Under the pieces are notes generated by a model. That model was given only the letters and a program-made list of their open reading frames with translations, was not told the DNA's origin and did no database searches. From positions 1 through 37,846 of the IMG/VR virus record IMGVR_UViG_3300028586_000049: a DNA stretch of 37,846 bases; one strand, 5' to 3'. The position numbers were made by a program, and so were the translations under genes. Shown one piece after another: positions 1 through 37,846 of the stretch (position 1 is the stretch's first letter; each line of letters starts with the position of its first letter). The DNA comes from a virus (taxonomy: Duplodnaviria > Caudoviricetes).

Positions 1-230
1 GCGCGGGTGACCAAACCCAGCCGTGAGACTGGCCTGGCACCTGCCGATGCGGTCGTTTTGATTTGGGGGAGGGTGTTTAAGTTATGAGCCGTTGCAGATC
101 AATGGACTTTCAGAAACCTATAGCCGGATGTGGCTGACGATATTGCGAGGAAATTCAGTTATGGCTGCACAGACCGTCGGAGATGTACATTCCTCCTTCC
201 ATTCCTTAGAAATCGTATAGGTACAAATCC

Positions 231-440
231 ATGGTCGGAAAAATTGAGCCGCGTTATGGCGCGGAAGTTTATATTTCGGAAGCAGGAAAGATCTGCATCA
301 AACAGGATCAAGGGGCACGTGAGGAGTTCACATTAATATTCGAAGAAGATGAGGTTGATAGCTTAATCGATCTGCTCGTTCAGGCTCGGCAAGACATGGC
401 AGAGGAGCGTCGGGTAGCAGATGAAAACGAGAGCAACTGA
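231..440 (+). CDS. Small acidic hypothetical protein (69 aa), accessory
   Basis: ATG with AGGT upstream; protein-like sequence; opposite orientation to the early-left operon. Confidence 0.6.
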   Translation: MVGKIEPRYGAEVYISEAGKICIKQDQGAREEFTLIFEEDEVDSLIDLLVQARQDMAEERRVADENESN

Positions 441-490
441 CGCTATTTTAAAATTGTTGACCGGCCTCAGTGCTTTCTAGTGGGATTTGG

Positions 491-892
491 TCAGCAGATT
501 GCCGCGACCGGTCGAAGCTTTTCCGATCCCTTGCGGCTGATCTTGAGTTCGTAACCACCCCGGCGTGACTCGGGGATTTTCCTGTCTCGCCTCATTGCCT
601 CGTCGTCCAGAACCGCGTGCAGAACGATCACTGACATGAACATGAGGCAGAGCGGGGAAATGATCTGGCGGCGCATGGCCTCGGCGATCATCGCCGTCTG
701 GCGACTCACGCCCAGCTTGAACATGGCGACGGACAGGCGCTTCACGACGGTGCCCGGCGCAATGCCGAACGTCCGTGCGATTTCCTTTGCCGTGCAGCCT
801 TGGGCGACTGAAAGTAGAAACTGCAACTCTCGCGGCGCAAGTCCACGGCCGAGGTGGCCTTTCCATGCCCCGTTAACGATGGTGGTATCCAT
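491..892 (-). CDS. LuxR-type C-terminal HTH regulator (first gene of the early-left operon)
   Basis: LAPRELQFLLSVAQGCTAKEIARTFGIAPGTVVKRLSVAMFKLGV is a LuxR/GerE HTH; start placed at MDTT (892). Confidence 0.85.
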   Translation of the reverse strand: MDTTIVNGAWKGHLGRGLAPRELQFLLSVAQGCTAKEIARTFGIAPGTVVKRLSVAMFKLGVSRQTAMIAEAMRRQIISPLCLMFMSVIVLHAVLDDEAMRRDRKIPESRRGGYELKISRKGSEKLRPVAAIC

Positions 893-918
893 TCTGTTCA
901 CTCGGTGGTTGTCATCCC

Positions 919-943
919 AAAGCACCCGGCAAGCCAGGTGCTT
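919..943 (-). terminator. tL1-like hairpin in the early-left leader
   Basis: Minus strand AAGCACCTGGCTTGCCGGGTGCTTT; stem with short U tract. Confidence 0.55.
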
Positions 944-975
944 CAGTGATGCTTTCCAAAAGTCGTTCCGTTCTC

Positions 976-985
976 TGTAAAGAGC
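976..985 (-). promoter_or_regulatory. boxA-like antitermination element
   Basis: Minus strand GCTCTTTACA matches the lambdoid boxA consensus (C)GCTCTTTA; lies between PL and the hairpin. Confidence 0.6.
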
Positions 986-1068
986 TCTGTCCAGTCGGTC
1001 CCGCTTTCCGGGGCTGGGAGATCATTTCGCTGATCCCGTGCTATCTGGCGGCTTCACCAGTCATTTCC

Positions 1069-1130
1069 ATAACATAAGTTATGAAGCAGATCATAACTCA
1101 GGTTTTATCTGTGTCAATAACCTTGGTTAT
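1069..1130. promoter_or_regulatory. OL operators (x3) overlapping promoter PL
   Basis: ATAACATAAGTTAT 1069, ATAACTCAGGTTTT 1093, ATAACCTTGGTTAT 1117 (24-bp period); minus strand TTGACA-16 bp-TATGAT. Confidence 0.85.
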
Positions 1131-1197
1131 ATTTTTTTCATGAGTGGCGCGCGACTGTTTTCCGGAGTACGGATGTACTCTTTTAAACTGCGGGCAC

Positions 1198-1222
1198 AAA
1201 AAAACCCGCTTTCAGCGGGCTT
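1198..1222 (-). terminator. Intrinsic terminator after cI
   Basis: Minus strand CCCGCTGAAAGCGGG followed by T7. Confidence 0.85.
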
Positions 1223-1240
1223 CAGGGGGCGGTTAGCGGA

Positions 1241-1906
1241 TCAGGGGAGAACGCTCATGGTACGAACTGCCACGCCGATTATTTTGCAGTCTTCGTCTAA
1301 TTTAATCATGGGATAGGAATTGTTCAGCGGTTTCAAGAAACGTACTCCACCGTCTTCAACAAGCTTCTTAAAGGTAGCTTCATTGCTCCCTGACAGCTTG
1401 GCCACAACCAGTTTGCCAGGCTTAACGTCGGCGTCTGTGTCCACGAGGATAAACTGGCCCTCCGGAACACTAATACCGCCCGAAGCGGTCATCGAGTCGC
1501 CTTTCACCTCAAGCCAGAACGCTGGGCCTTTCGCCTGATAATCGGAGAGTTGGTAGGAGTCAGGCGCCCCCACTGGGTAGGGCTCGGTCGCCTCAACCCA
1601 TGCGCCTGCTGATACCCAGCTGATGACCGGGTACCGGTAATAACGCTCGGGCTGACGAGCATTCCCGACGTTGCTTCCTTCATTCGGAATCGGACTCGGC
1701 TTACCACTGGTCAGCCACTCGGCAGAGACTCCCAGCGCTCTTGCCAGCTCGACCATTTTTTTGGACGTGAGATTACGCCCGCTTTCCAGGTGCTGGATTG
1801 TTACCTGGCTAACGCCTGCTTTCTCCGCCAGCTGATGCTGGCTGAGTCCCAGCGCTGTGCGCTTGGCGAAAACACGGCTGGCGAGTGTATCGGTTCGGTC
1901 ATTCAT
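1241..1906 (-). CDS. cI: CI-like repressor (HTH_3 + S24 autopeptidase)
   Basis: HTH LSQHQLAEKAGVSQVTIQHLESG; VSAG cleavage-site motif, GDSM serine, TFKK lysine; start placed at MNDRTD. Confidence 0.95.
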   Translation of the reverse strand: MNDRTDTLASRVFAKRTALGLSQHQLAEKAGVSQVTIQHLESGRNLTSKKMVELARALGVSAEWLTSGKPSPIPNEGSNVGNARQPERYYRYPVISWVSAGAWVEATEPYPVGAPDSYQLSDYQAKGPAFWLEVKGDSMTASGGISVPEGQFILVDTDADVKPGKLVVAKLSGSNEATFKKLVEDGGVRFLKPLNNSYPMIKLDEDCKIIGVAVRTMSVLP

Positions 1907-1918
1907 GGGTTGAAGGGT

Positions 1919-1981
1919 AAAACAAGCGTTATTGCCCATCAAATAACATGTGTTTGCTTGTTCTATAACTTGAGTTATCAT
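1919..1981. promoter_or_regulatory. OR operators (x3) and probable PR
   Basis: AAAACAAGCGTTAT 1919, ATAACATGTGTTTG 1943, ATAACTTGAGTTAT 1965; TTGCTT-16 bp-TATCAT on plus strand. Confidence 0.8.
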
Positions 1982-2011
1982 TTTCGGCACGACTCACTGA
2001 GGCACGCAGAC

Positions 2012-2254
2012 ATGCCCGCAAAAGAAAGACCTGTTGAAACGGTAGTCCGCCTCGCTGGCGGTCAGGCGAAGCTCGCTCGCCTGTGCAGCACGAGTCAGCC
2101 TCGAATCTGGCAATGCATTAACCGCAATCAGAAGGTGCCTGCCGATCTGGTTATCCCATTCGAGAAGGCTGTCGACGGCAGGGTGACGAGACATGAGCTT
2201 CGACCGGATCTGTACCCGGTCGAAGAACAATCCACAGCTCAAGCGTCCGCCTGA
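2012..2254 (+). CDS. cro: Cro-like (YdaS family) repressor
   Basis: GGQAKLARLC...VTRHELRPDLY motif; divergent from cI; GAGG upstream. Confidence 0.9.
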   Translation: MPAKERPVETVVRLAGGQAKLARLCSTSQPRIWQCINRNQKVPADLVIPFEKAVDGRVTRHELRPDLYPVEEQSTAQASA

Positions 2255-2302
2255 CACGAATTATCAGCTCAGGCGGGAAGGGTGGGTAGTACAGCGGATT
2301 AG

Positions 2303-2318
2303 CTGTTGATTCATCCAG
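2303..2318. promoter_or_regulatory. Putative LexA (SOS) box
   Basis: CTGTTGATTCATCCAG = CTG-N10-CAG, intergenic after cro. Confidence 0.45.
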
Positions 2319-2333
2319 TGCCAAATTTCAGGC

Positions 2334-2364
2334 AAAAAAAAGCCGGTGGCTAGACCGGCTTCTT
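2334..2364 (-). terminator. Intrinsic terminator, strongest on minus strand (possibly bidirectional)
   Basis: A8-GCCGGT-GGCTAG-ACCGGC-TTCTT. Confidence 0.75.
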
Positions 2365-2384
2365 CACAACTTGCGAGACAGATT

Positions 2385-2483
2385 ATGCATACGAAACTTA
2401 CGCCGAGCAATAGCGAGACCAACTCATCAGTTGCCCAGCTTCTACAAAATCTGATGCGTCAGTTCTTGGAGTGCAGCGAGTGA
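2385..2483 (+). CDS. Possible 32-aa peptide coupled to the replication gene
   Basis: MHTKLTPS...LECSE; its TGA overlaps the GTG of the next gene (GTGA). Confidence 0.4.
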   Translation: MHTKLTPSNSETNSSVAQLLQNLMRQFLECSE

Positions 2484-3181
2484 GCACGGTAATCATGAGC
2501 CTTTGCTGGCCTCTGCAGGGAATGAGTCCTGCGCAAAAGTCAGTCCTCGTCTCACTTGCAGACAACGCGAGCGATGAGGGTGTGTGCTGGCCTTCCGTTT
2601 CTACGATCGGCATCAGGACCTGTCTTTCTGAGCGCGCGGTACGCAACGCTTTGCGCTGGCTCGAGGATGCGGGGATTCTGGCGAGCAACCAGCGATTTGG
2701 CCGGTCAACCTGGTACACAATAACCCCGGCAGCATATGCCCCCGGCACCAAATGCCCCCCGGCACCGGATGCCCCATCACCCCGGCAGGATATGCCCCCA
2801 ACCCCGGCACCAAATGCCCCCAGAACCGTAAGGGAACCGTCAGGTGAACCGTCACATGATGGAGATCCTGCTCCGAGCTCTCCGAAATGTCCTGTTCAGG
2901 AAATCGTAGATGCGTTCAATCGACTGTTGACCCCAGTCCTTCCTGCTGTGGTTCTACTTTCTGAAACCCGCAAAAAACAGATCAAGGCGCGTTGGAACCA
3001 GAGCCCTGTTCACCAGAGCATGGATTTTTGGGTCGAGTACTTCGCCATTGTCGCTGAATCCGACTTCCTGATGGGCCGAACGGGCGGCAAGAACGGCTCT
3101 GTCCCGTTCCGTGCCAGCTTCGACTGGTTGATCGCACCGAGCAACTTCGTGAAGGTCGTCGAGGGTAATTACAGTGCGTGA
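2480..3181 (+). CDS. Replication initiator (lambda O analogue, N-terminal winged HTH)
   Basis: KSVLVSLADNASDEGVCWPS...LSERAVRNALRWLE; internal iterons; C-terminal ASFDWLI...NFVKVVEGNY. Confidence 0.9.
   Translation: MSTVIMSLCWPLQGMSPAQKSVLVSLADNASDEGVCWPSVSTIGIRTCLSERAVRNALRWLEDAGILASNQRFGRSTWYTITPAAYAPGTKCPPAPDAPSPRQDMPPTPAPNAPRTVREPSGEPSHDGDPAPSSPKCPVQEIVDAFNRLLTPVLPAVVLLSETRKKQIKARWNQSPVHQSMDFWVEYFAIVAESDFLMGRTGGKNGSVPFRASFDWLIAPSNFVKVVEGNYSA
2724..2854. repeat. Iterons of the replication origin
   Basis: Five GGCA-N5-TGCC palindromes (2728, 2744, 2761, 2784, 2806) then GAACCGT x3 (2823, 2834, 2846). Confidence 0.85.
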
Positions 3182-4544
3182 CCCCTACAGCCTTGAGGCC
3201 GAACACAGCGTGCTGGGCGCGATGCTTTTGCGACCTGAATTGATCGATGTTCTCTGCGCAGACTTGGCGGTCGACGACTTCTACTTTGAGGACAACGCCG
3301 CGATTTACCGTGGAATCCTCGCCCTACACGCCGAAAGCAAGCCTGTGGACGCAGTTACCGTTGGCGTGTTCATTGGTGTTCTGGCGGATGGCGTAAGCGC
3401 TATCAGCTATGCCGCCGATATCGCCAAGAATACCCCCAGCGTTGCCAACGCTTCGTCGTATGCCGCCACTGTGCGCGAGCGGAGCCTGGATCGCGCCATG
3501 ATACAGCTCGGTTCGCGAATCAACGATATCGCACATAGTGATCAGCCTACGCCGGACAAGGTCGCAGCCATTCAGACCGAGGCTCTGGCCATCGACGGTA
3601 AGACTGCCACGGCGGAGGTGATCAAAGCCCAGGACATTCTGGATGATTACATCGAGGTGTTGCAGGCGAGGGCGGATCGCGGAGAGGGTATCGATGGGCT
3701 GTCTACAGGTATCGCGGACCTCGACCAGAAGCTGCAAGGGCTCAAGCCTGAGCAACTGATCGTCATTGCTGGCCGGCCCGCAATGGGCAAGACGACGCTT
3801 GCTATGAACATTGCCTCCCATGCATGCATCCGCGAGCAAAAGAGCGTGATGGTGTTCAGTCTAGAGATGAACCAGAACGGCCTGATGGATCGCTTGATGG
3901 CTTCCGAGGGGAAGGTTCCGCTGCAATTGATCAAGAGCGGCAAGGCACCGCATACACACGGTGCCGAATTGATGGGGGCAGCAGCCAAGATCAAGCACGC
4001 CGATCTGTACATCTCAGACCGAGCCTCGATGACGATCAACCGGATAAGGTCAGCAGCGCGCCGCCATAAGCGCCAGCGTGGCTTGGATCTGATCGTTATC
4101 GATTACCTGCAACTGATGGAATCTGATTCTCGGACGTTCAGCCGTGAGCAGGAAGTAAGCCACATGACCCGTAGCGCCAAGTTGATGGCCAGGGAACTGG
4201 GTGTGCCTGTAATCCTGCTCAGCCAGCTTTCACGTAAGTGCGAAGAGCGCCCGAACAAGCGGCCTCTGTGTTCCGACCTGCGTGAGTCCGGAGCGATTGA
4301 GCAGGACGCCGACATTATTTTGTTTGTGTATCGCGATGAGGTCTACCACGAACACAGCGAAGCCAAAGGTATCGCCGAGATAATTATCGGCAAGGGCCGG
4401 GATATTGAAACGGGCACTGTGAGAGCTGCATTCCTGGGCCAGTACAGCCGATTTGAACAGCTCGCTTCAGGGTGGGTAGAGCAGCAACCAAGACCAGCCA
4501 AGGTCGCAAGCCTTGCAGATCGTTACAACAAGGACCGGTTCTGA
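3174..4544 (+). CDS. dnaB: Replicative DNA helicase, DnaB family
   Basis: GRPAMGKT Walker A, IVIDYLQL, LSQLSR, DLRESGAIEQDAD. Confidence 0.97.
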   Translation: MRDPYSLEAEHSVLGAMLLRPELIDVLCADLAVDDFYFEDNAAIYRGILALHAESKPVDAVTVGVFIGVLADGVSAISYAADIAKNTPSVANASSYAATVRERSLDRAMIQLGSRINDIAHSDQPTPDKVAAIQTEALAIDGKTATAEVIKAQDILDDYIEVLQARADRGEGIDGLSTGIADLDQKLQGLKPEQLIVIAGRPAMGKTTLAMNIASHACIREQKSVMVFSLEMNQNGLMDRLMASEGKVPLQLIKSGKAPHTHGAELMGAAAKIKHADLYISDRASMTINRIRSAARRHKRQRGLDLIVIDYLQLMESDSRTFSREQEVSHMTRSAKLMARELGVPVILLSQLSRKCEERPNKRPLCSDLRESGAIEQDADIILFVYRDEVYHEHSEAKGIAEIIIGKGRDIETGTVRAAFLGQYSRFEQLASGWVEQQPRPAKVASLADRYNKDRF

Positions 4545-4849
4545 TGACTCGACAAACGAAACTCACCAAGGCCGCACGTGATCGCGACTGCCAGATCCGC
4601 TACCCCGGCTGCTCCAGCGAGTCCTCGACCACAGTGCTGGCGCATTACCGTCTTGCTGGCACCTGCGGAATGGGGCTGAAGCCGAACGACCTGCAGGCGG
4701 CCTGGGCTTGCGCCTACTGCCACGACATTGCTGATGGGCGCCTTCGTGCACCGGCGGTGCTGAGCCGTGAAGAAATCCGTCTGTTCCATGCCGAGGGCGT
4801 CATGCGCACGCAAGACGCGCTGATCCGCGAAGGGAAGGTGTCACCATGA
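4544..4849 (+). CDS. DUF1364/YbcO-like Zn-binding nuclease-fold protein
   Basis: CQIR...TVLAHYR...GMGLKP...ACAYCHD. Confidence 0.8.
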   Translation: MTRQTKLTKAARDRDCQIRYPGCSSESSTTVLAHYRLAGTCGMGLKPNDLQAAWACAYCHDIADGRLRAPAVLSREEIRLFHAEGVMRTQDALIREGKVSP

Positions 4850-5277
4850 AGCCGGCAGAAATGATGCTCTTCAAGCCGAAGCGCACGCGCCCCAAATCCG
4901 TCGACCGCGAGGGCTTGGAGCAGGCCTCGCTGCTTCGCGAACTCAAACTGCGTATGCCACTGGTGGCGGCGCTGATCTACCACGTTCCCAACGGTGGCCA
5001 CCGGCACAAGCTGGTCGCGATCAAGCTGAAAGAGCAGGGCGTGCGCGCGGGTGTACCCAATCTGGTGCTGCCGATGGCGCGCGGCGGGTATTTCGGCCTG
5101 TACATCGAGTTCAAGGCCACACCGCCCAATGACGCGGCTGTCTCGGGCAGCCAGTACGAGTGGATACGTCAGCTCAACGCCCAAGGCTATCTGACGATCA
5201 TCTGCCGTGGACACTTCGACGCGATGGAGCAAATCCGCGCATACCTGCGACTTCCTCAGACCGTGGTGGCAGCATGA
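4846..5277 (+). CDS. VRR-NUC domain nuclease
   Basis: HVPNGG...GVRAGVPNL...LYIEFK...Q..W...L (the usual PD reads PN here). Confidence 0.8.
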   Translation: MKPAEMMLFKPKRTRPKSVDREGLEQASLLRELKLRMPLVAALIYHVPNGGHRHKLVAIKLKEQGVRAGVPNLVLPMARGGYFGLYIEFKATPPNDAAVSGSQYEWIRQLNAQGYLTIICRGHFDAMEQIRAYLRLPQTVVAA

Positions 5278-6554
5278 GCCAGACCCTGCTTACCTCGTTT
5301 TCCGACGCTGAAATCAGGCGTCAGGCCGCGAATTCTTCTGTCCGGGATATGCGCGACGCTCGTTACCCAGGCGTGTATTTCCGCTTTCACCAGAATCGTG
5401 ATCGCGGGACGTGGCACCTGGTGGTGGGCAAGAAGTGGGAGAAGATCGCCGGATTTCCAGAGCTGCCTGTGAAGGGACTCATCAACGCGCTGCCGAAAAT
5501 CCGTGAGCGTCTGGCGACTGACCCGAAGGCCTCGGCCGCCGCCGGCACGCTGCAGACTGTTGGCCAACTGCTCGAATGGTTCATGGTCCGGCAGTCCACC
5601 GAGCGCAGCCTGTCGGCAAAGCGCCGGGCCACAAACACCTCGATCATCACCTGCCACCTAAAGCCGCGCCTGGCTGATCTGCTCATTGCTGACGTGGACC
5701 GGTCCACCTTGGACAAATTGGTGATGTGGCCCATGCAGGCCGAAATGTCGCTGTCATATGTCCGGCTGATGTGGGGCGTGCTTGTGGTCGCGTTCCGCCA
5801 GGCCGAGAAACTGCGCCTGATCGCTCAAAACCCGGTAGCCGGGTTCAAGTTCACGGACTTCACCAAGGCGCGCATCCTGCCGAAGCCGTCGCGGCTGCGT
5901 GCCGTCCAGTTGGAAGAGGTATTGGGTGAGCTGGCCGTTGGGTTCGATCAGCACCCGCAGGACTGCATGTTGGCCCTTATGATGCTCTGCCATGGCACTC
6001 GCGCCGGTGAGACGAGGCAGGCCCGCTGGTCGCACCTGACACTGGGCGAGCAGGGCGAGTGGTTCATCCCCGCCGAGAACACCAAGACCCGCTGTGAGCA
6101 TCGTCTTCCGCTGACCCAGCAGGTATGCGCGCTGCTAGAGCGGTACCGGGCTTGGCAGTCGTCGAAGGGCTACAAGGGCGCCTACATGTTCCCGGCTCGC
6201 AACCGTGGACCGATCAGCGACAGCCAGGCCTGCGCCGTGTTCGCTCGCTTGGGCAAGGGCGAGTGGACGAGCCACGACCTGCGCAAAGTTGCCCGGACAG
6301 GCTGGACCGATCTGGGCGTCGACTTCCTGATTGGCGAGATGCTGGTGAACCACACCCTGACCCGCAACGTGCAGACGTACATCCATACCTCGGCCGAGCT
6401 GCTCAAGCGTGATGCCTTGAACAAGTGGCACGAGTGGTTAGACGGGAAAGGCTTTGGCCGCATTCACGGCTCGACCCTGACTAGAAACGAAAATTCGCAG
6501 AATGCCGCCGAGGCCAATACCGGCGCGGCTTCCACCCCGATCACGAATCCATAA
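5274..6554 (+). CDS. Tyrosine recombinase/integrase-family protein in the nin region
   Basis: GTRAGE (R), NTKT (K), HDLRK (HxxR), VNH (H), QTYIH (Y); ATGA-coupled to the upstream gene. Confidence 0.9.
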   Translation: MSQTLLTSFSDAEIRRQAANSSVRDMRDARYPGVYFRFHQNRDRGTWHLVVGKKWEKIAGFPELPVKGLINALPKIRERLATDPKASAAAGTLQTVGQLLEWFMVRQSTERSLSAKRRATNTSIITCHLKPRLADLLIADVDRSTLDKLVMWPMQAEMSLSYVRLMWGVLVVAFRQAEKLRLIAQNPVAGFKFTDFTKARILPKPSRLRAVQLEEVLGELAVGFDQHPQDCMLALMMLCHGTRAGETRQARWSHLTLGEQGEWFIPAENTKTRCEHRLPLTQQVCALLERYRAWQSSKGYKGAYMFPARNRGPISDSQACAVFARLGKGEWTSHDLRKVARTGWTDLGVDFLIGEMLVNHTLTRNVQTYIHTSAELLKRDALNKWHEWLDGKGFGRIHGSTLTRNENSQNAAEANTGAASTPITNP

Positions 6555-6570
6555 AAGGCGAGGTTTGAAA

Positions 6571-6765
6571 ATGAACGAAATCATCGTCTGCCCTACATTT
6601 CTCATCGCCAAGGCCCTGTCCCGTCTCAATACCTTTTATTGGTTTTGGGATCACTACCGACATAGCCCGATCCCGCATCAGCGCCGCCATGCCATTGCTG
6701 CAAAGGCTCACGGGCTTGTCTGGTACGACAGGACCTTTGCTCGTTCGGAGGTTTCACCGATATGA
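6571..6765 (+). CDS. Hypothetical protein (64 aa)
   Basis: GAGG before ATG; stop overlaps next ATG (ATGA). Confidence 0.6.
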   Translation: MNEIIVCPTFLIAKALSRLNTFYWFWDHYRHSPIPHQRRHAIAAKAHGLVWYDRTFARSEVSPI

Positions 6766-7082
6766 AAAAGAGTCATGGCCCAGCGTTCCGCGCCGCCCAA
6801 TTTGACCTGTCCCAGTGCCCGGCCTGCCGGGGCCGCGCAGTGATCAAGGGTGTTTTCCACGAAATGGCATGTGCGCAGTGCAGTGCCTCGGGCTGGGTCG
6901 CCGCCGATACGGGTGAAGCGCTGCCGCTAGACGTGCTGGTAACGCAGTTGAGCATGCGCCTGCAGGCCGCTGATCGGCAGATTGAACAATTGAAGCGACC
7001 GGCCCGGATGACTGGACCTGCCGTCATTTATGACCAGAACAACCGCCGCGGTGCCGGTGGATCGAATTACACAGGGGATTGA
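6762..7082 (+). CDS. Zn-finger phage protein (CxxC...CxxC plus coiled coil)
   Basis: CPACRG...CAQCSASG; directly precedes Q. Confidence 0.75.
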   Translation: MKKSHGPAFRAAQFDLSQCPACRGRAVIKGVFHEMACAQCSASGWVAADTGEALPLDVLVTQLSMRLQAADRQIEQLKRPARMTGPAVIYDQNNRRGAGGSNYTGD

Positions 7083-7084
7083 TC

Positions 7085-7468
7085 ATGATGACTCGCAACA
7101 CGCTGCACCGCCCGCTGGGTGAAACTGAAAACATGCTCGAGCAGTGGGGATATTGGCGGATGGATGGTATGGGCGTGCCCAGTTACGCATCGCCCACGCT
7201 CGCCCTGATGCGGGATGCCATGCCAATGCCAGGTAAGTCATACGTGATCACCGACGAACTTGCCGGCCTTGTGGACGCAGCCGTGGCTGGCTTGTGCGGT
7301 CGTCACCAGCAGATGGGCGATATGGTCTGGTTCTACTACGGCGCGAAGTGGCCAGCGATCCGTGTTGGTCGCCATTTCGCTATGAGCGAAGGTAAGGCCC
7401 GCGAGCTCATCAAGGCCGGTGCAGCCTGGGTGGATTGCTATCTAGAAGGAATTCGAGCGGCAGCTTGA
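7085..7468 (+). CDS. Q: Late antiterminator Q
   Basis: MLEQWGYW N-terminus, ITDE...VDAAV, C-terminal HTH; position before the late terminator and lysis genes. Confidence 0.85.
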   Translation: MMTRNTLHRPLGETENMLEQWGYWRMDGMGVPSYASPTLALMRDAMPMPGKSYVITDELAGLVDAAVAGLCGRHQQMGDMVWFYYGAKWPAIRVGRHFAMSEGKARELIKAGAAWVDCYLEGIRAAA

Positions 7469-7544
7469 AAAAAGAGTTGTCCATATGGAATAGCTCTGTT
7501 TTCATGGCACGGTGTTCAGCTGTTCCAGCGCGGCACCCCTGACT

Positions 7545-7572
7545 AAAGCCCGGCCATTGTGTCGGGCTTTTT
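7545..7572 (+). terminator. tR'-like terminator
   Basis: AAAGCCCGGC-CATTGT-GTCGGGCTTTTT. Confidence 0.85.
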
Positions 7573-7686
7573 GCTATCTGTGTAAAGGTCGCACCGTTGG
7601 CATAATGATTTTTAAAGCCAAGGGGTCATAGGTCATGATTTGGATCCAATGTGATAGGATTCGCGGAATTATTCGCGAGGATTGTC

Positions 7687-8031
7687 ATGGAAAGTATTAC
7701 GTTCGTTTTAGCTGTTTTGTCGTCCCTAGTTGGACAGTTGTTCACATTGGTGATTGCTGCCATCGCGACCTATTTATCTTTCTGGGGTCGCAACCAGACA
7801 TACTCTAGGCACGCCGGCTGGATAATCACCTTAGCTGTGTTCTTGGTTCTATGGGCGATTTTTCCCAACGGGTACCACACAGTATTTCCGCCAGAGACGA
7901 TGAGATATTTCGGCGGCGGCCTTGCCCCGGAAGGGCCTAACTATGAGGCGTTGTTTATAGCCGATTTGGTTTGGACAGTTGTCGGCTGGGGCATTGGTCT
8001 GTGGCTCTGGAGCTACGGACGCAATGACTGA
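7687..8031 (+). CDS. Accessory multi-pass membrane protein (moron); alternative GTG start at 7651
   Basis: GAGG 6 nt before ATG 7687; 3-4 hydrophobic segments; AT-richer; terminators on both sides. Confidence 0.75.
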   Translation: MESITFVLAVLSSLVGQLFTLVIAAIATYLSFWGRNQTYSRHAGWIITLAVFLVLWAIFPNGYHTVFPPETMRYFGGGLAPEGPNYEALFIADLVWTVVGWGIGLWLWSYGRND

Positions 8032-8110
8032 CTTATCGATCATAAGCACGTCCCCATTCAGGATGTCGCTTAGGTAAACCTCGTTAGTGCGAGGTTGTTA
8101 TTGATTGTTG

Positions 8111-8137
8111 AGGCTCGCCAAATTGGCGAGCCTTTTT
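8111..8137 (+). terminator. Terminator after the moron
   Basis: AGGCTCGCCA-AAT-TGGCGAGCCT-TTTT. Confidence 0.85.
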
Positions 8138-8169
8138 CGTTTATAGACCCCCGAAAGGGCCAAGACCGG

Positions 8170-8493
8170 ATGCGCACTATGCCCGACAAGCCAGACACCT
8201 GGGCCAAGCTCTGGATGGCCCTTTCGAATCCACTATGGCAGGGCGCGATCATGGCAATCATCGTCTCTCTACTGCGCATCCTTTACGACGCAAAAGAAAC
8301 CAGCAAACGCCGGATCTTCTTTGAAGCGTTGATCTGTGGTGCGCTCAGCCTCGTGGCTTCGAGCCTGATCGAGTGGATGGCCTGGCCGCCCAGCCTTTCA
8401 GTCGCTGCCGGTGGAACGATCGGCTTCCTCGGCGTCACTGCCATTCGCGAGTTGGTCACGCGGTTCATTGGCCGGAAGGTGGACATCACATGA
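8170..8493 (+). CDS. Lambda-family (class I) holin with dual start M-R-T-M
   Basis: MPDKPDTW..., three TM segments, EALICG, IGFLG, basic C-terminus; ATGs at 8170 and 8179. Confidence 0.9.
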   Translation: MRTMPDKPDTWAKLWMALSNPLWQGAIMAIIVSLLRILYDAKETSKRRIFFEALICGALSLVASSLIEWMAWPPSLSVAAGGTIGFLGVTAIRELVTRFIGRKVDIT

Positions 8494-8867
8494 AGGCTAT
8501 CGCCGCTGCAATCATCATCGGCCTGGTGGGCTTACTGCTCGTCGGTATCCAGCAATACCGCATTGTTGCCCTCAGTGGCGCCATGCAGCTGGAGACGAAG
8601 AGCAAGAATGACGCTATCGCCGCCAATACCGAAAGCCAGGCAACCATCACCACGCTGCGGGCAGAAGCCCAGCGCAATGCGGCCTATCTGAAGGATCTAA
8701 ATCAACGGATCAAGGCCAGCGAAGACAAAGCCAAACAGGCGAGGAAAGACTTTGAAGACCTCAAGCGCAACAGCAAGCCGGTTCGTGATTGGGCTTCTCA
8801 GCCTTTGCCTGACGGCCTGCGCGGCAAGGCCAGTGGTGGTAACAAAAACGTCGGCCGTTCGAATTGA
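8490..8867 (+). CDS. Rz: i-spanin (Rz/LysB-like), set 1
   Basis: N-terminal TM, coiled coil, C-terminal VRDWASQPLPDGL. Confidence 0.85.
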   Translation: MKAIAAAIIIGLVGLLLVGIQQYRIVALSGAMQLETKSKNDAIAANTESQATITTLRAEAQRNAAYLKDLNQRIKASEDKAKQARKDFEDLKRNSKPVRDWASQPLPDGLRGKASGGNKNVGRSN

Positions 8868-9024
8868 ACCCCCTGAGCTGATCCCTTGTGAGCGCATCAA
8901 TGCTGATGAAGCTGATCTGCGGCTGAATGGTGATGTGTGGGAGCTGAAAGATCAGGCCATCAAACTGCTGGATACCTGCGCTGATCAAGTCGACGCGCAG
9001 ATCCAGCGCAGTCAGAGCAAATAG
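8752..9024 (+). CDS. Rz1: o-spanin lipoprotein (Rz1/LysC-like), set 1
   Basis: TTG start after GAGGA; signal peptide with lipobox LTAC; overlaps the Rz 3' end; PPELIPC...NGD...C. Confidence 0.85.
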   Translation: MKTSSATASRFVIGLLSLCLTACAARPVVVTKTSAVRIEPPELIPCERINADEADLRLNGDVWELKDQAIKLLDTCADQVDAQIQRSQSK

Positions 9025-9027
9025 CCA

Positions 9028-9222
9028 ATGCCCACCGAACAAGAAGCTGCCCTTGCCCGCTTGCTTGGAAAGGTGTGGAACGCCTACCTAGCGCTGCCTG
9101 TTGAGCATCCAATGGATCAGCAGGAGTTCTGCACAGCCATCCATCGGTGCCAAGACATGGTGCTTGCTCGAAGCGGTCGACGTGAACTGAACGGCAAAGG
9201 AGCAGAGGACGATGGCCTGTAG
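9028..9222 (+). CDS. Small helical hypothetical protein (64 aa)
   Basis: Tight packing in the operon; WN..L.LP.EHP.D..EF..AIH.CQ pattern looks like a real phage family. Confidence 0.7.
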   Translation: MPTEQEAALARLLGKVWNAYLALPVEHPMDQQEFCTAIHRCQDMVLARSGRRELNGKGAEDDGL

Positions 9223-9397
9223 TGGATGCGCCGCACGGCGTGACTGGATCAAGAAGTGGAGCAAGGTGGCACATGAACGAGCACAGCAACTCATTGCTAA
9301 GCCAGATCCTGGCCGAGCAGATGAAGCAGACCCAGCTGCTGCAGAGCCAGACCGATCTGCTGCAGCGGATGGCAGAGCAACAGCTGACCCTGATTGA
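9212..9397 (+). CDS. Hypothetical protein with N-terminal CxxC
   Basis: GAGGA before ATG; MACSGCAARR; overlaps the next ORF. Confidence 0.45.
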   Translation: MACSGCAARRDWIKKWSKVAHERAQQLIAKPDPGRADEADPAAAEPDRSAAADGRATADPD

Positions 9398-9485
9398 CGC
9401 CCTTGCAGACAGCGAGCCGGAAGACCCGGACGCCGAACCCACGCACTACATGGACGGCACGCTGATCCCAGGTCGTAGCTTATGA
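9273..9485 (+). CDS. Hypothetical Gln-rich/acidic phage protein
   Basis: AAGGTGG before ATG; C-terminal YMDGT; ATGA-coupled to HNH. Confidence 0.7.
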   Translation: MNEHSNSLLSQILAEQMKQTQLLQSQTDLLQRMAEQQLTLIDALADSEPEDPDAEPTHYMDGTLIPGRSL

Positions 9486-9820
9486 CACTGAAAGCTATCA
9501 AACCTAGGTTGAAAGAGATTCAGGGTCGGCAGCTCAAGTCGGTGAACTCCGACTCATGGCGAACGGGCAAGACCACAGCAGCTCAGCGTGGGTACGACTC
9601 AAAGTGGCAGAGGGCTCGCCTGATGCACCTCAACGCACACCCCCTGTGCGTCTACTGCGAGCGCAACGGAAGGGTGGCAGCTGCTACGGTGGTGGACCAC
9701 GTAATCGCCCACAAAGGCGATATGGCGCTGTTCTGGGATCGGTCAAATTGGATGTCTCTTTGCACCACTTGCCACTCATCCGTTAAGCAAGCCGAAGAGG
9801 CTAAGTCAAGAAGTTATTAG
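9482..9820 (+). CDS. Terminase-associated HNH endonuclease (HK97 gp74-like)
   Basis: PLCVYC...VVDHVIAHKGD...FWD..NW.SLC..CH; just upstream of terS. Confidence 0.92.
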   Translation: MTLKAIKPRLKEIQGRQLKSVNSDSWRTGKTTAAQRGYDSKWQRARLMHLNAHPLCVYCERNGRVAAATVVDHVIAHKGDMALFWDRSNWMSLCTTCHSSVKQAEEAKSRSY

Positions 9821-10016
9821 TACCATTCGTCGGTCGGAGGCTGCTGGCGGACGCTCTGTCCAATTGGGAATTATTCCTATCCATATCGGCACTGTTTTGG
9901 TGCGTCTCCAAATCCCTCGAACAGGGGGGGGTATCAAAACGTCGGGAAACATTTTGCTAAAGACCACTCACCCTCCCATCGAGAGATTTAATTCCCCTTA
10001 ACAGGATCCGTTAACT
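9821..10016. other. Probable cos region
   Basis: Non-coding gap between HNH and terS with a G8 run at 9924-9931; usual cos position in HNH-type cos phages; cut site not identifiable. Confidence 0.5.
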
Positions 10017-10457
10017 ATGGCGTTAACCGAACAAAAGCGCCGGTACGCCGAAGCGCGGCTGTCCGGTGAAGGCAAAAAGCAGGCAGCTATAAGCGCTGGT
10101 TGCCCTGTAAAGACTGCATCTCAAGCTGCATCAAGGCTCGAAAAAGATCCCGAGGTCCAGGCAGCGATGGGACGGGCAACCGTTGTTAAGTCCGCGCCGA
10201 AGGTCGAGTTACCCACGGGTGACCCCGACCCCTATATCCCCCAAGCAGCAGACGACCCGCTCGTATTCTTCAAATCGATGATGAACGATCTGGTAGCCCA
10301 TCCGAAGCTGCGCTTGGAGGCCGCCAAAGCCTTAGCCTCATTCACGGTGCCAAAGCCTGGAGAGTCGGGCAAGAAAGAACAAAAAGCAGATGCCGCCCAG
10401 CGGGTTGCATCCGGCAGGTTCAAAACCAGCGCGCCACCCCTTCGATCGGTGAAATAA
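10017..10457 (+). CDS. terS: Terminase small subunit
   Basis: LTEQKRRY...AAISAG...ASQAASRL; abuts terL. Confidence 0.9.
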   Translation: MALTEQKRRYAEARLSGEGKKQAAISAGCPVKTASQAASRLEKDPEVQAAMGRATVVKSAPKVELPTGDPDPYIPQAADDPLVFFKSMMNDLVAHPKLRLEAAKALASFTVPKPGESGKKEQKADAAQRVASGRFKTSAPPLRSVK

Positions 10458-12134
10458 ATGGAATGGTCCACGGCCTGCCTGGATTGGGAAAGGCGGATCG
10501 TGGCGGGCGAGTCCCTGATTCCGTTTTCTCCCCTCTATCCGAGCGAAGCCGAAGCGGCGCTGGATATCTTCAAATCGTTACGAGTTGTCGACGTACCTGG
10601 TCAACCGTCGTTTGGTGAGTGTTGCGAGCCTTGGGTGTTCGACTTTGTGGCTGCCATCTTTGGTGCCTACGACGCCGAGACCGGCAATCAAAAGATTCGA
10701 GAGTTCTTCCTGCTGATCAGCAAGAAGAACGCGAAGTCCACGATCGCTGCAGGGATCATGGTGACCGCCCTGGTGCTGAACTGGCGGGACAACGAAGAGC
10801 TGCTGATTCTGGCTCCGACGATTGAGGTCGCGCAAAACAGCTACAAACCCGCCGCTGCGATGGTGCGTGCCGATGAGGAGCTCAGTGAGTTACTGCATGT
10901 TCAGGACCATATTCGGACCATCACTCATAGGGTGACGAAAGCCGCGCTAAAGGTGGTTGCCGCTGACTCCGACACAGTGTCGGGTAAGAAGTCCGGGAAA
11001 ATTTTAATTGATGAACTCTGGGTTTTCGGGAAGCGGCCGAACGCGGACGCGATGTTGATGGAGGCGACCGGAGGCCAGGTCTCGCGTGACGAAGGCTGGG
11101 TCATCTTCCTTTCCACCCAAAGCGACGAGCCTCCAGCCGGAGTGTTTAAAGAGAAGGTCGACTACTTCAGAAACGTCCGAGACGGACTGGTGGTCGACAA
11201 CAAATCTTTGGGTGTGATTTACGAATACCCCAAGGCTATGATCGAATCAGGGGCTCACCTGAAACCGGAGAACTTTCACGTTCCCAACCCGAACATGGGA
11301 AGGTCGGTCAGTCGAGAGTGGCTGGAAGATCAGATCCGTAAAACGTTGGATAAGGATGCTGGAGCCAGAAACAAGTTTCTCGCCAAGCACCTCAACGTCC
11401 AGATCGGGTTGGCACTTCGAAATGATCGCTGGGCGGGCGCAGACTTTTGGCTTGCAGCAGCCGAGCCGGGGCTCACACTAGATAGTCTGATTGAGAAGTC
11501 AGAAGTGATCGTAGTCGGCATCGACGGCGGCGGGCTTGATGACTTGCTCGGGTTGAGCCTAATAGGTCGCGAAATCGGCACTCGGCGCTGGCTGCACTGG
11601 GCACATGCTTGGGCGCACAAAATAGTGCTTGAGCGCCGCAAGGACATCGCGCCCGCGCTGTTGGATTTCGAGCGGCAAGGCAACCTGACCATTGTTGATA
11701 AGCCAGGTGATGACGTTCAGCAGGTCGCTGATGTGATCTGTCGCATCAACGATCTTCAACTACTACCGCCTGAGCATGCCATCGGCGCCGATGCCGCAGG
11801 TATTGGCGATATCGTCAACGAACTTCAGGCCCCTGGGCGGGGAATCGTTGAAGAGCAAATAAACGCGGTATCCCAAGGCTGGAAACTCAACGGCGCAATC
11901 AAGACCACTGAGCGGAAGATCGCAGGAGGCGAAATGGTTCATTGCGGCACGCCCCTAATGAACTGGTGTGTAGGCAATGCCCGGGTTGTAGCGGTCGGCA
12001 ACGCCGTGACGATCAACAAACAGGTGAGCGGCTCGGCAAAGATTGACCCGCTGATGGCGACGTTCGATGCCGTAACCATGATGGCGCTCAACCCTGAGCC
12101 GATGAAAAAGAGATTTCAGATGTTTTTCGTGTAG
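10458..12134 (+). CDS. terL: Terminase large subunit
   Basis: ISKKNAKST Walker A, ILIDE Walker B, GIDGG and KIDPLMA nuclease motifs. Confidence 0.96.
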   Translation: MEWSTACLDWERRIVAGESLIPFSPLYPSEAEAALDIFKSLRVVDVPGQPSFGECCEPWVFDFVAAIFGAYDAETGNQKIREFFLLISKKNAKSTIAAGIMVTALVLNWRDNEELLILAPTIEVAQNSYKPAAAMVRADEELSELLHVQDHIRTITHRVTKAALKVVAADSDTVSGKKSGKILIDELWVFGKRPNADAMLMEATGGQVSRDEGWVIFLSTQSDEPPAGVFKEKVDYFRNVRDGLVVDNKSLGVIYEYPKAMIESGAHLKPENFHVPNPNMGRSVSREWLEDQIRKTLDKDAGARNKFLAKHLNVQIGLALRNDRWAGADFWLAAAEPGLTLDSLIEKSEVIVVGIDGGGLDDLLGLSLIGREIGTRRWLHWAHAWAHKIVLERRKDIAPALLDFERQGNLTIVDKPGDDVQQVADVICRINDLQLLPPEHAIGADAAGIGDIVNELQAPGRGIVEEQINAVSQGWKLNGAIKTTERKIAGGEMVHCGTPLMNWCVGNARVVAVGNAVTINKQVSGSAKIDPLMATFDAVTMMALNPEPMKKRFQMFFV

Positions 12135-12151
12135 CCCATGGCTACGTAACC

Positions 12152-12173
12152 AACCCGCCTTGAGCGGGTTTTT
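12152..12173 (+). terminator. Intrinsic terminator after terL
   Basis: AACCCGC-CTTGA-GCGGGTT-TTT. Confidence 0.8.
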
Positions 12174-12193
12174 GCTTTTCTGGGATACCGAAA

Positions 12194-14155
12194 ATGAACA
12201 GAGCCTACAGCGTCCTTGAGATCAAGGCGGTAGATGAAGAAGCCAGGATCATCACGGGCATAGCCACCACCCCGGCCACAGACCGGATGGACGACGTGGT
12301 CGAGCCAAAAGGTGCGCAATTCAAGCTGCCGATCCCATTCCTCTGGCAGCACCGCCATGACGCCCCGGTGGGCAATGTCACAAAAGCTGTTGTAACCGCA
12401 AAGGGGATCGAAGTCACCGTTCAACTGGCGAAGATCGACGAGCCAGGCACCCTCAAAGACAGGCTCGATGAGGCCTGGCAATCGATCAAAGCTGGGCTGG
12501 TTCGAGGCTTGTCTATAGGTTTTTCGCCCATCGAGTCGGCAAACATCGACGGAAGTTGGGGCCGACGCTTCCTTAAGTGGGAGTGGCTTGAGCTTTCGGC
12601 CGTTACGGTCGCCGCAAATGCCGAGGCGACCATTCAGACCATCAAGTCAATCGACTTGAAGCAGCGGGCCGCGTCTGGCCACTCGGTGCTTCCTGTCGTG
12701 CATCTCGCTACACCCGCCGGCGCTTCGGCACCCGTTATCAAAACTTTCGAAATACCGAAGCCCGAGGAGGGCAACATGAACATTCAGGAACAAATCAAAT
12801 CTTTCGAGTCCTCGCGAGCCGCCAAGGCCGCTCGCCTCGAAGAAATCATGTCCAACGCTGCCGACGAAGGTCGTACGCTGGATGCTGCTGAGTCGGAGGA
12901 GTACGACAACCTTGAAGGTGAACTCAAATCGGTGGACAGCCACCTGGGTCGCCTGCGTGGGCTCGAGAAGTCCATGGTTTCCAAGGCTAAGCCCGTCGAG
13001 CCGAACCGCGTGAACAGCATTCAGAAAGGGAATGAGTTCCGTGATAACGCTGTCATTCGTGTGGAGCGCTCGCTGCCTAAAGGCACCGCGTTTACCCGCT
13101 ACGCGATTGCGCTGGCTCGCTCCAAGGGCAACCTGATGCAAGCGCAGGAGATCGCAAAGAGCTGGGAAGACTCCACGCCTGAAGTACTCACTGTTCTGAA
13201 AGCAGCGGTAGCGGCAGGCACCACCACTGACCCTGCCTGGGCAGCTCCACTGGTCGAATACCAGAACATGTCCAGTGAGTTCATAGAATTGCTGCGCCCT
13301 CAGACCATTCTCGGCAAAATTCAGGGCCTGCGACTGGTCCCCTTCAACATCAAAATGCCGGGCCAAACCTCTGGTTCCAGCGTTGGCTGGGTGGGTGAAG
13401 GCAAGCCAAAGCCGGTGTCGGCTCTGGCATTTGACACCACCACTCTGCGCTTCACCAAAGCCGCCGGTATCGTGGTGCTGACCGACGAACTGGTGCGCTT
13501 CAGCAACCCAAGCGCAGAGGCATTGGTGCAGACCGATCTGACTGCGTCGATGGCCGAGTTCCTGGACGTCGCGTTTGTTGACCCGGCAATTGCCGCGGTA
13601 GCCGATGTCTCGCCGGCCTCGATCACCAACGGCATTACGCCGATTGTTGCGAGCGGCACCACCGCCGAAGCTTTGAAAGCAGACGTGAAGCGCCTTTTCG
13701 CCAGCTTCCTGGCTGCCAACATGACCCCGGCTGGCGCTGTGTGGATCATGACTCCAACCATGGCGCTCACGATCAGCATGATGACGAATGCCCTCGGCCA
13801 GTCCGAATTCCCGGGCATCGACATGAATGGCGGCACCTTCATGGGGCTGCCGGTTGTTGTGTCGGAGAGCGTGCCTTCTAACCCAGGTACAGGCAATCCG
13901 GCCACCGGTGCAGGGCAGCGCCTGATTCTCGCTAAAGCCTCAGAGATTCTGCTCGCTGACGACGGCGGCGTGACCATCGACGTGAGCCGCGAAGCCTCCC
14001 TGCAGATGGACAGCGCGCCAGGCACTGGCTCTCAGGAGCTGGTCAGCCTCTGGCAGAACAACATGGTGGCTTTGCGCGCCGAGCGCTTTATCAACTGGAA
14101 GCGCCGTCGTCCATCGGCAGTCGGTTATATCGACTCGGCCAACTACGAATCCTGA
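12194..14155 (+). CDS. HK97-type prohead protease (S78) fused to major capsid protein
   Basis: N-terminal LWQH...GLSIGF...ELSAVTVAAN; C-terminal HK97-fold capsid motifs (WVGEG, GLPVVVS, N.VALRAER). Confidence 0.93.
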   Translation: MNRAYSVLEIKAVDEEARIITGIATTPATDRMDDVVEPKGAQFKLPIPFLWQHRHDAPVGNVTKAVVTAKGIEVTVQLAKIDEPGTLKDRLDEAWQSIKAGLVRGLSIGFSPIESANIDGSWGRRFLKWEWLELSAVTVAANAEATIQTIKSIDLKQRAASGHSVLPVVHLATPAGASAPVIKTFEIPKPEEGNMNIQEQIKSFESSRAAKAARLEEIMSNAADEGRTLDAAESEEYDNLEGELKSVDSHLGRLRGLEKSMVSKAKPVEPNRVNSIQKGNEFRDNAVIRVERSLPKGTAFTRYAIALARSKGNLMQAQEIAKSWEDSTPEVLTVLKAAVAAGTTTDPAWAAPLVEYQNMSSEFIELLRPQTILGKIQGLRLVPFNIKMPGQTSGSSVGWVGEGKPKPVSALAFDTTTLRFTKAAGIVVLTDELVRFSNPSAEALVQTDLTASMAEFLDVAFVDPAIAAVADVSPASITNGITPIVASGTTAEALKADVKRLFASFLAANMTPAGAVWIMTPTMALTISMMTNALGQSEFPGIDMNGGTFMGLPVVVSESVPSNPGTGNPATGAGQRLILAKASEILLADDGGVTIDVSREASLQMDSAPGTGSQELVSLWQNNMVALRAERFINWKRRRPSAVGYIDSANYES

Positions 14156-14208
14156 GAACGGCGGGCCGGGGATTGCCCCGGCTTACCGCAAGGAAAGGAG
14201 GTATCAAA

Positions 14209-14421
14209 GTGAGAATGGTAGCGCTGAAGGAATTTCGGTACGCCGGTAAGCAGCTTGCTGCAGGCGATTCGTTCGAAGCGGTAGAGAAAGATGTGAAGGT
14301 GCTTCGCGCGATAAAAAACGCGCGAATGGACACCGAAGATTTTCTGCCGGCCGATTCGACTGAGGAAACATCCGGGTCGAAAAAGCGAGTCTACAAACGC
14401 CGGGACATGACGGCAGAATAA
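14209..14421 (+). CDS. Small head-associated hypothetical protein
   Basis: AAGGAGG before GTG; C-terminal YKRRDMTAE. Confidence 0.7.
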   Translation: MRMVALKEFRYAGKQLAAGDSFEAVEKDVKVLRAIKNARMDTEDFLPADSTEETSGSKKRVYKRRDMTAE

Positions 14422-14435
14422 AACGTGGAGCCGCG

Positions 14436-15809
14436 ATGAAATTTTTAACATTTGGCCGTGGCACAGAGGAAAAGTCGCTTCGGCCGGCTGATAATCGCGG
14501 CGGTTGGATCGGCGTTGTGCGAGAGGCATTCGCCGGTGCCTGGCAGAAGAATGTCGAGATCAATCAGGATACGGTTCTTGCCTTCTCTGCGGTATTTGCA
14601 TGCATCACGTTGATCGCATCGGATATCGCGAAACTCAGGCTCAAGCTGGTCCAACTGACTGATGAGCGGATATGGGAAGAGACCACAAGCCCCTCGTTTT
14701 CCCCGGTGATCAAAAGACCCAATCATTTTCAAAACCGAATCCAGTTTTTTGAAACATGGTTTTTGTCCAAGCTCACGCAGGGCAATACCTACGCGATGAA
14801 ACTGCGCGACGGGCGCGGCGTGGTGATCAAACTGTACGTACTGGATCCGCGCAGGGTGACGCCGCTTGTGGCTGATGATGGCAGCGTTTACTACCGCTTG
14901 CTCGCGGACAATCTTTCGACGCTTGAAGATGGGGTGGTGGTACCGGCCAGTGAGATCATTCACGATCGGATGAACTGTCTTTTTCATCCTCTGGTGGGCG
15001 TGTCACCCATCTATGCCTGTGGCCTCGCTGCCATGCAGGGCAATGCTATTCAAAACAACTCCGCGAACTTCTTCCGTAATGGGTCCAAGCCGGGTGGAGT
15101 GCTTACTGCCCCTGGTGCTATCGCAGACGACACTGCGAAGCGACTGAAAGAGCACTGGGACAACAATTTTTCTGGAGAAAACGCCGGACGGGTAGCGGTC
15201 CTCGGTGACAACCTGAAATATGAGGCCATGGCGATCTCTGCCGCTGACTCACAGCTGATCGAGCAGTTGCGCTGGTCGGCTGAGACGGTTTGCTCGGCAT
15301 TTCACGTGCCTGGATACAAAGTCGGTGTTGGCGCTCAGCCAAACAACACCAGTGCAGAGATATCCAACCAGATTTACTACTCTGACTGCCTTCAATCGCT
15401 GATCGAGGCGGCGGAGCTTTGCTTGGATGAGGGGCTTGAGCTGCCAGCTCCGTATGGAACTGAGTTCGATCTCGACGGCCTTTTGCGTATGGACACGGCG
15501 ACCCTCTACAAAGCAAACAACGACGCCGTCGGCGGCGGATGGATGAAGCCAAACGAAGCTAGGCGTAGAGCAGGTCTGGCACCAGTGGAGGGCGGTGACT
15601 CGCCCCTGGCGCAGCAGCAGAATTACTCTCTAGCAGCGCTGGCCAAGCGCGATTCGAAGGCCGATCCGTTCGGGAAAGCCCCCGATGCTGCTGCCCCGGC
15701 GGCTTCCGTCTCGGCACCACCGGCCCCGGAGTCTGACGATGATCTCGCTGACCAGGCGCGGATGCTCGCGCTACTGATAGAGAAGGAATTAACCATTGAA
15801 CCTTCGTGA
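14436..15809 (+). CDS. Portal protein, HK97 family
   Basis: AVFACITLIASDIAKL, GNTY, EIIH, GVSPI, FFRNGSKPGGVL, PNEAR. Confidence 0.95.
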   Translation: MKFLTFGRGTEEKSLRPADNRGGWIGVVREAFAGAWQKNVEINQDTVLAFSAVFACITLIASDIAKLRLKLVQLTDERIWEETTSPSFSPVIKRPNHFQNRIQFFETWFLSKLTQGNTYAMKLRDGRGVVIKLYVLDPRRVTPLVADDGSVYYRLLADNLSTLEDGVVVPASEIIHDRMNCLFHPLVGVSPIYACGLAAMQGNAIQNNSANFFRNGSKPGGVLTAPGAIADDTAKRLKEHWDNNFSGENAGRVAVLGDNLKYEAMAISAADSQLIEQLRWSAETVCSAFHVPGYKVGVGAQPNNTSAEISNQIYYSDCLQSLIEAAELCLDEGLELPAPYGTEFDLDGLLRMDTATLYKANNDAVGGGWMKPNEARRRAGLAPVEGGDSPLAQQQNYSLAALAKRDSKADPFGKAPDAAAPAASVSAPPAPESDDDLADQARMLALLIEKELTIEPS

Positions 15810-16899
15810 ACTGGAAGCCCAGGCGAAAGCGTTCGCCCCAATGCTTAAAGGTGTTGTTGATCGGGCCATTAGTGCGTTTCGAGACTCGCTGGCGAAGGAT
15901 CTGGACGACCGTGATCAACGGTTGCGCGCCGATGTCTTGCAGTCGCTGGAGGGGCTGTCCACTGATGTTGATGAGATCGCCAGAGCAGCCGCTGCTCTGA
16001 TCACTCCGCCAGAGAATGGTAAGGACGCCGATCTGGAACAGATTCATCGGACCATTGTAGAGGAGGTAGCCAAGCTTCCCGTTCCAGCTGACGGAACTTC
16101 GGTGACGATTGATGACGTGCTACCTCTGATCGAGGACCAAGTGAAAACTGCCGTGGCCTTGATGCCGGTACCCAAGGACGGCAAAGACGCTGATCTGGAA
16201 CAGATTCATCGGACCATTGCCGAGGAGGTGGGAAAAATCCCCAAGCCGGCGGATGGCGTATCCGTCACTGCCCAAGATGTTCTGCCTCTAATTGAGGAGC
16301 AGGTGAGTGCCGCTGTTGCCGCGATACCCGTGCCAAAAGATGGTGAGAGCGTCTCCATTGAGCAAGTGCAGCTGCTGGTTGACAACGCTGTAGCATCAGC
16401 CTTGGCTGCTATCGATCCTCCAAAGGCAGGCGAACCTGGGCGCGACGCAGCGCAGATAGAAATCGGTCCGGTCATCGATCCTAAAAAAAGCTATCCGCGC
16501 GGCTCATATGCCAAGCACTTGGGCGGTCTATGGCGAAGCTTCGAGGCCACGTCAGGCATGAGGGGGTGGGAATGCATTGTTGATGGCGTTGCCAGCCTTA
16601 CCGTTGAGCAGGATGGTGAGCGAGGCTTCAAGGCTGTTGCTCAACTTTCCAGCGGCAAGACAGAAGAGAAAGCGCTTACGCTACCGGTCATGATTTACCG
16701 CGGAGTATTCACCGGTGCTTCTCACACACCAGGCGATACCGTCACGTGGGCAGGCAGTCTCTGGCACTGCGATGAGCCCACCAGCGACAAGCCCGGTGAG
16801 CTAAACAGCAAAGGTTGGCGACTGGCCGTCAAAAAGGGCCGAGACGGCAAGGATGGCAATCACGGCAAAGACCTGGTCAAAGGGGTATCCATCAAATGA
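15796..16899 (+). CDS. Head-region protein with internal 54-aa repeats
   Basis: TTG start after AAGGA; P.P.DG repeats; C-terminal GDTVTWAGSLWHC and GRDGKDG. Confidence 0.8.
   Translation: MNLRELEAQAKAFAPMLKGVVDRAISAFRDSLAKDLDDRDQRLRADVLQSLEGLSTDVDEIARAAAALITPPENGKDADLEQIHRTIVEEVAKLPVPADGTSVTIDDVLPLIEDQVKTAVALMPVPKDGKDADLEQIHRTIAEEVGKIPKPADGVSVTAQDVLPLIEEQVSAAVAAIPVPKDGESVSIEQVQLLVDNAVASALAAIDPPKAGEPGRDAAQIEIGPVIDPKKSYPRGSYAKHLGGLWRSFEATSGMRGWECIVDGVASLTVEQDGERGFKAVAQLSSGKTEEKALTLPVMIYRGVFTGASHTPGDTVTWAGSLWHCDEPTSDKPGELNSKGWRLAVKKGRDGKDGNHGKDLVKGVSIK
16030..16219 (+). repeat. Intragenic duplication, 162-bp period
   Basis: GATCTGGAACAGATTCATCGGACCATTG identical at 16030 and 16192. Confidence 0.9.
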
Positions 16900-17219
16900 T
16901 GTTCATCACTCTGGAAGAGGCGAAAGACCACCTTCGTGTTGATGATGATGCTGAAGACAACGACATCGAGTTGAAGACGCACGCTGCCAGCGGTGCAGTT
17001 CGCAACTACCTGAAGTCGGCAGCGGATATCTACCTTGATGCGGGAGGCTCAGTCATTGCAGCTGCAGTACCTTACGAGGTCAAAGCCGCAACCATGCTTA
17101 TGCTTGGATATCTGTACAAAGACCGCGACGAAAATTCGAACGGTGCTTTCGAGCAGGGCAACCTGCCGAAACCTGTGACCGCTCTGCTTTACTCGCTGCG
17201 CATGCCGGCGCTCGCATGA
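16896..17219 (+). CDS. Head-tail connector (HK97 gp6-like)
   Basis: ITLEEAKDHLRVD...A.ML.LGYLY.DR. Confidence 0.9.
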   Translation: MMFITLEEAKDHLRVDDDAEDNDIELKTHAASGAVRNYLKSAADIYLDAGGSVIAAAVPYEVKAATMLMLGYLYKDRDENSNGAFEQGNLPKPVTALLYSLRMPALA

Positions 17220-17560
17220 GCCTGAACGCAGGTCGCCTGCGCCATCGAATCGTATTTCAAACGCTCGGCACAACTCAGGATCCGAAAACCGGTGAAGAGG
17301 TCAAGGGCTGGATCACCGTGTGGGACAAGGTGCGTGCTTCAGTTGAGCCTCTAAGCAGTCGGGATCTGATCGCGGCTCAGGCCGCCCAGTCGGATGCCTC
17401 GGCCCGGATCGTCATTCGATACCGCGCTGGTGTGCTGCCGACGATGCGCATCCTGTTTCGGGATGAGGTGTACGCCATCAAGGGTCAGCCGATGCCGGAC
17501 CCGGTTTCTGGGCTGGAATATCTGACCATTCTGGTTTCCAAGGGGGTGCTCAATGGCTAG
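17216..17560 (+). CDS. Head closure protein
   Basis: AGRLRHRI...W..VW..V.ASVEPLS.R...IRYR. Confidence 0.9.
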   Translation: MSLNAGRLRHRIVFQTLGTTQDPKTGEEVKGWITVWDKVRASVEPLSSRDLIAAQAAQSDASARIVIRYRAGVLPTMRILFRDEVYAIKGQPMPDPVSGLEYLTILVSKGVLNG

Positions 17561-18026
17561 TGAGGGAAGCGTCAACATGCGCGGCCTCGATGGCGTAGTG
17601 CAGAAGATGAGAGCTTTACCGGTGAAGCTACAGCGCTCTGGCATGCGCAAGGCCGCCCGGCGGGCCATGAACATCATGCGCGACGCGGTAAAGGCGAACG
17701 CCAAGGCAATGGACGATCCGGCGACTGCCGAAAAGATCTGGAAAAACGTCGTCACGCAGGAATCAGCGAAGCGCTCACGCCAAGAAGGAGGTGTGGTAAT
17801 GCGCGTCGGCATCCGGGGCGGTGCTGGCAGCAATCAGTACAGCAAGGATGCAGCCGGAAACCCCGGCGGCGATACCCGCCACTGGCGCTACATCGAGTAC
17901 GGCACAGAACACAACCCAGCGGCACCATTCATGCGTCCGGCCTTTCAGGCGAACGTACAGAACGTTACCGACCGGTTCGCCACTGAGCTGAACAAGGAAA
18001 TCGAAAGCGCGCTGGGTGGCCTCTGA
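17553..18026 (+). CDS. HK97 gp10-family neck/tail protein
   Basis: WRYIEYGT...PFMRPA. Confidence 0.9.
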   Translation: MASEGSVNMRGLDGVVQKMRALPVKLQRSGMRKAARRAMNIMRDAVKANAKAMDDPATAEKIWKNVVTQESAKRSRQEGGVVMRVGIRGGAGSNQYSKDAAGNPGGDTRHWRYIEYGTEHNPAAPFMRPAFQANVQNVTDRFATELNKEIESALGGL

Positions 18027-18391
18027 TGGCCGCCCCGATCTTTGCGGTATGCGTTGCTGATCCGGGCGTTCAGGCGCTGCTCGGCGTGTCACCCACGCGG
18101 CTTTACCCTTTCGGCGAAGCGCCAGAGGGCGTTGCCAAGCCGTACGCGGTCTGGCAGGTCATCGGAGGCAGCCCCGAGAACTACCTTGCAGGTCGTCCGG
18201 ATGTGGATGGCTACACGCTTCAAGTTGACGTATACGGCGACTCTGCATCGTCCGCCCGTGCAGTGACAGAAGCTCTGCGGGACGCTATTGAGCTTACCGC
18301 TTACATCACTCGCTGGGGCGCCGAGTCCCGCGACCCGGCCACAAAGTCATACCGCAGCAGCTTCGACGTGGACTGGATGGTTCACCGGTAA
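18026..18391 (+). CDS. Tail terminator (DUF3168-like)
   Basis: RLYP...PYAVW...LQVDVY; position before the tail tube gene. Confidence 0.85.
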
Positions 18392-18410
18392 CCCGTTTTC
18401 AAACACAACA

Positions 18411-18432
18411 GCCCGCCAAGCGCGGGTTTTTT
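18411..18432 (+). terminator. Intrinsic terminator-like hairpin
   Basis: CCCGC-CAAGC-GCGGG-T6. Confidence 0.7.
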
Positions 18433-18456
18433 ATTGCCCGACATTTGGAGAACGCT

Positions 18457-18960
18457 ATGTCGATCCTTTCGCAAGGAACCCAGATTTACGCACTCGTCCC
18501 GCCGGTTTCCGGTACCGGGCCGAAAACTGTGCTGGCCATTGAGTGCGCCACCGCATTCAGCCCCGGCGGCGCACCGGCTGACCAGATCGAGGACACCTGT
18601 CTCGAAGACAACGAGCGCAGCTACAAAAAAGGCTTGCGCACGCCGGGTCAGGCATCGTTGACGGTCAATGCTGACCCGAACAACGCGAGCCATATTCGTC
18701 TGCACCAGCTTTCCGAGGCCAATGGTGACACTACCATCGACTGGGCTGTTGGCTGGTCTGACGGCACCGCAGCACCGACTCTGGACGCTGACACTGGCGG
18801 CTTTGAACTTCCAGAAACTCGCACCTGGTTCACTTTTCGTGGCTACGTCTCCGACTTCCCGTTTGACTTCGCTGCAAACGCCGTTGTGAGCACTGCCGCA
18901 ACCATCCAGCGTTCCGGCGGCTCCGCCTGGATTCGCAAAGTCACCCCACCCGCAGCGTAA
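18457..18960 (+). CDS. Major tail (tube) protein
   Basis: SQGTQIY, IEDTCLE, GLRTPG, F.GYVSDFP; GGAG before ATG. Confidence 0.9.
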
Positions 18961-18969
18961 GGCTAAACC

Positions 18970-19305
18970 ATGAATCTGGCTGAATTGAAAAAGAAAGGCG
19001 CTGTAGTTGCTGAAACTTTGGTGAAAAAGGAGGTGCAGTGGACGCACTCCGACCCCAAGGGCAAAAAGGTGACCGACAAATTCACCGTGCACGTTCGTCG
19101 TCACACTTACGGCAAGATGGAAGTCTTGTTCGCAAGCGATGACCCTGAAAAATCCAGGAACGCCAGCTATCTGTCCGAAACCATCCTGCTTGGCCCAAAA
19201 GGGGATGAGCCACTGCCGTACGAGGACGCCATGAATCTGGATCCTGAGCTCGGCTGGGCACTGATGAAGGCTGTAAACGAGGTGAATCACCCAGCAAAAA
19301 GCTGA
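18970..19305 (+). CDS. Tail assembly chaperone (gpG analogue)
   Basis: Between tube and tape measure genes; ends GCAAAAAGC TGA. Confidence 0.85.
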   Translation: MNLAELKKKGAVVAETLVKKEVQWTHSDPKGKKVTDKFTVHVRRHTYGKMEVLFASDDPEKSRNASYLSETILLGPKGDEPLPYEDAMNLDPELGWALMKAVNEVNHPAKS

Positions 19306-19592
19306 CCCCTGCTGATGAGCTGATGCATGAGCTTGTGCTCAACGGTATAGGGGGCTGCACGATCGCAGATGCCAAGGCCAACATCAGCTGGTCAGAGGTG
19401 TTAGCGTGGTCTGCATATCGGGACAAGTACGGATCGCTGAACCCGATGCGCAGAAGCGAGCTGTCGAGCGCGATTATCGCTTTCCAGATCAACCGTGCCA
19501 ACGGCGGTACTGCCGAACTCATCGACTTCATGCCCAATGCAGAGCGCGTCGTAGAAGTCACGCTTGAACAGGCGATGAGTGAGTGGGTTTGA
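19296..19592 (+). CDS. gpT-like frame reached by -1 frameshift (G-T fusion)
   Basis: The -1 frame is open from the A-run: KKLTPADELMHELVLNGIGG... Confidence 0.75.
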   Translation, partial: KKLTPADELMHELVLNGIGGCTIADAKANISWSEVLAWSAYRDKYGSLNPMRRSELSSAIIAFQINRANGGTAELIDFMPNAERVVEVTLEQAMSEWV

Positions 19593-19633
19593 CCGGCGCC
19601 TTCGTATCGGCCTGTTCCATGTCTACGAGTTAT

Positions 19634-19652
19634 CCCGCTTCGGCGGGTTTTT
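19634..19652 (+). terminator. Intrinsic terminator-like hairpin
   Basis: CCCGC-TTCG-GCGGG-T5. Confidence 0.75.
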
Positions 19653-19670
19653 ATTGCCTGGAGAAAACCT

Positions 19671-22600
19671 ATGGCGTCAAGATCGCTTGGCACATTGACG
19701 CTGGATCTTATTGCTCGAATCGGCGGATTCCAGCAGAACATGGACCGTGCTTCGCAGTCGGTCACGCGCACAGGTGCTGCTGCTGACGCTGCGTCGGCGC
19801 GGGTAGCCGCTATGCAAGGGCAGATGTTGTCCCTCTCGAACATGGCGGCGAGCATCGCCGGGCCGCTGTCGGCTGCTTTCAGCGTGAGCGCGATTTATAA
19901 CGCGTCAGAGGCTTACACATCTCTGACCAGCCGCCTCAAACTGGTTACGGAAAGCTCCGCAGAGCTCGCGACTGCCCAGAATGCCGTTTTTGCTATCGCC
20001 CAAAGCGCATATCAGCCGTTGAGCGCGACCGCCGAGCTGTACCAGCGGATCGCGACCAACCAGAAAGAGCTGAAGCTGACTGGCGAAGGCGTTGCTGGCG
20101 TTGTGGGCACCATCAGCAAGACGCTGGCGGTTTCCGGCGCGTCTGCAGCTTCGGCGAACGCTGCGCTGGTTCAGCTGGGCCAGGCATTCGCGTCTGGCGT
20201 GCTGCGCGGCGAAGAGCTGAATAGCGTCATGGAACAGGCCCCGGCACTGGCGCAGGCCATCGCGGCGGGCATGGGCAAGACTGTGGGCGAGCTGCGGGCC
20301 TTGGGTGCGGAGGGCAAGCTCACAGCTGATTCCGTTGTGAAGGCTTTGCAGTCGCAAGAAAAGGCAGTTGCAGACCTGTTCAACAAAACCGCCGTGACGA
20401 TCGGCAACAGTATTACCGCGACGGGCAACTCTCTGACTCAGTTCGTCGGACGGATGGATCAGGCGAGCGGAGCCAGCGCGGCGATATCGGCAAACATCGT
20501 CAAGTTTTCACAATCCATTGATGGGTTGACGAAGGACTTCGGGGCAACCTCGAAAACATTCGAGCAGATTTCAGGCGCAGCCGAGACGCTGGCTTACGTC
20601 TTTGGCGCACGCCTGGCTGTCGCCGCTGCGCAGGGCGCCGCCAGTTTCGCGATAGCGACGAAGGCATCGATCATGCAGGCCGGCGCACTGGCATACTCGA
20701 CCACGCAGAGCATTCGCAGCGCGGCCGCAGAGGCAGAGTCTTCAAAACAGGCGCTGCTCAATGCTGAAGCCAAAAATGCTGATGCTCGCGCCATGCTTGC
20801 TCGAGCAAACACCGAGATTGCGACTGCTGGGCAGAAAGTGGCGGCTGATCGAACTCGGCAGCAGTCAGAGATCAATAACCTGAAGAGCGTTCAGTCCGCC
20901 TTGGCAGCTGAGCGAGTCCTCGAAGAACAGCGCTTATCAGCTCAGATCAGCGAGCAGGGTCGCGCTGCTGCCCGAAATCGTATGGCTCTGGCGCGCCTGG
21001 ATGAAGTTGCGATTATCAGGCAGATACAGGCCGCTGAAACCAGTCTTGCGGCCACGACCGTCGCGACCTCTGCCGAGATTCAGGCGTCGTATGCCGCCAG
21101 AAGCGCGGCAGTGGCAGCGGCGGGCGAAACGAAGCTTGCTGTCGATGCGGCGTCCAGAGCATCCGACGCCGCTACCGCAGCAGCGTCAAGAACTAGCACC
21201 GCGATGGTGGCCGCATCCGCTGCAGGCCGCGGCGTTCTCGGCCTGTTGACTGGTCCAGTTGGCCTGATCGCAATGACGGCACTGGTTGCTGCCTCATTCA
21301 TCGACTTCGGCGGTGCAGCGGACAATGCCAGCAAGTCGTTGATTGATCACAATGCGACAATTGATGAGTCGGTCAAAAAATACAAAGAACTCAGCGCCGA
21401 GCAGCAGCGTTACCAGACCGATAAATGGGCAAAATCCCAGAAAGACGCAATGGCGTCGGCAGCCGAGGATCTTGCTGCTTATTCAAAAGTCGCCCGCGAA
21501 GGTATTTATTACGTTGCTGGCGACCGGGCGGAGCTGGGTAGACAGCTGACCAAGATGCTGGCCGAGGTTAAGGACGGAACCCGATCCCTCGATAGTGTTA
21601 CCCAGTGGTCACAGGATGACGCGAATATCTTGCCTGGGCGCATTAAACAGCTCACCGAAATGTCGGCGTCCTACTCTGCGAACGCTACCGAGGCTGCCAA
21701 CTTTAAGGCAAAGCTTGATGGTGTTGACTCGTCAACCAGGGCAGCCACAGCAAGCGCGAAAGGTCTGGCAGATGTTCAAGCAATTTCAGGTGGGCAGACC
21801 AAGGGTCAAATCGCCGACTGGGAAAAGTATGTTGCGAAGCTGAAAGAGACTCGAGACCTTTTTGGGGCGAATGCTGACGCGCGAGCGAAATACACTGCGG
21901 ACCAAATGGGTCTCACCGCTCAACAGCGTGAGCAGTCCAGAGTTATATCCCAGCAACAGGATGTGCTTGAAAAGTACAAGGAAGCGGTCAAGGACAACGA
22001 CAAGGTTCAGCAGGCCGCGCTCAAAAGGCAGTTGATCGGCTTATATACGGCAGAGCAGGCTGCAGAAGATGCGGCAGCGGCGGCGAAACGTGCTCATATC
22101 GAGTCGTCTAAAGCTGCTGAAGACAGCTCAACGATTCAAATCAGGGAAATGAAACGGGTCATTGATTTCGCGACCAATGTCAATAAGAGCGCGAGCTTTC
22201 TGACTGGTCGGAACATGCTGCTATTGGAGGGCGATGTATCGGGAAAAAGCATGATCCCCCAAGGGGGTGAGGCTCCGAAGCCCAGTGTAGATCCGCGCAA
22301 AGACCCAATGACGCGAGCCAATGCCGCGATCTCGATGATCAACGAAACAACTGACCCCAATAAAAGCCAAACAAAATTCAGAGAAGATTCCGCGCAGAAA
22401 GTCCTCGATCAGGCCCGTCAGCAATACGCGGTACTGAAAGAGCAGTCTGTGTTGCTTGGCGCTCAGAAGGGCGACATCGACAAAATCGGCGCTGCCTCCC
22501 GCGAGTTGATCAAGTGGGAGCAGGAACTTGCGGACATCAAGTCCAAGCAAACACTGACCGCCGAGCAGAAGTCCTTACTGGCCAAGCAGGATTCGATCAC

Positions 22601-23744
22601 CGCTGATCTGAAGCGCAATGCCGCGCTTGAGAAAGAAAACGAGTTGCGCAAAATTGCCCTGGAAGAGGCGAAAAAACTTGCCGCGTTTCAGGCGAGTGTC
22701 AGCGAAGGAAATCGATCGGTTAAGTCCGGTTACAGTCAGCAACTGGCTGGAGCAGGGATGGGTGATAAGCAGCGTGAGCGCCTGCAGGAAATGCTCGCCA
22801 TTGAAGAGGACTTCAACAAGCAACAGCGTGATTTGGTTCTTCAGCGTAACACTGGCGATATCAGTGACGACCTCTACAGCAAAGAAACTGAAGTCATCAG
22901 GTCAGCGATGATCGAGCGGCTACAGATTCAAAGGGATTATTACGGTGAAGTTGACGTAGAGCAGACCAAATGGATGGATGGTGTTGATCGTGCGTGGCAG
23001 AACTATGTCAACTACGCGCAAAACTATTCAGCCCAAGCTGCGGACTTCGTATCGGGAACTTTGGCCGACGCTACGAATGGATTGGGGGATATGTTTGCTG
23101 ACGTTGCCACCGGCGCAAAAGATGCTGGAGACGCAGTAGCGGATTTTGCCGGGAACATGGCGAAGTCGATGATCAACGCGCTGGCGGATATGGCTGCTCA
23201 GTGGCTTATATACCAAGGTGTCCAGTTGCTCATGAGCAAGAGCGGGCAATCAGCCGCAGCCACCGGTCTGATCGCCAACGCGCAAGCGGCATCGGCTCAG
23301 GCGGCTTTGAATGCGTACGCATCGACAGCAGGCATCCCGCTTGTTGGCCCTGCGTTGGCACCTGCGGCGGCGTTGACAGCGACTGCGGCAACCATGCCAA
23401 TGGTCGCTGCAGTCACCACGTCGGCGCTGGCCGGTATGGCTCACAACGGTATGGACAACATTCCCAAGGAAGGCACCTGGCTGCTCGACGGCGGCGAACG
23501 AGTGCTCAACCCGAACCAGAACCGGGACCTGACGAAGTACCTCGCTGAAAAGTCTGACGGCGGAGGCGGTGGGTCTACGCCAATCAAAATAGACGCCACT
23601 GTAGTCGTTCAGGCGCAGCCCGGTATGAGCCAGGCAGAAGCTGCCAGTCAGGGTGCTGCAGCGTCCCAGGCGTTTACTCAACAGACGCTGAACGTTCTGC
23701 AGCGTGAGATGAGGCAGGGCGGATTGCTTTGGAGGCGCACGTAA
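19671..23744 (+). CDS. Tail tape measure protein
   Basis: 1357 aa, Ala-rich; LRGEELNSVMEQAP tape-measure motif; AH.G...GERV C-terminus. Confidence 0.95.
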   Translation: MASRSLGTLTLDLIARIGGFQQNMDRASQSVTRTGAAADAASARVAAMQGQMLSLSNMAASIAGPLSAAFSVSAIYNASEAYTSLTSRLKLVTESSAELATAQNAVFAIAQSAYQPLSATAELYQRIATNQKELKLTGEGVAGVVGTISKTLAVSGASAASANAALVQLGQAFASGVLRGEELNSVMEQAPALAQAIAAGMGKTVGELRALGAEGKLTADSVVKALQSQEKAVADLFNKTAVTIGNSITATGNSLTQFVGRMDQASGASAAISANIVKFSQSIDGLTKDFGATSKTFEQISGAAETLAYVFGARLAVAAAQGAASFAIATKASIMQAGALAYSTTQSIRSAAAEAESSKQALLNAEAKNADARAMLARANTEIATAGQKVAADRTRQQSEINNLKSVQSALAAERVLEEQRLSAQISEQGRAAARNRMALARLDEVAIIRQIQAAETSLAATTVATSAEIQASYAARSAAVAAAGETKLAVDAASRASDAATAAASRTSTAMVAASAAGRGVLGLLTGPVGLIAMTALVAASFIDFGGAADNASKSLIDHNATIDESVKKYKELSAEQQRYQTDKWAKSQKDAMASAAEDLAAYSKVAREGIYYVAGDRAELGRQLTKMLAEVKDGTRSLDSVTQWSQDDANILPGRIKQLTEMSASYSANATEAANFKAKLDGVDSSTRAATASAKGLADVQAISGGQTKGQIADWEKYVAKLKETRDLFGANADARAKYTADQMGLTAQQREQSRVISQQQDVLEKYKEAVKDNDKVQQAALKRQLIGLYTAEQAAEDAAAAAKRAHIESSKAAEDSSTIQIREMKRVIDFATNVNKSASFLTGRNMLLLEGDVSGKSMIPQGGEAPKPSVDPRKDPMTRANAAISMINETTDPNKSQTKFREDSAQKVLDQARQQYAVLKEQSVLLGAQKGDIDKIGAASRELIKWEQELADIKSKQTLTAEQKSLLAKQDSITADLKRNAALEKENELRKIALEEAKKLAAFQASVSEGNRSVKSGYSQQLAGAGMGDKQRERLQEMLAIEEDFNKQQRDLVLQRNTGDISDDLYSKETEVIRSAMIERLQIQRDYYGEVDVEQTKWMDGVDRAWQNYVNYAQNYSAQAADFVSGTLADATNGLGDMFADVATGAKDAGDAVADFAGNMAKSMINALADMAAQWLIYQGVQLLMSKSGQSAAATGLIANAQAASAQAALNAYASTAGIPLVGPALAPAAALTATAATMPMVAAVTTSALAGMAHNGMDNIPKEGTWLLDGGERVLNPNQNRDLTKYLAEKSDGGGGGSTPIKIDATVVVQAQPGMSQAEAASQGAAASQAFTQQTLNVLQREMRQGGLLWRRT

Positions 23745-24088
23745 TGGCTGAGACATTCGGCTTTGATGTACAGGTGGGCGCTTCCGGCGACGTGTCGCAG
23801 CGCACCTGGTCGAACGACTTCGGCGACGGCTACAGCCAGTCCGGCGGGTTGGGTATCAACAACAAGTCGCAGGCCTGGGACGTGTCGGTAACCGGCAAGT
23901 TCGGTGCTGGGCAGAAATTGCAGCAGGTCCGCGACTTTCTGGATCGGCAGGAGGGCTATAAATCGTTCCTATGGGCGCCGCCCGGCGGTGCTCAAGGCCG
24001 ATACCGGGCCAACGGATACAAGCTTTCAACTCTCGGCGCCGGGCTGCACACGATGTCGGTGACCTTCAAACAGGTTTTTAATCCATGA
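23744..24088 (+). CDS. Minor tail protein (lambda gpM-like)
   Basis: FGDGYSQ...GINN...FL...G.KSFLW.PP. Confidence 0.9.
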   Translation: MAETFGFDVQVGASGDVSQRTWSNDFGDGYSQSGGLGINNKSQAWDVSVTGKFGAGQKLQQVRDFLDRQEGYKSFLWAPPGGAQGRYRANGYKLSTLGAGLHTMSVTFKQVFNP

Positions 24089-24267
24089 TGCGGCGCTGCC
24101 GCGAGCATATGATATGAAAAGATCTCGAAATTCAAAACACCAGGCTGCGCGAACTGCTGGATCTGAAAACACCAACAGTTCGCAAACGCTGCGCAGAAAA
24201 TCCCTAACTGCTGCATGGTCTATATCTATGGCCGAGGACTGCCATGGTAGAAAGATTGCATCAGGAT

Positions 24268-24516
24268 TTAAGCTTTGCCTGTTATCGCCGTGACGAGATT
24301 GTCGACGTAGCCGTCATGCAGGTCTTTGTTGATGCCTTCATAGTTCTCGCGCTTTAATGCCCTCAGTTCGTTGGCCAGCGCGTTTGATGCTGATTCGTTC
24401 CCAGCGGCGATGCTTCGCCCCAGTACCATAGCAACATTCAAATTGAAGATTATGGAAGTTCTAAGTGCTTGCTCAAGGCTATAGAGCCGTTCATCGATAG
24501 TCATCTCATTCGACAT
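24268..24516 (-). CDS. Accessory hypothetical protein (82 aa)
   Basis: AGGAGA upstream; AT-rich; antisense to the tail operon. Confidence 0.7.
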   Translation of the reverse strand: MSNEMTIDERLYSLEQALRTSIIFNLNVAMVLGRSIAAGNESASNALANELRALKRENYEGINKDLHDGYVDNLVTAITGKA

Positions 24517-24552
24517 TATGATCTCCTAATTTAATTTCCGATTAGATTGGTT

Positions 24553-24813
24553 TTATCTTGCTGAGCCTGTCGTTTGAGTTTTCACTATTAACTCCCACAA
24601 TATCTCTTTCTTGGCGTCAGTGTGCTGATGTTTATTTTGTGGTGGAAAAGGGTCGTATTTGTTTGAGGTTATTTCGTCCCCGCATCCAACGCACCGGTAT
24701 ATTCCAGATACCGGAACAATATCGCCAATCTCATAATGCGTGCGCCAATAGACTGCGGTTTGTTCGTCTGATTGGTTTAGGTACTTCGAAGTGTGTGATG
24801 CGTATTGGGCCAT
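24553..24813 (-). CDS. Accessory Zn-ribbon protein (YjzC-like, Cys2/His2)
   Basis: G..VP.SGIYRC.GCG.EI...PFPPQN.HQH...W.L; GGAG before ATG 24813. Confidence 0.75.
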   Translation of the reverse strand: MAQYASHTSKYLNQSDEQTAVYWRTHYEIGDIVPVSGIYRCVGCGDEITSNKYDPFPPQNKHQHTDAKKEILWELIVKTQTTGSAR

Positions 24814-24970
24814 AACAGAAACTCCATTTACTGGGACGCTAACGCTACTCCACATGGATCCAATCTTGTTACTGGGCATTTACCCACACTGGATGGGCGA
24901 ACAGCTTTTTTGGTTTAACCGAAAAAGCCTGCTTCTCCTCAAGTGTTGTTTCTTCTTTTTGGTGGACACC

Positions 24971-25669
24971 ATGATTTACAGCGCGGATATCCAGAAACTG
25001 GAGCCCGGTAACCAGATTCGTTTGTACGAACTGGATGGCACGCGCTTGGGCGCTACGCTCTGGCGGTTCCATGGGCATGAACACGAAGGCGACATCATCT
25101 GGCAGGGCCAGCTGTACTCGCCGATTCAGATCGAGGCCAGCGGCTTCGACATTCGGGGCGACGGCAGGCCTGCGACCCCATCGCTCAGGCTGGCCAACGA
25201 GCTGTCCGGCATCCGTGGTGCAGTCTCAGCGCTGTGCTTGCAGTTCGGCGACCTGGCTGGCGCCCGCTTCACCGTGATCGAGACGTTCAAGCACTTTCTC
25301 GACGCAGCGAACTTCGCCGAGGGCAACCCGGACGCTGCCGATCAGTGCCGAACCAGCATTTGGAACATCGAGCAAAAGACCGAGGAAGACAGGGCTTCTG
25401 TCAGCTTCGAGTTGTCGAGCCCCATCGACATGGAAGGCCAGCAGCTGCCGTCCCAGCAGATCACCAAGCTCTGCCGCTGGGCGTGCCGTGGGCAATACCG
25501 GCAAGAGGCCTGCGCTTACACCGGTACTGCGATGTTCACCAAAAAGAACGAGCCCACCGACAACCCGGCGCTGGACCGCTGCGGCGGCTGGTGGAGCAGC
25601 TGCAAGTTACGCGGCAACACACGCCGGTTCGGCGGATCCATGGGCGCGAGCCTCATCACGAAGGGGTAA
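24971..25669 (+). CDS. Minor tail protein (lambda gpL-like)
   Basis: IIWQGQLY.P, FELSSP.D, C.W...YR...C.Y.G, D.C.G...C..R. Confidence 0.93.
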   Translation: MIYSADIQKLEPGNQIRLYELDGTRLGATLWRFHGHEHEGDIIWQGQLYSPIQIEASGFDIRGDGRPATPSLRLANELSGIRGAVSALCLQFGDLAGARFTVIETFKHFLDAANFAEGNPDAADQCRTSIWNIEQKTEEDRASVSFELSSPIDMEGQQLPSQQITKLCRWACRGQYRQEACAYTGTAMFTKKNEPTDNPALDRCGGWWSSCKLRGNTRRFGGSMGASLITKG

Positions 25670-25671
25670 CC

Positions 25672-26454
25672 ATGCGAATCAATCAAAAGCTTCAGGACGA
25701 CATGCGTTCGCACGCCGAACGGTCGTATCCCGCTGAAGCCTGCGGCGTGCTGATCAAGACCGGCACCGGCCGCGAGTATGTGCCGTGCGGCAACGTGGCC
25801 ACCAACCCGCTGCAGCACTTCCTGATCGACAAACATGACGCTGCGGCGGCAGAGGATCGGGGTGAGGTGCTGGCCATCGTGCACAGCCACCCGGACCGGG
25901 CCGCAACACCCAGCATGACCGATCTTGTCAGTTGCGAGCTCCACGAGTTGCCTTGGGCAATCGTCGGCTGGCCCGGCGGGGATATCCAGTGGTTCAAGCC
26001 GAGCGGCTTCCAGGCGCCGTTGCTGGGCCGGGACTTCTCGCACGGTCTTCTGGACTGCTGGGCGGCCTGCCGTGACTGGTACGCCCGCGAGGCTGGGCTG
26101 GCGCTGCCGAACTTCGAGCGCAAGGAATGGTGGTGGGAGGATCCGGATAGCCCGAGCCACTACGAAGACAATTACGAGGCGTGCGGCTTCGAGAAGGCCA
26201 ACCAGCCACAGCGTGGCGACATGATCGTTTTCCAGATCCCGACCGTGGGCAGGCGGTGCCATTTCCCGAACCACGCCGCGATTTATCTGGGAGCGGATGC
26301 CAGCCTGGTCAGCGAATCAGCGCCCGCACTCGGCGGCTCCGGCCCGTTCATCTATCACCACATGCCCGGGCGCCTGGCAACTCGCGAGGTTTACGGCTGG
26401 TCCATGGCCAACCGGGTGAAGCTGATCCTGCGACACAAGGAATACGCCCAATGA
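25672..26454 (+). CDS. Tail tip assembly protein (lambda gpK-like; JAB + NlpC/P60)
   Basis: YPAEACG, VHSHPD...PS..D, DCW, NHAAIYLG, HH. Confidence 0.93.
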   Translation: MRINQKLQDDMRSHAERSYPAEACGVLIKTGTGREYVPCGNVATNPLQHFLIDKHDAAAAEDRGEVLAIVHSHPDRAATPSMTDLVSCELHELPWAIVGWPGGDIQWFKPSGFQAPLLGRDFSHGLLDCWAACRDWYAREAGLALPNFERKEWWWEDPDSPSHYEDNYEACGFEKANQPQRGDMIVFQIPTVGRRCHFPNHAAIYLGADASLVSESAPALGGSGPFIYHHMPGRLATREVYGWSMANRVKLILRHKEYAQ

Positions 26455-27038
26455 CCATGCGTACCATCAAGCTTTACGGCGTACTGCGAAAGCACTTCGG
26501 CCGCGAATACACAATCGACGTGCACAGCGTCCGCGATGCGGTAAACGCGCTGTGTGCCATGAAGCCTGGCTTCGAGAAGTTCCTGCGCACAGGCGAAGAG
26601 CGCGGCCTTGTGTTCAGCGTTTTCTGTGGCAAGCGGAACGCCGGAGCTCAGGAGTTCGATCTGCAGGGCAGCGACGACAGCGAGATTCGCATCGTGCCGC
26701 TGATTCAGGGCAGCAAGCAGGCCGGTCTGTTTCAGGTTGTGCTGGGCGTTGCGCTCGTTGTTGGCGGCATCTTCAGCGGTGGCACCACAACAGGAATGGG
26801 GCTTGCGCTGCTGAGTGCTGGTGCTGCTGTCGGCTTGGGTGGCGTGGTGCAGATGCTGTCGCCGACGACCAGTGCCAGCGTGTCGAGCAACAACGAGGAC
26901 GGAAATAATCCAAGCTACGGCTTCGGCGGCGCGGTTACAACGGTCGCCCAGGGCAACCCCTACCCGGTGCTTTACGGCGAGCGGGAGATTGGAGGTGCCG
27001 TGGAATCCGGCGGCATCTACACGCAAGACAATATCTAA
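26451..27038 (+). CDS. Tail assembly protein (lambda gpI-like)
   Basis: IKLYGVL...FG, IRIVP.I.G, QGNPYPVLYG. Confidence 0.92.
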   Translation: MTMRTIKLYGVLRKHFGREYTIDVHSVRDAVNALCAMKPGFEKFLRTGEERGLVFSVFCGKRNAGAQEFDLQGSDDSEIRIVPLIQGSKQAGLFQVVLGVALVVGGIFSGGTTTGMGLALLSAGAAVGLGGVVQMLSPTTSASVSSNNEDGNNPSYGFGGAVTTVAQGNPYPVLYGEREIGGAVESGGIYTQDNI

Positions 27039-27055
27039 AATTTTCGTTTGATAAC

Positions 27056-27418
27056 TTATAGCTTGTTGTCTTTGTTCTGCTGGCCTTCTATTTTAGTACT
27101 ATTTGCTTTAATCTTAAGTTTGGCCTCTTCGATGCCTGAGCCAATATTAAGTGCGGCTGCCTTTGCTAACCTACTTTGACTGAAGATAGTTCCAAGGCTT
27201 AAGGTTTTCTCTGTAATTTCGTCTCTTTCCTCTTGTCTAAACTTTTTGAAATCTTGATCCAGTTTTTTGATATGTTTTAGCATCAGTTGCGCTAGCTCCC
27301 AGCTGGAGCAGCTACAATGGATATAGTCATTTTCTCTGACATACCAGATTTTTATGAGCTTTGATTTTACTGGCTCTCCGTTTGGGAGTGTTGGTTCAAT
27401 GAAGAAGTTTGTTGTCAT
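27056..27418 (-). CDS. Accessory Lys-rich hypothetical protein (120 aa)
   Basis: AAGGA upstream of ATG; markedly AT-rich; antisense to tail genes. Confidence 0.7.
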   Translation of the reverse strand: MTTNFFIEPTLPNGEPVKSKLIKIWYVRENDYIHCSCSSWELAQLMLKHIKKLDQDFKKFRQEERDEITEKTLSLGTIFSQSRLAKAAALNIGSGIEEAKLKIKANSTKIEGQQNKDNKL

Positions 27419-27511
27419 TACGTTTTCCTTGAATGTTTGGTTTTTGTCTGAACGGTAAGCCAGTTTTATTGGCTCGGATTATTGTTGTAGCACGGTTTCG
27501 TAGGATAACAA

Positions 27512-30500
27512 ATGCTATCGTCAAACCTTAATAAAAAGTGGCCGCTTGGTTCACTGTCAGAAGACATCTTTTTGAAGACGGCTCATGAGCACGAATGGTC
27601 CGTGGTCGGCTCTAAAGGAGGTGAGGCCAAGCAGAAGCAGCCTACGATCACGGAGAACGGGACGCCCTCGCTGGCGACGGCGCGGATCGTTTACTTGTGG
27701 AGCTGGGGTCCCATCGTCGGGCCAGTGAATGGCCTACGGTCGGTTAAACTCGACGGCACACCGCTGGTGGGCGAGGACGGGACGGTAAATTACCCAGGCG
27801 TGAAGTGGCAGTTTCGCAATGGCGAGCTGAACCAGACGCGTTTGGAAGGTATCGCCGAGTCGAGCAACGAAGTCGACGTAAACCAGCAGCTACTCAGCAC
27901 GACGCCATACCTGCGCACCGTGAACAACCCGGTGCTGGACGCGCTGCGTGTGCGCCTGAGCTGGCCGCAGCTTCAATCGCAGGACCAGAGCGGCAACGTC
28001 AACGGCGTGCGGATCGATTACGCCATCGACATCGCCACGGATGGCGGGCCATTCGTTCAGGTGCTGGCCTCGTTCGTCGACCGCAAGAACGTCACGAAGT
28101 ACGAGCGCAGCCACCGCCTCGACTTGCCAGCGGGCAGCCGCTGGACGATGCGCGTGCGCCGGATCACACCAGAGGCCAACAGCTCGCTGGTGCAAGACGC
28201 CATGTTCGTCGAGGCCGTGGCCGAGGTCGTGGATAGCGATCAGGAATTCCCGCTTACGGCCGTGGGCTGCATCGAATACGACGCCCAGCAGTTCGGCGGC
28301 GATATTGCCAAAATCGCTGTGCTGATGCGTGGGCGCATCGTTAGCGTGCCGACTAACTACGATCCGGAGTCACGGACCTACGCTACGTCTGGTGCTGGCA
28401 CAAGTGGAGGTATCTGGGACGGTACGTTCAAAGAGGCCTACACCAACAACCCGGCGTGGGTCTGCTACGACCTCGCGCTGAACCCTTACTACGGCTTGGG
28501 TCACCGCATCGATGCCACGATGGTGGACCGCTGGAGCCTGTATCGCATCGGGCAGTACTGCGATCAGATGGTCCCGGACGGGCAGGGTGGCATGCATCCG
28601 CGGTTGACCTGCAACATCTACCTGCAGAAGCAGGCCGACGCCTATGCCGTGCTGCAGGACCTTTCTTCCATCTTCCACGGTATGAGTACGTGGGATGGCA
28701 GCCAGATCACGTTCAACGCTGATATGCCCGGAGACCCGGTTTACACCTACAACCCGGCGCAGATTCTCGGCGGCGACATCAAATACTCGGGCACGCGCGC
28801 GCGCGACCGCCACAACCTGGCAATGGTCAGTTGGGACAATCCGGCCCAAGGCTTCGATACCGACAAAGAACCGGTGTTTGATGATGAGGTGCTGGCGCAG
28901 ACGGGGTCGGTCAATGAAATGACCGTTGACGCTTACGGCTGCACATCACTTGGGCAGGCGCAGCGGGCGGGCCAGTACGCACTGATCACCGAGCAGACCC
29001 AAACGCGAGGCGCGACATTTCGCGTCGGGCTGGATGGCGGTATTCCGAAAACCGGCCAGATCATTGCTGTGGCCGATCCCATGCTTTCAGGCCGCGCCAA
29101 CGGCGGACGTATCAGCGCCGTGGCTGGTCGTGTGGTCACGGTAGACCGCGATATCGATCTGTCCACCGGCGCCAAGCTGCGCGTGAACCTGCCAAGCGGT
29201 AAGACAGAGGCCAGGGTGATTGCATCGCTCAGCGGTCGACGTGTGACGCTGGCGGCCAGCTTCAGCGAAGTGCCAGAGCCGGAGTGCGGCTGGATACTCG
29301 AGTACGACGACCTCAAGACCATGCAGTTTCTGGTGCGCAACATCACCCGGCCTGAGTGGCACCAGTACCAGCTGGAGTGCATCCAGCACGAACCGAGCAA
29401 GTTTGCGGCAATCGACTCGGGCGCAGTGTTGGACATACGCCCGATCAGCGGCATTCCGGTCGGCGTGCAGGTCGCGCCCGGCGCCGTGTTCGTCACTCAG
29501 CATGTGGTGATCGAGCAGGGTATCGCCGTCACGTTCATGACAATCAGTTGGGACGCTGCACCTGGTGCGGTCAGCTACGACGTGGAATGGAAGTGGGGCG
29601 CTCGGGAGTGGGTCAAGGTGCCGCGCACCGGCGAGCTTTCGGTGGACGTGCGCGGGATATACTCCGGCCAGTACATGGCCAGGGTGCGCGCCGTCAGCGC
29701 GCTGAATGTCTCGTCTCTGCCGACCAGCTCGCTGCTGACCAACCTGCAGGGCAAAACCAGTTTGCCGCCTGCTGTGACGTCGTTGACCGCTGCATCGCTG
29801 ATTTTCGGTATCGGCCTGAAATGGACTTTCCCACCTGGTGCAGAGGATACGCAGCGGACGGAAATCTGGTACGGGCCGTCCACCGAGCTGGCCAAGGCCA
29901 CGAAGCTCAGCGACCTGGCGTATCCGCAATCTGAATACGTCATGCAAGGGCTGTTGGCGGGCGTGACTTTCTTCTTTTGGGCACGCCTTGTAGACCGCAC
30001 TGGAAACATCGGCCCATGGTATCCGGTCGGCAACGGCGTCATGGGACAGGCCAGCAGCGATGCCGGTCCGATCCTTGAGCTGATTGCCGATCAGATCAGC
30101 GAAACTGAGCTGGCTCAGAGGCTTCTGGAACGAATAGATCTGATCGATGGCGACGGGCCGGGATCAGTCAACGAGCGTCTGGACGAGCTGAAGTCTGAGA
30201 TCGGGGAAATCACCGATGCGCTGGTCTACGTCCCGACTGACGCCTATGTCCGCGACAACACGGTGCGCGTGGGCGACAACCTCTGGACGGCCATCGTGAA
30301 CGTCCCGGCGAATGCCAGCGGCGCGAATGGTCCGCCCAACCCGACGTACTGGGTGAACAGCGGTCAGTCGATCCGCACGGCCTACGCTCTTGCAGCGCAG
30401 GTCACGAAGAATACCGCAGACATCACCACAGTGGACGGGAAGACCTCAGCCACGGCCACCCAGCTCCAGGCGGTGCAGGCCGCTTCGAGAGGGGACGCCG

Positions 30501-31315
30501 GGGACGGCGATCTGCTTGACGCGCTAAACGGCTGGCAGAGCACAGCCAGCGCAGCACAGGAAGTGAAGATCAGGGCCGAAGATGATTTTGCGCAGGCCCA
30601 GCGCACCACGACGCTTCAGGCTCGTGTAGGCACCAACGAAGCTCGGATTGCCACAGTCGAAACGACTACCGCGACAGATCGAGAGACGACGGCGCAGCAG
30701 ATATCTACGCTCACTGCGTCTATCGGCACGAATCAGGCTGCCATCCAGTCCGAGGCTACCGCCAGGGCGACCGCAGACGGCGCGCTGTCAACGCGTCTCG
30801 AGCAAGTGCAGGCAGTAGCAGGCGATGCCAGTGCAGCAGTGCAGGTGGTAAGTGCTGCTCAAGCCAGCACGGATAGAAGGCTGTCGGCGCAGTTTACGGT
30901 CAAGCTTCAGGTTACCTCGAACGGCCAGTATGTAATGGCGGCAATCGGAGCCGGTATCGAGAACGTGGGCGGCGTTCTGCAGAGTCAGATTCTTATGTCA
31001 GCTGATCGCTTTGCGTTGGTGAACACGCTGGCGGGCGGCGCGATATCGACGCCGTTTGTTGCCCAGAACGGCCAACTTTTCCTCGGCCCCACCTTCATTA
31101 TGGATGGCACGATTACCAACGCGAAAATCGGAAGCTTCATCAGCTCTACTGACTACGTGGCTGGGCAGCGTGGGTGGATATTGCGCAAGGATGGAACGCT
31201 CGAGATCAATGGGTCAGGCGCTGGCGGCGGCCGACTGGTGGTAACCAATCGATCGGTCCGGGTCTACGACGGAAACAGCGTCAAACGCGTGCAGTTGGGA
31301 GATCTCAGCGAATGA
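27512..31315 (+). CDS. Host-specificity/central tail tip protein (lambda gpJ-like); start uncertain
   Basis: GSKGG, GPI.G, WDGTFK.AYTNNPAW, FnIII-like repeats, coiled coil, DUF1983-like C-terminus. Confidence 0.95.
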   Translation: MLSSNLNKKWPLGSLSEDIFLKTAHEHEWSVVGSKGGEAKQKQPTITENGTPSLATARIVYLWSWGPIVGPVNGLRSVKLDGTPLVGEDGTVNYPGVKWQFRNGELNQTRLEGIAESSNEVDVNQQLLSTTPYLRTVNNPVLDALRVRLSWPQLQSQDQSGNVNGVRIDYAIDIATDGGPFVQVLASFVDRKNVTKYERSHRLDLPAGSRWTMRVRRITPEANSSLVQDAMFVEAVAEVVDSDQEFPLTAVGCIEYDAQQFGGDIAKIAVLMRGRIVSVPTNYDPESRTYATSGAGTSGGIWDGTFKEAYTNNPAWVCYDLALNPYYGLGHRIDATMVDRWSLYRIGQYCDQMVPDGQGGMHPRLTCNIYLQKQADAYAVLQDLSSIFHGMSTWDGSQITFNADMPGDPVYTYNPAQILGGDIKYSGTRARDRHNLAMVSWDNPAQGFDTDKEPVFDDEVLAQTGSVNEMTVDAYGCTSLGQAQRAGQYALITEQTQTRGATFRVGLDGGIPKTGQIIAVADPMLSGRANGGRISAVAGRVVTVDRDIDLSTGAKLRVNLPSGKTEARVIASLSGRRVTLAASFSEVPEPECGWILEYDDLKTMQFLVRNITRPEWHQYQLECIQHEPSKFAAIDSGAVLDIRPISGIPVGVQVAPGAVFVTQHVVIEQGIAVTFMTISWDAAPGAVSYDVEWKWGAREWVKVPRTGELSVDVRGIYSGQYMARVRAVSALNVSSLPTSSLLTNLQGKTSLPPAVTSLTAASLIFGIGLKWTFPPGAEDTQRTEIWYGPSTELAKATKLSDLAYPQSEYVMQGLLAGVTFFFWARLVDRTGNIGPWYPVGNGVMGQASSDAGPILELIADQISETELAQRLLERIDLIDGDGPGSVNERLDELKSEIGEITDALVYVPTDAYVRDNTVRVGDNLWTAIVNVPANASGANGPPNPTYWVNSGQSIRTAYALAAQVTKNTADITTVDGKTSATATQLQAVQAASRGDAGDGDLLDALNGWQSTASAAQEVKIRAEDDFAQAQRTTTLQARVGTNEARIATVETTTATDRETTAQQISTLTASIGTNQAAIQSEATARATADGALSTRLEQVQAVAGDASAAVQVVSAAQASTDRRLSAQFTVKLQVTSNGQYVMAAIGAGIENVGGVLQSQILMSADRFALVNTLAGGAISTPFVAQNGQLFLGPTFIMDGTITNAKIGSFISSTDYVAGQRGWILRKDGTLEINGSGAGGGRLVVTNRSVRVYDGNSVKRVQLGDLSE

Positions 31316-31632
31316 GCAATGGAATGAGGGTGTGGGGCGCAGACGCTGCGCTCCAGCTGGACGAAACATCCTTCACGATCCGGGTTTCACTCAGCACGCT
31401 CGTGACGTTTTCCGGGAGCGGTAAAACCAGTCAGGACTTTTCCGTTCCGGGAGTAGGGCCGTCTAACGGTGTCGCTATCGTCGTTCCGGTAGGGGTTTAC
31501 GATAACAATCAAAAACAGCTGGAAACCGAATTATTGGAAGGTGTGGCGAGGGTCTATAACCACACCAGAACCTATGGATCAAGCACTGTGGCCTCGGGGA
31601 CGATGAGACTTATTGTTATGAGGTTTTCCTGA
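31312..31632 (+). CDS. Small tail-tip protein
   Basis: ATGA-coupled to J; G.RVW...LD N-terminal motif. Confidence 0.75.
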   Translation: MSNGMRVWGADAALQLDETSFTIRVSLSTLVTFSGSGKTSQDFSVPGVGPSNGVAIVVPVGVYDNNQKQLETELLEGVARVYNHTRTYGSSTVASGTMRLIVMRFS

Positions 31633-32312
31633 TGACCTATGGCCTGGAGTTTTCAAATAACAGCGACGTCGTGGTCTTGGATTCGGAGTACGCTCGTTTG
31701 ATGGTTATCGCCTCTGGGCGTTATCAACCAACTGAGGAAAGCGGACTTGGCTCCACTACTTACTTTGCACGGCCTGTTACATCGCAAGAGCCACCGCTAG
31801 TCTTTGTTCGGCCGGATACAGTGAATGCGATTGCGGGGCTTTGCAGGATGAGGCTGATAGGCTCGGCCGGTAACTGGACTGGTTTTTACGTGCGGGCTTA
31901 TAACGTAAACACCGCGCAACCAAACGGTCGATATTTTGTCGCGCAGTTCGGGGCTCAACCTGTTGCTGACTATGGAATGCGTCTATGGGATGGAAGCACA
32001 AAGCTGCTTTTCGACTCAGGCACGGCGAATGCCAATTTCACTCGATCATTTCAGAACTGGACATATGTTACAGCTGATCGTGACGCACAGGGGCTCACGC
32101 GATGTTACTACTCGGTCCCATTCAATTTCCCGGAGAACGAATATCTTTTGATTAATTCTTTTGGGATGCCGCTGAATGCAGGGAGTGCAATTCCGCGTGA
32201 TCTTTATTGTTGGTGGGACTTTCCGAATTCCACTTTATATGCGATCACGGTCGCTTCCTCTAATCCAATCGCGTTCTTCTTGCCTGCTGTTTTCGCAAAG
32301 ATGAGCGTTTAA
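31632..32312 (+). CDS. Tail-tip accessory protein
   Basis: YGL...N...V.LDS and YGMRLWD...LFDS motifs; translationally coupled. Confidence 0.75.
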   Translation: MTYGLEFSNNSDVVVLDSEYARLMVIASGRYQPTEESGLGSTTYFARPVTSQEPPLVFVRPDTVNAIAGLCRMRLIGSAGNWTGFYVRAYNVNTAQPNGRYFVAQFGAQPVADYGMRLWDGSTKLLFDSGTANANFTRSFQNWTYVTADRDAQGLTRCYYSVPFNFPENEYLLINSFGMPLNAGSAIPRDLYCWWDFPNSTLYAITVASSNPIAFFLPAVFAKMSV

Positions 32313-32335
32313 TTAAATTTGTAGAGTGAATAACT

Positions 32336-33679
32336 ATGCCGTGGCTTAGAGGCGGAACTGTGTCCGTTACAAACGGATCGACTTCTGTAGTTGGCGTGAA
32401 CGCTGGGTTTGATGCGAACGCACGTGTAGGAGATGCTTTCATCGGTCCGGACGGCCTTAATTATGAAGTCGCGAATGTGGCCAGCCCTACGGTGATTTCA
32501 ATTCTGCCAGCTTACAAGGGGCCGACTGTCAGCGGTTCTGCCTATGCAATCATGCCCGTTCAGGGCTACCCGAAGTTGTTGGTTGATGCATTCAATCAAC
32601 TCAGGGTTCAGTTCGGCGACAAGATGGCGGCGCTGGGCACGACCGGCAACTACGACACGTTGCCGGTGCTGAAGGGTGGTACCGGTGCTGTAGATATTCC
32701 GGGGGCGCTCACTAATCTGGGCTTGAGAGGCGGGTCGAACGACATCCTGGTGAAGAGCATCGGGCTTCGTGGCGTGCCGGTTGGCTACAACACCCAAGGG
32801 CTTTACTTTGGGTGGAACGGCAACGGCGACGGAGGGGCGAACTATATCTGCAACCGCGGTGGCGGCGCAGGCGGGCACGCATGGTGGTCTGTGAACTCGG
32901 ACAACACCGCTGCCGGACCGGTAATGACGTACTCCTATAGCGGCGTTCTTTCCGTCGCTCAGTTAAGCGTCACCCAGAGCCCAATCGCCATATCTTCGGG
33001 CGGGACTGGTGCCACCAATGCTGCGCAGGCGCGCACCAACCTTGGCTTTGCCGCCGGAGGATCGTTCGTCTCTGGATCAATGGAGCTTATCGGGCCGACG
33101 CCGTACATCGACTTCCACTACAACAGCACTACCGCCGACTACGACGTAAGACTGATGAACAGTGGTGCCGGGACTTTGACTCTTGCTGGAAAATTCGCTT
33201 CGACAGGTACGTGGTGCCGGGGCGGAGCTACGGCAGGGCAAGGCAGCACGGTTTACAATTTCAACTGGACCGGGTCTAACGTGGACGTGTGGATTGACAC
33301 CACCTACGTCGGAACGATGACGCTTTTTACGTCGGACTACCGCATCAAGAAGTACATCAAGGACGCTGCAACTCCTTCCTATCTGGATAGGATCGACGCC
33401 TATCGCATCGTAACCTACCAACGCAAGAACTTTGGGGACGTTTTCAAAGGGGGTACTACAACCTTCCAAGGCTTGATTGCCCACGAAGCGCAGGCGGTGA
33501 ACCCTTTCGCCGCTTCCGGTGAAAAAGACGGAGTAGATGCGGAAGGCAACCCATTAATCCAACAGCTCGACCCGATGGCGCTGATCACGGATCTGATTGG
33601 CGCCGTCAAAGAGCTGCGCGCCGAGGTGATCGCGCTTAAGGCTTCGATGCAGTCCCCGCCGGAGCAGGCCGCAGCGTAA
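32336..33679 (+). CDS. Tail fibre with C-terminal intramolecular chaperone (peptidase S74)
   Basis: W...GTVSVTNGS N-terminus; GGTGA....A.TNLG x2; SDYRIKK cleavage motif; GLIAHE; terminal coiled coil. Confidence 0.9.
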   Translation: MPWLRGGTVSVTNGSTSVVGVNAGFDANARVGDAFIGPDGLNYEVANVASPTVISILPAYKGPTVSGSAYAIMPVQGYPKLLVDAFNQLRVQFGDKMAALGTTGNYDTLPVLKGGTGAVDIPGALTNLGLRGGSNDILVKSIGLRGVPVGYNTQGLYFGWNGNGDGGANYICNRGGGAGGHAWWSVNSDNTAAGPVMTYSYSGVLSVAQLSVTQSPIAISSGGTGATNAAQARTNLGFAAGGSFVSGSMELIGPTPYIDFHYNSTTADYDVRLMNSGAGTLTLAGKFASTGTWCRGGATAGQGSTVYNFNWTGSNVDVWIDTTYVGTMTLFTSDYRIKKYIKDAATPSYLDRIDAYRIVTYQRKNFGDVFKGGTTTFQGLIAHEAQAVNPFAASGEKDGVDAEGNPLIQQLDPMALITDLIGAVKELRAEVIALKASMQSPPEQAAA

Positions 33680-33702
33680 CGAAATAACAGCGGCACCCGC
33701 AC

Positions 33703-33727
33703 CCCGCCATCGAGCGGGTATTTTTTT
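33703..33727 (+). terminator. Intrinsic terminator-like hairpin
   Basis: CCCGC-CATCGA-GCGGG-TA-T7. Confidence 0.75.
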
Positions 33728-33741
33728 GCCTGGAGAAAGAC

Positions 33742-34179
33742 ATGCCTGTAACCGAAAAAGATCGCGACGTATTAGCTCGAACCCTGTGGGGCGAGGCGCG
33801 TGGCGAGGGGTTGCCTGGACAGATCGCCGTAGCTTGGTCTATTCGCAACCGCGTGGAAATGGATCTGCATAACGACGGAAAACCGGATTGGTGGGGGGAA
33901 GGCTATGCCGGCGTATGCCTCAAGCCTTGGCAGTTCAGCTGCTGGAATAAAAACGACCCCAACTACCCGTTCCTCAGTGGCGCAAAGGCGATCCCGTTCC
34001 GCGAGTTCGCCCAGGCTCGAATCGCAGCTGACCAGGTCATTGAGGGCAAGCAGCCGGACCCGACTGGCGGTGCCACTCATTATTATTCAACCACAATGCC
34101 AAAAGCTCCGACGTGGGCGGCCAAGGCTCGGCAAACGCTCAAGCTCGGGCATCACATCTTTTTCAAGGATGTTCCATGA
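33742..34179 (+). CDS. Endolysin, SleB/Hydrolase_2 family
   Basis: LARTLWGEARGE...VA..I.NR...QFSCWN...DPTGGATHY...H.F. Confidence 0.92.
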   Translation: MPVTEKDRDVLARTLWGEARGEGLPGQIAVAWSIRNRVEMDLHNDGKPDWWGEGYAGVCLKPWQFSCWNKNDPNYPFLSGAKAIPFREFAQARIAADQVIEGKQPDPTGGATHYYSTTMPKAPTWAAKARQTLKLGHHIFFKDVP

Positions 34180-34682
34180 GCCAATTCTATTCACGACTCG
34201 GGGCGGCGTTGTTGATCCTGCTGGCCGTGGCTGGTGCGCTGTACGGCGCATACCGGCACGGCGCGAACGTCACGGATATGGCATGGCAGGCGAAGTGGGC
34301 CAAACAGATCAGCACCCAGTCACAGGCCGTGGCCACCACCACGAACGAATATCGAACCGAAGAGCAACGCCGCCAGAAAGCGGCCAACCAGGTGGCAAAT
34401 GATGCGAGACAAGAACAGACCGCTGCGATCGCTGATGCTGTTGTCGCTGACGCTTCTGGCGACCGGCTGCGCAGTGAAGCCGGAAAGCTGGCAGCTTCCG
34501 CTAGTTGCGTGCCCAACGATCCCAGAATTGCCGCTCGAGGCAAGAACGCCACCCGCGCCGCCATGGTGCTCTCCGACCTGCTCAGCCGGGCTGACGCGCG
34601 AGCGGGAGAGCTGGCACGCTACGCTGATCAGCTCAGAATAGCGGGGAAAGCGTGCGAAGCGGCGCACAGCTCCTTGCGATGA
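34176..34682 (+). CDS. i-spanin-like protein (DUF2514-like), set 2
   Basis: N-terminal TM, Ala-rich coiled coil, ELARYAD....G.ACE C-terminus; ATGA-coupled to the endolysin. Confidence 0.85.
   Translation: MSQFYSRLGAALLILLAVAGALYGAYRHGANVTDMAWQAKWAKQISTQSQAVATTTNEYRTEEQRRQKAANQVANDARQEQTAAIADAVVADASGDRLRSEAGKLAASASCVPNDPRIAARGKNATRAAMVLSDLLSRADARAGELARYADQLRIAGKACEAAHSSLR
34399..34641 (+). CDS. Embedded o-spanin lipoprotein (Rz1-like), set 2
   Basis: +1 frame inside the previous gene: MMRDKNRPLRSLMLLSLTLLATG-C lipobox, Pro-rich mature part with three more Cys. Confidence 0.75.
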   Translation: MMRDKNRPLRSLMLLSLTLLATGCAVKPESWQLPLVACPTIPELPLEARTPPAPPWCSPTCSAGLTRERESWHATLISSE

Positions 34683-34737
34683 ACAAACCCGCTCAGTGGA
34701 GGGCCGGGGTAGATCGGACAGGGTGGGGGTGAAATGG

Positions 34738-34766
34738 AAAAGCCCAACGCTATGGCTGGGCTATTT
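34738..34766. terminator. Bidirectional terminator between lysis genes and the TIR gene
   Basis: AAAAGCCCA-ACGCTATGGC-TGGGCT-ATTT. Confidence 0.7.
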
Positions 34767-34777
34767 ATTTCTACTTA

Positions 34778-35917
34778 TTATATTATTACCGCTTTGCCAA
34801 AAAGAAGATTTCTAAAGCCAAGTTCTACGGATCGCTCAAGGCTCTGAGAGGGGACGTTCGCAGAGAAACTGCCAGCAGCATAAGGTCCTACTTCATACGG
34901 GCTGAATAATACGGTCAGACCTTTTTCAGTTATTACGCAGTTGTCTTCTGGATGGGAGTTTACGCCTGCATTGATCCACTTCATTGCTTCGCTATCTGGA
35001 AAATCGCCCATTCTTTCCCAGTACTCTCGCTGGATGTCTTGAATACATGCTTTTATAATAATGTTCTTAGCAGCTTGCCAGTCGTCAAAAAGCTCAACAA
35101 TTTCTAGTGGAAAGATCTTTGATCCTACAATCGCAAAGTTATGACATTCGAAATTGGTGTTCGGATGCGCTGCTCCTGCGCCATACAAGCCGACGGTATA
35201 GGACAGACTGACGAAGTGCTCGTCTGCATAAGATATGCTGTAGTGGTCCCAGCGACCATTGTTTGTTCCGAAGCAGCTATCTTCATTCGTCTGATGCCAC
35301 GGCCTGCTACGACTTTTAAGCAAGGTATTATATGCTCGTCCCGCAAAGATGTTAGATAAGGCGATGGCTGCGTCAGGTAGAGTTGCAGAGGTAAATCGGG
35401 GGTAGCTAATTTGGATATTATGACCCGGCATTCCCTCCCAGTCTTCAGAAATTGATTCTTCAAATACTCTAAATGGACCATGCGGGGCGCCAGTCTCTGA
35501 TATTATCTGCTGCTCTATTTTTGCGAGTTCTAGCGATTTTAATACTTTTTCCCAAGACCCATTTTCGAAGTGGTAAACAAATTGAAGTCTATCGCTGATA
35601 TGTGCGGGGACTTCGCATTGTTCCAGTAGAATGGGGATGATGTAGATGTCGGAAAGCAGTTTAGACTTTAGATTTTCCATGGCTTGATTTGCTTCACGCT
35701 GAACAAACCCCCTTTTATTGACGCTGGCTTGGCTCAGGAAAAGCATAACGACGTTCGAATCAGCGAGAGCTTGGTCGATTTCCCAGCTCCAATTTTGTCC
35801 AGGAACCAGCCGTTCGACGTCCATCCACGGTTCAAAGCCGCTGGCCTGTAATTTCGCATAGTAGGGGTGGACCTGAGCCTGATCCGCTTTTGTATAGCTC
35901 AGAAAAACCTTCAGCAT
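34778..35917 (-). CDS. TIR domain fused to RsiV/PdaC-like (DUF4163+DUF3298) domain
   Basis: N-terminal VFLSY...WMD...PGQNW..EI..AL...FLS..S....FVQRE...IIPILLE; C-terminal ISYP, VSL, G.GAAHP, N..I...GL.V.F.PYEVGPYAAG; GGAGA SD; no TM segment. Confidence 0.88.
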   Translation of the reverse strand: MLKVFLSYTKADQAQVHPYYAKLQASGFEPWMDVERLVPGQNWSWEIDQALADSNVVMLFLSQASVNKRGFVQREANQAMENLKSKLLSDIYIIPILLEQCEVPAHISDRLQFVYHFENGSWEKVLKSLELAKIEQQIISETGAPHGPFRVFEESISEDWEGMPGHNIQISYPRFTSATLPDAAIALSNIFAGRAYNTLLKSRSRPWHQTNEDSCFGTNNGRWDHYSISYADEHFVSLSYTVGLYGAGAAHPNTNFECHNFAIVGSKIFPLEIVELFDDWQAAKNIIIKACIQDIQREYWERMGDFPDSEAMKWINAGVNSHPEDNCVITEKGLTVLFSPYEVGPYAAGSFSANVPSQSLERSVELGFRNLLFGKAVII

Positions 35918-36170
35918 AGGATCTCCTTGTCCATTTGTGAGGCCGGTACCCGTTGGGCTGTGATAAAGCTAGCATTACTGAGCCAAAACGGCCCTGAAAT
36001 ACACAAAAAAGGACTGCGTAAAACTCTAACTGATTGACTAATATAGATTGTTTGTGCTGGTCGGGGGGTTAGCCTGCGTCCACGCCTTGCAAACCGGGGC
36101 TGAGAGGTTCGAGGCTGGCATAAAATTATCATTATGTCATTATCGCCATTTTAATCAGGCTGGGTGGTCT

Positions 36171-37103
36171 ATGAGTGATACAGGCTTTGCGATGTTGCTG
36201 AGCAATGTCAAAATTGAACCAGGCCTATTGCCATTTGAAATTGAACCTAAAATAACCATCGTTACGGCCGACGAGTTCCATTCGGCCGAGTTCGTAAAAA
36301 TGATGGCGGCTGGCGGGTATTTTTCTCGCGGCACGGTACCGTTCCAAGCTGAGGTCGTAGAAATCGAGCAGGATGGATGGCGGCGTAGAGAATACCGTGC
36401 TCTTCCTGACGCGGTTCAATATGCAATCGAGTTTAGTGGCTATAACGAACATTTGGTGAACCTTCAGTATGCAGGGCTGCTTGCGTCACCAAAGTTCAGA
36501 TTTGGAATGGAATCGGCGTATCGTGATCCGGGTAAGAAGGTCGTAGGTATACAACAGATGCTTTCCTATCATCAGCTTGAGCTGATGAGCGAAGGTAATA
36601 AACAGCCATACGCACATATTGACGAAACTTACCTGAATAATCTAAGTCATTATCATGGTAAGATTGCAAAGGGCTTCGCAGAGGGGTCGAGGGTAAGTAG
36701 GGCACTCGGTCTTTATGCGAATACAGACAGGTTGGAGACCGAATCCGCATTGCTCACGCTGTCGTATTTTTCGATCATCGAGTCTCTAGTCACTAATGGT
36801 CGAAGTGGCGGCGAAAGCATCACTAATCAGCTGAAGCATAAACTTCAATTAATTCTCCGTCGTGTTATTGGCGCTCCCGATGGCTCGACAATGTTCGGCG
36901 GAATGAAGTATGAAAAACTCTGGTCCAAGCTTTACTGTTTTCGAAGTGACATCGCGCATGGTAATAACTATGATTTTGTAAAAGACTACTCGGCGCTTGA
37001 TTCAATTACTCGTGTTAATCTCTATCTCGACGGCGTGGTAGCTGCACTTATCCGTTTGGCAATTGATGAGCCCGTACTCGTTGAGGATCTTCGCGTTTGC
37101 TAA
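36171..37103 (+). CDS. ApeA-like HEPN domain protein (putative RNase)
   Basis: C-terminal L.YFSIIESL...KL...LY..RSDIAHG (Rx4H); AT-richer; start placed at MSDTG. Confidence 0.8.
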   Translation: MSDTGFAMLLSNVKIEPGLLPFEIEPKITIVTADEFHSAEFVKMMAAGGYFSRGTVPFQAEVVEIEQDGWRRREYRALPDAVQYAIEFSGYNEHLVNLQYAGLLASPKFRFGMESAYRDPGKKVVGIQQMLSYHQLELMSEGNKQPYAHIDETYLNNLSHYHGKIAKGFAEGSRVSRALGLYANTDRLETESALLTLSYFSIIESLVTNGRSGGESITNQLKHKLQLILRRVIGAPDGSTMFGGMKYEKLWSKLYCFRSDIAHGNNYDFVKDYSALDSITRVNLYLDGVVAALIRLAIDEPVLVEDLRVC

Positions 37104-37301
37104 TGGATGTGATTGATTGTATTTGGGGCTTACCAATTATGCTCAAATGGCATCATCTGCGCTGACCAGCCAAGGACAAGCATATTCAACGGCACATAAA
37201 TGTAACGTGCTACCTTCAGTAATGTTTCGGGCCTAAGAGCTGCAGGAGTATAAAAACGGATGGCCATGATTCAACCGGTTTTTGTTTTTTAGACGACCCC
37301 C

Positions 37302-37468
37302 ACGTCGCCCGCCCAAGGTTCAAGCGTGCGAGGGTTCTGAAACACTTCTGCTTGTGTGACTTCTGGGCTTTCAATGCTTCAATGGCGGGCTTTAGCAGCT
37401 TTAGCAGCTTTAGCAGCTTTACAGCTCTGCGCTCGGCCGCTGTTTTTGTTATGTCGGCCTTGCTCTTT
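37302..37468 (-). pseudogene. Frameshifted fragment of a phage tyrosine integrase
   Basis: TKTAAERRAVKLL...KPAIEALKAQKSH, then in another frame AEVFQNPRTLEPWAGD; resembles the recalled core of Pseudomonas phage integrases. Confidence 0.6.
37391..37420. repeat. 9-bp tandem repeat (TTTAGCAGC x3)
   Basis: Directly visible; gives KLL-KLL-KLL in the remnant. Confidence 0.9.
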
Positions 37469-37635
37469 GCCGGCTGGTTCTCAGCCCTGCCGGCCTCGAT
37501 ACTGACGGGAGGTCGGGCATTGATCGTCAAAAACTTGATGCCAGATAACCATGGGTCTTGAATGGAGAGACTGATTCTCATCAGTGGGGCAGCCGCAAGG
37601 TGGGGCTGTTCCTGAATAACGACTCGGGAGCGATC

Positions 37636-37846
37636 ATGGAAATGACTGCAGATGGAGTGTATTGCAACACGCTCGTCGCCGTGTTTCATGCGGCATTCCG
37701 GCTTGGCTTTGATCCGTATGCTTTGGCGGTACAGGCCAAGCTTGATGTGGCGAGCTATCTTGAAATGCCACCGATGCTTTTGTTTGAAAGCGCAGAACGG
37801 GTGATTGATGAATCACTGCTAGTCGCAAAGCTGATCAACGAACGGT
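37636..37846 (+). CDS. Hypothetical protein, truncated by the window end
   Basis: GGGAG before ATG; frame open for 70 codons (MEMTADGVYCNTLVAVFHAAFRLGFDPYAL...); absent from the ORF track. Confidence 0.6.
   Translation, partial: MEMTADGVYCNTLVAVFHAAFRLGFDPYALAVQAKLDVASYLEMPPMLLFESAERVIDESLLVAKLINER

Follow-up and report, generated by a model that had tools for sequence, protein, structure and literature searches.

The window, by which we mean the whole stretch of 37,846 nucleotides of viral DNA that was analysed, encodes by Pfam a repressor, DnaB, Q, a holin, terminase, capsid, portal and a lambda-like tail, the modules of a complete-looking temperate phage. Beside its lysis genes lies a gene in which a TIR domain is joined to a domain of the DUF4163/DUF3298 type. 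The genes and signals in this part of the window are the following.

34778..35917, minus strand: gene for the fusion of TIR with DUF4163/DUF3298 (RsiV fold), 379 amino acids in one open frame
35923..35928, minus strand: Shine-Dalgarno-like AAGGAG, 5 nt 5' of the ATG of the fusion gene
34741..34762, minus strand: terminator-like hairpin, found by a scan, between the fusion gene and the convergent DUF2514 gene
34176..34682, plus strand: spanin-like DUF2514 gene (Pfam), convergent with the fusion gene and bounding the cargo slot
33742..34179, plus strand: resident endolysin of the SleB type (Hydrolase_2; Pfam), with no hydrophobic N-terminus
36171..37103, plus strand: low-GC gene of 310 amino acids, divergent from the fusion gene, with an RxxxxH motif (RSDIAHG); a HEPN-like candidate and separate cargo

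Pfam places TIR_2 at residues 4-123 (E 5e-22) and DUF3298 at residues 276-356 (E 5.5e-11) of the 379-residue protein, both above cut-off, and an AlphaFold2 model built with 76 homologues as input has a pLDDT of 90.6 and a pTM of 0.86. A hydropathy scan finds no hydrophobic segment in the protein (best 19-residue Kyte-Doolittle mean 1.18), nor does any of the 76 aligned homologues exceed a mean of 1.8, in agreement with an earlier note on this DNA, made from its letters alone, that had described the protein as lacking a signal peptide or transmembrane segment. The same note had called the gene AT-rich, which holds relative to the phage part (45.6% GC vs 57.1% in window 1-34700) but not in absolute terms. 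It was right about a Shine-Dalgarno sequence belonging to the gene. A terminator was also claimed, and a hairpin of 8 pairs with a T tail does lie 16 nt 3' of the stop codon, but such sites are no commoner in the scan than in shuffled sequences (4 vs 3.5 expected), so that their count is not above chance.

The fusion gene sits, as had been noted, in a cargo slot that follows the lysin, confirmed by Pfam as SleB-type, and the DUF2514 gene; the holin gene (8095-8493) is far from both the fusion gene and the lysin. We regard the slot as a variable one because its contents differ among six related prophages, in which the position 3' of DUF2514 holds an Old/PARIS-like ATPase (L087:4763-6457), a retron type V reverse transcriptase (L090:3780-4961), other genes or the end of the contig. 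The contents are defence-like in these first two of the six. Within the DUF2514 gene itself, a nested frame (34399-34641, plus strand) with a lipobox-like LATGC and a proline-rich tail looks by eye like an Rz1 outer spanin.

The divergent gene at 36171-37103 encodes a protein with no Pfam, PADLOC or NCBIfam match, which falls in unnamed Atlas clusters (score 0.97; nearest named cluster MauJ, 0.92) and whose single-sequence model has a pLDDT of 32. A two-gene system made up of this protein and the fusion was considered and rejected, since the neighbour has no tblastn match in the fetched loci and there is no conserved partner. Elsewhere in the window (12194-15809), a protease-capsid fusion of 653 amino acids stands 5' of the portal gene; a small frame on the opposite strand (14143-14529) separates the two. 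The tail region has two low-GC inserts on the opposite, minus strand (24268-24879 and 27056-27418), holding small ORFs with no Pfam or PADLOC match, and a tyrosine recombinase (5160-6554, plus strand) follows DnaB in the replication region and is not at a prophage end.

The N-terminal part of the fusion is defined by two features.

35507..35917, minus strand: TIR domain, residues 1-137 (TIR_2; Z 17.9 to 8IFL; phmmer alignment)
35693..35695, minus strand: Glu75, the glutamate at the catalytic position (FVQRE), from conservation and the alignment with SPARTA

The TIR_2 match scores 79 bits against a cut-off of 28, and the nearest solved structure to residues 1-137 is the TIR NADase of SPARTA (8IFL). 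Glu75, to which the earlier note had drawn attention, is kept in 185 of 185 non-redundant homologues and aligns by phmmer with the Glu of the SPARTA motif VLKEL, which we take to be the catalytic residue. The pattern F-x-S-Y, W31, D33 and R74 is nearly invariant among these 185 TIR fusions; the strictly invariant residues are Phe5, Trp31, Asp33, Trp43, Glu75, His251 and Tyr341. We infer from this conservation that the TIR domain is a predicted NAD-cleaving enzyme with an intact active-site pattern. SPARTA TIR-APAZ (8IFL, 8I87, 8QLO) is its nearest relative by both sequence and structure, with an N-terminal TIR and a conserved Glu as here. In contrast to SPARTA, the fusion has no APAZ, its C-terminus being DUF3298, so that the sensor is unrelated and the PADLOC match covers the TIR part only; no short pAgo is found among the neighbours scanned.

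The remainder of the protein carries three further features.

34784..35479, minus strand: domain of the RsiV/MPT64 fold, residues 147-378, the candidate sensor (fold and profile comparisons)
35159..35185, minus strand: loop 1, YGAGAAHPN (residues 245-253), aligned with the S169 loop of RsiV and two residues longer
34871..34906, minus strand: loop 2, FSPYEVGPYAAG (residues 338-349), aligned with RsiV FDEYEVAPGYMG

The two loops are the DUF4163/DUF3298 hallmarks that the earlier note had recognised, and its proposal that the domain resembles RsiV, the anti-sigma-V factor of Bacillus subtilis, is upheld by structure (Foldseek E 4e-10). Pfam, Foldseek and profile alignment all find the two-part fold of beta-grasp and DUF3298. 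Residues 148-378 align with RsiV (5JEN) at Z 16.5, with an rmsd of 3.9 over 205 residues and 13% identity, and with 3CYG at Z 17.9, PA4972 (4E72) at Z 16.0 and BF2082 (3S5T) at Z 14.4, where the Z scores are a re-scoring of the Foldseek matches; Foldseek also matches the domain to MPT64 (E 6e-7) and SpPgdA (2C1G). The likeness to RsiV extends over the whole DUF4163+DUF3298 fold (profile E 1e-14 with A3) and includes an acidic domain, with a pI of 4.6-6.0 in 40 of 40 homologues. However, the fusion is cytoplasmic, with the TIR in place of the sigma-binding part and membrane helix of RsiV, and no conserved sigma factor, the partner of RsiV, occurs among 560 neighbours of 57 loci. In profiles of the TIR-fusion family, 3CYG and BF2082 score well above RsiV, and RsiV is not a nearer relative of the domain than other DUF3298 proteins are.

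The loops tell the same story at the level of residues. RsiV binds C-type lysozyme through loops, with S169, P259 and Y261 as critical residues (PMC5014341). In loop 2, Tyr341, Glu342 and Pro345 align with Y255, E256 and P259 of RsiV, where the proline is kept in the window copy and in only 35 of 185 homologues; Y261 is replaced by Ala347, with a tyrosine one position earlier, as in 3CYG, BF2082 and PA4972. In loop 1, the ASS of RsiV aligns with Ala250-His251-Pro252, so that S169 corresponds to Pro252. By this profile (sequence) alignment one of the three critical residues is kept, Pro345. His251 in loop 1 and Tyr341 in loop 2, which are kept in 185 of 185 homologues, belong to loops of the forms G-A/G-A-H-G/P and Y-x-V-x-x-Y-A-x-G that are closer to those of MPT64/Rv1980c (2HHI), 3CYG, BF2082 and PA4972 than to those of RsiV, and GAGAAHPN resembles AGGTHPT of MPT64. 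These proteins share the fold, but their solved chains carry no effector domain. Since the loops diverge from those of RsiV and loop 1 is MPT64-like, the binding site is not inherited from RsiV as such.

Fusions of this kind are not confined to the window. A word-seeded search returned 164 homologues, and all of the 120 listed are near full length with both TIR_2 and DUF3298; the nearest named homologue, at 88%, is from Pseudomonas syringae. The genome scan gave 68 loci, part of which match the TIR only, and the viral scan gave 14 with an alignment as the query and nothing with a single protein. The loci span Pseudomonadota, Bacteroidota, Acidobacteriota, Deinococcota and Ignavibacteriota, and within groups they are rare: 3 of 401 Pseudomonas-group genomes (one of them the centre of the sample), 2 of 301 Moraxellaceae and 19 of 5426 E. 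coli genomes. Plasmids contribute two near-full-length matches, and 50,697 GenBank phage records have no tblastn match to the fusion. In 45 of 50 loci, counted with near-duplicates, the gene has a GC content more than 3 points under that of its flanks. Among the 560 neighbours, taken within 6 kb of the 57 loci, only generic domains recur and no partner is conserved. The TIR-DUF3298 fusion is a stand-alone, patchy family that spans several phyla.

Among other places, members are found at prophage ends, in P2-like phages and in satellite-like elements, with copies in prophages or satellites at ten loci (L001, L027, L069, L070, L071, L072, L076, L078, L083 and L084). In E. coli IAI39 (L083) and in L072 and L027, the homologue occupies the edge of an element that looks like a satellite (with integrase, AlpA, primase and capsid E), where it adjoins the truncated capsid gene of a lambdoid prophage. 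At one locus, a gene with a signal-peptide-like N-terminus, an LprI domain and a GAHP motif (L005:8900-9883) lies directly upstream of the TIR fusion on the same strand, an arrangement seen once. Other copies lie beside TraX, relaxase and resolvase genes (L019, L020, L036, L053) or among housekeeping genes (L002, L011, L022, L030, L033).

PADLOC matches (E <= 1e-20) lie near 8 of 48 loci (L001, L004, L007, L009, L034, L037, L040, L080), a count that draws on 158 neighbours picked by hand, nearly all from 412 listed, with no control set, and that leaves out a phage methylase (L035), a group II-type reverse transcriptase (L019) and a partial match (L018). Given the lack of a control and the several copies that have housekeeping genes around them, we call the association with defence neighbours moderate. 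The note had not recognised the architecture among named defence systems, and no model in PADLOC 2.0 or NCBIfam 20.0 covers the full fusion; only the TIR part matches, under the given cut-offs. Our literature search, with subscription journals mostly outside it, found no paper linking TIR or phage defence with DUF3298, DUF4163 or RsiV; these three terms are absent from the main text, as available, of a 2025 survey of TIR signalling (10.64898/2025.12.03.692087), and no paper on WP_000688840 was found.

The same C-terminal domain is joined to other effectors. In a search of the 401 Pseudomonas-group genomes with this domain alone, 9 of 12 matches were fusions to an HNH nuclease, which puts the HNH fusion in 9 of 401 genomes against 3 of 401 for the TIR fusion, and further HNH fusions occur at L064, L065 and L117. 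No caspase fusion turned up in the 301 Moraxellaceae genomes, where the two matches are both TIR.

L096-L104, L117, L064:9977-10966, L065:3046-4011, P0225, P0248, P0268 and P0136: HNH + DUF4163/DUF3298 fusions of 310-330 amino acids, with no hydrophobic N-terminus

Pfam finds both HNH and DUF3298 in all seven scanned (L096, L103, L064, L065, P0225, P0248, P0268), while five that were scanned against PADLOC match no model at E <= 1e-8; in viral contigs, 15 loci match the HNH part and none the C-terminal domain. A single protein of 438 amino acids (P0201) fuses DUF3298 to DUF4062 (Pfam E 1.5e-5, just above cut-off), and another of 653 amino acids (P0167) combines TIR, DUF3298 and a beta-helix; one weak search for fusions of 449-2000 amino acids had found none, and P0167 came from a later profile search. 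DUF4062 has been reported as an anti-phage NADase, in a paper whose available passages do not mention DUF3298 or RsiV (10.64898/2026.09.04.749371).

An exhaustive profile search gave 489 clusters (50% identity) at E <= 1e-30, which include secreted relatives and fragments. The best 150 of the 489 comprise 93 with TIR, 5 with HNH, 1 with DUF4062 (P0201), 3 with TIR remnants, 1 unclear, 39 with 45 or fewer residues before the domain (most of them fragment-like) and 8 others, mostly with signal-like N-termini; the TIR and HNH shares are biased because the profile was built mostly from TIR fusions. A tally of 25 of 401 takes in one unpublished genome, which is left out of all other counts. A hydrophobic segment (13-residue mean >=1.95) precedes the domain in each of the 31 stand-alone relatives that were inspected and in none of 10 HNH fusions (13-residue mean <=1.32); three start codons in this comparison are uncertain. 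Judged by these N-termini, it is likely that the stand-alone relatives are secreted and the fusions cytoplasmic. A quick tree of 72 domains, from which 9 near-duplicate or doubtful rows were left out, needs four changes for TIR, two for HNH and three for the secreted label; on its well-supported branches at least two changes are forced for TIR, and a single origin of HNH is still allowed. Repeated recruitment of the domain to effectors is therefore only suggested by the sequences.

A domain that appears to be secreted on its own but to stay in the cytoplasm when attached to any of three killers is most simply a sensor. This pattern suggests that it forms the cytoplasmic sensor part of an abortive-infection protein, and the C-terminal domain is likely an undescribed sensor of phage. 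The exchange of TIR for HNH or DUF4062, together with the lack of a conserved partner gene, supports the cytoplasmic defence receptor that the earlier note had envisaged. We consider it fairly probable that the fusion is a stand-alone anti-phage sensor-NADase that acts by abortive infection. TIR domains of SPARTA are activated by clustering, and the fusion may work in a similar manner. During infection a phage protein, for which a cell-wall hydrolase is the likeliest candidate, would be made in or delivered to the cytoplasm; the two loops of the RsiV-fold domain would bind it; binding would cluster the TIR domains, as in SPARTA; and Glu75-dependent cleavage of NAD+ would arrest the infected cell. 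NADase activity, clustering and protection are predicted here, and the ligand is put forward more tentatively.

A member of the family has very probably been cloned before. In a study in which 32 clusters of E. coli TIR proteins were cloned, 12 were active and 20 gave no protection against 111 phages, as its available text reports (PMC11350192). The forward primer of cluster 27 of that study, one of five forward primers tried among 31 pairs, has an exact match ~300 bp downstream of the E. coli homologue WP_000688839.1, pointing into the gene, at L084, L085 and L086, and no more than these 3 of 5426 E. coli genomes contain that stretch. On these primer matches, cluster 27 is very probably a TIR-DUF3298 family member. 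For the reverse primer there is a match in L086 alone, next to the IS26 transposase that lies upstream of the gene, at a site that is presumably an IS26 end. Both primers lie on one strand in L086, and therefore the cloned strain must be arranged differently. At the three loci WP_000688839.1 is found by tRNA-Thr or tRNA-Gly at the end of small elements, with IS26 just upstream of it in L086; WP_000688840.1 is the commoner variant in E. coli.

The systems TIR-V and TIR-VI, as well as TIR-IX, of that study resemble the fusion in being single genes with a TIR and a sensor part, and they respond to protein triggers (portal, tail fibre) with cell death (PMC11350192, in part). Cluster 27 is neither TIR-V nor TIR-IX, which we rejected because both are smaller proteins (models of 2,337 and 2,210 rows vs 3,104 heavy atoms for the E. 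coli homologue), and TIR-II or a two-gene system was rejected by architecture. This leaves one of the 20 inactive clones or TIR-VI. An inactive clone is the likelier, because TIR-VI is described as carrying only a short TIR domain (PMC11350192, in part) and the homologue has DUF3298 (E 2e-8). The text and supplements searched from that study contain no link to DUF3298 or RsiV. Both outcomes count against a broad sensor of lysozyme in E. coli, but such a sensor is not thereby refuted, because activity can be masked by the phage panel, by expression and by counter-defence, and because phages are loosely annotated.

A silent clone bears on two other explanations. The TIR may make a Thoeris-like signal for an effector encoded elsewhere, in which case the gene would be an orphan sensor that is silent alone; this would account for a negative result in E. 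coli MG1655, and the TIR part is weakly similar to the ThsB and ThcB4 models. Thoeris ThsB/ThcB also resembles the fusion in joining a TIR to a phage-sensing domain. However, the score against the Thoeris model is far below cut-off (26 bits vs 220), there is no ThsA-type effector beside the fusion gene in the window, no conserved neighbour at the 57 loci and no SIR2, macro or SLOG effector among the neighbours scanned, and HNH, a direct killer, occupies the same position as the TIR, all of which make an orphan sensor improbable. Alternatively, the gene might not be anti-phage at all, and instead guard against a lytic transglycosylase of a plasmid or conjugation system or a secretion-system effector, or be selfish cargo. 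This would fit the moderate association with defence islands, the lack of effect on 111 phages that is probable for the clone, and the fact that some copies adjoin TraX, relaxase and resolvase genes. Against it, the gene recurs in the cargo slots of prophages and satellites, and related prophages have retron and Old-like genes in one such slot; Glu75, too, is strictly conserved. We find this explanation unlikely. The stand-alone sensor-NADase remains our preferred reading.

As to what the sensor would bind, the earlier note had proposed phage lysozymes. Lysozyme is the only known partner of the fold, and RsiV holds it with the two loops whose counterparts are the best conserved in this family (PMC5014341, in part). 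Y255 and E256, through which RsiV contacts lysozyme, correspond to Tyr341 and Glu342; LprI, a lysozyme inhibitor, is fused to DUF3298 in secreted relatives; and the fold has links to PdaC (Pfam) and PgdA (Foldseek). The acidic domain is a weak pointer in the same direction. The loops are conserved in both secreted and cytoplasmic members, and because the loop residues are common to secreted relatives, the class of ligand is suggested to be one found both outside and inside the cell. Against a lysin stand the two of three critical residues of RsiV that are changed, the MPT64-like loop 1 and the specificity of RsiV for C-type lysozyme, with no binding of mutanolysin (PMC4183432, in part). A muralytic phage enzyme is thus a tentative choice of ligand.

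Another phage protein is about as likely. The same sensor-NADase may have an RsiV-fold domain retargeted to a non-muralytic protein, such as a tail fibre or its chaperone, a possibility that we take seriously for several reasons. The loops differ from RsiV at two of the three critical positions, and the failure of MPT64, which has the same two domains, to bind hen lysozyme shows that lysozyme binding need not come with the fold (PMC5014341, in part). Moreover, if cluster 27 is TIR-VI, its toxicity together with the tail fibre of phage #75, seen for the wild-type fibre and not for the mutant one, would name such a protein (PMC11350192, in part), although the short TIR of TIR-VI does not agree with the clear DUF3298 of the E. 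coli homologue, and the loop residues shared with secreted relatives also speak against retargeting.

The domain may instead bind a small ligand, for example a peptidoglycan fragment freed by phage enzymes or by cell-wall inhibitors, and so sense damage. The fold occurs in peptidoglycan deacetylases (PdaC in Pfam; SpPgdA in Foldseek), His251 and Tyr341 are invariant, and there is a weak NCBIfam match to the Rv3036c esterase model (E 0.005, far below cut-off). Muropeptides are, however, recycled through the cytoplasm during normal growth and for that reason would be a poor trigger for a lethal effector. For RsiV, moreover, the signal is lysozyme as a protein, not its muramidase activity (PMC4183432, in part), and we think damage sensing has little chance of being correct.

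If lysins are sensed, a carrier prophage would have to escape its own sensor. The earlier note had read the SleB-type endolysin of the window as possible self-avoidance, though SleB enzymes are also lysozyme-like in fold. Exported SAR endolysins have hydrophobic N-termini, and such N-termini are seen in the lysozymes beside two other copies, a Pfam GH24 enzyme at L069 (2.67) and a GH24-type enzyme recognised by eye at L001 (2.06). No resident GH24 lysin is present in five further viral records (four of them incomplete). Self-avoidance by the type of resident lysin is compatible with 3 of 3 lysins inspected, which lends it slight support because there are three cases and no background rate. The full scenario would be that a secreted fold of lysozyme receptors and inhibitors has moved indoors, perhaps repeatedly, and been wired to TIR, HNH and DUF4062 killers as a receptor for phage endolysins or virion lytic enzymes, whose carriers escape by means of exported (SAR-like) or SleB-type lysins; we offer it with reserve, as a conjecture. 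No paper on an endolysin as the trigger of abortive infection was found in the literature since 2020, nor one on a lysin sensor among the papers listed since 2023.

The fusion works like known TIR sensor-effector proteins but belongs to no named one. A sensor domain that is swapped among three killer domains makes a testable defence family that lacks a named model. If lysins are sensed, a conserved class of phage proteins, needed by nearly every tailed phage, would join the known immune triggers. Anti-phage sensing would then be connected with defence against the lysozyme of animals, and there would be consequences for which phages and lysins are chosen in therapy. With another ligand, this large fold family, for which the papers found name a single binding partner, would gain a second.
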